From: Malacoraja senta
Lineage: Eukaryota
Direction of reading: 5' to 3'
Assembly: GCA_038087875.1 (NCBI GenBank)
Contig: CM075990.1
Coordinates: 13,330,001-13,394,000, forward strand
Length of the DNA stretch: 64,000 bases
Shown here: piece by piece, positions 1-64,000 of the stretch
How the letters are laid out: each line of letters begins with the position of its first letter
Numbering within the stretch: the stretch's first letter is position 1
The notes under the pieces: generated by a model
Told to the model about the DNA's origin: nothing
What the model saw: the letters and a program-made list of their open reading frames with translations, nothing else
Database searches by the model: none
Program-made: the position numbers and the translations under genes

Positions 1-372
1 AACGTACAAAATTCTTATGGGGTTGGACAGGCTAGATGCAGGAAGATTGTTCCCGATGTTGGGGAAGTCCAGGACAAGGGGTCACAGCTTAAGGATAAGG
101 GGGAAATCCTTTAAGACCGAGATAAGGAAAAACTTTTTCACACAGAGACTGGTGAATCTCTGGAACTCTCTGCCACAGAGGGTAGTTGAGGCCAGTTCAT
201 TGGCTATATTTAAGAGGGAGTTAGATGTGGCCCTTGTGGCTAAAGAGATCAGAGGGTATGGAGAGAAGGCAGGTACGGGATACTGAGTTGGATGATCAGC
301 CATGATCATATTGAATGGCGGTGCAGGCTCGAAGGGCCGAATGGCCTACTCCTGCACCTATTTTCTATGTAT
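1..372 (+). mobile_element. CR1 LINE 3' end
   Basis: SRTRGHSLRIRG..RKNFFTQRLVNLWNSLP; typical 3'UTR hairpin and tail. Confidence 0.9.
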
Positions 373-780
373 CTATCCCAAAGCTGACCATTTATCGCAT
401 AAAAGTATGATGCAGCCCATTCTTTTTTTTAAATTATTTTTTTATTTTATTTTAATTATTAGAAGTACATTACATTACAACCACATACATTAGTACTCGT
501 CACATATATCTTCTTACAATTAATGTACTCCGTTTGTTTTTTACACTAATAAAGGGAAAGGATGAGATTGAGAGAAAGAAGAAAGTGAAGGAAAAGGTGA
601 AAGTGTAAAAAACGTGACAACAAGAAAGAACGAAGACCCTATAAGAACGAAATTAAAAACAAAAGAAAAAGAGTTAAGGATGCAGCCCATTCTAACATTG
701 GTTACATTTATATCCTCTTCTTCACTTGATCGCTCTTGGCTTTTTCGTTGTTGTGTGAGGTGGAGGGGTGCGAAATAGAA

Positions 781-1094
781 GCACGGTGGCGTAGCGGTGG
801 AGCTACTGCCTCACAGCGCCAGAGACCCATGTTCGAGCCTGACTACGGGTGCTTGTCTGTACGGAGTTTGTACCTTCTCCCCGTGACCTGCGTGGGTTTT
901 CTCCGAGATCTTCGGTTTCCTCCCGCACTCCAAAGAAGTACAGGTTTGCAGGTCAATTGGCTTGGTATGAACGTAAAATTGTCCCTAGTGTGTGTAGGGT
1001 AGTGTTAGTGTGCGGGGATCGCTGGTCGGCGCGGACTCGGTGGGCCAAAGCGCCTGTTTCCACGCTGTATCTGTACACTAAACCAAACTAAACT
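781..1094 (+). mobile_element. HE1-like tRNA-derived V-SINE
   Basis: A box GGTGGCGTAGCGG, B box GTTCGAGCC, V-domain CGGTTTCCTCCC..CCAAAG, CR1-like 3' end, (AAACT)n tail. Confidence 0.85.
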
Positions 1095-1170
1095 ACAGTG
1101 TTTAAGAAGGAACTGCAGATTCTGATTTGAACTGAAATAGACACAAAGAGCTGACTGTGTTAAACCAAAG

Positions 1171-1339
1171 GTAGACAAAAATGCTGAAGAAACTCAGCGA
1201 GTGAGACAACATCTATGGAGCGAAGGAAATAGGCAACGTTTCGGGTCGAAACCCTTCTTCAGACTGCCTCACCCGCTGAGTTTCTCCAGCATTTTTGTCT
1301 ACCTTCGATTTTCCAGCATCTGCAGTTCCTTCTTAAACA
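1171..1339. mobile_element. Fold-back Penelope-derived short element with hammerhead core (1235-1262, minus)
   Basis: 15-bp TSD TGTGTTAAACCAAAG at 1156-1170 and 1340-1354; inverted arms. Confidence 0.8.
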
Positions 1340-1676
1340 TGTGTTAAACCAAAGTATAGTTTCGCTGGTCTAATCTGCTTTCACGTACCTCTGCAAATCC
1401 CAAAGCAACTTGCCCCAAATGAAAATCAATGTTGGAGATGTGGCAGCTAATTTGCACATAGAAAGCTTCTATAATAGAAAGATTAAACAAGAACTTACCG
1501 CTTGAGAAGTTGGAGTGAGAGCCTATGTGAAGATCCCGCCAGCAAGCATGCGCTTCAATCTTCAGTGCAACTGTATGAAACCACAGACCACTTGAAATTA
1601 ATTTAAGCTATAGAAAGATTACTAACCCTTGACTTACCGAATGATCTTTATGAGATTGAGGGTTGGGAGTGGAGGG

Positions 1677-1788
1677 CACGTAGTCTCTCACTCCAACTTC
1701 TCATAAAATAAAGATCAAACTTCACCCGGTAAGTTCTCGTTTAATCTTTCTATTTTACTTCGAAGTCTCGTCAAGAGACCACGTGAAG
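1677..1788. repeat. DIRS internal complementary region (ICR)
   Basis: 1677-1754 is inverted relative to 1473-1527; 1752-1788 is inverted relative to 5887-5923. Confidence 0.85.
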
Positions 1789-2071
1789 CCTTTGAAACTC
1801 TGTGGTTTTGTGGATATGAGAAGAAACGGCAGGTTTCTGTGAAACTTAGCTTTGCAGATAGTGACAAGGCTTTTGCAAAGTGCTGGAAGATGCGACCTGG
1901 CCAGAGACACTCAGTCTGGAACCTTTGGAAGCCCGAAGAAGATGTTGCAACAGATGACCCATAAGTTGTTACTTATGCCTGAGATTGTTGCAGATAATGT
2001 GAACCATGCCCCTTTAGCAGACATAATGTCTGGAATTAGCAGGCGTGTAAAGGGTACCGACGCTATTCCTG

Positions 2072-2926
2072 AACTGATGCGGTGGAAGGTGAGGACAAGG
2101 GGGACTCTGTCCTTCTTATGTGGTGGGATGGGGAGTGAGAGCGGAGCTGCGGGATATAGAGGAGACTCTGGTGAGAGCCTCATCTATAATAGAAGAGGGA
2201 AACCCCCGTTTCCTGAAGAATGAGGACATCTTCAATGCCCTGGTGTGGAACACCTCATCCTGGGTACAGATGCGGCATAGACGGAGGAATTGGGAGTAGG
2301 GGATAGAGTCCTTGCGGGAAGCAGGGTGGGAAGAAGTGTAGTCAAGATAGCTGTGGGAGTCAGTGGGTTTGTAGTAGATGTCGGTATGTAGTCTGTTGCC
2401 TGCGATGGAGATGGTGAGATCTAGAAACGGTAGGGAGATGTCGGAAATGGTCCAGGTGAATTTGAGTGCCGGATGGAAATTAGTGGTGAAATGGATGAAG
2501 TCAGTGAGCATGGGTGCAGAAAGTAGCACTAATGCAGTCGTCAATGCAGCGGAGGTAGAGTTCTGGGATAGGGCCACAGTATGCCTCGAACAGGGATTGT
2601 TCGACGTACCCTACAAAGAGGCAGGCGTAGCTCGGGCCCATACGCATGCCCATAGTTACGCTTTGGGTTTGGAGGAAATGGGAAAAGTCAAAGGAAAAGT
2701 TGTTGAGGGTGAGGACCAGCTCCGCTAGGTGGAGGAGAGTATTAGTAGACAGAAATTGGTTGGTTCTGTGGTCGAGGAAGAAACGGACGGCTTTCAGACC
2801 CTCCTGGTGGGGGATGGAGGTGTAGAGTGACTGGACATCCATAGTGAAGATGAGGGAGTGGGGGCCTGGAAAACGGAAGTCACGAAGGAGACAAAAAGCG
2901 TGTGAAGTATCTCGGACATAGGGGGG
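2072..2926 (-). mobile_element. Penelope-like element RT fragment nested in the DIRS element
   Basis: FTMDVQSLYTSIPH, MGPSYACLF, YLRCIDD, PFLDL, YYKPTDSHSYL, SIPYSQFLRL motifs (ORFs 2501..2944 and 2116..2577). Confidence 0.9.
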
Positions 2927-2939
2927 TCCAATCCCTCCC

Positions 2940-3160
2940 CACATTCCACACTTCTTTGTATCTCGGCTTTGGAGGGTTCATATTAAAGACACCTTTCATA
3001 AACTTTGACACCAATGGGTGAGTGCCAATTGTTTGATGTCCTACCCCACGCACTAGATACGATGATAAGGCACTACGAGCAGTGTTAATTGCGTTATAAC
3101 TTAGACGCTTCTCAAAAAACTAAACTGAAAGAAATTCCAAAACCTCTGCTACTTCCGCTT
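2940..3160 (-). pseudogene. DIRS tyrosine recombinase N-terminal remnant
   Basis: LSYNAINTARSALSS and FMKGVFNMNPPKPRYKEVWNV motifs. Confidence 0.75.
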
Positions 3161-3214
3161 TAAAGTAGTTCACATGTTAACCTCAAACATCTATCAATCT
3201 CAGGACGAGAATCT

Positions 3215-4045
3215 TCTCACGATCCAGACTTCTATAATGCATAGCCCCATATTGTGTGGCTGGGAAGGCAGCTACCATCCTGCCCATCACCCTTGCAACC
3301 TGCCGTATAGTAGGCTTCTCATTTTTAAGTTGTAAAAATTCTCATTTGTAAATAGCCTAGGGGCTGTACTCAACCCATTAGGTAGAGCCTTAAATTGCCA
3401 CCACTGGCCTTGCCAGATAAACTTCAGATATGTACTGTGACTCTCAAAGGTTCAAAGGTTCTTTATTAGTCATATACACCAATTGGTGTTGTGAAATGCG
3501 TATTGCCATTGCAGCACATAAGAAAAAAGAATACAAACATAACAATAATAAAGAAATTTAAACATAAATCAAATCATAAATTAATTAAACATAAATTAAA
3601 CTCTCATGTATTGGTACCGAATAATATGCATCTTTGAGATCGATTGAGGCCTTAAAGCAATCCTCTGTAATCGGCTGTTTTGCTGAATGAAAATTATCCA
3701 TCTTAAAATGGTTATATTCCCAGCATGTGTTCAGACTAGCCACATCAAGAATGATTCGGTATGCTCCATTTTCGACCTTGTGAAGATGTTAGAAATATAT
3801 TCCTCTTGTGCATGGACAGTTTTCTCAATCACATAATTTTTGTGCAATTTCACTACCTCTACTTGGATAGCTGTAGTTTCCTCTTGACACCGAATGTACG
3901 GGAATTTTGGCTTCTCTTGCTGTGGAGGAAACTGGTCAGACAGAAACTCAATCTTATATCCATTTATGGCTTGTAAAATGAAAGGTTCAGTGATTATCTC
4001 TCTCCACCTGCTCCTGAACAGTCTCAATCTACCTCCCACTTAAAT
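3215..4045 (-). pseudogene. DIRS reverse transcriptase remnant
   Basis: GGRLRLFRSRW..GYKIEF, HFKMD..SIDLKDAYYSVPIH, WQFKALPNGLSTAPRLF; the YxDD region is deleted; 153-bp insertion 3447-3599 with ACTCTCA TSD. Confidence 0.85.
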
Positions 4046-4199
4046 AACCTCAGCACATCTCATGCAACTGTAGGAATCATATTCACCTACCTCAACGGCC
4101 TTAGGCAGTTGATCAATAGAGTCTGCAGACTCTAGTTTTTGTTCTGTCCCCTCCCTTTGGCTCTGGCATCGTGTCCTGCTGGGGGCCAAGACTTAGTGT

Positions 4200-5683
4200 G
4201 TGGAGTGCGCAGCCTCCATGGTGAGCTCTGCGAACCTGCGCATTAAAAAAGGCCTCTGGCTCTGTCTTAGTTGTGTAGGCCTGGTGCTCCAACCAGCCTC
4301 AGTGTCGCGGTTTCTGCCGTTAGCTTGGTGGGGATGATATGCATGCCGGTAGTCGCGTCTTACCCACAGAGGGTGTCTTTACCACACCCACGGCAGCCTT
4401 GTATTCCTCTTGCAAGTCTTTTACTTGCTTGCTCAAATCTTCTCCGAAAAGTTACTTCGCAGACTGCACATTGTTTGCCTTGCACAAATGAGCATATTTT
4501 GGGTTTATCTCAGGCTTTATACAATTCTTGTGAATGCAATTCAAGTCGTCAAGTGAGTTTATTGTCATGTGTCCCCGATAGGACAATGAAATTCTTGCTT
4601 TGCTTCAGCACAACAGAACATAGTAGGCATTGACTACAAGGCATTCTATAAATATATACACACATGAATCAATATACTGATAAAGTGCAAATAACAGTAT
4701 TGGCTAATAAAGTTCAGTGTTATGTCCGAGCCAGGTTTAATAGCCTGATGGCTGTGGGGAAGTAGCTATTCCTGAACCTGGTCGTTGCAGTCTTCAGGCT
4801 CCTGTACCTTCTACCTGAAGGTAGTAGGGAGATGAGTGTGTGGCCAGGATGGCGTGGGTCCTTGATGATACTGCCAGCCTTTTTGAGCTCAATTGAGCTC
4901 AAACTGTGCATTACACAGAAGTGCTAAGGCGTCTTGCTGCAATTCAGACAGCTGAGTTCCATCCACCGAACTTGCAAACCTTGCCGTAAACCCTCTTGTG
5001 AGAAGTCTCCGAACTTGCTGGAGTTTTAAGTCTTTTGACTTTCTTTTGCCATTCAGATTGTCCCAAATGGTGGCATTAACCTTCGGTACATCAAGTGTCT
5101 GGCTGTTATCAGGACTATCATACTTTCCAGCAGTGTCCTGCATGTTCTTCTCATTCAACTGGTGTGAAGTCAAGTATACAATGCTACTCGCCAGTTCTTC
5201 CTCTAACGGTTTTGTCGCGAGTGCCGGCAGCTCCTTTTTAGTCGTGAGTTGAAGCGTATCAACCACTTGTTGAGGGAATTCTAGTTCATTGTCGACTTCC
5301 CTGCAGTCAGTGTCTACCACGTAATAATCCTCAAATCTCCCCGCCTCTGAGCGGGAGATATCATAATCCAACCCTTGACCAGGTATTGCCGTCGCAGACA
5401 TCTGACTGGAACTGCCTGTATTGGTCGCATGTGTGCGGTGCATATTTCCTCCGACCAGCCTCTCAATCAGGTTTTGAGAGGCAACAGTTGACATCCCCAT
5501 TGGATGTTGAGGCAGTATTGTCCTTTTGGGCAGTCTTTGCCAGTTTAACCATGGCCTTCCCCAAACTCGAGGTCGACAAACTGCTCCCTTTTGGCGCCTT
5601 TGCGGAGGTTGCTGTGCAGGCCGTGCATGCCAGCGTCTCCTAGCTAGATACAGACGGCCATCGACCTCTCCTGTTGCCGTCAT
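4200..5683 (-). pseudogene. DIRS gag-like ORF1, split by a Rex1 fragment
   Basis: ORF 4889..5683 (VPKVNATIWDNL..DLKLQQV) resumes past the insertion as IKPEINPKYAHLC..LFGEDLSKQVK. Confidence 0.7.
4542..4889 (-). mobile_element. Rex1/Babar-like non-LTR 3' fragment nested in DIRS gag
   Basis: IIKDPRHPGH..LLPSGRRYRS..TTRFRNSYFPTAIRLLN C-terminal motif; short CAATT duplication at the flanks. Confidence 0.75.
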
Positions 5684-7504
5684 TTGCCACTGAATCTTCA
5701 GCCACTGTTTTTAGGCTTCTCCATTCTTGGGACCCAAGCCAGCGTCGAAAGCAGTAAACACAGTTCCTGTGAAATCTTACCTTTCGGCTTTAATGGCGTA
5801 TTTCAGGGAAATCCCCGATGTCCATTTCCCCTTCCGAATCTCGCGCCATGCGTCGACGTATTGAAGCGCATGGATGCTGCCGAGTTCTTCACGTAGTCTC
5901 ATGACGAGACTTCGAAATAAAATCACAATGTGACAACGGCTGATGAATCTAGTGATGTGAGTGAGGGTTAAATATCAGGCAAGATATCAATAATAATGCC
6001 TTGCTCTTCAAAGAATTGCCATGGATTTCTTTATAAACGACTGTCTGGGTCTGAGGTTGAGGCTTGGTCTATAATGTCACGTGTAAGATGACATTTCAAG
6101 TGGTATTTTCTTGGTACTTTATGGGGAATTGACAAGGAGTGGAGGCTTGGAGTGCGCTGCGTTGGCTGGTGGTGTTGGAGGCAGGTATAATAGTGGCGTT
6201 TAAGATGCTTTTAGTTTGGGATATGGAACTGCAGGGAATAGAGGGATATGGATCTTGTGCAGGCAGATGAGATAACTTTAATTTGACATCATGTTCGGCG
6301 AAAACATTGTTCCTGTGCTCTATGTTCTAATTTTCCAAATGGAATTTGAACCCCAAAGCTTCTGATTCAGAGGCCAGCACATTACTCACTGCACTATGAT
6401 TTAGTGTGACAATTTGACAGGCCCCATTCCATAACACAAATGAAAGTTAAAAAGTGTCATGAGACACTGTCCATTTGGTGTAAACACCTTCCTTATAAGC
6501 CAGCAAACAGTGCGAACCATTTGTCATGCTGGGCATCATTGGTAACATTGGTAACAGATGAGGCACGCTACAATCCCCAGGCAGGCTCTCATACCTTGTT
6601 AACCCCTGCCCAAGAATCATCAGCAGGACAGATTTATGTGTTTCCTCTGCAATAACTCTGGTAAAGGCCAGTGGAGAGCAGATCGAGGTGCGCTCAGGCT
6701 CACTGCTGGCAGACTGTTCCTGGAACCAAGCAGAAACTGTATCTGACACCTATTGATGTTTCTGATCTCACCGTGACCTGCTTTATTGTTCCCTGCATGT
6801 GGAGGTTAACTTGTTTTAATGCCAACATGTCCCTTATTGACGGAGCATTTGATGGTGTTATCTTCCTGGTTATATGCCCATAATCACAGAAAGAACTGCA
6901 GCAATTATGTCAATTGTTCATTCAGATTAAACTGCTTTACATGGAACTAAATTAGACCTTTAGAAATTGCAAATGGTAAAGAGACTTTTAATTCATGGAT
7001 CAACTAAGTAAGTCAAATAAGTCAAATCTTTGCTACTACAGTCACAAAATGTATTAATATGGTAGGAATTCTCCTGCAGTACAAACATAAGGATTATTTC
7101 TTTATGAAACCATCTGCTTATACCAGATAAGGCAACTAATAAAAAGCACTCATCCCATTGTAATCTCTGTTGAGATATACCAAATCAAGTATATCTCTGA
7201 GACTTCAGAACAGTAATTGGGATTTGGGGATTAAATCAATGTCAGCTATTATAAAAGCTATGACCTTTGGAGTCCTTACAGTCTTTGTAATCCTTCAGTC
7301 AATTATGCCTCTGGCACATCCCTGATTTTCATCCCTTCTACAATGGTCACGCCTTGGCCATGAAATCTTGGGAGAATGGGTTAGAGAGGCAACAGAGTTT
7401 GCAGCTTAAGACAGGATCACCACGGGAGCAATAATGGAAAACAGAGACTTTCAATAGGTAGAATTTAAGCAGTGGAGAGATCTAGAAGAACTAATTTACG
7501 AGGA

Positions 7505-7900
7505 TATTGTCAGGACTCAAGGACCTGAGCTACAGGAAGAGGTTGAGCAGATTAGGACTTTATTCCTGGGAGCACAAGAGGCGAAGGGGTGATCTTATAG
7601 AGGTGTATGAAATCATGAGGGGCATTGATAAGGTGAACGCACTGAAGCTTTTTGACAACATGGGGGGATCAGGAAGTAACAGCATGGGTCTATGGTGAGA
7701 GGGGAAAGAATTAGTAGGAACGTGAGGGGCAACCTTTTCACAGAGAGGATGGTGGGTATATGGAACGAGCTGCCAGAGGATGTAGATGGGGCATTTACAA
7801 TAACAACATTTAAAAGACATTTGGACAGGTGTAAGGATATGAAAGGTTTGGATGGATGTGAGCCAAACACAGGCAAATGGGACTAGCTTAAACAGGGTAT
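7505..7900 (+). mobile_element. CR1 LINE 3' fragment
   Basis: LSYRKRLSRLGLYS..RRGDLIEVYEIMRG..WNELP. Confidence 0.85.
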
Positions 7901-8084
7901 CTGGTCTGAAGAAGGGTCTCTACCCAAAACGTCATCTATTCATTTTCTCTAGATATGCTGCCTGACCCGCTGAGTTACTCCATCTTTTTGTGCCTATCTT
8001 CTATTTAGAACATAAACTAGATAGAATCAGAACAGGCCCCTCAGCCCACAGTGTCTGTGCTGAGCATGATGCCAAGACTATCTG

Positions 8085-8280
8085 GGCCCAGGAGTTTACT
8101 ACCCTTGGGATCCTACTTTTTAATCTTCTGCCTAACTCCCTATATTCACGTTGCAGGACCTCCTCATCCCTTTTCCTACCTGTGCCAATGTGTACAACCA
8201 CTGCCAGCTGCTTGCCCTCCCACTTAAGCATGTTTTACAGCTGCTTAGAGACACCCTGCAGCCTTGCACCAGGGAGGCAA
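8085..8280 (-). mobile_element. CR1 ORF1 (SGNH esterase-like) fragment
   Basis: EGKQLAVVVHIGT..VLQREYRELGRRLKSR..VV. Confidence 0.7.
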
Positions 8281-8387
8281 ATATAATCAATGAATCTATC
8301 ACTTAATTGAATGGTTCATGATCACTAAATTTGAAATTTACAAGACCACTTTAGAATCTCATGACAAGGTACACTGCAGGCAGGGGA

Positions 8388-8598
8388 AGAAGGAACTGCA
8401 GATGCTGGTTTAAACCAAAGAGCTTGAGTAATTCAGCGGGTCAGACAGCATCTCTGGAAAAAAAGGAATAGGTGATGCTATAGGTCGAGACCCTTCTTCA
8501 GGCGGGTCTCGAAGGGTCTTGACCCATAACGTCACCTATTCCTTTTCTCCAGAGATGCCGTCTGACCCGCTGAGTTACTCCAGCTTTTTGTGTCTATG
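8388..8598. mobile_element. Fold-back Penelope-derived short element, decayed hammerhead cores
   Basis: Inverted arms about a centre near 8505. Confidence 0.7.
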
Positions 8599-8846
8599 CT
8601 GCAGTGTGATTTCCACAGGGAAATGTTGTTGGTTTTATTTTTTAATGTGGAGGGGAAGAGCGTGTCTGGAAACAAATGTAACAATATAAAAAACAGAAGG
8701 GAATTGTTATTGACTTGAACGTGAAAATCTTTCCTTTAATTGTTGAGCAAGGTTGACTTCTGACTGTCCTCATTAACAAAATTTTGTTCAGTGGTAACAG
8801 GCAAGTGTCACTCCGAACTTGCCTGAACCTTTCCAACTGTGGTAAA

Positions 8847-8873
8847 TGCAACTGGTCTCCACTTGATGGCAGC
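8847..8873 (+). promoter_or_regulatory. Candidate CTCF site with upstream motif
   Basis: TGCAA..CCACTTGATGGCAGC; one mismatch to CCACYAGRKGGCAG; unique sequence. Confidence 0.3.
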
Positions 8874-10431
8874 GTTGAGTCTGGAGCGTTTGCGCGGTGA
8901 ATGCAGTAAGCCACATTGTAAAAGTGAGCACAGTTAAAATGAAGCGACTTCAATGGTAGTAGAGTGCTTGGGGCCAAAACACAACAACATTGCAAGTTCT
9001 GCCAAGTGATTCTCAATAATTTGCCAAAATAAAGCTTGATTCCAAAAGAACTATATAGTTAAGTGAACTGCAGATGCTGGTTTAAACTTCTCCAGTCCTG
9101 AAGTAGGGTCTCCACCCGAAACGTCACCCATTCCTTCTCGCCAGAGATGCTGCCTGTCCCGCTGGGTTACTCCAGCTTTTTGTGTCTATCTTATCGATAT
9201 AAGTGTTGCCTTCCATCTAGCGATAGACCTTAATGAATATCGTACTAGATAAAAAAATCTCTATTGTGACAGGGTCCACTTGGCAGGGATGGGGAAAAGA
9301 TTGGAAACCTAAGAAACTGCAGATGTTGCAATTGAGCAAAGAACAAAGCGTTGGAGGACCTGAGCAGGTCAGGCAGCATCTGTGGAATGAATTAGATAGA
9401 TGACGTTACAGGTTGGGATCTTCGGTATGAAAGAAAATCCGAGGGTGTGGGGTTAAAGATTTTGCAACCAAGAAAGAATAGAAACTGAACAAAATGTGGA
9501 TTAGGGTCTTGTTTTTGTGAATTAACTGAATTTTTCGCACTGATTAATTTTTGCAATGGAAACCCATTTCCAAAATGATAATTTTGAATTAAGGATAAAT
9601 GAAGGCATGTGTGCTTGGGATCAGAGGATGTGAGCAAAGTTCTAAACAAGTACTTTACATTTGTATTCCCCAAGGAGAAGGACATGGAGGACAGGGAGTT
9701 CAGTGTGGAGAATACTAATATGCAAGATCAAGACAGATGTGGTGTTGGGGCTCTCGAAGAGCATTGATGTGGATAAATCCCCAGGGCCTCATGCTGTTAA
9801 GGGTCTTGCCATTAACTGTACACTTTCTATTTACATATGACCTCTCAAACTACAGCATCTAACACTTGCTTGGATTAAACTCCATCTGCCATTTCTCAGC
9901 TCATTTCTGTAGCTATTCTATATCCTGCTGTGTACTCAAATGCCACTGCACCGTAATTGGTACGTGTGACAATAAACTGACCTTGAAACGTCACCCGTTC
10001 CTTCTCTCCAGAGTTGCTGCTTGGTTACTCCTGCTTTTTGAGTCTTTCAAGGTGTATGTGATGATGGTTAGAAAGAAAAAATAGTGTAGAGACAAATATG
10101 AAGTGATGCAAAAGACTTTGTGGTGGACTTAATAAAGAGAGAGCTTGTTTTTTTTAAAACAAATGTATTGGTATACCTTTGGGTTTTCCATTGATTTAAG
10201 TTGTCATTTGACTCTTGTCAGCAAACTTGTCATGTATCAATTTTTTGATGCAACATCCATCTTGTGGAATGTACTTTTCAATCCAGACTGTTGTAGGAAT
10301 TTTGCATTGGTCTTGACGGCAACAATCTGGATGCGATTGTAGTTCTACAGTATGGAAATAGACTCTTCAGCCCATCTCATCAATGCTGACCAAGTCCCTA
10401 ACTGAGCTAAGCCCAAGTCCCCACTGAGCTA

Positions 10432-10757
10432 AGAGGCAGGAAACATGTTCCCGATGTTGGGGGAGTCCAGAACCATGGGCCAGTTTAAGAATAAGGAGTA
10501 AGCCATTTAGAACAGAGACGAGGAAACACTTTTTCTCACAGAGTGGTGAGTCTGTGGAATTCTCTGCCTCAGAGGGCGGTGGAGGCCGGTTCTCTGGATG
10601 CTTTCAAGAGAGAGCTAAATAGGGCTCTTAAAAATAGCGGAGTCAGGGGATATGGGGAGAAGGCAGGAACGGGGTACTGATTGGGGATGATCAGCCATGA
10701 TCATATTGAATGGCGGTGCTGGCTCGAAGGGCCTACTCCTGCACCTATTGTCTATTA
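10432..10757 (+). mobile_element. CR1 LINE 3' end
   Basis: Same family as 1-372. Confidence 0.85.
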
Positions 10758-10858
10758 TCATAAACTATTCCTCTCCATGTACCTGTCCAAATATCTTTTA
10801 AATATTGAATTGTAATTGAATCCACGTTTGCCACTGCTTCCGACAGCTTTGTGTGGAA

Positions 10859-11091
10859 AGGTGGCGCGGCAGTAGAGTTTCTGCCTCTGGAGCCAGAAAC
10901 CCGGGTTCAGTTCTAAATACGGGCGCCATAGTTTGCACGTTCTCCCTGTGACCGCGTGGGCTTTATTCTCCCACATTCCAAAGACGTGCAAGTTAATTGG
11001 CTTTGGTAAAAATTGTCCCTAGTGTGTAGGGTAATCGCTGGTCGGTGTGAGCCAAAGGACCTGTTTCTATGCTGTATCTCCAAAGTCTAAA
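10859..11091 (+). mobile_element. HE1-like SINE, internally deleted
   Basis: Similar to 781-1094. Confidence 0.75.
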
Positions 11092-12009
11092 CCATTGCCT
11101 CTCATGCCCCCCTTAAATCTATGCCCTCTAGTTTTAGATCCCCTCAAGGACTATCCACCTTATCTATGCCATTGACTATTTTATAAACCTCTGAAACGTC
11201 ATCCCTCGGCATTCTTTTGCTCCTGAGGATTAAAGCCTCAGTCCATGCAGTCACTCCTTTTTGCTTAATAAATCCTTTAATCCCAGCAACATTTCAGTTT
11301 GTTGTGGAGTTCTGTAGATGCCAAATGCACCGTGTCTGTTACTGTTGCTAATGTAATTCTCCATTGTTAGTCACTTGTAGATCTGCTTAACACATTTTGT
11401 CAAATTGCCTGGCTGAATAAGATGTTCCAGCAGTGTTAGATCTGTTCCCAAAATTGTGGTTTCATAACTTTTCGCATCCTCTGTACACCCCAAAGAGCTT
11501 CACACAGAGCCAAAGAATACCTTTTTGAAGAACGGTCTTCTGGCAAATGTGTGTAGGCAATGTATTCACCGTAGAATCCACAATGTGAATGACATCTAGT
11601 CTGTTTCTGAGGGATAAATGTGGTAAAAGACACGGAGTGAAATCTCAGCATGGGATATTCTACCGCTACCTGATCAAGTCTTGATTTAAAAGTTCATTTA
11701 AACAGAGGTGGGTAACATATTGTGGATTTAAACATTTAATTTGTATCATAAATTGCTATAAACATGCAAGGTTTTCTTTAGGACACACTTCTCGATCTGC
11801 TTAAACCACTGTGTGAGATTGCCTTGTTGGTCTCTACTTTATTAAATGTTCTACCAGTATTAGATCTCAAGAGCTGGCCACTAATTATGCTCCCCTCCAT
11901 TTAGTTAAATGTAATACATTATTATTGTTGTTTCTTGTTTGCTGACCCACCTCTTCTATACTTGCTGGCCTATGCCTGGTTAAGAAACCATTCAACTTAA
12001 GAATTAGGA

Positions 12010-12310
12010 CACGGTGGCCCAGCAGTAGAGTTGCTGCCTTGCAGTGCCGGAGACCCGGGTTCGATCCCGACTATGGGTGCTGTCTGTACGGAGTTTGTTC
12101 TCCCCGTAACCTGCGTGGGTTTTCTCCGAGATCCTGTTTCCTCCCACACTCCAAAAGACGCACGGGTTTGTAGGTCAATTGGCTTGTTGTAAATGTAAAA
12201 ATTATCACTCGTGGGTGTAGGATTGTGTTAATATGCGGGGATCGCTGGTCGGCACGGACCCGGTGGACTGTAGGGCCTGTTTCAATGCTGTATATCTAAA
12301 CGAAACGAAA
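12010..12310 (+). mobile_element. HE1-like V-SINE
   Basis: A/B boxes (GGTTCGATCCC), V domain, CR1-like tail. Confidence 0.85.
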
Positions 12311-12678
12311 TTGTGACTGGCTTTGCCCTTCCTCTGTAATAACCTCCAGCCCCACAATTGTCAGGTCTGTACTGCACCAATTCTGGCCATAATGATCCAT
12401 AATTTTAGTCACTCCAGCAATGGTGGTTGCAAAATAGATAGCGAGAGACCCAAGGTCTGGAATTCCCTCCCTAACCAGCTGCACTGTTTGAGATACTCTC
12501 AGACATGAGATTCGGTAGTTCCAACTCATTCTCTTTGTGCACGTCTGTGATGCTTTTCAAAACGTGCGTGCAGAAACAGAGTTTAAAAGTGGTAGCTCAC
12601 AGGCTGCCCAAGATAACACACAAATCGCAAGTCAATGGAATTTAAAAGGATAAACTATCACTGCTTACACAGTGAGAC

Positions 12679-12684
12679 TTTATT
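12679..12684 (-). terminator. Candidate distal P4HA1 polyadenylation signal AATAAA
   Basis: AATAAA followed about 16 nt later by CA and then GT/T-rich sequence; marks the end of a repeat-poor AT-rich stretch. Confidence 0.45.
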
Positions 12685-13611
12685 TTCTTGTTCAAGTTTA
12701 CATTTGGAACAGAAAGGAAAACAAAATTAGTGTCAAAATACTAAACTCAGATGTGTAGGAGCAACACTCGGTTAATAAGAAAATCTGCAAATTTGCATGT
12801 TCAGAAAAAAAACCTAATCTTTAAACTAGTAATTTAAGGGAAGGGAATGGTTATTAAAATAACATTAAAATACAGCATATTCCAGTGGTCTCTGATTCAT
12901 GTAGAGAATTGACAAGTATGATTAAATCCAATGGCTCGTGTCAAGTTGTAGTTTGATGCATCGTGGCTATTGGAATGGGAGCAGGTTCCAATACAAACAA
13001 GTACTCCCACTCACTGGGATTGATACAGCTACTGCATCAGAATCTCCCCTGGGGAGCCCAAGCTGGGTGAATGGTGTAAAGTGAAAGGTGCTGGAGTGAG
13101 AGCACGAGAAACCATTTTTATAAAATGATTAAAAGATTACATGTTTGCACAGGTAACTTGGCCACTCTAATTAGCACTTTTGCAGGTGGGCAAGAGAACT
13201 CTTGGCAAGTATCAATCCTCCATACAGCACTCTCTTGACAAGGGAGTGTGTTGATGTCAGATTGACATTGTCCACTGGTTCTTCTGCTGGTAAAGGGGTG
13301 AGATTTAGGCAACATGACTTGATGTCTCTCACCCCAGTAGTAACAGGTTCCCAACCATGAGCTAAAGTCAAGTAAGATTATTTAAACTAAAAAAAGTTGC
13401 ATTGATTCTTTCCATTATTTTTTTAATATAAAATTAACAGTGAAATGTAAGCTTGATTGTAGCTCACTGCTTAATCTATTAGGTTTATAATCTAGCATCC
13501 TGACAATCACTTGCCTCTGAACAATTGACTGGGGCATTTGAGTTAAACTTGCAGCCAAGTACATAATGAGACATTAAAGGAAATAGTATCTTAAAACAGA
13601 AAAGGCAAGGT

Positions 13612-13617
13612 TTTATT
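13612..13617 (-). terminator. Candidate proximal P4HA1 polyadenylation signal AATAAA
   Basis: First canonical hexamer I found downstream of the stop on the sense strand; AT-rich UTR-like context. Confidence 0.4.
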
Positions 13618-14385
13618 TCAAAATAAAGATATATAAATACACAATTCTCCCACTGATGGCACAGAAAAAGCACTTTTCCAATGAAAAAGATCCTCTTGGG
13701 CATGTGATTGTTCATGTTATTTTGTCACATTTATCTCTTACTCCAAAAGCTTTACAGCTTAAAAATATTCATATTTGACATTTTGCACACATTAAAATTT
13801 TACCCACTGATTGTTACTTTTGAAACATGATTATCCGGGTAAATTAACAAGAGTTTGGAGCAAAAATGAAATGTATATGTACACATTTAAAAACTATTAA
13901 AAAAATCATATCCGAGCAATATACACAGCAAACATATTTTTGGCCAATTACCAAGGTGCTCTAAGATGAGCAAATTGATACCAAGAATCCAATTGAGTGA
14001 GAGTGTTGGAAATAATGAATGATTATTGTTAGGGGTACACCTATAATGTTTCAACAGGGATGCTGGATCTAGTAGTTAATGGCTAAAAGGAGAGACATAA
14101 GTGATTGTGATTCTCAAGAAAGGAGTAAAAGTTGGAGTGATTGCATTCAGAGTGCATCAGGCACAGTGTGGCACTAGTAAATGGTATTTCTGGTCTACAC
14201 CACCCATGGTCAAATATATTACAAAAAGTGGATCAACTTGATATACTTTCATTATATCTGTAAATCCAAAAAAAATCCTGATTTTTAACATTAGTTCAAG
14301 AAAATGACCAAGTTTAGAGAAGATTCAGATGATTTTCTTGCATTTAAGATGATGTATTTCTAAAGTCAACATCATGTATGGATTT

Positions 14386-14516
14386 TGTTTAAGAAGTAAC
14401 TGCAGATGCTGGAAAATCAAAGGTAGACAAATATGCTGGAGAAACTCAGCGGGTGCAGCAGCATCTATGGAGCGAAGGAAATAGGCAACGTTTCGGGCCG
14501 AAACCCTTCTTCAGAC
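14386..14516 (-). mobile_element. Penelope-derived short element with intact minimal hammerhead core (14487-14514) in the predicted P4HA1 3'UTR
   Basis: TGGATTT duplication at 14379-14385 and 14517-14523; minus strand reads CTGAAGA-A-GGGT-TTCG-GCCC-GAAA-CGTT. Confidence 0.75.
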
Positions 14517-15100
14517 TGGATTTCTTGGGGATTACATGATTTGAGAGAACTATTATTCCATGCACACTAATGTGACTGCATTCTGGAAAATGCGTTATTC
14601 ATTGGGCTGACATGATGCAATGCCCTTCCATCAATATAATTCGAAGAGTGTACTAAGTTCCATTAAGCACTTTTATCAGAATTATTCCCAGAAGTGTCAC
14701 GCTGCAAACAGATGCCCAAGAAAGTTGGGTGGGTGGGGGCGGAATACTCGATTCCATTGCTTGCTGAGAGGTGAAAATTCAAAAACATGATTGTTGCATA
14801 AAAATCAATTGGTAGAAAAGAGCCGTGTAATATATGGGAATACTAAGAGGGTAAAAAACAGATGATTTAGAGAAATATTTTGTGTCATTTAACCAGCTCA
14901 GCCTAGCTCGATTCAAATCTATCCATGGAAAAGGTTATAAAACATGAACTTCTCTGCCCAGGCTTCCCTGTAAAACTAAAGGATGTTGGAAGTCAAGTCG
15001 ATGACTTGAGGAGTGCTGGGGAATATAGGAGAGTAAACAGGACTGAGCTGTAGTGTTGGTGGTGCGAACAGAGGGGTCGATTTGCCAACACTGTGTGCCC

Positions 15101-15171
15101 TCAATCCATCTCAGACAAGTTACACCTTCGTCGGAATTCCTGTCCGCGTTCGTGGATCCACTTGTTAGACA
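15101..15171 (-). CDS. P4HA1: P4HA1 last coding exon (VSNKWIHERGQEFRRRCNLSEMD*)
   Basis: Acceptor gtttcag, TGA at 15103-15101. Confidence 0.96.
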
Positions 15172-18100
15172 CTGAAACAACCAGATGGACACGTGTCAGT
15201 AACATTTGAAACACCAACCTCACACACAAATGTACCCGCACTAAGAAGTGTCCCGGTGTCTTTATCTGCCCTCACAACCTTGGACTCATCCAGAAGCTTT
15301 AGTTGCTCACATCCTGACCCACTCTCCCACCCACACTTGCACCAAAGGCCGTCTTCATATGTAAATCTCTCCCGAACCACACTTCTCTTCAGCTCTGCAA
15401 TAGTCTTGTCCTTCCACCTTCTTTCAGGCAGCCTCTGTCTGATCATAAATGGCAATTCATTCTTCCACCGCTGCTCCACACTCTGGAATTTCCTAAAGGA
15501 TTCCCAGTTGTCCCCCACATTTTTGGCAATGTCTGTTTATTACCGTTCCGACACAATGTCTATGCCTCACATCGAAGACCGTATGGCAAAAGACTCATTT
15601 GGATTATGGGGGTTTTCACATGAAGTTATTTATAGTGTTCAATTATTATTACAGTACAGTATACAAGTATTTACAATTTTATACCATATATTCTGAAATA
15701 AATGGTTGTAGTTCAGCTATGTTGCATTGTGCCAGCCATTACTTTGAAATGAACAGTAAAATCTTGGAATTAATCACAAAGATTTTATTCACATGGCTTT
15801 TTGGTCCATTGGCTTTCATCAGTTCCGGTATTGAGTATAGAAGTTGGGGCGTTAAGTTGCAATTGTACAAGACGTTGGTGAGGCTGCATTTGGAGAATTT
15901 TGTTCAGTTTTGGTCACCCTGCTATGGGAAGGAAGTCATTAAGTTGGAAAGAGTGCAGAGAAGATTTAAGAGGATGTTGCCAGGGCGTGGACCATTGGAA
16001 AAGGTTGGGGTGGCTGGGGGTTTATTACTTGGAGCATAGAAGGCTAATGGGTGATCTTATTGAAGTATAAAATCATGAGGGGAATAAGAGTGAATGCACA
16101 GAGTCTTTAATCTACGGTAGGGCAATCAAGAGCCATAGGACAAGGGTTTTAGGTGAGAGAGGCAAGATTTAGCAGCCTGAGCTGTGGAATTATCCCAGCA
16201 CTTTGTGTCTCTTTTTGTAAACCAGCATCTGCAGTTCCTTGTTTCTTTAAGATTTAATAGGAACCAGCGGCAAAACTTTTTCTCCAAGGATGGTGGTATA
16301 TGGAATGAGCTGCCAGAGGAGGTAATTGGGGAAGGCATTTAAAAGACACCTGGATGGGAAAGGTTTGGTGGGATATGGGCCAAATGGGACTGGCTTAGAT
16401 GGGCCACCTTGGTAGGCATGGATGAGTTGGGACGAAGGGCCTGTTTCTGTGCGGTTTGACGCTGACTCTGACATGTGACAAAAACACATCCACAAGTCTT
16501 CCAACGTTGATGCCGTACACTTGTGCACTCACCCCATTTGTTTCCAACTAATACTGGACAGGCTGCATGCCGTGTGCTGTAGTCACCTTCTCCACTGGCA
16601 AAGAGATTGTACCAAAACACCGCTGAGCCCTGCAAAACAAGCACCAAATAGTTTCTTGACATCTTAAACAAATTTATAGAGTAATATATACATGGAGCAA
16701 AATACAATGCCCCATCAGAAACCCAAGAGGAAACCTGTAGCTTTTGTTGAATACATAGAACATTCTTTAAAAAAGACTAGGCATGCTGGCAGGTTAATTG
16801 GTTATTGGAAATTAATCTTCAGCACGTTGGTGGCATAAGAGTCAAGATGGGGAGATGATGTGACATGCAAGAGAAACACAATAAGTTGCAAGGCTACAAA
16901 AATAGAGAGCGTGAATGAAACCAATAGGATGTTCTGCCAATGTGGACCCCATGTGCTAGATGGTAACTTAACGTGTTAGAAGTAAATACATCAGTCTCTA
17001 TCTACACTACAGATGCAAGCATTTCAGCAAAAGAAATCATTATATCCTAGTTTTAACTGAGTACGATAATTAGGTGGGTTTATCTATGTGGCCTTTCATT
17101 CAGCAAAACTTCTGTGTAATTCGACCTGGCTTCAAGCTGCATAAACCAATAGAAAATATTCCACTCGCAGTGGTGCTGTCATTTGAATTAAATGCCAAAC
17201 CAAACATCTGTTTGTGATAGTGAATCACATGTATTTAAAGATCCAACTGTATCAAGATCAGTGGGCTTCCAACATGTGTCATTCCTCATTGTTTGCTGTG
17301 AGCCGTGGCTTCTCTTGGCAACATTATTGTGCACAATAATTCATATTTGACCCTTCCAGGTGAAGTGCTTCAAAAAGCCTGAAATTATTAAGGTCTCTTT
17401 CTAAATGCAAGTCTTTTTTTTAAAAAATAAACTGAAATAGCAATATTACTTAAACTGCAGTCAACCCTATTGGAAAAAAACAACACATTGGCAGCAAGAA
17501 GCTATTTCAAAGATGTAAGATTAGTTCCAATTGATGTTGACTGGATTTAAAAAGCAGCCAAACCCCACAGTGGCAGGTAGATTTATGCATTAAAATCTTT
17601 TCAAAGCCGCCTCGCATGTTTCTTCAACTCTTTTCACTTTTCTTTCTCTGATGTTATTCCATACTTAAAAGAAAATAACTGGTAATTCTAATGCTTACAT
17701 TCTCAGGATGCTTTAAACCGAGTAAGTTGCTTTTGAAGAACTGACGTAGGGAAATGCAGTAGACCAATTTGTGGAAAAAAAAGTTTTAGACGAGCAGTGA
17801 GATGAATGAAACATTTGTTTCATTGCTGTTGGTTGGGACGTTATGGTTTCCAGAATAAATGAATAATACTCCAATAAACAACCATCTCCATCTAGTGGGC
17901 AGATGGTTTAAAAATCTCCAAAAACTTTATTGGCAACGTTGCAGTTAGAGTCACACAGTGAGGAAACGGCCCCTTCAGCCATGATGCCCCATCTACACTA
18001 GTCCCAACTGCCTGCATTTGGCCCATATTCCTCTGAACCTTTCCTATCCATGTTCCAATCCAAATGTTGTTATAGTACCTGCCTCAACTGCTCCCTCTGG

Positions 18101-21100
18101 CAGTCTGCTCCATTTACTTACCACCCTGCGTGTGAAAAAAATGACCCCTCAATTTCCTATGACATCTTTCCCCTCTCACCGTAAACGTCTGTCCTCTGGT
18201 TCTTGATTCCCTTACTCTAATATTGCAATAAAATATCAGCATTTGTTTAAATTCTAAATCCCAAGGGGGGTGATATTTCACAACCTGCTGATTTGAGGTG
18301 AGAATTGTACTTCACATTCTTGAAATCTTTTATGCATATTTTGTTGAATAAAGGCCAATTTGCCTAATGCCATCACCAAGCGCAGGCTCCACTCAGTCCG
18401 CCTAAACCTACCTAATCCTCCCGGTTGCTAAACACTTTAACTCCCCCTCCCATTCCCACACTGACCTTTCTGTCCTGGGCCTCCTCCATTGTCAGAGTGC
18501 GGCCCAGCGCAAATTGGAGGAACAACACCTCATATTTTGCTTGGCCAGCGGTATGAATATTGACTTCTCTAACTTCAAGTAATCTTTGCCTTCCTTCTCT
18601 TCCCATCCCTCTACCCTTCCCAGTTCTCCTATTTGTCTGACTGTCCTTGTTTACATTTTATCTGTTTGCTTTGTTTTTGCCTTCTCCTAGCTAACAATAA
18701 TCTATTCTCCATTTTCCTTAATCTCCATCCCGTTTTCACACTACATTTCCTTACCTCCCTCTCCCCTGATTCTGTCTGAAGGGTCTCGACCCGAAACATC
18801 ACCCATTTCTTCTATCCAGAGGTGCTGCCTGTCCTGCTGAGTTACTCCAGCATTTTGTGTCTATCATTGTCAATCATGTTGTGTTAATAATTGACAAAAA
18901 CAATGAACTTTTAACTATAACAATATTATCTTAATTGGTAGTTCATACCTCGACTCCCAGTATCTTAGAACATAATCCTATCTATAGAAGAGTGCAGCCC
19001 AACCCCAACTTAAAAGCACTCTGGGGTCATTTTATGGCTTCAGATCATTAATAGCATGGTTACATTTATTCCTCAATAAAGTCCCTCTACTCCGTGCTTA
19101 ATTCTTAAGATGTAAGATTCTCTGTGCTTAAGAATTAGTTTACATGTGTTTTCTTTTCAATGTAACCATTTTGGTCCACTGCATCTATAATTTCTTAATA
19201 TTCGCAATGGATTTATTTCTCCTTTGAATAACGAGACTTTAAAAAAAATGTTCCTTCACTGCCAAGGCCAACAAATAATTCCTACCTCTAACTGCCCGAG
19301 TAAGCAGTGGTAAGATGCTTTCTCAAACTGCTGTCCTTAGTGAAAGCACTGCTGCAGTCCTTTTTGGGTAGGCAACTGCACATTTAAACACAGCAACATA
19401 CAGCAAAAGACCAACAAGGAACAACAATAAAATTAACTATTATTAAGCACAATGTTAGGCATAGGTTTACTCAGAAATTTGTAGGCAAAAATTCTTTGAT
19501 CCAAACCATTATTCTGTTTCCATATCCATAGGGGCTGCCTAACCTGCTCACCAATCTGTATTTTCAATTATTTTCTCTCTTGTTTGAGATATCCAAAATC
19601 TGCAGTATTTTGCTCCAGTGTTCTCTGAACCCAATGAACTAAAACCCATTGATCATGGACTCATTAATCAAATGGATCTGGTCAATTATACAAATCCTGG
19701 GTTCCTGTTGTGTTTTATTTGGCCAGCTCAGAGTTTAATGGACATGACTGTTGAACTTGTGGCTAGCAAACAAAGATTGCAAATATGTGCAGGAACAAAT
19801 GGGAGCATAATAGATAGAATACACGTGGGAGGAAAAGGAAGCAGGTGTTTTGCACAGGCCTGCTGACTGGAAAAGAAAAGGGACAAGAATCAACACTGAT
19901 ACCTTTTGTGGCCACACAGCTGCTCCAACTTCAGGGAAAACAGTGGCTCCTCCGGCCGTGACATCACTCATCTGGCAGAATAAAGACAGAAAATTAAAAT
20001 CAGATCATAGCAAGTGCAGAAAATATTTTTCATGTCTGCACGATTTAAGTAAATCCAAATAAAAGCTAATAGCCAACATTGTGGCTGATATTTCAGGATC
20101 TAATTTATTGTTGACTTTGGATTAGGTGTTAGAAACTCATCCGTATCAACGGTTCAAATACTTAATCCCATGGTGCTCTCTCTCTCTCAGCCCATGTTAC
20201 CAGAAAGAATTAAGGATAGTGGAATATCAAAGCAAGATTTCTGTAAGAAAAACCAAGGGTCATTTGACGATTCTCTAGCAGTTGGGAGAAGACTGCTAGA
20301 GAATTTAAAACGATCTGGCATGGACACTTCACGACACACCAACTTATATCTATCTCTCTTAAGCCATCCGCACACCATAAAAGAAATGAGTGGGGCATAA
20401 TTTTCAGCACTTGATTTTTTTACCTTTGTTAATAATATTAGGATCAATTGAAAAGTACAGTGGTTCTATTCTTATTGAAAATAAACCCAGTCTTTATTTG
20501 TAAATTAGAGTCAAAGTCATACAGCATGGAAACAGGTTCTTCGGCCTAACTTGCCCATGCTGTCCCATTGACGCATTACAAATTACCCCAAATTATCTGA
20601 ACTGGCAAAGTTCATAGTTAATTCCACTCGGATGCTTCTGACTAATTAATAGTTTACTTTTTAAAAGTTGAAAAGATATTGACAAAATATGTGTGCGCAT
20701 TCTTGCTGACTTTCTGTTATTAGTTACCAGTAAATAGTAAAATCTTCCAGCTGCCAGCATGAAGGCTAGAGTGAAGTCTGGCAGCGTGGAACAATGAACT
20801 GGTATACAAGCATTTAACATCTGTAACGTGGTAAAGTATCGCACGTGCTTTATGGGTGTATTTCATCAAAAATTGACATCCATCCAAATAAGTGGATTTT
20901 AGGGCAGATGAACAAAATCTGTCAAATATGTTTTAGGAATCGGCTTAATGGAGTAGAAAAGCTGAGGAGGTTTATAGAGTGAATTTTGGAGCCTAAGGTT
21001 CTGGTTGCTGAAACCACAATCAGTCAGTCGTACTACAATTAAATTCCTGATGTTCAAGAGGTCAAGAGTAAAGGAGCATAGATGCAAAAAATATTAAGAA

Positions 21101-24100
21101 TTTTAAAATCGAAACATTTAAAAAAATGAGGTAATATAGAACGACACACACAGGAGGTGATGGGTACAGGATCCACAAAGATGAGGGTGCAATGAGAAAA
21201 AGCAGATAGAAATGTGTTGGAACTGCCAAGTCTAGAAGAACCAAAGTCACGGACAAGGGTTTGAACATCGGATAAGTTGATGTTGGACAATTTCATAACT
21301 GTGTAAATATGTGACCTTGATAATGGCACAGAGACAAGATTCAAAACTATTCTTGTGGTTGAATATGACATCAAAGACTTGGGTTTAGTTTTAGACAAAA
21401 GCCACTGAGAGATCTAAACCAAATGTTTGGAATTCCCCATAGTTAAATTTTCAGTCTTGTTGATGAACACCATTTCCATTTTTATATAGCTCCTTTCCAG
21501 TGCTTGGTACTTTCTAAAGTAGTTCACAGCTACATATTAACTGTTCCAATCTCAACATTGTTGAGACACATGGCATTTAATTTGTGAATGGCTAAGTCTT
21601 AAAAAACAATGATGGAAACAATGAAATCGATCATTTGGTTTCTTTTATAGAAGCATAAATTATAACATAGAAACCGATTCAGCCCATCATGTCCCTGTTG
21701 TAATTACACTCTCTGGAAAGACTGACAATTCATTTCTAATCTCTCTCCACATCTACATGTGGAGCACCTGTTTCTGCTTTGCACTGTTCCACAAAGGCAC
21801 TGCTGAGATTATATATTCATCAAAATCCTACTGTTTTATGGAAACTTAGTGCAGGCCAATTTCAAAAATGTTTGTGTGCATCCAAAATCCATGTGTGTTT
21901 CATTATTGTTTATTCTTACTGGAGAGGAAGATTCTGCTTTAAAAATTTCAAAAAGCTGGCCATACTCTGTAAGTTGCTCAACCCTCATAGAATTCTTCTT
22001 GGAGTTGTATCCCCTTGCTTGAAACAACTGTTTACTATTTTATATCAAAAGATAATTCAACAGACCTAAATATTAAATTATTATTTGAAACCAGGGTTTA
22101 AATTTCACACCAAGCATGTTAAAGTGTTGGGGGTTATTTGGTAGGAATTAGGAAACATCAGTAAAATAGTATGACAACAAATGACCAATGGCTAATGTTT
22201 AAAGGATTAATAAACGACAAATAAATATCGTTTCAATGCACAACAACCTAAAAGAGAAAATGGTCCAGTCATGGCTAACATGAAAAGTTAACAATAGTAC
22301 GAGATAACATAAAAGGTTTAAAATTTTGACAAAAAGAACAGTAAACCCGATGATTGGGAAAAATGCAAAACTCAGGAACGGAGGTACAAGAAATAAGCAA
22401 TGGAAAAGCTTCGTGAGAAACACAAGAGAGAACATTAAACCCTCTACCAAGATGCTAAAAGGAAAAGATTAACAAAAGTTAATGTGAATTCCATCCAGAT
22501 TAAGGGAGGAAAAATTAAATCAGGATGTAAGAAAATGACAGAGGAATTAATCAAGTATATTTTAGCTATATTTGGAAAAGAAATAGAAGCCTTCCAATAT
22601 TACGACAGGTCTAGTATGAAACGATCTTAAAGGAATTAGTGTGTAAGAAGGAACTGCAGATGCTGCTTTAAACCGAAGATAGACACAAAAAGCTGGAGTA
22701 ACTCAGCGGGACAGGCAGCCTCTCTGGAGAGAAGGAATGGGTGACGTTTCGGGTCGAGACCCTACTTCAGGACTGGAGAAGTTTAAACCAGCATCTGCAG
22801 TTCACTTAACTATATAGTTCTTTTGGAATCAAGCTTTATTTTGGCAAATTATTGAGAATCACTTGGAAGAACTTGCAATGTTGTTGTGTTTCGGCCCCAA
22901 GCACTCTACTACCATTATGGTATGTTAAGCATTAGACCAAGAGGATTTGAGTACAAGAGAGAAGACATTTTAAGAGAGGTGATTAAGCACGAGGCCAACA
23001 CTGTCTTGATTTAGGAAGAATAAAAATCTCTTTACACACACGGAATGTTAGAGATGAGCTAATCAGGACAGGAAAAATTACTTTCCACTTTCCACTTAAG
23101 GCAGAGAATCTTTGGAAAACACAGAGATAAATGCTCAGAGATAAATTCGAAATGTTTTCAAAGGCTATTTTCAATCCTGGATATTAAATGGATCAAAATA
23201 TGGAATTACATCAAGAAACTGCTGAAGTAAAATAAATCCATGATCTCATTCAACAAGCTAACAAGCATAAGGGATTTAATCAGGATCTCACTACTACTAT
23301 TTTTGATGCTCTTATAATACTAAACCTCGAAGCTGATGGTAAACTGTCTTTGTTTTTATCCACAAAAAGACTGAAAGACTGGGATGAGAGTTAGCTAAGA
23401 GGCATAACAGTTTTGGTGGATCCAGTGGAAAGATCATTAGTCCTCAATGCGCACTTCTCCTGCTGTAGCTGATGCACAACTGTGGACAAAAGTACCAGAG
23501 AGCCCCTGCTCTCAAATTAGAGCGACAACCCTACCACCTCCCCTCCCCAGCTCTCCCACAACCTACGGTCTGGTCTCCCCCTCTTCCTTTCTTCTTCCCG
23601 CCCCCCCCCACATCAATCTGAAGAAGGGTCTCGACCTGAAACGTCACCTATTCTTTCGATCCATAGATGCTGCCTCACCCGCTGAGTTTCTCCAGCATTT
23701 TTGTTTACCTTCAATTTCACCAGCATCTGCAGTTCTTTCTTAAACCCTACCAACTAATGTCTGCCTGGTAACCTTGTTCCATTTTATCTGCCATCAACCA
23801 GACATTCTTCAGATTCTAACCGAGCCATCGTCAATGAAAAAGCTCTCAATCATCATGTTGCTGCACTTTGGGATTACCTTCCAATCCTTTGAGTTCATTT
23901 CTAGACTTTCAAAACACCAACTCTTGTAGGTCAACTCTTACTGGGATCCTACTTTGCTTAAAACAAAAACGTTGATAACATCCCCTGTACAAGAAGGTAG
24001 ATATAAAAACAATTTGTGCAGTTTTGCCATTTGCCTGAACTTCAGGAAATTAGCATCCCTGCTGCAAAACGAAAGCTCTTGTAACATGGCAGAATTTTGC

Positions 24101-27100
24101 CAAACCCATCTCAGCAGTCACTTTGTGAAATTAAGCAAAGCCATCGGGTGAAAGGGGAAAGATTAAAATGAATAATTAATTATTTCACATTAAAAATTAA
24201 AATGCAACTACTTATTTCCAATGCACAAACAGTAAATCAAAATTCTTTCAAATCCATGGGCAGTGGTTCACAAATTGAATTTTCAACCAAGCACACAACA
24301 AATTTTACTTACGTAAAATAACCAGGTGGCAATCCTGTTCCCCGTGCCCAGCTCTTTGAAAGCATCAGGTTCGTCTTTCTACATTGAAACAAGAGAATCT
24401 TTAACAGTTGTAGCTGTTGCTATACCTATACCATAGGCCGTGGCATTTTTCAATTTCAAGCATTAACAATTACTTAATGGACAATTTATGTACAATTCCT
24501 TTTTCTGCATTTTCGTGAGAAGCTCTAATGCATACATACTTTGACAAATGGATTCATTTATCTCGTAAAGTAGTAGATAAAGCAAATGTACATAAACAAA
24601 TATTTGCATATAATTTTTTTCGCAGACCTCAATTTGAGGGTTACAGCAATTTGTTCCAGTAGCACGATGCAGAGCAAGCAAAATTAAACCATGAACCAAC
24701 AACAAATTACTCAGCTTCCATCTCTGCATTTTGAATTCAAAAATTTCAGATCAGATTTCTGTTTCTCAGCTCTGATTCACTTGATGCAAGGTTATCAGAC
24801 CTAATTTGCATATTGTGTAGGAAGGAACTACATCCACCACTCTCTCTTAGGCAGGACCGACATCATTTGTCATTGGGCTTCTCCACCCTACTTTTTGCAT
24901 ATCTTTCATTCTCTCGTTTCCCTTTCCCATGACTATCAGGCTGAAGAAGGGTCTCGACCCGAAACGTCACCCACTCCTTCTCTCCAGAAATGCTGCTTGT
25001 AACGCTGAGTTACTCCAGCGTTTTGTGTCTATCAGTCATTCTCTTTATTGTCTGTGAAGCTTAATGTGCATGTTTTCTTACTTGCACAGTTCTGATGAAA
25101 GTTTTCGATCTGAAATGTTGATTTTGTCTCACTGCAGATGCTGTCGGACTCAATGACGACCTCCATTATTTTCTGTTTTGCAAGACGCATCCAGTGCTAC
25201 ATTGAACTGGGATTTGAGTCTGCCTTCCATCCTGCGTGTATTTTGAGTTACCTTCTGGATTTACGTGCTACTTCCCTTGCCACTATTCTCTTCACGATTT
25301 GTGCAAATCTCATCTTATTTTTAAGTTTACATCATTCAGGTCAACCATGCACCTGATATCTTATTATAACTTACTCATATGTAGACAAAAATGCTGGAGA
25401 AACTCAGCGGGTGAGGCAGCATCTATGGAGTGAAGGAAGAGGCGACGTTTCGGGAAGGATCTCGACCCGAAACGTCGCATATTCCTTCTCCCCATAGATG
25501 CTGCCTCACCCGCTGAAATTCTCCAGCATTTTTGTCCACCGATTTTTCCAGCATCTGCAGTTCCTTCTTAAACAAAACTTAATCATAAGTTGTTTTTCAG
25601 AGATTTCTGGTGGCCAACTCCTGTTCAATAATGGACACTTTCAAAAGCAACAAATAACATTCAAAAGCAAATTCGTGGTCCTAATCTCCAATTTATTATC
25701 AAGGGGAAGCATTTTCTGACCCAGAATCCAGAATCCCAGTGCTGGATTCTATCAAATGTTAATTTGAATGCATGGAAGGACTATAGTTGATGGCCTTTGG
25801 TGCTAATCAGGGTAATCTGTTATTTACCAAGAACAATGTGCAAAGCAACAGGCTTGTAATTTGAAACAGAATGTTTTTTGTTTTACAAAATATTGTTGGA
25901 TTTTGCATGGTTAATTTTGCATTAGCTCATGCCAAATGTTTGAACATTGCGACGAGGAACAAAAACCCACATTAGCAAGGTTATAATAATTATGCAGCAA
26001 GTGCCTGGAATATAACCAAGATCATTTGATCCATATAAAATTAAGCAGTCAGCATTAATAGGCAACATGTTGATCAACATGTGAGATATCACTACACCAT
26101 GAAAATTAGCTAATTAGAATTTTTTAACACAGTGATAATGAAATGCCAGCATGTCGAGAAGTAAAAGAAATGAAATACAGCAATGATCTCATCAATAATA
26201 CTGTGGTCAAACCATATCAGTCATTACTTCTCAGAGGTGTTGACAAACGGAATATCCATACGCTATTTATTAAAATATGCAGGTTTGACAACACACTCCA
26301 AAATCCAGTTAGCAAGTCAGTAAGGCAAAATGGTGGCCGATGCCAATTTTAAACTTATGGCATTCTCCCTCCACAACAGCAAAAACTATCACCAAGATTG
26401 CAGAGATAGAATGTTCTGGATTCACACTGATCAATCAATATGACTTTGACCAAATTTAATGCTGCCCTGAGAGTGACAGAAAGTAGAGCTTGGAAACAAA
26501 GCCATTTGGCCCAGCTTGTCCATGCTGATCAGTGGGCACCCTGCTGTATTAATCCCACCTCCCAGCACCTGGTCCACAGCTGAAGCAATTCAAGTGCCCA
26601 TTGAAGACACTTCTTCCATGCTATCAGCAACTCAGCTTCAACTACTACGTTTCTGGTACTTACCACTCTCTGGGTGAAGATTTCCCTTATACCCCCTTTA
26701 AATCTCTGCTCCTCTTTACCCTAAGTACGTGCCCTTTTATACCCCTCATAATTGTATATAGTTCAATCATGTCTCCTCTTCCACTCCCACACCTAGTTTC
26801 TCTAGCCTTTCCTCACAACTGATCTGCTCCATCCCAGACAACATCTCCTCAGCACCCTCTCCAATGCTATCACATGTTCCTACAGCAGGCTGATCAGAAC
26901 TGCAGGCCGTAGTGTGCAGCTGAGGTGCGACCAAGGTTTAAGAAAGTTGAAGCATAACTTCCCTACTTGTGTGTTCAATGCACTGACAAATGAAAGCCAG
27001 TATTCCGTATGCTCTCCTAACCTTGCGCAATGTTATTGATTAGGGCTGCTTTATCTATGCAAAAGCATTGCAGCGATGCAACTTTTGTGACTCTACTTGC

Positions 27101-30100
27101 CCGTGCAAAGTCATGATGAGGCTCATACTGCCCACCCACGCCATAATTAGCCACCTGAAAAAGAAATAAGTGGTGACAAAGAGTTGAAAAATAACACTTA
27201 CCCGTCCAAAATCAAAATGAGGTTCATACTGGCCCCCAACCCCATAATTGGCCACCTGTTCAAAATGAGAGGTTACAGAGAACCAGTCAAACGCTCAGTA
27301 TTTCTCAGCGAACAATTCACAGGATTAAGATAAAACCAAATGTATAGTTACACGTCAGTGGCACACAGGTTTACCAGTCATGACAGAGGCTTCTTTTAAA
27401 CTGGAGTTGGGATTTACACTTGGCATTGTATTTTAATTGCACTAACATCAACACATTAGACCTGTTCTAACAAAATCCAACATCTTGCATCTCCACAGTT
27501 AATCAGATTTTTCTTTTGCATTAATTATAATGATGGTTGAGGAAATACTAATGTTCACTGTTATATCATAACAGCAACTGTTTCATAGTCCAACTTCCTC
27601 CTGTGACAAAAAATAATCATGGACATGATTTAAGGTCCAGGCAAAGACAAATTTTCCCTGTCAAGCTAGTTTAAATGGAGTTTAATGTGAATATTTAATG
27701 TGCTAACATCATGGAGTAATAGCGATGGTACTGTAAACATAATGGAATATGCATCATCTTTATTGGTGAAAATTCTTCCAACATTTAAAATGAAGAATAT
27801 TCATGGGTCAGAGGGCAGTGGAGAAAAGTAACTTCCATTTGTAACTCCACAAATACTGCCACAAATTACCTCCATTATTTCTGCGTTCCAGAATCTCTGG
27901 TATTTTGCTTTATCTCAGGTACTGAAATTAGGTGGGACGCAGCCTTCAAGCCACTTACTTAATTAACTCTTTTCGCAAAGAATTCTACCTTAACTCAATG
28001 CTACTAGTTAGTTTAGTTTATTGTCACGTGTGCTGAGGTACACTGAAAAGCTTTTGTTGAACAGCTTTGTGGAGCACTGCAGTTCAAATTCTGCTAGTTT
28101 TTAAATGTATATGCACACCAAGTGTCTGTTGCTGTCATTCAGATAAATACTCACTGTCTTATTTATGAGGACCTAATCCCAGTTCTCCAAGATCTTTTTG
28201 CTCAATGTTCAGTTCAGCACCTACCTGTAGCTCTTCTGCTGTGGAAACATCAAGACCCGTGAGATCTTGTATCCGCTTGTTAATTTTGTTTATTACGGGA
28301 TCTTCATAACCTGACAGCCAAGCACTGGGCAGAAGCAAAAACATGTTCAAGTTAATGTCCTACATATTTTCACCTGTACTCTCATTTAATGTATCACAAC
28401 ACATTTCCTACCCGCGTTCATACATTCTTAACTAGTTGTAACTACGCACTTCAAAGTCTTAACCTAGTTAGATTTCTTCGGGTATGAAAATGATCAAATT
28501 AAATAATTTTAGAATGATCCTCAACAACATAAGATCTCCCTCGGCATTTTAACCCGTTAATCATTGCTTGGTATGGGCAGGGAGGTTAGTCCACAGAAAA
28601 GTTCTGATGAATGCAGATTCGTCTCAAATTTAGACAGCTACATTATTCAATGACCAACTCATGGATAAAAAAATCACAAATAATACCGGGGGAGATCAAT
28701 TTCATATTCCATATCATGCCCTTATGAAAAAGGCGGCAGCTATTTGGCCCGTCAAGTCTATGACAGGTCTCACTTTGGCCCATGTTAATCCTTTCACTTA
28801 TTTCCCCGATTCCATTAATTGTGCTCAGACGCCACTGTCACGGCACTAGGCATTCATAACACATCTACAATTACAGCTAAGTCAATATTCAAAGATAATA
28901 GAAACATAGAAAATAGGTGCAGGAGGAGGCCATTCGGCCCTTTGAGCCAGCACTGCCATTCATTGTGATCATGGCTGATCGTCCCCAATCAATAACCCGT
29001 GCCTGCCTATTCCCCATATCCCTCGACTCCACTAGCCCCTAGAGCTCTATCTAACGCTCTCTTAAATCCATCCAGTGACTTGGCCTCCACTGCCCTCTGT
29101 GGCAGGGAATTCCACAAATTCACAACTCTCCGGGTGAAAAAGCTTTTTCTCACCTCAGTCTTAAATGACCTCCCCTTTATTCTAAGACGGTGGCCCCTGG
29201 TTCTGGACTCGCCCCACATTGGGAACATTTTTCTGTAATGCTAACAATGTTTTCAGTTTCCTCCCACCCTCCAAAGACGTACAGGTTTGTAGGTTACTTG
29301 GCTTGGTAAATGTAAAAATTGTCCCTAGTGGGTGTAGGATAGTGTTAATGTGCGGAGATCGCTGGTCGGCGCGGACCCGGTGGGCCTGTTTCCGCACTGT
29401 ATCTCTAAACTAAACTACGGGAAGGAATTGTGTGTGGAGCGAGAGAGGAAGCAATGAGGAAAAGCTTCAAATTTAGTTTAATAATAATAATAATAATACT
29501 TTATTGATCCCCTCAGGGAAATTCAGAGAAATGAGAATAATGAGAAATACTAGGGGAAATGATCACCTAAGGTATAACCACACACAAATAAACCACAGAT
29601 AATTATCATTTCTTGATTACACTGATGTTGCTGCATCATCCTTTTCGGTTTTACTGAACAGTGTTTGAAATAATTGGAATAATTTAATTTTCTCACCACA
29701 TACAATAACAATGGAACTTGCTTACAGCAGATGTTCAATGACTTAAAAATACAAATTCCAAGTAAAAGACCATCCAATCTGGTTGCAACAGGTCTACCAG
29801 CCAACTCTATGCAATAAACTGCCTTCTGAGTTGGAGGCTTGTGACCCTAACCTCACTACAGAGATTTATATAATCTGGGTTGGTACTTAACTGATCATTG
29901 GGAAGGCACTTTGTAAATGATCTGATCAAGTGTCTCGAGATATTTTTATTACATTAAAAATGGTGGTTATTATTGTTTGAGAAGATGTTAAATAAAACCT
30001 ACTTGCCCTGTTAGTTTGGCACAATACTATTCAAGAGGTTTTTACTGGGTTGTGGCTAATAGCCATCTCTCAACAGGCATCATTACTATCAAGTTATTGG

Positions 30101-33100
30101 GATATTTATCATTGGCCATTTGAAAGGCCTTGTTTTTTGTGAATTGGCTGCTACATTGTCAAAATTACAGCAGTGACTCCACTTGAAAACAACTTCACTT
30201 TTTGTGAAGCATCTGAAAACACAAGGAAAGTGCACCTTAGCTGACTATACGTAGAAGCTTTACTGAAACGAATGGCATATATTTGAACAGTAACTTTGCA
30301 CTAGAATTAGAATTAAACATTGCCATCTCACTACTACCTGTACACTGTAAAGCAAGAGCGTGACACAATATGAAACAGCATGAAACGGTTTCAACAATAA
30401 ATACTGTGAATACCAGGAGAAATGCATTGCCGACAAACTATTTGCTTAGAGGAACTTCAGAGGTACTAGATGTTTGTCGAAAACTATTCCAATCCAGATA
30501 CCTGAAATCACTGAGAGCCAAACGTATATGAAATGTTCGTAATAAATACGTGCTGACATACATAAATAGCTGTTTTATCTCACTCTAAACTGACCTTAGA
30601 AGTGCAGTAAGCTTGAAATTAAGATTACATGATGGTAGCAGTGGAGAATGAGTGTATTCTTTGGGTTAAACTTTTTCAGGTGAAGCATTTCCATTTCAAG
30701 ATTCAATCGAACAAAACTTTCAGATGTCAAATGAATAAAGGACCATTGAATCATCGAATAAAAATGATAGCATTGTGAATACACTGAATTAATTTTGCAT
30801 GGGAACTAACTTGCTTGATCAACTGAAGGCATTCATACCTTTATTAGACCTGCACTCCAGTGCTGACAGTATGTCCCTCAAGTTCTCTGCCAAATAATCC
30901 AGCCCATAAATTCTAGCCTATACTTGTCAATTCAAAACCAGAGCTACATTTTATATACTTACTCAACTATTTGACATTTTGAAAGTTGAGTTTGTCATGG
31001 CATGTTTTTATGTTAGTCGCATTGGTAAATAAATATGCATGCCACAGCACCAACATCTGTCTGAATCTATATATAATTAAGAGCCTCACTTTTAAAACAG
31101 TTTGCGACCCAAGACTTCACATTAAATACTGAAGCAACTCAATGAACAATGAACTCAATGATCTTGAATTTCCATGCAAGAGCAAATAACATGAGTTTAG
31201 TTTGTTCCTATCCTGTGTCATTTCCAGCTTCTATGACAAAGTAGCAATCCTGATGGTGACGTACAGCAAGAAAAAAGATTATTTGTAGCTACTGAATAAT
31301 TTAATGCTATGAGGAAAATAAAAATAAAAATTAAAAGAATATCTGTGGGGAAGGGTAAACCTAAGGAAATGGATTTGGAGGCATACAGAAGTTATCTGAA
31401 TGGATATCTCTAATTAAAATTGCCTGCAGTTTTATAGACTGAACTAATATTATCAATCAACAATTGAAGTTGAAATGATTTTTATATGTCCATTCAAACA
31501 CACATTTAGATAATTCATACATTTATTTTTGTATGTTATATTAGCATAACTATGAAAAACAAAATTTACACTCCCATCAAAATAATCTCTGAATCCAACC
31601 AGTCCCAGAAATGTAGCCTTGCTCTCTTTGCTACGAATACTGTATGCCAACAAATGCTTGGGCTGTTGTCAGTCTCCGAAGGTGAACAGTCTCCAAGTTC
31701 TTCACTGTTCCAAGAAAATGACACCATAAACAATGTCAAATCAGGTACCTGGCTGCATAAACTACTGCATTTGATGAAGATAGATTCCCCTTTAAAGGAT
31801 AATGCTTTTGATTCAAGTAAAATACGAGGTTTCCTTACCTCGCTCCATTTCACAGCTGTTAAAATTATTTCCTGTTTTCTCTGAGCTTGAACTGCTTGCA
31901 TAGACACATAACAGAGCACAAAGTAAAATTAACTTAAGTCTTTGCCAAATATAAAGTGCTGCACTGCACACAGAATCATTTTCCATCTGTAATCTGTGTG
32001 CAGCAGGCAGAAATGCACATTCACATCAACTCTGGTGTGCACATTAACCTAACGTGCAATCTTGATAATATATTTAACGAATCTTTGCAAGAAAATTCGA
32101 GAGCAGCTGATTAAAACCATGATAAAATCTGTTGCACACAAAAACTCCCGACTCCAAGGTATTGAAAATAACTAACCATACACAGAAAGCAGAATTCAAA
32201 TCATCTTCAGAGATTCTGTCTAAAGTCTTACTGGTAATCCATCAGAAAATGGCCAGAACTCAGCTGTGTCAGGTCTCATTGGTTAGTATGAACCCTTATG
32301 AATAGATAAATCTAGCATCTACTTTTTCCAGGTAAACGTGATTAAAGGTGAACAGAACTGATATGGCCCTTCTCTTGGGCTCATTTGAATACAGTATGGA
32401 ATTTCACAGGTGGGAGTTTGCCACAAAGAGCGTGTGTTCAATCAAGGAATGTTTAGATTTCCTAAAGATAGTGTTATTTTGTTCACTGTGAAGGATTACA
32501 TCTCTGCGGCAATCTTTATTTTCATCCACGCCTTAAATAATGCGGCTGAGTAAGGTGGCTAATGTGACTCATTCAATTTCAAACTGCAAGGTAAATAACG
32601 TTAGAAATGACTGCAAAAGCATTTATCTAAAACAAAAAATTGAATACGAGCTAGCTATTCTATTGTTCCCAATCCTTGTCCTTAACTAGGCTGCATTGCA
32701 GCTGTAGACACAAAATGCTGGAGTAACTCAGCGGGTGAGGCTGCATCTATGGAGAGATGGAATAGGTGACGTTTTTGGTCGAGAGCCTTCTTCAGACAGA
32801 ACTGAAGACCCATCTTCAGTTGTAGATAGCATCCAAAGTGATTTTCAATTGTTAATTGGCTATCTACTCAAGAGTAGGTGCAAATAAGGTCTCTTCTCTA
32901 GGAGTCATCTCAAGGGCATGAGAGATCTTGGCAAAAAGATGCTTCAATAAAGCACAGGTGGCATGCCAAATGTCATGGAATTTGGTGTAGCTGGGCCATA
33001 CATTTGAATTGAATTGAATTAGACTTTATTATTGCACAGAGATAGGGTAAATGGTAGTTTTTGAACAACAGTAAAATCTGAAGAAGGGTCTCAACCCGAA

Positions 33101-36100
33101 ACATTACTCCAGAGATGCTGCCTGTCCCGCTGACTTACTCCAGCATGTTGTGTCCATCTTCATTTTAAACCAGCATCTGCAATTCCTTCCTACACAGTAA
33201 ATAACTTGTTCTTTGAATCTAAATGCAGTCCTACCCCCCAGTGGGTTGTCAGCCCAATGTCCTGAATAACTTTTATTTGCTGTTCTTTCATCACATATAT
33301 ATTTTACAAAGCTGGTGTCAAATTGCACACTTTACTAACTCCTAACACAGTGCTACTGCTTTTGGGAACACATCTACCATGTAAAAGGAGGGCTGCGTAC
33401 TTTAAAATAAACCAGCTCTGCAGATTTGTAAAGACAAATTCCTGGAACAAGTCAAGGTAAAAGGCACACTCAATATATCCAGAGTCCATAATGTTTTGAT
33501 CAGAGATTATCACCCTTGATCTCCTACATTAAAACTACAAAATTATTCTATTTTACTATTTGTGCAAGACAATCAGTCACACTTGCAAGTTTCCTGTGGC
33601 TGAAGGCAATTCCAAAATAAACATCAGTAAAGTACATGACAGTGAAGATATACAGTGTCCTCCATAATGTTTGGGACAAAGACACATCATTTATTTATTT
33701 GCCTCTGTACTCCACAATTTGAGATTTGTAATAGAAAAAAACATGTGGTTAAAGTGTACATTGTCAAATTTTAATAAAGGCAATATTTATACATTTTGGT
33801 TTCACCATGTAGAAATTACAGCAGTGTTTAAATAAATGATGGGTCTTTGTCCTAACCATTATGGAGGGCACTGTAAATATGGATACAGGATCTTCGGCCC
33901 AACTCGTCCAAGGTATGAACTGCCTTCTTAAAGGCCTGCAGTATGTGAATCAAAGATTTCTTTCAGTGCCACAGAAAATATTGAAGGAGTGATGATTTTC
34001 TTCCAAGTCAGGATTCAGGTATATTTGAAGGGGATGTCAAAATGGTGACTGGGGCAATTACAAAGCTCTACATAAAACACATTTAGGTGAATGTACTAAA
34101 AGAGGCTGCCCTTCTTTTTAAAGACATCTTAAATATTCCATCCTTCAACGGTAACAATAACGTGTAGTGAGATTTAGGTGGCTCCAGGATGAGGGTCAGC
34201 CAGCCATAGCTACCTTCATTATGTTGGCCAAGTTATCTTTTTTTTAGATGTGTTTACTGGCTTCCATCAGCCAATATGGTAACCAGAAGCTGGCTCAAGC
34301 TCTTTATTTTCTGCATATCAACAATATCTGCACTTTGCTGGAAAGAATGGGGTTTTCAGTCGATTGACACTCATCCCATAGCTCTCTGTTTAATCAGCAT
34401 GTCAAATAGTAAAGGTTTTCCCAAGGTTACCACATCTGAATATCAGCGAAGACCAGAGCTGAAGGCTTTCTAAACACAAGCTTTATTCTGAAATGCTGAT
34501 CACTGGTTGGAATCATCCACAAGCCAACAAAGCTGGAGATAAACCAGAGGTACTAAAACTATTTATGTAGACTAACAAAGTGTACACATGTACAGGAAAA
34601 TTACCAATCTAAGATCCCACTCAGCTCAAATTAAAAATGGAGAAACAAGGAACTGCATGCAGATGCTGGTTTACAAAAAAAGACAGTGCCTGGAAGACAT
34701 GGATAGATGTTGCTTCAGACTGATTGTAGTGGGCCCGGGATAAAGCTGGATTGGGGCAGTACAAACTCTGGCAGCTCTTGGTGGATACAGGTGAAGGGAG
34801 GTTTGAATGGCAGATGGGTGGACAAAGGCTAACAATGCAAAGGAGACAAAGAAGGTATAAGGTAAAGAGAGAAGTGAAATACGAAGCCAGAGGGGAAGGA
34901 TTAGAGGTATAAGGGGATGGGAGAAGGCAAAAGGGGGGGGGAGATTAGTTGGTGATATGGGTCACATCCCAGTGGGGCACAGGGAAGAGAGGGGGGGAAA
35001 AGGGGGGTGGTTTCCTATAATAAGAGAATTCAATGTTCATACCGTTGGGCTGTCAGCTGTCCAATTAAAGTTGCCCATTTATTTCCAGCTCTTGGCTGAA
35101 TGCTGTATCAGGCAGAAAGCCCTGGCAAGAATGTTTCATGTTCAAACTTCAGGTGCCACCCTTTGGCCAAAATTAAACATAAGAACTAGATGAATAGCGG
35201 ATAAGCAGAATAATGTAACAAGGCCACTAATTAATATCAGTATCGACACAAAGTACATTCCATAGGGAGAACCTGAACAGATCCTTAAAAAGTATTCACA
35301 TTAGCATTGAAACACAATGGGCAAAACCACAGAGATCAGTAAGTAAAGAAACAAACTTCAGTTCATTAATTATCCCCAGTTAATTTCTGCAAGATACTTC
35401 CGATAATGCTGTGCAGCTTGTTTTACTGCACGTCAGAAGTTATTGCTAAGAATCCCCTGCAAATTTTTGACCAACAATCAAAAATCACTCCTGTAGCTAA
35501 AGTGAAAAGACAAATGGGCACAAGAAATTTAGATTTATATATCCAAGTTTAAAGCCAGTGGGAATCTTTCAATGACCTGAAACATTAACTCAATTTCTCT
35601 TTACACTGATGCTGCCTGATTTGCCCGAATTTTTTAAATATTTCAAATTTTCAGCAACTATATACATCAGTCTGTTCGAGATTTCTACAATAATGTGATG
35701 GACAGTTAACATATTCATTATAGGGCAGAACTGGTTGGTATTGATTTATTATTGCCATGAGCACTGAGATACAGTGGAAAAACTTGCCTGCCAACCAGTC
35801 CAATTATACTGTACACGAGTACAATCAAACCACACACAAGTAAAACCCCAAAATACCAGAGTACAGAATAAGTGTTACAGCATTACAGTTACAGAGAATG
35901 TGCAGATAAAAGTGCAAGCTCTTTAATGAAGTAGGTACTGAGATTAAGGTTCTAAGATTTAGAAAAGAATGAGACACTGTAAATTAATATCCTTGCATCC
36001 AATGAAACCGTCATTGTTGAAATGTAAAAAACTATTCTTAATTGCACAGAACAAAGTCCCCATATTGGTGGTCACTGATCCATAGAGGTAAACCGCGCAG

Positions 36101-39100
36101 AAACAGGCTCATCTGTACAACTCGTCCATGCCGACCAATTGTCTAACCGAGCTAGTCCCCTGTGCCAGCAAGTTGGTCTTTGTGATATTAATTAAGGGAA
36201 TAAATACTGACCAGGAAAACCCTTGTGCTTTTCTTTAAACCATATAATAGAAATGTGTCTGGTTGTGCTACATACAGGTATGTTTCTGATACAAAAGGAG
36301 CTGATAAATTATAAATAAAAATTCTGACCTCAGGAGGCCAAGGAGGTATATGGGAAAACAATAGTGGATAAAGGGCGAGTTATGTGTTACTCAGAAAGTG
36401 ATATGGCCAGTTGCATGGAATAAGTGGAGTTTTGATTTCATTACCCACGGTGGCACAGCGGTAGAGTTGCTGCCTTACAGCGCTTGCAGCGCCGGAGACC
36501 TGGGTTCGATCCCAACTACGGGTGTTGTCTGTACGGAGTTTGTACGTTCTGCCCGTGACCACGCGGGTTTTCTCCGAGATCTTCAGTTTCCTCCCACACT
36601 CCAAAGACGTACGGGTATGTAGGTTAATTGGCTTGGTGTTTGTGTAAAATTGTCCCTAGTGTGTATTGGATAGTGTTAATGTGTGATGATCGCTGGTCAG
36701 TGCGGATATGGTGGGCCAAAGGGCCTGTTTTCGTGCTGAATCTCTAAACTAAACACCTGAGATTTCATGCTGACTCATCGTGAATAGACGATGCATTGTG
36801 TAATTTGACGAGGCACCAACTCTTTACCGAGAGACATCACTTTAACAATGGGCTCAACGGTCTCTTTCTGTTTTGTAAAACCACCACATGATCCAGATAC
36901 CCAAGAAATGAATTGATGGGAAAATTATCACTTCTATTAATAATATATCCAGAACCTTGTAGGGCTAACTACGGAGTTGATTTTCTCGGTTGAAACATTT
37001 TTAGAGCTGGACCTCCTGTGTAGACTCTGCACACTGTAATTACTGTTCCCTTTGGACTATGGGGAGCTACTTCCGCTGTAATAAATTGTTATTTTCCTTA
37101 CAAAAATAAGAATTTTAATTATACATTACACTCTACCAAAAATGCTAAAGAGCCAAGAATGTTGTGCTTCAGTTGCACTTTCTACAGGGACAATAGTCCA
37201 CCATATGCAGCAATTAGTCTTGTTAACCTTGTAACATCATATTGATATTCTGCTGTAATAAATATGTAAATTCATCCATAACCTACATTAGAATAATAAT
37301 ACTAGAAAATATCAAATGTTAAGACAGTAAAGTTGCAATGAATAATACAATCAGAGATCAGAAATGCATTAGGTATACCGATACACATCATCTCACTTTC
37401 CAAACACAAGTCACACTACTAACAAAACATTCACAAATATTAAGGGAACAAGACCAACCTGTTTGGAAGATAGTTCCCTGGGCTAATTTAAATTGATGAA
37501 TTCAAACTGTGCATCAATTTCTGCTTCTTCGCAGTCATTGAAACCTCATTCTGACCAATTAACCAAAATCCTCAAGCTCTGCAGTTTGACTATTTGGTGA
37601 TTCCAGGCACTGGATAATGAGTCTTGCATCATTTAGTAAATGCTCTTCGAAATCTCAACAGAATGTGTTGAGGAGTTGGACAAAATAAAAACCCATCCTT
37701 CATAACAGGACAATGAAGCTTCTCACACCTTCAATGCACGTGGCGGTAGTCTTTACCCTTTGTTGTTGCACTGTTAGAGAGTACCTCATACCTTCCCCTT
37801 ACCTTTTGGAGACTGTAAGTTGCAACAGTCAACTGGCCAGTCACAGGGTTATGCACTGTGGCACGCTTCAGCTACAGAAAGAGAAAGGGCATATTTAATC
37901 CTGGAACAGCCAGATCACCACTCATTAGTGGAACTCTGGAAGCTTCCGATTGGTCAGGATATGTGAAAATGGAGAAGGGCAAGTACTGCAAATGGGGCTG
38001 CGTTCCAATTCAATGTCCTTTCACTTTTCAAAATTTGGAGAAGTTTTACCTCGTAGTGAGGTTAGGAGGAATGGATGACTACACTGATTAACTGCTTGCA
38101 TACACTCGAACCCAATGGTTCTGTCAGCATATTTTGCATTTCATCAATGTGTTGAATAATTCAGCCTTTTTCCTCAGTCGTCATCTCTTCACCTGGTTCA
38201 CGTCATTGGATGCCAGCTTCCAAACATGCCTGGTCTGAACCAGATGCAGCAGCCTCGCTGCGAAGAGGAGCTGCCACAGCTCTCGCTTACCTTTTGCTTA
38301 TTCTGTAATGAGCTGTCTCCAGAACTCCAGTTATTGGGTTAGAAATGGTGGCTCGTCTCAGCTGTGGAGCCAACCAATCAGAAAAAAAGCAGAGATTATT
38401 ACCAGCTTGACTGGATGCAAAACAGGACCAATCAGAATCCTTCCAGTGGGGAAAGAACTAAGCCCATCACACTGGAACGACCATTCTTGGGTCCCTTCCC
38501 CAACACTCTGTGGCTCGTGCAGCTAACAGCAACAGCCACATCTCGGTAAAGCTGAAATTCATGGAAAGCCCCTTTGAAACAGGTTAACTATTTCAGAATT
38601 CTTTTCAAACATTAATAACAACCAGGGGATGAATTTTGCAGTTTTACCGCAAGTTTTCACTGAAATAACAACAACAAAAAATGTCTGTGGTAAACAATGA
38701 TAAGAAGTGCTGGTTCACTCAGGGACAACAGCAATACAAAAAAAGCAGGAAAGATGACCTTAGAATACAATGCAATTTCATTTTATCATTAAGTAATTTA
38801 AAATTGAATGTGCTAGCAATTTTTGTGCCACTTTGTTGCAATAATTCCATTTCATAATTTTAATCCAGCTCTGCTGATTTGGAGTATATCAACATTTATT
38901 GTCACTCAATCATCAATCTTACTTGGGAAGTCAGAGGGTCGGAGTATTTTAACTGAATGTGCTGCATGGAGACAAATGGAACCAATAGCTTTTACAGATC
39001 CTGTATTTTCTTTATTACTTTACTTAATTTTCAGGATCTGGCATCATTGACAAGGCCTTCATTTATTACCTGCCCTCAAATTGCTTGTAAGATGTGCTGA

Positions 39101-42100
39101 ATCACTTTTTTGAACAGCAGTCCTTCTGTTAGTACTCCATCAGTTACACAAGCTTCAAACACACCTTCGCTAAATTAGAAGTCTTCCTGCAGCATCTCAA
39201 TCAAAATCCAATACTGAAGGTTATGGCCTGACATTCGTTAACCATTAATGAGATGAATTTTAGATAAGCTGAAAAATAACGACTCTATTGTTTTTCTGTG
39301 ATTGAGCCCAAAATAAAAATCTAAAAAAATTTGTATATTCTTCTTTTCAGATTGTCTCACTTACAGAACACGGAGCTAGAAGGCAGCCCAGAGATTTGTA
39401 TCCAGATCTTGAGCTAGAGTTACTTCTATGCATTGTATCCTCGTGGCTGTTCGCAACCAACCTAATATTACACTGTCAGATTATGTTTAGTGTAGAGACA
39501 CAGCAAGGAAATGGGCCCTTCAGCCCACGCCAATCATCGATCACCTGTTTACACTAGTTCTATGTTATCCCATATTCGCATCCACTTCCTACACATAAGG
39601 GACAATTTACAAAAGCCAATTAACTTACAAACCCACACTTCTTAACGATGTGGGTGAAAAATCCCCTAAACTTTAACCATTTCCAACAAGAACCACAGCA
39701 ATGCATAGATTAAGGGCTGGTTCCAATAAATGAAATTGGACCAAAAGAAAGTAACACAAAACCAGTTTTGCTGAAGGACAATATCTCTCTGGATTATAAC
39801 TGCTGTCTCCCCAAATGAGCTGGAAAACTAAGGCACTAGACTACCTTGGATAATGTGACATCTTACCCGTGGCTTTGCTAATTCTTTCACACGCTCAATT
39901 TCCTGGTCGGAAATGATATCAATGAAACGAATGATGCGAGGTTTGTCCCATTCATCTTGCTGTTTCACAGGCCTCAGAATGTATACTGGATTTCTGCTCG
40001 CGTCCGAATAACGGCAGAAGAGCTTTTTCTGTCGTCGAGGAGTCTGCACAGAAATAAAAAATGTTGATTCATGTCAAATTAGAACACCCATGTCAAAATT
40101 ATTCAAAATTATATGATTTAACTGAGGCAGACTCTGACTGAGTGATTATTCCAGCAGCCTGTTCAAATAAATGATGATAAACTAGTGAATGAAAGATGAC
40201 AGATTTAATTTTGTGAGTAAAAATGCTATTTTGAAGTACATAGAAATAATCTGGATGTAGATCCATCGTTTAAGATTCCAAAAGCAACCGAATAATCAAT
40301 GGCATGCACAGAGAACATCAGGAGGGGAGGGAATGGGAGGGGGGGGGGGGGAGAAGATAAACTGATTGTACTTACAGCAAGGACATAATAAGTTATATCG
40401 AGTCTGTATTAGTTTAATAATTGTTTATACACAAGTTAAAATACTGATTATATAGAATATGGACATAACTAGCAAGCAGAGTGCCAGTGCTATCCTTTAT
40501 CAGCTTCAAAATGGTGGCGATAAGCCACTTTCCTGAACTGCTGCAACCATTCTGAGAAACAAAACACCTACAAGGCCCTTTAGTAGGAAGGTACTGGATT
40601 TAGAAAATGCAACATAGGTGACTGCCAACCAAGCAACAAGAAGAAATCTTTCATTAGCAGGAAAATCAGTAATAGAAGGACCCCAAATTAATGAAAGCTG
40701 TTTGGAGAACAGAAGGGTGATTAGGGTAACTTATTTGGTTCATCTTGGAATCTAAAAGAGGGCTGGAAGCAGATTTTATTAGAGTCATATAGTGTGGAAA
40801 CAGGCCCTTCGGCTCAAATTGCCCACACCGGTCAACATGTCCGATCTACACTAGTCCCACTTGCCTGCGTTTGGCCCCTATCGCTCTAAACCTGTCCTAT
40901 TCATGTACCAGTCTAATTGCTTCTTAAACGTTGTTTATATGTTGCTTAAATATTATACTTGAAAGAGGAAAACTGTGCAAAGCTAAGGGAAAGGTGGAAA
41001 GATGAGAAACTGATAGGATAGCTCTTCAACAGATATGGCAGTTACATTGATGAGCCAAACATGTTTTTGTGAAGTTCAATTTTACAACTCTAAAATAAGT
41101 GATATCTTTAAGCACAATGTTACTTCACTGACAATGGTTATCTTATTTAGACATAGAATTCAATTTTGTTTGCCAGATTAACCCCTCGTATTTATCTCTC
41201 TGCAGACTACCAGCGTTAGGAATTTGGGCATTAATTCTTATGACTGTAAATATGCTTTGTTTGCAGTCAATCAACTATGCTTAGCGATAGCTGAGAAAAG
41301 TCAACAATGGGAATCACATCTGCCCTTCTCTCACTTGGCAACTTTCAAAGTATGGCCATTTATGTGTTTACACTTAAAAAAAATAAACAAAAGAACAGAT
41401 AGCATTTATTTATAAAGCAGTTTTTATTTTACGATCTTGTGATGATCCAAAATCTCAGTCAATATGCATCCAATTAAGAAATCCTCAAATGTAGTCGCTA
41501 CTGCAAAGAAACAAGGCAGCCAATATGCAGACAGTAAGCTCTCACAACCAGCAATAAGATAAACAACAGATCATGTGTTTTATGGTGATGTTGTCTCAGG
41601 GACAAATATTGGCCTGTTGACTATAAAAACTCCCATGGTCTTTGAAAACTGCTGTTTACTTTTTGTGAACGGCAGTTTCCACAGAATTGCTGGCCTAGTT
41701 GAAAAGCTTAAATATATGTTGCAGGATCTGACGACAGATGAGGGGATTATCACTGGAGAAAGACTGGATTTCTTGAATCGTTGCCTTCCCTCATTTATGT
41801 GGTAGGTGCCCAACTTGTCACTTGTTTGCTATAGGGTTGGCTTCAGAAGTAAAAGGAAATTCACAAATCCACAGAATTCAAGAATCCACCTGATTCAAAT
41901 AATTCACTTACCAATTTGATACCTTCTCCTCGGCACAGCTTTTCATATTTCTGTCTCTCGGGCAGGTAATCCTTTGGACGGCCTTTCTTGGTCTCTGAAG
42001 TACTCCCTGCTTTGCTTCCTTGAGTTTCATTTGACTTTTTTAGCTGCTCAGATTTCATATACTCGAAATATCTCAGGTTCCCATTGGCTCGCTGATGTTC

Positions 42101-45100
42101 TGGATCTATAACATTTAAAGTCAGTGTATAACTTTCACAGGCATCTTTTCTTGTACAGTACTCACATTTCAACGTAAATACAGAAGACATTTCTCTGAAC
42201 ATCCTTACCCAGCTTCAGCATCATTTTTGTGAGTTCCAGTGCCCGATCCAGGTCACCTTGCTGGTACACTGAATAACTCAGGTAGTCCAGTATGGTGATT
42301 TTGTCTATATTGGATACCTCACCAGTATCCAACTGCCTCAGTGCTTGGTCCATCCACAGTTCAGTGTGGTAGTAATCTGCATCTGAGTAAGCTATTTTCC
42401 CAAGCTCAAAGCAGTCCTCTACTGAGAGTGATGTTTTATGCTTCACACCTGAGAGAGAGGAAAAAAAAGAGAATCATGCATTTGTATCTCGGCCATAGAG
42501 TGAACAGCACTTGTGATCTGTTCAGGAAGGAACTGCAGATGCTGGTTTATACCGAAGATAGACACAAAACGCTGGAGTAACTCAGTAGATCAGGTAGCAT
42601 CTCTGGAGAGATGGAATAAGCGATGTTTTGGGTCGGAACCCTTCTTCAGCCTTGTTAAGCCTTGTTAAGCCTTTTCATATTCCCACCACCTCCTGTTCTA
42701 AAGCTAAAATTACTTTGATCCTATTGCCATCTGCTCAAAAATCTACTGTCATCAGCTAGTGTCACTATAAAAATGTAAAATCCTTTGCGCCACATACCAG
42801 GCAGGTTTCCTTGAGAGATGGTGTCTGCATCCAGTTTGTACGTGTCCTGGAGACGCAGCAAGGCTTTAGCAGCTCCAGTCTGGTCATCATCATTAGGGAA
42901 GTACTGTCGCTGGATGGTGAGATTAGAAATGAATCCTGAAAAGATATCGGTATCAATGCGTCAAATGTAAAATTAAAGATTGCGTTCAAACTTTTCACAA
43001 GTCAAAGTGGCTGCAACAACAAGGTCTGCTGCGGTTCATTGCAGTGAGGCAGGCCAGCTGCTCCAAACATGCAAGGAATGAGCTGAAATTGTTAGCCCTT
43101 TCACATTCCTACCGCCTCCTGTTCTAATTTACAACGGCTGCTTTTCTACCCATGAACAGACATCCTCTGTTAAAGACTTCCTTTACTTGATTGCAGCAGC
43201 AGTGCAAACACCCTGATTTTTTGTTTTACGTTTCCTCCCTTTCCTCTCTTCACCTATGCTCAACTTCTATGGTGACCTACATCAGGTTTGTGAATGAGAA
43301 AGAGACTGAATGACAGGAGGTTGGTGGGCTGGGTGTCACCAATGTAGGGGAAGCCACAGAGAGCACAGAATGCGATAGATGAGGTTTCAAACTTGTTCAT
43401 CAAAGTTGATTTCTAACTTGCGAGTTCCAACGAAAGCTCTTCAATTTGAAATTGTATTGTAATTTGGGTCAAACAATCTTTAACTTATACCATCTACTAT
43501 TCCTTGTCATTTACTTTCAGAAACATTAGGGGTATTTTTTGGTTGTTGTTATTAGTTAAATAAAATTATGTGCAGGGGTGGCGCAACGGTAGAGTTGCTG
43601 CCTCACAGCTCTTGCAATGCTTGAAGACCCGGGTTCGATCCAGACTATGGGTGCTGTCTGTACGGAGTTTGTAGGTCCTCCCCGTGACCACGTGGGTTTT
43701 CTTTGAGATCTTCGGTTTCCTCCCACACTCCAAATAAGTACAGGTCTGTAGTTTAATTGGCTTGGTATAGGTGAAAAAATTGTCCCTAGTGTGTGTATGA
43801 TAGTGTTAATGTGTGGGGATCGCTGGTCAGTACGGACTCAGTGGGCTGAAGGGTCTGTTTCCATGTCTCCAAACTAAAATTGTGTATTTTCTGACTATGT
43901 TGGGGCTTTCATCCAATTAGAACATGCAGTTGGATGGCTCACAATTTTAATTCCTCAGCTGTTGTCACGCCAGCCCAGTGGACGTAAACATCTTAACGAT
44001 CAACCAAGATATGGATCCAAATTAGACACATTAATCCTAAACTATCCATGTTTACATTCACAAAAGACATGAATCCTTAGCAAAGGGAAGATTGGAATGT
44101 GATTTTAACTGTGCTGAGCAGCCAAGACTGTGCAAGGACGGCCAACCTAAATCTCTGACTTTTTAAGGAGACAGCTGCTATGTTGCTTTCAAGCTTCAAA
44201 AATACAAAACTAAACACGAGTGCTAAGATACATGTGATTAAAAAATCTGACCAAAACGCTCAAGAATTATGCTTCCTTTTGTGAAGCTCTTGGTTTCTTC
44301 ATGCCAGACTCTCCACCCAATTTGCAAAATGAACCGTTCCCATGCCTTTTGCTGAGTAACCTTTTCATCTGCCAAATGAGGGTTTATTGAGATCTAATGC
44401 AGTCATACTGTTGGCTCCTGTGCCGCTGTGCTTGGATTGCTCCTTCCACATTTAGAGACTCCTACTTTTTAGGAATAACTATTTCAAGATGAATTCCAGC
44501 TGCTTAAACTGGAATTTCTTTATTGGATGAAGTACAGATGTGAACTTGGAGGGTGGAGCTTGTGGCACGTCAGAGCCAAAATAGGAAAAGGCTGCAAATT
44601 CCTGCAAAGGTAATTATTTGCAAAGGTTTTTAGGATGAATGTTTCTAACAGCTAAAGGCTTGATTCAGCATTGGATGGCAATTCTTCAAATGCACTCCTG
44701 ATGAATGAAAATCTGAAATGAGACACTGGACTCATTCCCGTCAGGAAATATGAAACATAGAACTATTCATAAAAAATAAATCTTCAGAGTTTTGTTTTTC
44801 TATAATACACATATTACAAAGTTAATTTTAATATCAGATCTATACATAGACTTCGATAGTTTTGTTTGTAAGTACTGCTGAACTTTATTTTTTTGTAAAT
44901 CCATTGGTGGCAAGTCATGTCTAGTGATCCCATAGGTGCAGGACCTACTGGCAAGAAAAAGGAAATAACACCACATCAAATAGAGCATGAAATCCCACAC
45001 CTAAAATAACAAGTTGTGTTCTTAAATCAAATAAAAAAGATCTTCAAAAGGAAACACAGAAGGCAAACATCTGCCTGTGAATAATACTGGATGCAACGGT

Positions 45101-47486
45101 GATAAAGTCATAGTATGACGTTGCACGGTGCACAGCTGGTGATCTTTTACGTTATTAATTCTAATTGTGGCTTCATGTCAAACATTTCTAAAAACAATAA
45201 AAATTAACGGTGTCATTGTAATTAAAATGCAAATCTCCATAGAATCCAGGCTCTTGTCAAAATGCCACTGGCAAATGCCAAGAATGGGAAAACAAGATGG
45301 TAATTACTCTGAACAAAATGACCATATTACCCCGAAACAAAAATATTAATTGCTTTTGTCATGTTTGTAACCTAGGTTGCAAGTAGATTTTTAAATGATG
45401 TTTCTCTTGTCTCAAAGTAAGGAGACACTCATTCAAATTTGAACTGAGATTATATCACTTCACCCGAATAGTAGTGAATTTTTGGAATTCTCACCAAAGA
45501 GGGTGGTGGACACTCATTTGCCAAATATATTAAAGCCAGAGATCAGATTGTTTTTGGATATTAAGGAATGTATGCAACATGGGGCTAGTACAGGAACGTG
45601 ATAATGGGGTAAATTATCAGCAAAGGTCTTAATGAATGACAGCAGACGCAAGGAGCCTTTTCCTTTTGTTCTCTCTTACACTTTGCCACTCAAGGCAACA
45701 CATTTCTAGAAAAAGGACAAACATTAATTAATTTCTTGCATATGCACTCAGGATTCAAGGATTTAGGCTAAAGTCTGAAAAGGCTACAATGCTTCGAAAA
45801 AAGGTCACAGAATGGATTGCTCTGGCTTTGCAGACAATAGTGATGCAGTGAGTGAATTGATGGGGAAAAACCCAACAAATGGCAAAGGGACAAAGAGTTA
45901 GAGGAAGACAGTATTGTCAATTGGTCTACTTAGAAGATGATTTACCACTAACCATCTGACATATCTTTGAGGACCAGATTTTCCAGCTCCAACCACTCCG
46001 TGTTCAATCGTTTCATCAATTTAAATGCATTTACTGGATGGCCAAGGAATCCTTCTGGATCTTTTGTAGCTGTCTCTGTAAGTAGGTCCAGTTTTTCGGC
46101 CCACCTAGTAATGTTACAAAGAAATTACCTCTGGGATCTAATAAAATGTTTTACTGGTAATTGTTTAATGTACAAGCTCATTAACCACTCTAAAGGAGAT
46201 TAAAAAAAATTAAGAACCAAATGTTGTGTAATGAAAGCTTTCAAAACTCTAAACAATTTGCCCACCGTTTGATTTCTCCTAGTTTCCTTTCTTCAGCTTT
46301 GATGTAGTCTTTCAACGAGGTCACCAGATCTTTCTCTGTGTATAGCAGATCTGTCATCTGTCCTACTCACAGAAAATAAAACGGATTATACAAGCTATTC
46401 AAGGAGTTTCATTTCAAGAAAATATATACCTCTATAAAATAATTTTGGGAATAGTTATTTTAGCATACTGAAACATAGTCATTTTAAATGGCTCCAAAAC
46501 TGCATTTCTTCTCAGACATGTGAATTATATACACAGTCCATTATCTGACTGCCTGCTCCCATTTGGGAATCAGATTTCAAATTCTCTTTCAATTCTCACA
46601 ATATAATTGCTTCGACCCACACATCATCGCAATAAGTTAATTAAGGATAATGTCATGGTGGAACTGTGTGCAACCATGGAACTTTGGACTGTCGAAGCAA
46701 TTGAAATTCTGCAGTCAACAGAATTGCAAGACGACACAGTTCCGCACGTTTACACTTCGACAATCCTGGTTGCTGCTTGATGCAACAAAATTGAGTTGTT
46801 GACTATTCATAGCAATCTACAACACACCCAGGCACGATGAGAGGATAAAACCCCCAGAAAATGGTGGAAAAAATGCAGGCGACATCAGCAAAATCCAAAC
46901 CAGTCAACATTTCAGGCATTTTTTATTTTTATTCCAGAGTGTCAACATTTGCTGTGTTTAAAAAAAAAATCCATTAATGAAATGATCACTCTTTCTTTAC
47001 ATTGAAAGCTCCAGTCTCCTTCATATAATACTGCTTAGTGCTTTGTTTTACAATTTCATGTGTTTCTTATCTGGTTCAATAGCTTAGTTCAGGTGGTTAC
47101 AGAAAATGTGCCTGGACAGTTAACATGAAATATTCTTTAACAACTATGATTAAAAAAATGCTGGAAACACTCAGTCCAGGTAGCACCTGAGTTGAGTGAA
47201 ACAGGGTTAACTGCCTTAGACCTGTGAAGTATATGCCGTTTAATTTTAGATTTCCAATATTAATTAGTGAGACATTGGCCATTGGTGTGAACTTTAATAC
47301 AAGATCCTTAGCTTTAACCTTCTGTAAATGACTCAAATTATAGAGAAATAATATATTTTTATGAACAACTAATACTGAAACAAAAAAAAGAGAAAGATCC
47401 CGCTTACCAATTGATGTGTAGAAGTCGTCATGCGCCTGGATGATGGAGACCAGGACTAAAATGCACCAGATTTTTACACATGCCAT
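15101..47486 (-). CDS. P4HA1: Prolyl 4-hydroxylase subunit alpha-1, spliced CDS join(47486-47408,46362-46266,46104-45953,42935-42798,42448-42209,42105-41912,40043-39867,38361-38291,28324-28225,27255-27202,24378-24313,19971-19903,16629-16533,15171-15101)
   Basis: 14 GT-AG exons with matching phases sum to 1605 nt = 534 aa + stop. Translation matches vertebrate P4HA1 throughout: signal peptide, TPR-like substrate-binding domain, EPHFD, TRHAACP, SNKW; IATWLFY and LRRATISNP distinguish it from P4HA2. Confidence 0.97.
15800..16455 (+). mobile_element. CR1 LINE 3' fragment in the last intron, with nested short insertion near 16170-16248
   Basis: LYKTLVRLHLE..VQFWSP..KLERVQRRF. Confidence 0.85.
16533..16629 (-). 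CDS. P4HA1: P4HA1 exon 15 (GSAVFWYNLFASGEGDYSTRHAACPVLVGNKW), distal Fe-binding His
   Basis: 97 nt, AG/GTGAGT. Confidence 0.97.
18375..18866 (+). mobile_element. Penelope-like element 3' end (GIY-YIG C-terminus, CT-rich UTR, terminal repeat with decayed hammerhead)
   Basis: PVAKHFNSPSHSHTDLSVLGL..RKLEEQHLIF..GMNIDFSNFK* followed by the short repeat unit. Confidence 0.85.
19903..19971 (-). CDS. P4HA1: P4HA1 exon 14 (MSDVTAGGATVFPEVGAAVWPQK)
   Basis: 69 nt, AG/GT, GGATVFP motif. Confidence 0.97.
22100..23310 (+). mobile_element. Old, decayed CR1 fragments interrupted by the insertion at 22642-22916
   Basis: Degenerate CR1 motifs (gaggatttgagtac, gagaatctttggaa, ccatgatctcatt); boundaries approximate. 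Confidence 0.5.
23537..23742 (+). mobile_element. Penelope 3'-terminal fragment with hammerhead core (23618-23645)
   Basis: 10-bp TSD AACCCTACCA at 23527-23536 and 23743-23752. Confidence 0.8.
24313..24378 (-). CDS. P4HA1: P4HA1 exon 13 (KDEPDAFKELGTGNRIATWLFY)
   Basis: 66 nt, AG/GTAAGT. Confidence 0.97.
24815..25033 (+). mobile_element. Penelope 3'-terminal fragment with intact hammerhead core (24941-24968)
   Basis: CTGAAGA-A-GGGTCTCGACCC-GAAA-CGTC. Confidence 0.75.
25380..25575. mobile_element. Fold-back Penelope-derived short element
   Basis: Inverted arms; near-perfect 12-bp TSD AACTTA(C/A)TCATA. Confidence 0.78.
27101..27154 (-). CDS. P4HA1: P4HA1 duplicated exon 12b (VANYGVGGQYEPHHDFAR), putative mutually exclusive alternative with GC donor
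   Basis: 54 nt, same phase, acceptor atttctttttcag, donor CGG|GCAAGT; differences from 12a are mostly synonymous. Confidence 0.85.
27202..27255 (-). CDS. P4HA1: P4HA1 exon 12a (VANYGVGGQYEPHFDFGR), Fe-binding HxD
   Basis: 54 nt, gaacag acceptor, CGG|GTAAGT donor. Confidence 0.96.
28225..28324 (-). CDS. P4HA1: P4HA1 exon 11 (SAWLSGYEDPVINKINKRIQDLTGLDVSTAEELQ)
   Basis: 100 nt, phase 2 to 0, AG/GT. Confidence 0.97.
28900..29233 (-). mobile_element. CR1 LINE 3' end
   Basis: SRTRGHRLRIKG..FFTRRVVNLWNSLP. Confidence 0.88.
29253..29416 (+). mobile_element. 5'-truncated HE1-like SINE
   Basis: V domain and tail. Confidence 0.8.
29960..30220 (+). mobile_element. Ancient Deu-domain SINE remnant (AmnSINE/SacSINE-like); related copies near 1420-1475 plus 5921-6110, 17700-17900, 41470-41720, 57575-57790, 62130-62640
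   Basis: aattggctgct..ttacagcagtgactccacttgaaaa resembles the Deu core as I recall it; boundaries approximate. Confidence 0.5.
33076..33193 (+). mobile_element. Penelope-derived short element
   Basis: ACAGTAAA duplication at 33068-33075 and 33194-33201; begins at the CTGAAGA core. Confidence 0.7.
33653..33873. mobile_element. Tc1/mariner MITE, 221 bp
   Basis: TA|CAGTGTCCTCCATAATG...CATTATGGAGGGCACTG|TA; about 45-bp TIRs, TA TSD. Confidence 0.9.
34640..35060 (-). mobile_element. Penelope 3' end, decayed
   Basis: GA-rich UTR and gagaattcaatgttcataccg, the reverse of the GMNIxFS C-terminus. Confidence 0.65.
36446..36753 (+). mobile_element. HE1-like V-SINE
   Basis: Full length with A/B boxes and tail. 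Confidence 0.88.
37803..37871 (-). CDS. P4HA1: P4HA1 mutually exclusive exon 10 homologue (LKRATVHNPVTGQLTVATY...), 69 nt instead of 71; may extend to 37792 via a second donor
   Basis: Strong acceptor tttctctttctgtag, donor AAG|GTAAGG; homologous to the LSRATVHDP-type exon; lacks one AG in TACAG(AG)TCTCCAAAAG. Confidence 0.8.
38291..38361 (-). CDS. P4HA1: P4HA1 mutually exclusive exon 9 (LRRATISNPITGVLETAHYRISK)
   Basis: 71 nt, ccacag acceptor, AG|GTAAGC donor; matches the LRRATISNP isoform. Confidence 0.95.
39485..39655 (-). mobile_element. HE1-like SINE 3' part
   Basis: Reverse complement of V domain and tail. Confidence 0.7.
39867..40043 (-). CDS. P4HA1: P4HA1 exon 8 (TPRRQKKLFCRY...ELAKPR)
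   Basis: 177 nt, phase 0/0, AG/GT. Confidence 0.97.
41912..42105 (-). CDS. P4HA1: P4HA1 exon 7 (DPEHQRANGNLRYFEY...YEKLCRGEGIKL)
   Basis: 194 nt, AG/GT, ORF 41861..42202. Confidence 0.96.
42209..42448 (-). CDS. P4HA1: P4HA1 exon 6 (VKHKTSLSVEDCFELGK...ELTKMMLKL), peptide-substrate-binding domain
   Basis: 240 nt, AG/GT, ORF 42162..42446. Confidence 0.97.
42798..42935 (-). CDS. P4HA1: P4HA1 exon 5 (FISNLTIQRQYFPNDDDQTGAAKALLRLQDTYKLDADTISQGNLP)
   Basis: 138 nt, AG/GT, LRLQDTY motif. Confidence 0.97.
43576..43878 (+). mobile_element. HE1-like V-SINE
   Basis: Full length with A/B boxes. Confidence 0.85.
45953..46104 (-). CDS. P4HA1: P4HA1 exon 4 (WAEKLDLLTETATKDPEGFLGHPVNAFKLMKRLNTEWLELENLVLKDMSD)
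   Basis: 152 nt, AG/GT, HPVNAF motif. Confidence 0.97.
46266..46362 (-). CDS. P4HA1: P4HA1 exon 3 (QMTDLLYTEKDLVTSLKDYIKAEERKLGEIKR)
   Basis: 97 nt, AG/GT boundaries, phase 1 to 2. Confidence 0.96.
47408..47486 (-). CDS. P4HA1: P4HA1 exon 2, coding part (MACVKIWCILVLVSIIQAHDDFYTSIG, signal peptide); exon begins at 47517
   Basis: Acceptor tttgcag at 47518, Kozak GCCATCATGG, donor G|GTAAGC. Confidence 0.92.
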
Positions 47487-47984
47487 GATGGCTTTATTCT
47501 GGCACAATATGGGCCTTCTGCAAAGGTGGAGGAGAAATAATCATTTCAGAGAAGAAATACGATCAATAATGAAAGTAAGATGTCAATGGCCAGATTGAAT
47601 TATTTGAAGGCTATTAAAATAAGCTTACACTCTACCCCATTACTCGGTAGAAACACCTTCACCTGAAGGACCGCAAGGATTAAAGAAGGCATTTCATATT
47701 TTTGCAGTTAAGAATGGGCAATAAATGCTTCACTTTCCAGCACATGCTATATGTCAAGTCAAGTTTATGATGTAGCTGAATAAACTATCTTTACCGTGGC
47801 ATCATTAATAAACTAAATTACAGATTATTGAATCTTACAACAATAAAGCACAGAGGAGGTTATTCCAACTATCACATCTTGACCAACTATTTGAAAGCGC
47901 TATTAATCAATCCCCAGTTCTTCACATTTTGGTAAAATTTCACCTGCAACAATAAATCTGATTGACTTTTGAAAGTTCTATTGA

Positions 47985-48187
47985 CAATAGACAATATGTG
48001 CAGCAGTAGGCCATTCGGCCCTTCGAGGCAGCACCGCCATTTAATGTGATCATGGCTGATCATCCCCAATCAGTACCCCGTTCCTGCCTTCTCCCCATAT
48101 CCCCTGACTCTGATATTTTTAAGAGCCCTATCCAGCTCTCTCTTGAAAGCATCCAGAGAACCTGCCTCCACCGCCCTCTGAGGCAGA
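47985..48187 (-). mobile_element. CR1 LINE 3' end
   Basis: Reverse complement of the CR1 3'UTR. Confidence 0.85.
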
Positions 48188-49033
48188 TGAGGTGAACCTT
48201 CTTCCACCTTCATATCAGATCATTGCATTTCGTTACATAAAGAGTATTCAAAATTAGAAAATTATTTCTCAAAATGAGATACAAGATGGTGGTTTCATTA
48301 AACAATGAAGGCCATTGATAGTGAAATATTTCTCTCTCCGCTGAGGCTGCCTGATTTGTTCCGTACAACCCGGAATTTTCTATTTTTATTCCAATTTCAT
48401 TTTGTTGTTTTGCAGCCCGCCTTACTTCAAAAATTCTGCACTTCACACCACATCCAATCAGGAACGGTGGTGGACAATTAAAAGGCCATAAGGGAGGTCA
48501 TGGCTCTGCAGTTCAAACATCGTATTCCCACATTTGCAGATTTATTTTCTGTAAGGAAATCACTGATTAATTTTGACACATTTTAGAAATTATACTTTGA
48601 TGGGGCAGATAAAGTTAAGGTGTGGCTGATGTTTTTAGATCCAGGAAGTTAACCTTTTGATTGGCAGCTTGTGATTGTCTGGTTTCTCATCAAAGGAGAA
48701 GGGCAACAAAATTCAACGTGAAATGACCGTGACGTACATACGTTGCACATAAACTTTGTGGTTATGATGCTTGGATTGTGTTGAAATATTCTATGAGATT
48801 TGTGATCTACATTAATTAAAGTGCAGTCCTGACATATGACGTGTCTGGTCACATTCACTCCAGCTCGATGCATATTTCTCTCTGACTCATGTATAATGCA
48901 AGTTGTGGCTCTTGCCCCAATTAGAAAGATTAGTTTCAAGTCCTGATATTTGAGCATACAAATCCAGGTGGATATTCAAGACTTTTAAAATATGCGTTAG
49001 AAAATGTTTTAAAACTAATTATGTCTTAACTTT

Positions 49034-49199
49034 AGGTAGACACAAAGTGCTGGAGTAACTCAGCGGATCAAGCATCAACTCGTGAGAAAAAGGATGGGTG
49101 AAGTGTCGGGTCAGGACCCAAAGGTGAAACGTCACCTGTCCTTTTTCTCAGAAGATGCTGCCTGACCCGTTGAGTTACTCCAGCACTTTGTGTCTATCT
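49034..49199. mobile_element. Fold-back Penelope-derived short element
   Basis: 15-bp TSD TTATGTCTTAACTTT at 49019-49033 and 49200-49214. Confidence 0.82.
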
Positions 49200-49439
49200 T
49201 TATGTCTTAACTTTTTCCAGTTTTAATGAAAGGTCTTCAACTTAAACATTATTTTTTTCCTCTTACTAATGATGGCTAACCTCCCAAATATTTTTAGCAC
49301 TTTATGGGCACACATTTACCCAAACTTTCTTGGGATAGTAAGAATTGGGCGAAAGATGACTGAAATCTATTTTTTAATTTGTCAAAATGTTACAAAAAGA
49401 TAATATTATTGACTTGAAAGTAAGGAAAGAGAATTGGGC

Positions 49440-50795
49440 TAGTATATAAAAGATCCATCATAATTAATCAAGATATATTTCAAGGGATAAGATATGCATT
49501 TGGATAGACAAGGACTTATTAAGGATAGTCAGCATGGTTTTGTATGATGGTGGTCATATCGAATGAACCTGATTATGTTTTTTGAAGGAATCAAAAAGGT
49601 TGATGAATGCAAAGCCATAGACGTCGTCTATATGGACTAGCAAGGGATTTGATAAGGTTCTGCATGGTAGACTGCTCTGGAATGTTTGATTGTATGGGAT
49701 CCAGGGAGAGCTAACCTACTGATTAGAGAATTGGCTTCAAGCGAAGAACCAGAGTGTGATGGTGCAAGACTGTTTATCAGACTGGAGACCTGTGACTACT
49801 GGGGTGCGTCAGGGATCGGTGCTGGGCCCATTGCTACATGTGGTTTATATCAACTATTTAGATGAGAATGTAATATACAAGTAGAGTGTTAATTTGTTCA
49901 TGATATATGTATTATTACTTCTATTTATTTTTTACTGCACACTGAAATGGACACTGGTTGAGGAACGTTTTTTTGTTTCCTCTGGGTATGCGAATACTCA
50001 GGAAATGACAATAAAGATATACAATACAATACAATACAATACAAGGCATGATTAGAAGTTTGCAGATAACACAAAAGTGGGTGGTATCGTAGATAGCAAA
50101 GATGGTTATTAAAAATTACAGCAGGATCTTGAGCAGTTGGGCAGGTGGGCTGAGGAATGGTTAATGGAGTTTAATGCAGACAAGTGTGAGCATTTGGGGA
50201 AGTCAAACCAGGGCAGGACCTTTAAGGTGAATGGCAGGAAACTGGGGGTATAGGAGTGCAGGTGCATAGTTGCTTGCAAGTTATGTCACAGGTAGATAGG
50301 GTGACGAAGGATTTTGTTACATTGGCCTTCATAAGTAGGGTACTTAGTATAGAAGTTGGAATGTTATGTCACAGTTGTACAATAAGTTGGCGAGGCCCTA
50401 TTTGAAGTATTGTGTTCAGTTTTCTGTCACCCTGCTGCAGGAAGAATGATGGTAAGCTGGAAAGAGTTCAGAGAAGATTTACGAGGATGTTGCCAGGATT
50501 TGAGGGGCTGGGCTATAGGGGGAGGTTGTGCAGGCTAGAACTTTATACCTTTGAGTGCAGGGAGGATGAGGGGTTATCTTATAGGATCATGTTTAGGATC
50601 ATGAGGGAAATAGATAGGTTGAATGTAATATTTTACTCAGTGGGGGAATCAAGAACCAGGGGACATACATTTAAGGTGAGAGGGGAAAAATTTAATAGGA
50701 ACTTGAGAGATAGCATTTTCACACAGAGGGTGGTGGTATATGGAACGAGCTGCCAGAGGAGGTAGGTACTATAACAACCTTTGAAAGACATTTGG
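49440..50795 (+). mobile_element. CR1 ORF2 (RT) fragment with a nested (TACAA)n-tailed insertion near 49882-50040
   Basis: SQHGF, QGSVLGPLL, FADNTK, KLERVQRRFTRMLPG motifs with frameshifts. Confidence 0.88.
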
Positions 50796-51649
50796 GCAAA
50801 TCCACCACAGAGTCTTCGACATACTCCACCTTGCCTAATATTTTGTTCTAATGTAGCTTGTTTTTCTTACAATACATATGTAAAAAGATGTTGAAGAGAA
50901 TCCACAGTTAAGTATTTTCTCCCTTTATTTTTCAACAGTCTAGTATGCAATTCAGAAGGAGTCAGTAATCTGTCCGCCTAAACTACTCAGTATTTTAAAA
51001 TGTAGAAATAAAGAAGTGCAGGCGCTGGTTAATACACAAAAGGACACAAAGTGCTGGAGTAATTCAGCACGTTGGGCAGCATCTCTGGAGAATATGGATA
51101 AATGGCGCTTCTAGTCGAGATCCTTCTTCAGACTGAATTTCTTCAGTATTTCTACGGATTACTGTTGAGTGGGAAGCTTGAACTCAAATATACAGGTGGC
51201 ATTTTGCCCCATGACTTCTTTGCGATTTCCACATGATGTCCTTCAACTTCAAATTGATCAGGATTCCCTGTTGCCACAGTCAGTCAAATGCTGATTCAAG
51301 GGCAGTAACTCTCGTCTTATCTTTAGAATTTAGTTCTGTGATCCATATTTGGTGCAAAACCGTAAAGAGGTCTGGAGCAGAGTGGGTCTGGCAAAACAGT
51401 AACATGACAGGTCATCAGTGAGTAAGTACTGACTCACAGCAGCCTCGAAATGCATTCTGTCATTTTGCTGATGATTGAGAACAGATTACCTAAGCAGTAA
51501 TTATCCAGATTGGATATGTCCTGTTTTTTTTTGGTGAACTGTATATACCATAAGTTCGGTATATGCTTTTGCTGTAACAGTTCAAAATTAATTTAGTAGA
51601 ACGTGCAACTAGTTCTGGAGTCCAGGTCTTCAGTACTACAGTTGGGATG

Positions 51650-51992
51650 TTGTCTAGAAAAATAGGTGCAGGTGTAGGCCTTTCGGCCCATCGAGCCAGA
51701 TTATACCATTCAGTATAATCATGGCTGAACAACTTAAATCAGTATCCCGTTCCTGCTTTCCCCCCCCATATCCCTTGATTCCTTTAGCCCCAAGAGCTAA
51801 ATCTCTCTTGAAAACATCCAGTGAATTGGCCTCCACTGCCTTCTGGATTCACAACTCTCTGGGTGAAAAAGTTTTTCCTCATCTCAGTCCTAAATGGCCG
51901 ACCCCTTATTCTTAAACCGTGACCCCCTGGTTCTGGACTCCCCCAAATTTGGGAACATTTTTCCTGCATCTAGCCTGCCCAACCCTTTAAGA
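51650..51992 (-). mobile_element. CR1 LINE 3' end
   Basis: GHGLRIRGRPFRTEMRKNFFTQRVVN. Confidence 0.85.
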
Positions 51993-53176
51993 TCCAGTCG
52001 CATATCCTTTGCTATATTATAGTGCTTTCAGCTATTTCTTCATATTATGTGGTGCATTGAAGCAACTAATTTTATTGGAAGACGTGATTATTCAAGGAAA
52101 GCGAAAACAGAAATGGACAATTTAAATTCTGATAAATTGTGCCAATGGTTTTCTTCTCCTTGACCTTACAATGACATTCATAGAAATAAAATTATAATTA
52201 TCTTGGCTCCTCTCATGTAGTAATATAGCAGTAACACTCTCAAAGCACTTCTCAGTTGGGTGTACTGCATGCCACTGCATTGTGCCACAGAAAGCTTTTG
52301 TTAGTCGAGAAAGCACGCCACTATTTCCTTATGATTCCTACGGCAAGCAGCTGATGCTAATGCAATGCCATTCAATACTCAGTTATTCCGTTCTGATTTA
52401 TTAATACATAGAATAAATAAAATATATTGCTTCTCTATTAATGTGTGTGGGAGGGGAGGCATTGGGAAGAAATTAGGTTACAACATTTGCAGTTTGCTTC
52501 GAGTTAAATTATACAAATAACCAATTCAATTTTGCTCCTCCTTAAGCATTTGAATTTCACTAACCCTCACACAGCAGTGTCTGACAACAGCCACCTATTG
52601 ATTCAAGTGGAGTTCATATAGTTTTAGGATACAGGTGCATACTGGAGTAATGAGATGTGCATTAAAAGACTTGGATCAGAAATCCAGAGTCACGAGTTTG
52701 AAGCCCTCCGTAACATTGTGGCTCAATAGTTCCAATTGTAGTGAAAAATCCATTGTTTCTTTCAAAAGAAAATTGTGACTCCATTGTGGAACCATACAAT
52801 CTCACAGTACAAAATTTCTGTGTCGACCAACATTTATTGCCCTTTCCTGACTCCCCTTAAAACGAGAAGCTTGCAGAGGAAATTTAATAGTCAACTGCAT
52901 TTGAGAGTCCAGAGTCAGGTACAGACTGGGAAAGGATGACAGATTTCCTCCTCAGAAGGAAATCAGTGAACCAAGTGGGTTTGTAATGACATCCATCAAG
53001 CAGCAAAGTCAGTAATGGACTGCGTGACATTTTGTTCTGTGAAACTCTGTGTTTCCTCTCCTCTATTGCAATGCCACAAAGGATTCTCAGTGACCAATGC
53101 AGTGGTCTAATCAGGAGTTCATAATTGCCATCCTTGATTGTCGACAAAAAGATTCACAGATCAGAGTTGAGTTCAA

Positions 53177-53991
53177 TGCTGATTCTCAACCTTTTTACCC
53201 TTAATAATTTTCATGTCTCAGGGAACCCCTACATAAAAAGTGTATATATCTTTATTAATCTCTTTCTTTCTCTTTCATAAATTTAGTTCATACGGCAAAC
53301 ATAATATATTTTTCTGATAACTGGTTTAAGAAAAAAATAACGTGCGTTTTTCTCAAGTTGACAATGCAAATAAAAACTGAAATCAAACTGCTTGTTCGAG
53401 AGACCTCATAAGGAGGTTTTCATTCACACAAAAAAAATCAACCATATCGAGAGAGAGACACACACACACACAGATAGAGAGAGACACAAGAGGGAGGGGG
53501 AGAGAACACAAACTTTTGATAAACTAACAAAAATAAACAGAAACATACTTAAATTATTTAAATTCATATAACATCCCTAAATGATGGGTAAAAATGACTA
53601 AACAACATGGGTGAATGAGGGACTGTGCCTGCACGCCAGGAAGCGCAGACAGGACTGATGGAGATTGTGCATGCGTCTGTACTCGAGTGAGTCACTTGAT
53701 GATATACGAATCAGTCGCTTGCAGCTCCTGTCCACTGACCATGAAAGGCCGTTTCACACTGGCGCCGAATAAACATCGCTAAATATATTCCCTATGATTA
53801 TTATACTTTTAAATGATATAACAGGTTGAAGACTTCATTATAATACTCAAGAATATGCCGTATGTGTATAATAAAATTACGAAAAAATGCTTTTACATAT
53901 GATTAGCCTATTTATCACTATTTCTCTCGGAACCCCTAACGACCTCTAGCGGAACCCCAGCGTTCCGGGGAACCCCAGTTGAGATACGCCG
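53177..53991. mobile_element. Probable non-autonomous hAT-type DNA transposon
   Basis: Degenerate TIRs (TTCTCAACC / GTTGAGA) and subterminal GGAACCCC repeats at both ends; TSD not resolved. Confidence 0.5.
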
Positions 53992-55989
53992 ATCTGCACT
54001 GATAGCATATTAAGTGAAGTTAACTTTCATGAAGCAATTGTATGGACCAAATATTTTGACTAAAATTATAAATTTCAGTGAATGCAAGTTTTGCCATACA
54101 TTTACAGTACTAGATACCAAAGTCAACCATCCCCACACAACCATGAAAATGGGGCTTCATAAGCTGGCAAGGACATTCAAGTGGAATGTAGTTGGAGTCA
54201 ATCTGGCTCGAGTGGTAATGCAAGATATGAACGTTGCTGAACAGGAAGCAGCCTGAATTTTAATTCAACAGTAATTTTGCAGCCAGCCATGGTGAAGTTC
54301 CAAGTAGTGAGCCTGAAGCTATGCACTTTTCATTAGAGCATACGGTATACAATTGTGCACAAGTCATGATGATGAGTTTATTGGGTAAAGAGAATTGGTT
54401 ACACACTGAAAGGATTTAATATGCATGTGTACACTTGTCTCTTTCAGCATATGCTACTGAAAAATCAAAGGCAAAATAAGTAAACATCTTCCTGTCAGCA
54501 CAGATGCTCTCGCCCAGCAAGTCCCCTCGTGCCTTCATATAGCAACAATGTAGACCAGCCCAAGTTAAAGCTTGAAGGGAACATGGAAAGGGTCTGAGCA
54601 CAAAGGCATACAATAAGCAAGCTGGCACACATTAACCAATAACCCAGCCATAGGCAAATAGCCCAATTCTTTGAGGGTACAATGGAAGGGAAGAATTCCA
54701 AGGGAGTAGACCATGACAACAAATCTGGAGTTCAAAGGTGGACTGACAATGAACTGGGTTATCTTTTCAGCAAGCAACCTGGTGCCAAGTGCACTCACTG
54801 CACCCAAGGAGGATATCCTGAGGGGGAGTGGGGAAGAGAATTGAAAGTTGGAGTCCAGAATCACCATTAACTCCGTGCAAGCTTGCATTTTGCTGTGTAG
54901 GTGTTAGTGGAAGGAATGCATTAGATTGCTTTCTCACTGTATATGTCAATGATAAAGCATATACATCTCATCCACAGTAAGCCACTGCCAGTGGGGAAGA
55001 TTTCAAACTAATGTTAACCTGCTGACAAATGAGTATCAACTATGCAGAGCACCAGCTGTTCAAGCATTTGGTTGTCTGGCACTGGTGTAAAGCAAAACCA
55101 CAGCAACCTGTAAATCTCATTGTGCAGCATCTATTTATGCCACGTTCTATGCACAAAGGAGACCAAACTACGTGGTCAATGCTGCACTTTACGGACACAC
55201 AAAATCAAGACCCACGCAATCTTAAATTGAACAATAGTAGAGCAGAAATAATTCTAAAGTAGAAAATTACTTAAGTGCAATGCTTAAACACATAGCACAG
55301 ATTAAATTAGGCTAGGTTAAATTACAGCAATACCGTATCAAAATTTATGAAGTGATTGACCAGTTTTGATGGAAGAATTTGGTTATCGTCTTTCAACCAT
55401 TAGCATTCATCTAAACATCAGGAAGCCTAAATTCTAACCACATACAACAATTTCATTTGATCTCCCAAAACCAGAAAATACTGTAAACATATGTGTCTAG
55501 GATCAGAAACACTAATTCGCTTTCTCTTTTCATAGATGCTGCTTGACCTGCTGACTGTTTCCACCATGTTATGTTTTTATTTCAGATTTGCACTTACTTT
55601 TTTGGGATTTCACCTCTTATCTGATGGAGAGCACCACTATACAGCACTCCCCTTGAGCACAATGTGCTGAAGAATTTGAGCAAGTTTTGACTCCTCAACT
55701 TTTGATTCATTGTGCTGAAATCTGTAATATACAGGTAGGTGGCAGGTAGGAATATGAGCTGGGAAATTGATCTCTACGGTTTGTTTGTTCATTATTGTCA
55801 CATGTAACAAGATATAGGGAAGAGTAAGCATGTCATGGATCATTCATCCTTTGATCCTAGTTTGTTCAGCTGGATTAGTGCTGGTCTATACTTTCATTCC
55901 ATTCACTTGTATTTCTAACAATTTCAGAAATAGCTTTTATCCGAGTGCTATCCAGTTAAAAAAAGACTCGGGATCAGAAGTCTGAGAAG

Positions 55990-56300
55990 ATTTGACATGA
56001 TGCTGAATAGTCTATCAAGCTTCAACATATGTACGGTTTAGAGCATATCGACTGGCTATGTCATGGCCTGACCCAGAATTGTGAATGTTCCAGAATGAAG
56101 GATGCTGCAGAAAGTGGTGGATATTGCCCAGATCATCATTAGTATAATGAAAGATTCCACAGTAAACACGGCCTCAAGACGACAGCTAATATAATCAAAG
56201 ACCCACATCACCCAAGCTGCTATTATTGGCAAGAAGGTAGAGGAGCCAAAAAATAATTACTTCTAGGTTCATCTCATCAACCATCAGGTTTCATGAACCA
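55990..56300 (+). mobile_element. Decayed Rex1/Babar-like 3' fragment
   Basis: ataatcaaagacccacatcaccc (IIKDPHHP)..gaaggtagaggagcc. Confidence 0.55.
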
Positions 56301-56616
56301 CCCTGCACAAGCCTAACCACGACCCTAACTCGGCACCAAACCACTTGGGATTTTGCACTACTATGGGTGCTCTACATATTTTAGTTATTTGGTTTACCGT
56401 CATTGACTGGTTTACTTAGAATTAGGCAAAAGATGAACTGGTTAAATATTCTCTTCCCACAAACAAAAAATATTTTTCAGTAGAAATTTCCCGATCAGTA
56501 CTACCCTGGTTTACTTAGAATAAGGCAAAAGAGTTGCTAAGAGGAACTGGCCACGAAGAAATATTTTTCAGTAAAAATTTCCCTGCCTGTATTAGGAGAA
56601 TAAAAGTATTCAGTAC

Positions 56617-56827
56617 TGTAGATTGAGTGCATGTGAACCAATCACACACAAGCCAGCACCACTAACTCCACCCCTTCACAACACCCATACTAACACTCTT
56701 ACTAACGCCCCACCCCGGCACTTGGATTCGAGCAGCTAGGGTGTACTGACGACCAGTTATCCTAGTGCTGCTAAGTGATTATTAAAGACGTGTTTAAACC
56801 TCGCAATGACTTTGGCTCTTGTTTACA
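56617..56827 (+). mobile_element. Solo LTR, 211 bp
   Basis: TGTA...TACA termini, 5-bp TSD AGTAC (56612-56616 and 56828-56832), CCAAT and ATTAAA inside. Confidence 0.75.
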
Positions 56828-57458
56828 AGTACCAATTAACATTGAGATATAAACTTCAAAATATACCTGTAAATTTAATTTGGATTGTGTTCAACCCATC
56901 CGTGGCAGCTCTGATCATAATCAGACCAGGTCTTCAGATTTTCCATTGAGAATATTTTTCATCATCTGTTCTGGAACATCCTTCATTCTGGAACATCATC
57001 TCAGATTTTCCATTGAGAATATTTTTCATCATCTGCTCAAACACTTCAGTATCATCAATCCCAGGAAAGTGTATGGATCAAAATTCCAATCATCTCACTC
57101 AGATCCTGGCTACTGTTAGTACAATTTCTCCATTCCAAAAGTGATCTTGAATGCCAGAGAAATAGCTTGTCTGCCAAAACTAAAACTTTAATCTGGTGCG
57201 TTACGTTTTGAAATTGTTGCAATTCTCAATTATTTTTTTAATTCAAAACTATTGATGTGACAAACTCAAAATAGGAATATAGCTAAAATAAATTTCAATA
57301 TATTTTCAACATTGAAACCACATTTGCATTCAACCCATTCTCCCTGCTTATCCAATGCTTATCCAAATTTTCCTGACAACAAGCATTCATGCGGAGAAGA
57401 ACAGGAGGGTTATTGTGGGGAAGGGCAGCAGGTAATAAAGTACTTTTTAAAGAAGTCT

Positions 57459-57558
57459 TTAAGAAGGAACTGCAGATGCTGGAAAATCGAAGGTAGACAA
57501 AAATGCTGGAGAAACTCAGAGGGTGAGGCAGCATCTATGGATGCTGCCTCACCCGCTG
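57459..57558. mobile_element. Truncated fold-back Penelope-derived short element
   Basis: 15-bp TSD TTTTTAAAGAAGTCT at 57444-57458 and 57559-57573. Confidence 0.8.
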
Positions 57559-58949
57559 TTTTTAAAGAAGTCTGATTATTTTGCAAGGAAACAAGTGACA
57601 CTTTGCATATAGCAAAATCCCATAATAGCAATATAATGAATGACAAGTTTGTCTTCTTAATTGTTATCGTTGAAGGAAACCTATCCCATCCGTCAAGGCA
57701 TTATTTTTTAAAATATTTCAGTGGGATCTTTAGCATTCACCCCAGGATACATCAGACCAGTTAGTTCCTCCACTAGTGCAATGCTCTCTCACACTACACT
57801 ATTTTCTCTCCGTTCACAATTTGCACAAATTTTAAGTCTAACGAGCCACCATCCTCTAATTGAACCATTGTATGAATGCTAAGGTAACAGAAACGCAGGG
57901 AAGAGGGTTTTTTTCTACACTTATCAGTACCTTCATTCCTGTGTGGAAGGGAGGGAAGGAGAGCCCTGGAGCTATTTGCAGAAATAATTTTCTGTAATGA
58001 GTTATACTCCCTTTGCTGTCAACGGCAACATTTTCAGTCTAAAAACTAAATCATTCTACCTCAAATCAAAAACAAAGTAGGTTTATCCCTGCTTTTATTG
58101 CAAATTTTACACACATAGATTTTCCTTTTCTTCCTTCTCCTAAAGAATTAGTTTTGCTCCTTTCCGACGTATAATTTATCCATTTTGTTGGATGCGCTAG
58201 TTGTTATTCTCATCCTTTTCATGCCCATCCACACTTGCCCTTGACGTGTGCTGATTTGTTTTCATGTACTCATGCAATCCTTGTGTTGAAAATTGCCTCA
58301 CTGTGCTATTAGGCAAGACTCAGTAACGTTGAATATTTTCAATTCAGGATGGACAGAGACCAAGAGAACCTGAAGAAATTGTAGCCTGTAGCCATTTGCT
58401 GCCCTCAACTTTCTGGGTGGTGGAGATCATATATCAGGTTGGTATATCAGGTGCACCTAAACTGTCCACTTTCTTGGTCTATGAATATTGGGCTACAACC
58501 ACCCAATTGTTGCTCAATAGATCAGCAGTGATACTTATTCCTTGTTTCACAATGATCTGATTCTCTTCCCCCTTCCCTCTTTATCTTTACACTCTTTTTC
58601 TAAGGTGGATTTAAAAAAAAGGGTTGTCCTTCTGAATATTTATTCCCTACCATAGAGAATTTTAATTCTCATATTTCTTCCCTTAACACCAGAAAAGCTT
58701 TACAAGCCAAAATGGAAAGAGCAAAATTACTATAGGAAGGAATTTCAAATGTTCAAACGAAAAACTAAATAAGCTACTATTTCTTCAGTTCAGAAGATGT
58801 GTAATTATATATAAATCAACACATAAATTCAACACTTTAATTCACATTAATTATAAAGCCCTTATAAATTGTAGACTTCCACCCATTATATTTCAAATCT
58901 ACCCATGATATCAAGTATTCTCAAGTATCCAGTCTACTTGTTGAATCAA

Positions 58950-60385
58950 TGTTCTTGTTGCATTCCAAAATCATGGATTATTGCCATGTGTTGACAAATT
59001 CATGATCTTGATCACTTTCTCCATCAGCACTAACACCATCTCAAGGCTGTCCCGGCTGACAGGTCCAATTTATCCTCTGAAACGCACCATGCTTCAAAAG
59101 AATATTTCCGTTCCCGTATCAAAGATCTCAAATTTCAGCAACTCCAATCCTGGCGCTCTTGTGAACTTTTCGTACCCTTCAGTTTCCTGACCCTCATCTC
59201 TCTCACAATGTTACCTCTTAACATGTTTCCACTATGCCTTCTGATCTTCCCCTCGTTGATTTCCAAATAAACTATCCTCCAGAGAGGTCTTAACTTCCAT
59301 CCTATGTACCCCATTTTCATGTCCAACATGATCGTCTTCTGTCATCCTCGCTTCAATACTAATTTCTTTGTCTCGGACTTTTCACCCCCAAACCGTGAAC
59401 CCTTTCTTCCATCTTCAGAATTCCCATCCCACAATTTTTCCACTCCGCCCATTGACTTTAACGTATCCTCTTCTGAACTTGCAGCACTCTCACTCAAAAA
59501 ATACCAACCAAAAGTTGTCTTCAAACCTGCTGACAAGGGAACTGTTGTGGTTGTTGGGAAAACAATCTAGCAGCAGATGAATGCTATCCTATGAGGCTAT
59601 CGTGTACTGGACAATACATAACTTTGGCCTCATTTCTGCCTGTGATCTTCCTTTCACAGCCTTAGGCCTCATGGACCCCAACCACGCACATCCCACTTGT
59701 AACTCCTGCAAACGTTGTGCTTCTAGTAGACCCTTTCAGCCTGTTCCTGTTTCACAGAACTTAATTTTTCTGACCATGATTCTATTCTCTCATCCAATTG
59801 ACACTCTGCTGATTTTCAGATTCCTGATCCTAACTGGCTCATCTTCCCTCTGGTGTCCAGTCTCTCTCTATTCATGTTGAAACAAGGAACTACAGATGCT
59901 GGTTTACAAAAAAACCCACAAATTGCTGAAGTAACACAGCGGGTCAGGCAGCATCCCTGGAGAACATGGACAGGTGACGTTTCGGGTCAGGATCATTCTT
60001 TAGACACTATGTAATCTTCATTCAATACGAGATGGCCCAAAAGCCCTTCAGCTCTTTCTTGGACAGATGCTAACCATCATCATCCTCCGCCATCCTCTGC
60101 AGTATTCTGTACCTTAGTCCTCATTCATCTCCTATTTAGATCTCCTCCAGACATAACATCGGTAATTAACAAACCCTCAGCACACTCATCCAGCCAGCAC
60201 ATCACCATTTGCAACACATACTTTCTTGGTCTCTGCTCTCTCCGTTTCCTTCTCCCCACCCCTCCCCCATTCTCTGCAGCGTCAACTATGATTATTTCCT
60301 GAATTTGCCCAGTTCTGATGAGAAGTCATCAACTTGAAACATTAACTCTTAGTTTCTCTCATCAGACACCGCCCCACTCGCTGAA
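58950..60385 (+). mobile_element. Old Penelope-like element remnant ending in a CTGATGA hammerhead-like motif; younger short unit nested near 59880-60005
   Basis: VVFKPADKGTVVVV (typical Penelope KPADKG motif) in ORF 59304..59570; boundaries approximate. Confidence 0.6.
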
Positions 60386-62654
60386 CACAGCAAATCTGAG
60401 GTTTTGGCATCGGACTGTTCAAAAATCATGATTGTCTGGTATCTAGTTCAACTCCTTTCTTGGAATGTGAGCCAAGGTTGAGACAGCAGGCAGGTCAGGT
60501 GAGGGCAAAGCCCAGTGGTGGGGTTTACAGAATGCAGCCAAGATCCGGACTGTGAGCCGACGGTATACAGCTGGCACTAGGGTCTAGAATACTGCAGATC
60601 AGGAACATAGGGAGGCTTGTGGCTGGAGCCAAGACCTGATGTGCTTGTATATTCAAAGCTCTTTTTTAAACTCATGGCTTCATTGGAAAATTGATTTTAC
60701 TGCCATGCAACCTTCTAAAGAGGCAAATTAAAACACTGTGCCATTATTAATAGGTGTAACATCCAGCAGTCCGTACAATCTGCTAACTGAGTACCAAAGA
60801 TACTAGAGGAGTAGTATGCTGAGTACCACCAAAGTCCTACGAGTGCCAGATTATCAGAGTTTTACTGTATTTCTACCTTTTCAATTCAAATTTCCAGCAC
60901 TACTTTTTTTCCTTTCAGCTTACTTTCTACCTTTCAGGTGTTGCAGTTAGTTCTCCTATAACATGTTCCATAACACTAATTGGTTATAATGGAACTGATG
61001 AATTGAGGAACATTATTTGTATTACACAGTTGATTGGTTATAACTTGATTTCAATCAGGAGGTAGTGAACTAGTTCAGTTATTTTTGGAAATTGACTAGC
61101 TGAAAAAAAAGCTGCCTTGGTTAAAAAAAAATCCAGCATTTGCAGACAATATTGTCTTTTAAGAACACAGCTGTCAGCTTCAAAGTGTGTGGCCATAGAA
61201 ATTGACAAGCCATGGCTTCTACTGACACTTGTGTAATGAGACTCTACAAACATACAACCTTTAGTATTTTTAGCTTGCAACAAAAATAAACCTGTTGAAA
61301 ATTGAAGAAAATTATTTACAATAGTCTTGCGGGAAAAATAAACTTTGTATGGCGAGTCTAAAACTCTCTAGTCCCTAATCCTGTTTCCCCACTGACACAA
61401 TCCTTTTTATAATGCAATTTTCTACAATGCAAGGTTTCTTAGGAACACAACTATTATGTTATAGACTACCTGTATTTAGATGCCTGCACTATATTAAATG
61501 CTCCATCCCTTAATCCCTCTGCAATGATTAAATAATGGTCAGACAGACTGCTTGAATGGCTTGTAATTGCAGATCGGGGACAGGCTATGGCGCACTAAGT
61601 TCCTGCATAATTTTGTTGTTCTGACTAAAAATGATGATTAGGACTGCAAGGCTGCATTTTGGTTTTTACTATTGAACATGAACCATTTGGAGCCAATAAA
61701 ATAAACCCAAAGGTATTCCCCAGTATTTCATCTTTTGTGCCTCATTCTGGCAACTCAGCAATCTTTAAACACTTTGAATTTCTCTCCCTCTATTTTCATC
61801 CTAGGTTCTTCCCACATCCTCTCAAGAGTAACCTATCTGCTCCATCTGGGTTACATTTTAATCATGCTACCGGCACATATAAAGGTAAGATTCCGTCCAT
61901 AAAAAAGAACCAATTAAATAATAATTAATACAGTGTGGGCAAAGGGCATCTAGCCAAACACTTTCTGAATGAACATCAGCAACATCGGTATACTTTTATT
62001 CAGCTGGGCTAAGCTAAGGAAGTAGTATTTCCCTTTTCCCACAAAAGATGCAAGACTTCAAACATAAACTCAGTCAGATCATTTGACATTTTAATTTCAG
62101 TAATCTCAATGATGATCAATTTTGTTTGAAAAGCTGCATTTATACCATTTCAACCACAATAATCTGCAGAGATAAAATATTGTGACATGGTAAACAGCAC
62201 TATTGTTATTCAGATGTATTATCGTACTTGTTGCTCAGACACAATAAATTAATTTGAGGCCAACCAGCAAAGAAAGATGCTTCAATAAAGTGACAACCTG
62301 CTGGTTTGATTTTGGTAATGTAAACTCAAAGACCTGCAGATATTGGTTAACAGAAAAGGGCACAAAGTGCTGGAGTAACACAGCACTGACCCGCTGAGGT
62401 CACCATTTGTGTCCGATTTTGTTAAAATTGGTTGAGGGAACATTGCTGGTCAAGACACAAAACTCTGTTTTCCTTCTTGGACCATTAATATCCATGCAAA
62501 CCAGCAGATATGATCCAGGTCAAATATCTCATCTGAAAGACCACAAGTTCTCAGAACTGCACTAATCTGCCAGACTCATCTTGGATTGGAGTTTGGGTTC
62601 CACAACTTAGCGATTCAAATTTGAGGATGCTACCAATGTAATCACACACAGAGT

Positions 62655-63070
62655 GATGGAGGAATTCAATGGGTCAGGCAGCATCTGCAGAAGGGAATGG
62701 ATAGATGATGTCGTGGGTCGGGACCCTTCTTCAGACTGGGAAGAGCGGGGGAGTGGAGGTTAAAAGAAAGCTGGAAAAGAGGTGTGAACATGACTAAGCC
62801 TGGCAAGTGATAGGTGGAGGTAGACCCAAATGCTGGAGTAAGTCAGCGGGACAGGCAACATCTCTGGAGAGAAAGAATGGGTGACGTTTCGGGTCGAGAC
62901 CCTTCTTCAGACTGGTGATAGGTGGATACAGCTGGGGGAGGGGTTGATTGGCAGATGGGTGGAGTGACAAAGACTAGACGTGGAAAGGAGACAGCAAGGT
63001 CAGTTAAGGAAAGAGTGAAATGTAAAATCAGAGGAAGGGATATGATTGGAAGGGGACAGAAAAGGAGGAC
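62655..63070 (-). mobile_element. Penelope 3' end with nested 96-bp hammerhead unit (62819-62914)
   Basis: 12-bp TSD GTGATAGGTGGA at 62807-62818 and 62915-62926; intact core 62883-62910. Confidence 0.78.
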
Positions 63071-63924
63071 ATCTGAACAAAAACCAGTACACTAGAAGTT
63101 TAAGAACTGCATGAATGCACTGTCATGAAACAGAAAATTGGTTCATGTCTGGTGGAATGAAATGTATACGGTAGAGGGAAAGAAATTCCATTGTGTAAAT
63201 AAACTAGTTAATTTAAAGAGGCACATTATGTGTACATGGCTCAGAAAGAACTTTTGTTAACTCTGCTATGTAACTGGATCTTTCTCACAGTTCTATATTA
63301 ATTGCTTCTGACGTTCAACTGTGGGTTTTTAATGTCAGAGTGCCAGCTTCTTAGACTACTGAAGCTGGCTGACTTATGCCAACAGTGCAGTTATCCAACT
63401 GAGAAAATGTGGACCAGGCACTTCAGAACCATGTCCACTCACATCATAATAATACTTAAAAAATAATCAAGCCATCCACAGTACGGATATGGGATAAAAC
63501 GTATAACATTCAATGCAAGATCAAGTCCAATAATATCCGATTAAAGATAGTTCAAATGTCTCCAATGAGGTAGATGGGAGGTCAGGACCACACTAGCTGA
63601 TGAAGACAGTTCAATTGCCTGATAACAGCTGGGAAGAAACTATCTCTGATTGTGTTTCTGATTTTTTTTTTAATGTCTTTGAATCGAATTCTGTCTTTAA
63701 TTTGTGTATTGGTGATGTCTTTATAACTTATTTTACTCCGATTATATGTTTCTCTGTTATATTCTGTAAGGTGTCCTTGAGACTTTTGTATAGGCGCCCA
63801 CAAATAAAATTTATTATTATTATTATTATCTCTGAATCTGGAGGTATGTGTTTTCAGACATGTACAATGGCAGTTTTATTTTTTTCAATAAAGAGCTACA
63901 GAATCAACTTATCTCCTCTAATTA

Positions 63925-64000
63925 TATTTAAGAGGGAGCTAGATGTGGCCCTTGTGGCTAAAGGGATCAGAGGGTATGGAGAGAAGGCAGGTACGGGATA
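63925..64000 (+). mobile_element. CR1 3' fragment running off the window end
   Basis: Nearly identical to 204-281. Confidence 0.85.

What the first reader, a model, noticed from the sequence alone, without database searches (positions are those of the whole stretch)
27101..27255. Duplicated catalytic HxD exon of P4HA1: a second mutually exclusive exon pair (HFDFGR vs HHDFAR)
Seen: 47 nt downstream of exon 12a lies a second 54-nt exon in the same phase, encoding VANYGVGGQYEPHHDFAR. It has a good pyrimidine tract and AG and a consensus GC donor (CGG|GCAAGT). The copies differ at 7 synonymous positions but only 2 codons (F to H between the Fe ligands, G to A), with no indels or stops, which suggests an old duplication under purifying selection. 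Known: vertebrate introns this short are essentially unspliceable, and that enforces mutual exclusion sterically. P4HA1 is known for the exon 9/10 pair and P4HA2 for a pair at the next exon; I know of no pair at the HxD exon. Inference: splicing swaps residues inside the Fe/2-oxoglutarate active site, giving up to 2x2 catalytic isoforms together with exons 9/10. Human has FDFAR, a mosaic of the two copies, so lineages may have kept different copies.
Basis: partly seen in the sequence, partly recalled or inferred. Interest (0 to 1): 0.92.

Follow-up and report, generated by a model that had tools for sequence, protein, structure and literature searches.

The report
Ancient twin catalytic exons in P4HA1

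Summary
On the minus strand, exon 12a (27255-27202, ..HFDFGR) and exon 12b (27154-27101, ..HHDFAR) are separated by a 47-nt intron. Both keep the reading phase. 12b has a strong pyrimidine tract and a GC donor (gcaagt).

The pair is not specific to this lineage. Frog and falcon P4HA1 loci have the same layout: the FGR exon, a 53- or 63-nt intron, the FAR exon, then gcaagt. RefSeq models for a caecilian already list all four combinations of exon 9 or 10 with 12a or 12b. A mammal keeps only the FAR type, with a GT donor. Eel and sturgeon keep only the FGR type.

Differences between copies and between species are almost all synonymous, so both copies have been under long purifying selection. The best reading is a mutually exclusive pair more than 450 million years old, enforced by an intron too short to splice.

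RNA contigs from two related organisms show exon 11 joined to 12a and 12a joined to exon 13. Use of 12b is supported only indirectly, by a contig break exactly where an 11-to-12b junction would branch.

The His between the iron ligands (HHD) appeared in none of about 120 sampled relatives. I found no paper describing this pair. Interest is moderate.

The parts
28225..28324 (-). P4HA1 exon 11 (..AWLSGYEDPVINKINKRIQDLTGLDVSTAEELQ). Its donor at 28225 feeds either copy of exon 12.
   Evidence: Gene model. The junction 28225>27255 is seen in RNA contigs of X1 (depth 156) and X2 (depth 425).
27202..27255 (-). Exon 12a, 54 nt, phase 0-0, ..YEPHFDFGR. It has a purine-interrupted acceptor tract and a strong gtaagt donor. 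It is the FGR type, orthologous to frog and falcon 12a.
   Evidence: The junctions 11>12a and 12a>13 (27202>24378, X2 depth 383) are.
27155..27201 (-). 47-nt mini-intron between the twin exons. The only yUnAy-like branch motif lies 35 nt from the 5' splice site. If the intron is retained, the 155-nt unit shifts the frame and a stop follows in exon 13/14.
   Evidence: The homologous introns are 53 nt (frog), 63 nt (falcon) and 66 nt (turtle model).
27101..27154 (-). Exon 12b, 54 nt, phase 0-0, ..YEPHHDFAR. It has a strong pyrimidine tract and cag acceptor. It is the FAR type, orthologous to tetrapod 12b, with a lineage-specific F>H between the iron ligands.
   Evidence: In RNA contigs it is covered only at intron-level depth (12-14). 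The contigs end at 27157 in both X1 and X2.
27095..27100 (-). GC-type 5' splice site of 12b (gcaagt). Frog and falcon have the same gcaagt. The single mammalian exon has gtaagt instead.
27088..27113 (-). Predicted 9-bp hairpin spanning the end of 12b and its GC donor. This is an inferred, weakly supported regulatory element.
   Evidence: -10.3 kcal/mol, z -2.96. Weaker analogues (-5.5) occur at frog and falcon 12b. None occurs at the 12a donors or at the mammalian exon.
24313..24378 (-). Exon 13 (KDEPDAFKELGTGNRIATWLFY), the common acceptor for 12a or 12b.

Best explanation
The gene is the P4HA1 orthologue, the alpha(I) subunit of collagen prolyl 4-hydroxylase, of a non-mammalian jawed vertebrate. 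Its 54-nt exon encodes the 2-oxoglutarate-binding Tyr, the betaI-betaII catalytic loop and the His-x-Asp iron ligands. This exon is present as an ancient tandem pair, 12a (FGR type) and 12b (FAR type). The duplication predates the split between this lineage and bony vertebrates, because the order of the copies, the very short intron and the GC donor of 12b are all shared with frog and falcon.

Inferred mechanism. The 47-nt intron cannot hold U1 at the 12a donor and U2 at a branch point for 12b at the same time, since that distance is under 50 nt. A transcript therefore carries one copy or the other. If the mini-intron is retained, the frame shifts and a premature stop follows, which would mark the transcript for decay. 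12a has a weak acceptor and a strong donor. 12b has a strong acceptor and a weak GC donor, possibly hidden in a hairpin. This makes 12b the regulated or minor choice and 12a the default in the libraries examined.

The two protein isoforms keep all catalytic residues. They differ by Gly or Ala two residues after the Asp ligand, at the start of the substrate-binding betaII-betaIII loop. In this lineage they also differ by Phe or His between the ligands.

Shown here: the sequence anatomy, the conservation, the purifying selection and the use of 12a. Inferred: the use of 12b in this lineage, the steric mechanism, and any catalytic difference between the isoforms.
For: Anatomy and statistics.

Orthology to P4HA1: the rebuilt 507-aa product is 80-82% identical to tetrapod P4HA1 and 65-67% identical to chondrichthyan P4HA2.

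Same architecture elsewhere. Falcon has 12a|gtaagt, a 63-nt intron, then 12b|gcaagtaaagag. The frog Rhinophrynus has the same with a 53-nt intron.

Both exons are used in public models. Microcaecilia RefSeq X1-X4 differ only in the exon 9/10 block and in the 12a/12b block. Bird and turtle models of 575-580 aa carry both copies with the mini-intron read through in frame.

Selection on 12b. Against falcon 12b it shows 7 synonymous changes and one changed codon, dN 0.05 and dS about 1.06. The chance of one or fewer amino-acid changes is 8e-5 for 9 random substitutions and 0.015 for 5.

Reciprocal loss without relics in a mammal, an eel and a sturgeon.

RNA. The 11>12a and 12a>13 junctions appear in two relatives. 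The pre-mRNA contigs of X1 and X2 both stop at 27157. This is the 12b start plus the 3 nt 'cag' that the mini-intron shares with the end of exon 11, and it is exactly where an 11>12b path would branch in a k=31 assembly graph. The same logic correctly predicts the contig start at 27230 for the proven 11>12a junction.

The steric criterion of less than 50 nt between donor and branch point comes from PMC5740500.
Against: No junction into or out of 12b appears among the joints shown for the four runs.

12b is covered only at intron-level depth, 12-14 against 156-425 for the 12a junctions.

The contigs run through the 12b donor without a break, so no 12b>13 path survived assembly.

The tissues are unknown. 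Contigs drop rare variants, and human-like exon contigs are filtered out, so this shows neither absence nor presence.

F>H lies at a position that is Phe in the sampled vertebrate P4HA1 and P4HA2 and Tyr in most sampled invertebrate C-P4H-like proteins. That could instead mean relaxed constraint on 12b in this lineage.

The RefSeq isoforms are automated models. I could not see their read support.

No other cartilaginous-fish P4HA1 locus could be fetched.
Confidence: 0.7

Rival explanations
1. 12b is an unused relic in this lineage. The ancestral pair was functional, but here only 12a is spliced, and 12b is a silent pseudo-exon that has begun to drift. F>H would be the first sign of that drift.
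For: Only 12a junctions are seen. HHD occurs in none of the sampled homologues. 12b has a weak GC donor that may also be sequestered.
Against: The frame, acceptor tract and donor are all intact. The divergence from tetrapod 12b is 7 synonymous changes against one changed codon, which is incompatible with long neutrality. Organism A's contig has at most one unlisted difference across 12b, while the flanking intron differs by about 2.6%. The contig break at 27157 in two runs fits use of the 12b acceptor. A very recent loss of use cannot be excluded.
Confidence: 0.2
2. 12b acts mainly as a regulatory poison unit. Inclusion of 12a, the mini-intron and 12b as one 155-nt exon shifts the frame, so the pair would tune P4HA1 output through nonsense-mediated decay and would not make a second enzyme isoform.
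For: The 155-nt unit gives a premature stop in exon 13/14. A bird RNA contig and bird models retain the mini-intron together with both exons.
Against: In birds and the turtle model the retained unit stays in frame (63- and 66-nt introns), so this is not a conserved property. Codon-level purifying selection on 12b would not be needed for a poison exon. No such joined form was seen.
Confidence: 0.07
3. The twin exon is an assembly or collapse artefact, or a very recent local duplication.
For: One public sturgeon model does carry a false double exon from an identical 427-nt assembly repeat.
Against: Here the copies differ at 10 of 54 nt and have different flanks. Independent runs from other organisms carry the same arrangement. 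Frog and falcon have the orthologous pair.
Confidence: 0.01

Closest known systems
P4HA1 12a/12b (FGR/FAR) pair as already modelled in RefSeq/UniProt for non-mammalian tetrapods (Microcaecilia unicolor X1-X4; Falco, Gallus, Phasianus, Gopherus, Alligator models)
   Same: Same gene and same 54-nt exon. The FGR copy comes first and the FAR copy second. The intron is very short (53-66 nt against 47 nt here). The second copy has a gcaagt donor.
   Different: This lineage's 12b has His in place of Phe between the iron ligands. Its mini-intron is the shortest seen and is out of frame. In the library I could search, the tetrapod pair exists only as automated models and not as a described finding.
P4HA1 exons 9/10, the published mutually exclusive pair (Helaakoski et al. 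1994, cited in PMC9676403)
   Same: Same gene. It is also a tandem homologous pair used alternatively in the catalytic domain. It is present in this window too (38361-38291 and 37871-37803).
   Different: Exons 9/10 encode the hairpin loop and are about 0.4 kb apart. The pair studied here encodes the HxD strand and is 47 nt apart.
P4HA2 exons 12a/12b (Nokelainen et al. 2001, cited in PMC9676403)
   Same: It is an alternative homologous exon pair in a paralogous C-P4H alpha subunit, next to the active site.
   Different: [quoted passage not shown] All sampled P4HA2 proteins have a single ..HFDFSR exon.
Steric-hindrance mutually exclusive exons, for example alpha-tropomyosin exons 2/3 (Smith and Nadal-Ginard 1989, from general knowledge; criterion in PMC5740500)
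   Same: The donor of the first exon and the branch point of the second are too close (under 50 nt) for both to be used in one transcript.
   Different: The mechanism is inferred here from the 47-nt length alone. No branch point was mapped and no minigene test was done.

Membership tests
P4HA1 (collagen prolyl 4-hydroxylase alpha-1) orthologue | Full-length similarity closer to P4HA1 than to P4HA2 or P4HA3 | tested here: met
   The rebuilt 507-aa product is 80-82% identical to amphibian and mammalian P4HA1 and 65-67% identical to skate, ray and chimaera P4HA2.
P4HA1 (collagen prolyl 4-hydroxylase alpha-1) orthologue | Catalytic residues: His-x-Asp, the distal His, the 2-oxoglutarate Lys and the Tyr residues | tested here: met
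   Both 12a and 12b keep NY, QY and H-x-D. Exons 15 and 16 keep RHAACPV and NKW. Residue roles are taken from PMC9676403.
Tandem-duplicated mutually exclusive exon pair | Adjacent homologous exons of equal length and phase | tested here: met
   Both exons are 54 nt and phase 0-0, with 44 of 54 nt and 16 of 18 aa identical.
Tandem-duplicated mutually exclusive exon pair | Both copies under purifying selection and conserved across species | tested here: met
   dN/dS is about 0.05-0.07 between copies and against tetrapod orthologues. The pair is present in frog and falcon.
Tandem-duplicated mutually exclusive exon pair | Mature transcripts carry exactly one of the two exons, and each is used | tested here: inconclusive
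   12a-only junctions were shown in two relatives. A 12b junction was not shown; the only sign is a contig break at 27157 that fits an 11>12b branch. Either-or isoforms exist as RefSeq models in a caecilian.
Steric-hindrance type of mutual exclusion | Donor-to-branch-point distance under about 50 nt | tested here: met
   The whole intron is 47 nt, and the only branch-like motif lies 35 nt from the donor. The criterion is from PMC5740500. The functional consequence was not tested.
Published C-P4H alternative exon pairs (P4HA1 9/10; P4HA2 12a/12b) | Same exon position as one of the published pairs | tested here: not met
   The published pairs affect the hairpin loop and the betaII-betaIII loop. 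This pair encodes the betaI-betaII loop and HxD.

The most novel reading that the evidence does not exclude
P4HA1 of jawed vertebrates ancestrally had a second regulated switch at its catalytic HxD exon. For more than 450 million years this switch was held together by a sub-minimal intron, a GC donor and a donor-masking hairpin. Mammals lost 12a and ray-finned fishes lost 12b, which would explain why the literature, centred on human and mouse, never described it. In this lineage the 12b isoform also carries His between the two iron ligands (HHD, seen in no other sampled C-P4H), which would give an enzyme with altered iron, 2-oxoglutarate or oxygen kinetics.
Probability: 0.3. Interest if true: 0.6.

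Novelty: new member of a known kind. Interest (0 to 1): 0.42.

Why it matters
C-P4H-I is the main enzyme that stabilises collagen, and its isoform repertoire has been defined from human and mouse. A second alternative exon pair in the catalytic strand, conserved from this lineage to birds, would mean most vertebrates can make up to four alpha(I) isoforms while mammals make two. It also gives a clean natural example of mutual exclusion by a too-short intron, with a GC donor conserved over a very long time. Recombinant enzymes could test whether Gly or Ala after the Asp ligand tunes the substrate-binding loop. The value is limited because automated annotation already shows the pair in other species, and because the constant protein difference is a single residue.

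Tried and rejected
1. I recalled that the P4HA2 12a/12b pair was this same 54-nt exon.

2. I tried a profile query built from a scaffold protein plus the window exons, to pull cartilaginous-fish P4HA1. MAFFT misplaced the fragments and the alignment was unusable.

3. A search with the 45-aa ORF starting at 12b found no candidates. The 66-aa ORF starting at 12a found only six fragments, none from a cartilaginous fish. I therefore could not fetch any other chondrichthyan P4HA1.

4. The representative search with exon 5 returned mostly exon-sized ORF fragments and invertebrate proteins.

5. Six encoding-contig look-ups (caecilian, frogs, teleosts, platypus) were not on record.

6. The double FGR exon in the sturgeon model is an identical assembly repeat and not biology.

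7. Long-range inverted repeats and a fold of the whole 221-nt unit (z +0.47) gave no sign of competing RNA structures.

8. Nucleotide distances alone do not separate a-type from b-type copies, because synonymous sites are saturated. Orthology rests on copy order, the Gly/Ala signature, the short intron and the GC donor.

9. Literature searches for the pair, including peptide strings, found nothing.

Full report
**Observation.** Reading the minus strand and checking it by script confirms the finding exactly. Exon 12a runs 27255-27202 and encodes VANYGVGGQYEPHFDFGR, flanked by acag| and |gtaagt. A 47-nt intron follows (27201-27155) and ends in a clean pyrimidine tract and cag. Exon 12b runs 27154-27101 and encodes VANYGVGGQYEPHHDFAR, followed by |gcaagt. 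The copies differ at 10 of 54 nt: seven synonymous third positions, TTT>CAT and GGA>GCA. Ten random substitutions would leave two or fewer amino-acid changes and no stop about once in 10,000 trials. NG86 gives dN 0.076 and dS 1.06.

**The gene.** I rebuilt the gene on the minus strand from stop-free segments and splice sites. Exons 2-7, 9, 11, 12a and 13-16 all have AG/GT borders and give a 507-residue product. The first coding exon was not located. That product is 80-82% identical to tetrapod P4HA1 and 65-67% identical to skate, ray and chimaera P4HA2, so this is the P4HA1 orthologue. According to PMC9676403, the 18 residues of exon 12 cover the 2-oxoglutarate Tyr, the betaI-betaII loop with the catalytic Tyr, the His and Asp iron ligands, and the first residues of the betaII-betaIII loop.

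**The pair is ancient and already in public models.** A search with a brachiopod P4HA listed vertebrate P4HA1 models that carry both copies:
- Falcon, stork, pheasant, chicken and shearwater models of 575 aa and a tortoise model of 580 aa contain FGR, then 21-22 residues that read like a retained intron, then FAR.
- An alligator model has the two copies back to back.
- The caecilian Microcaecilia has four RefSeq isoforms. They differ only in the exon 9/10 block and in three residues of exon 12.

Genomic loci confirm the architecture. Falco has 12a|gtaagt, a 63-nt intron, then cag|12b|gcaagtaaagag. The frog Rhinophrynus has the same with a 53-nt intron and the same gcaagtaaagag. The three-way alignment shows the FGR copy first, the FAR copy second, a very short intron and a GC donor in all three.

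**Losses in other lineages.** A mammal (Tamandua) has one exon of the FAR type with a gtaagt donor. Eel P4HA1a and a sturgeon have one FGR exon. None has a relic of the other copy within 3 kb. The double FGR exon in the sturgeon model is an identical 427-nt assembly repeat. The mammalian sequence is therefore the 12b type and not a mosaic. The idea that lineages kept different copies holds.

**Selection on 12b.** Against falcon 12b, the window's 12b shows seven synonymous changes and one changed codon (dN 0.05, dS about 1.06). With nine random substitutions, one or fewer amino-acid changes would be expected 8 times in 100,000. Even with five substitutions the chance is only 1.5%. Long neutral drift of 12b is therefore excluded, although a recent loss of use is not. 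12a is strikingly conserved at synonymous sites, with 5 differences from frog 12a. The Phe>His change is unusual. Among the homologues I sampled the x of HxD is Phe, Tyr, Cys, Pro or Val, and never His. Organism A's contig has at most one unlisted difference across 12b, so it cannot carry TTT at that codon.

**RNA evidence.** No RNA run from the window's own organism was offered. Runs from related organisms were. I laid Logan contigs from four of them on 24250-28400. This gave the junction 28225>27255 in X1 (depth 156) and X2 (depth 425), and 27202>24378 in X2 (depth 383). Exon 12a is therefore used.

No junction with 12b is among the joints shown. 12b is covered only at the pre-mRNA level, depth 12-14. 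This gives no firm upper bound, for three reasons: contigs drop rare variants, human-like exon contigs are filtered out, and the tissues are unknown.

One indirect sign points to use of 12b. In both X1 and X2 the low-depth contig that runs from the downstream intron through 12b stops at 27157. That is the first base of 12b plus the three bases 'cag', which the mini-intron shares with the end of exon 11 (..CTACAG). In a k=31 assembly graph, that is where an exon 11>12b path would branch off. The same reasoning correctly predicts the other contig boundary, at 27230, for the proven 11>12a junction. No such break occurs at the 12b donor. Transcripts that use the 12b acceptor may therefore mostly still hold the downstream intron, or the mature form may be rare.

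A bird RNA contig (L006) shows exon 11 spliced to 12a, with the mini-intron, 12b and more than 580 nt of downstream intron retained.

**Mechanism (inferred).** The whole intron is 47 nt, and the only branch-like motif lies 35 nt from the 12a donor. This is below the roughly 50-nt donor-to-branch-point distance used as the steric criterion in PMC5740500. Retaining the mini-intron gives a 155-nt unit that shifts the frame and produces a stop in exon 13/14. This second safeguard is absent in birds, where the retained unit stays in frame.

12a has a purine-interrupted acceptor tract and a consensus donor. 12b has a strong tract and a GC donor. The 12b donor also sits in a predicted 9-bp hairpin (-10.3 kcal/mol, z -2.96). 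Frog and falcon 12b have weaker analogues, and the 12a donors and the mammalian exon have none. That rests on three species with different pairing registers, so it is only a lead. Wider folding and inverted-repeat searches found nothing.

**What the switch would change.** All catalytic residues are kept. The one difference conserved across vertebrates is Gly or Ala two residues after the Asp ligand, at the entry to the betaII-betaIII substrate-binding loop. P4HA2 varies that same loop through its own 12a/12b pair. In this lineage there is also Phe or His between the ligands. Any kinetic effect is untested. The closest solved structure is 7ZSC, the P4HA2 catalytic domain.

**Novelty.** I found no paper describing a pair at the HxD exon. 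The published pairs are P4HA1 9/10 and P4HA2 12a/12b. The pair is, however, visible in automated RefSeq and UniProt models of amphibians, birds and reptiles. It is therefore a further member of a known kind, a tandem mutually exclusive exon pair of the steric type, and not a new mechanism. Its absence from mammals probably explains the silence in the literature.

**Verdict.** I put the best explanation, an ancient functional mutually exclusive pair with 12a as the default, at about 0.7, and the silent-relic reading at about 0.2.

Noticed in passing
window 37803-37871 (-), with an alternative donor near 37792: Exon 10 of the known 9/10 pair is 69 nt against 71 nt for exon 9, so its gtaagg donor breaks the frame. 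A second gt 11 nt downstream restores the frame and adds three residues. It makes a full 2x2 isoform set uncertain in this species.
   Followed up: partly
window 24806-25083, 25362-25639 and 28003-28141: These stretches inside introns 12-13 and 11-12 have summed contig word depths of 10^3 to 4x10^5 in all four RNA runs, with many inconsistent joints. They are probably abundant interspersed repeats, and they break the pre-mRNA contigs.
   Followed up: no
L001, and proteins P0155-P0161 and P0157: Bird and tortoise P4HA1 'isoform X1' models of 575-580 aa read through the 63- or 66-nt mini-intron in frame and so carry both HxD exons. These are probably retained-intron products or model artefacts and not enzymes.
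   Followed up: partly
L002 13461-13941 (Acipenser sinensis, protein P0166): The two FGR exons in this model lie in an identical 427-nt repeat that also contains part of exon 11. This is an assembly duplication and not a real exon pair.
   Followed up: yes
window 27307-27585 and 26474-26890: These intronic stretches are present at depth 3-5 in organism C's RNA contigs, while none of the exons in the stretch were laid for those runs. This may be patchy pre-mRNA coverage combined with filtering of human-like exon contigs.
   Followed up: no
window 46362 and upstream: The first coding exon, carrying the signal peptide, was not found. The exon at 46362-46266 starts with a split Gly codon before QMTDL.., so unlike the layout I recall for mammals, the signal peptide is on a separate upstream exon.
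   Followed up: no
window 4892-5710 (-) and 3734-4039 (-): There is a 273-aa open frame and a 102-aa open frame downstream of P4HA1. Neither was examined. They could be a neighbouring gene or a mobile element.
   Followed up: no

Follow-up and report, generated by a model that had tools for sequence, protein, structure and literature searches.

A two-base deletion puts alternative exon 10 of a skate P4HA1 gene out of frame beside an intact exon 9

Exon 10 of a skate P4HA1 (collagen prolyl 4-hydroxylase alpha-1) gene has lost 2 nt, and this deletion is real and lineage-specific. The window, by which we mean the whole 64-kb stretch of DNA that was analysed, carries the exon in a 69-nt version, next to an intact mutually exclusive partner, exon 9. 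Exon 10 is probably now disabled: mRNAs that include it would be NMD substrates, and the enzyme would come from exon 9.

The gene occupies much of the minus strand of the window. Its exon series was found by stop-to-stop scanning of that strand, and exon boundaries were set on GT-AG sites.

Positions 15101 to 47486, minus strand: P4HA1 coding region, 15 coding exons, start codon at 47486 and stop at 15101.

All P4HA1 introns in the 64-kb window are GT-AG except for the GC donor of an alternative exon 12b. With exon 9 included, the coding sequence is 1605 nt long and gives an uninterrupted ORF of 534 aa, in which EPHFDF or EPHHDF together with STRHAACPV provide the HxD...H iron ligands of a complete catalytic domain. 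Individual window exons matched P4Ha_N (PF08336, E 7e-11) and TPR_P4H (PF23558, E 2e-30) in Pfam, and the catalytic domain of the Rhinoraja orthologue matches PDB 7ZSC (E 5e-104). Identity of the window protein amounts to 95.4% with a Leucoraja erinacea model, 94.2% with one from Rhinoraja longicauda, 89.6% with Pristis pectinata and 85-88% with sharks. Given the 94-95% identity to skate proteins named alpha-1 or alpha-1b, the animal is a skate and the gene its single P4HA1, an orthologue of P4HA1 and not of P4HA2 or P4HA3. The region 36000-40500 has no Rfam match, and both strands otherwise carry only short chance ORFs.

The deletion affects one member of a tandem exon pair, which is laid out with its neighbours as follows.

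Positions 39867 to 40043, minus strand: exon 8, the upstream constitutive exon, 177 nt, with the joint at 39867.
Positions 38291 to 38361, minus strand: exon 9, intact at 71 nt, reading LRRATISNPITGVLETAHYRISK; mutually exclusive partner of exon 10, with donor AAG/GTAAGC.
Positions 37803 to 37871, minus strand: exon 10, 69 nt versus 71, encoding the substrate-binding hairpin loop and the start of the next strand.
Positions 28225 to 28324, minus strand: exon 11, 100 nt, out of frame after the 69-nt exon 10, with a TGA at 28306-28304.

Exon 9 sits about 420 nt upstream of exon 10. The sequence of exon 10 is LKRATVHNPVTGQLTVATYSLQK, entered through the acceptor ...tttctgtag/CTGAAG and followed downstream by GTAAGGGGAAGGTATGAGG. 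Human P4HA1 uses two homologous exons at this place in a mutually exclusive manner (Helaakoski 1994, as cited in PMC9676403; PMC11868403), and the mutual exclusivity of exons 9 and 10 is documented (PMC9676403, PMC11868403, PMC8373072). The choice between them ranks with the oldest tandem-exon substitutions of animals and with those that are detected most consistently; it is one of few events present in every catalogue of such substitutions, with equivalents even in nematodes (PMC8373072), and in human cells it responds to hypoxia (PMC11868403). The window pair has the same gene and the same position, after an exon ending in ...AKPR, its members are tandem homologues of the form LxRAT...YR[VI]SK, and it covers the hairpin loop. 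It differs from the known pair in that exon 10 is 69 nt long and cannot give the normal isoform. Publicly available models show both the exon-9 and the exon-10 form in Rhinoraja, Leucoraja, Pristis and sharks. In relatives the two exons are equal in length and phase, whereas here they measure 71 and 69 nt. At the protein level exon 9 matches its counterparts in sharks, salamander, alligator and lizard without a difference. One RNA-labelled run was mapped, from the related organism C. Its assembled form is exon 9, with the exon 8-9 junction 39867>38361 at a depth of 217, and it shows exon 10 and its surroundings as an unspliced contig at an intron-level depth of about 6. These observations carry little weight, as they come from a single sample of another species. 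RNA runs that matched words from the last exon and 3' UTR of P4HA1 belonged to relatives only, and run X24 of the same study had no such match. Exons 9 and 10 are an ancient homologous pair, exactly one of which would enter each mRNA. With exon 9 intact, the lesion in exon 10 is therefore tolerable. The original prediction, made from the sequence alone, described exon 10 correctly and passed over this intact partner.

The missing bases map to a single point in the exon.

Positions 37812 to 37813, minus strand: deletion junction TACAG^TCTCC, where relatives have TACAGAGTCTCC or TACAGAATCTCC.

That exon 10 measures 69 nt and not 71 was part of the original prediction, and its coordinates, its sequence and the start of exon 11 at 28324 all hold. 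The first explanation offered there was a consensus error in an AGAG dinucleotide, in which case the animal would truly have a 71-nt exon. The deleted unit does lie within an AGAG repeat, a context prone to long-read consensus errors, and the assembly does disagree with runs X1, X2 and X3 at another place, position 40057 in an A run. Four runs were mapped over 37400-40100 as read-derived contigs (Logan). The contig of X1 (organism A, the same organism as the window; word depth 28.5) spans 37400-39543 with 0 differences and 0 gaps, and that of X2, a second organism A sample, spans 37400-38444 with 0 differences and, over exon 10, 0 gaps; X2 has a SNP of its own at 38650. X1 and X2 are not mere copies of the assembly, because both differ from it at 40057, and they represent distinct haplotype data, because X2 alone differs at 38650. 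Both give the 69-nt version over more than 1 kb and lack the CT that the original prediction had proposed to look for in raw reads, and neither a 71-nt contig nor any other variant contig is reported. Since the read-derived contigs of both samples carry the 69-nt version, a consensus error is essentially excluded. In X14, from organism C, the contig over 37752-38320 carries an extra CT behind 37812 (AG when read on the minus strand), and the exon reads TACAGAGTCTCC, with 71 nt and an intact YRVSK.

Comparison with sister species, also proposed at the outset, shows the change to be absent from these relatives: organism C has the CT, and Leucoraja, Rhinoraja, Pristis and five shark species have an undamaged exon 10 with YR[VI]SK. 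The exon-10 forms of the public models read as follows.

Leucoraja erinacea: ...GKLTVATYRVSK
Rhinoraja longicauda: ...GQLTVATYRISK
Pristis pectinata, Scyliorhinus torazame, Heptranchias perlo, Stegostoma tigrinum and Chiloscyllium punctatum: ...TVHDP[LV]TGQLTVATYRVSK

Organism C and the public skate models set the limits on how widely the deletion can be shared; X3, from organism B, the closest relative, has no contig over 37400-38481. For a closer comparison, the loci of Rhinoraja and Pristis were fetched and aligned. Window exon 10 equals Rhinoraja exon 10 at 69/69 bases, with the missing pair as the sole difference in the locus alignment, and Pristis exon 10 differs from the window at four bases. 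At the deletion site Rhinoraja has AGAATC and Pristis AGAGTC. The similarity continues into the intron upstream.

Positions 37872 to 37957, minus strand: acceptor, polypyrimidine tract and an intronic block of about 85 nt, the same in the window, Rhinoraja and Pristis save for a window-specific base at 37892.

Identity to Rhinoraja is 99% in this upstream block and 94-99% in the block from exon 9 to exon 10, as against 65-81% in the distal intron, which indicates that exon 10 and its flanks were under strong constraint. Because the flanks show no decay, the deletion is very young. The alignments thus mark the deletion as derived and recent, and it is most simply explained as the loss of one AG unit from the AGAG run, probably by replication slippage. 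An event this young may still be segregating, in which case the deletion would be heterozygous or at low frequency and the species would still make the normal exon-10 isoform; this reading concerns the frequency of the deletion and not its mechanism. The organism A samples number two, both from one study, X2 has a depth of 3.4, and at a heterozygous bubble Logan contigs lose one of the branches, so that a second allele may be hidden. However, both samples carry the deletion, X2 differs from X1 at 38650, and X1 has no contig with the CT insertion at a depth of 28.5, and we regard segregation as quite unlikely.

The authentic donor of the exon is retained.

Positions 37797 to 37802, minus strand: proximal donor GTAAGG, followed by a G run; GT at 37802-37801, U1 duplex -10.0 kcal/mol.

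As had been claimed, splicing from this site (AAG/GTAAGG) shifts the frame of exon 11, and the frame arithmetic bears this out. Exon 8 joined to the 69-nt exon 10 and exon 11 reads ...TYSLQKCLAVRL and then TGA, with ...SLQKCLAVRL and a stop as the reading across the exon junction. The TGA at 28306-28304 is codon 389; it falls 7 codons into exon 11, five exon junctions follow it, and, as for the stop of a poison exon, more than about 50 nt separate it from the last of them. Under the standard rule the 69-nt mRNA is a predicted NMD substrate because of these five downstream junctions. Other routes back into frame were considered and rejected: joining exons 9 and 10 leads to an immediate TGA, skipping both exons gives a frameshift, and the one other in-phase GT, inside exon 10 at 38 nt, would remove half of the exon.

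A frameshift of this kind could in principle have been selected to lower P4HA1 output through NMD in certain tissues or conditions, and conversion to a poison exon that tunes P4HA1 was the second explanation put forward in the original prediction. One half of that proposal stands, namely the stop and its five downstream junctions, which fit the NMD rule. Exon 10 also retains strong, conserved splice signals, and exon choice in humans is hypoxia-responsive (PMC11868403). The adaptive half fares poorly, given that evolved poison exons conserve their stop-inducing state and every relative here (organism C, Rhinoraja, Leucoraja, Pristis and sharks) has a coding version; moreover, a single event of slippage type accounts for the change, and nothing else altered with it. 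Mice cannot do without P4HA1 (PMC9676403), which makes tolerance of a reduced output likelier than selection for it. Selection for tuning is accordingly very unlikely. In poison exons, those of SR-protein genes for example, inclusion adds a premature stop a long way ahead of the final exon junction, and exon 10 here shares such a stop. Classical poison exons are conserved and autoregulated, whereas exon 10 was coding until very recently and its stop-inducing state is confined to one lineage. Our best reading is that it is in effect a poison exon, but a freshly disabled one and not an evolved regulator.

A second GT lies a short distance behind the proximal donor.

Positions 37786 to 37802, minus strand: 11-nt extension (37802-37792) and distal donor GTATGA (37791-37786), U1 duplex -5.7 kcal/mol.

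Use of this GT (37791-37790, in AAG/GTATGA) would give an 80-nt exon in the same phase as 71 nt, stop-free and with an ORF of 537 aa; the form reads ...SLQKVRGSAWLSGYEDP..., and its protein ...TYSLQKVRG-SAWLSGYEDP. The original prediction had placed a second donor at 37791 with the same length, phase and product (...ATYSLQKVRG-SAW), all of which agree with the frame arithmetic, but it overstated the case in calling the donor strong. Its U1 duplex of -5.7 kcal/mol compares with -10.0 kcal/mol at the proximal site, and with -8.3 to -13.3 kcal/mol at the other P4HA1 donors that were scored (exons 8, 9, 11, 12a and 12b). The two sites are thus neither of comparable strength nor, with the second one absent in Pristis, a conserved donor pair.

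The distal GT has a history of its own. In Rhinoraja an extra GGAA moves it to +15, and the extension there is interrupted by an in-frame TAA. Pristis has the same donor spacing as the window and no GT there, and in organism C the distance between the donors is unchanged, since each of the 8 gap letters in its contig is accounted for elsewhere. Since Pristis and organism C are both short, the 4-nt difference in donor spacing is an insertion in Rhinoraja; a compensatory 4-nt deletion between the donors (2 + 4 = 6) was rejected on the same ground. Present in Rhinoraja and absent in Pristis, the distal GT is hence a cryptic site of the skate lineage that would restore the frame by accident, and the sequences indicate that it was there first and did not arise in answer to the deletion. 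Of random window positions, about 1.5% have a stop-free, in-phase GT of this U1 complementarity or better within 11 nt, and the same class of frame-restoring GT follows strong GT sites at about 5% of positions (n=61); because several kinds of rescue could have been sought, these figures are not strong evidence for rescue. Such a GT is nevertheless uncommon enough to make it somewhat more credible that the deletion survived with the help of rescue.

This bears on the third explanation in the original prediction, that of a rescued isoform. Worked out in full, this reading would have the distal donor usefully spliced, the 69-nt product cleared by NMD, and an altered but active enzyme of 537 aa encoded by the only stable exon-10 mRNA. 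The frame is indeed restored without a stop, by a site of a kind seen at only about 1.5-5% of comparable positions. When both donors are occupied, the downstream one can be favoured. A G run directly after the proximal donor, as is present here, usually favours the upstream site instead, and the pairing of the distal site with U1 is far weaker (-5.7 versus -10.0 kcal/mol). The distal GT is also older than the deletion, as seen from Rhinoraja and from the lack of an indel in organism C, and is absent in Pristis.

The protein that the 80-nt form would encode carries the argument further. The P4HA protein alignment was built on a representative-protein search with one exon, which returned mostly fragments and invertebrate proteins. 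In all full-length P4HA proteins examined, from insects, lancelets, a brachiopod, a starfish and vertebrates, YR[VI]SKSAWL is invariant. YRISKSAW aligns with IRTSTGTW of the algal enzyme (PDB 2JIG, 3GZE), in agreement with the earlier matching of the YRxSK Arg to the algal RTS motif. In P4H-TM this Arg and the Trp six residues later are described as conserved active-site residues, and the Arg touches the first lid residue, reaches the substrate through water and stacks on the catalytic Tyr (PMC7948501). When the 80-nt form is anchored on the conserved Trp, Lys takes the position of the Arg, Arg that of the Ser and Gly that of the Lys, Val is kept, and the lid becomes three residues longer. The claim that a rescued isoform would lack the conserved Arg is therefore correct as to the frame and the loss of Arg; the Trp-anchored position holds a Lys and not a gap. 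The Lys at this position and the retained Val speak for a functional rescue, and the invariance of the motif from insects to vertebrates, with an Arg of the active site (PMC7948501), speaks against it; after so heavy a change at a conserved site, activity of the 80-nt form appears doubtful. Neither YSLQK nor KVRGSAW occurs in any of the retrieved proteins, transcripts with YSLQKVRG were likewise unseen among them, and a search for short RNA-derived protein fragments spanning exons 8-13 found no skate fragments. Taken together, we consider a rescued, active isoform unlikely. It is distinctly unlikely that the deletion and the older cryptic donor have between them made a new exon-10 variant, with Arg changed to Lys, Ser to Arg and the lid extended by three residues, as the sole stable exon-10 message.

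The preferred reading, which is probably right, is that of a disabled exon. With its perfect acceptor, conserved upstream element and strong donor kept, exon 10 would still be recognised by the spliceosome wherever it is normally chosen. The resulting mRNAs would meet the stop 7 codons into exon 11 and, by the standard rule, be removed by NMD, so that active enzyme would be made only from exon-9 mRNAs, whose 534-aa reading frame is intact at the sequence level. The weaker GT 11 nt downstream may yield a minor in-frame 80-nt product.

What has happened here is an instance of a known event, the loss of one alternative in a tandem-exon pair, here in an essential gene that is intact in all other respects. 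In the literature searched, such a lesion of P4HA1 exon 10 was found described for no species. Frame-restoring cryptic or tandem 5' splice sites that act after a mutation are known from disease genetics, and as in those cases an in-phase GT a few bases downstream could mask the frameshift. Unlike in those cases, the authentic donor is undamaged and is the stronger of the two, and nothing forces a switch.

A frameshifted exon 10 next to an intact exon 9 amounts to a natural isoform knock-out and offers a handle on the role of the isoform. If the deletion is fixed, at least one vertebrate with a large cartilaginous skeleton to build would be able to do without the exon-10 enzyme. If the 80-nt enzyme is active, it would be a natural re-design of the substrate lid of a collagen prolyl hydroxylase, and a worked example of splice-site choice absorbing a frameshift in an alternative exon. 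Annotation is affected as well: gene predictors will either leave exon 10 out or, so as to hold the frame, make up the 80-nt form.

Exons 12a and 12b of P4HA2 (Nokelainen et al. 2001, as cited in PMC9676403) are, according to that citation, likewise alternative exons that rewrite a substrate-binding loop of the catalytic domain; they differ from the present pair in affecting the betaII-betaIII loop, in belonging to another gene and in that both alternatives are intact. A second exon twin, at position 12 (12a/12b), is also present in the P4HA1 gene of the window.

Immediately upstream of exon 10 of P4HA1 lies a conserved intron block, listed here with three other features in or around the gene.

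Sequence features of the P4HA1 locus (window coordinates; L001, the Rhinoraja longicauda P4HA1 locus)
37872-37957, minus strand: conserved intron block of ~85 nt, directly upstream of exon 10
L001 ~12090-12100: extra GGAA in Rhinoraja longicauda, lying after the exon 10 donor and before the cryptic GT
27101-27255, minus strand: duplicate pair of exon 12, two copies with 47 nt between them
39525-39633: short interspersed repeat in intron 8

The block is the same in the window skate, Rhinoraja and the sawfish Pristis save for one base, at 37892, where the window skate has A whereas Rhinoraja and Pristis have C. Judged from this alignment, the block could regulate the choice between exons 9 and 10, and the window-specific A, which sits 21 nt ahead of exon 10 and within branch-point range, might affect exon 10 inclusion. 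Downstream of exon 10, Rhinoraja longicauda reads GTAAGG GGAA GGAA GGTATGA, and because of the additional GGAA its cryptic GT lies at +15 and not at +11.

The duplicated exon 12 (54 nt) holds the HxD iron ligands; one copy encodes HFDFGR and has a GT donor, and the other encodes HHDFAR and has a GC donor. Among public models of Rhinoraja, both copies are in use, one per model. In the Leucoraja gene models X3 and X4 the GC donor is ignored and translation continues into the intron (ARASRVT...).

In the three genomic runs, word depth over the intron 8 repeat reaches 10^5 to 10^6; in the RNA-labelled run it is several thousand. Many contigs end within the repeat, which looks to be a SINE-like element of very high copy number that is common to the related species. 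At 40057 the plus strand of the assembly carries A, within a run of A, 14 nt before the exon 8 acceptor, whereas contigs from both samples of the window's organism (runs X1 and X2) and from its relative, organism B, have T; the A comes either from a small error of assembly or from a rare allele of the exon 8 polypyrimidine tract.
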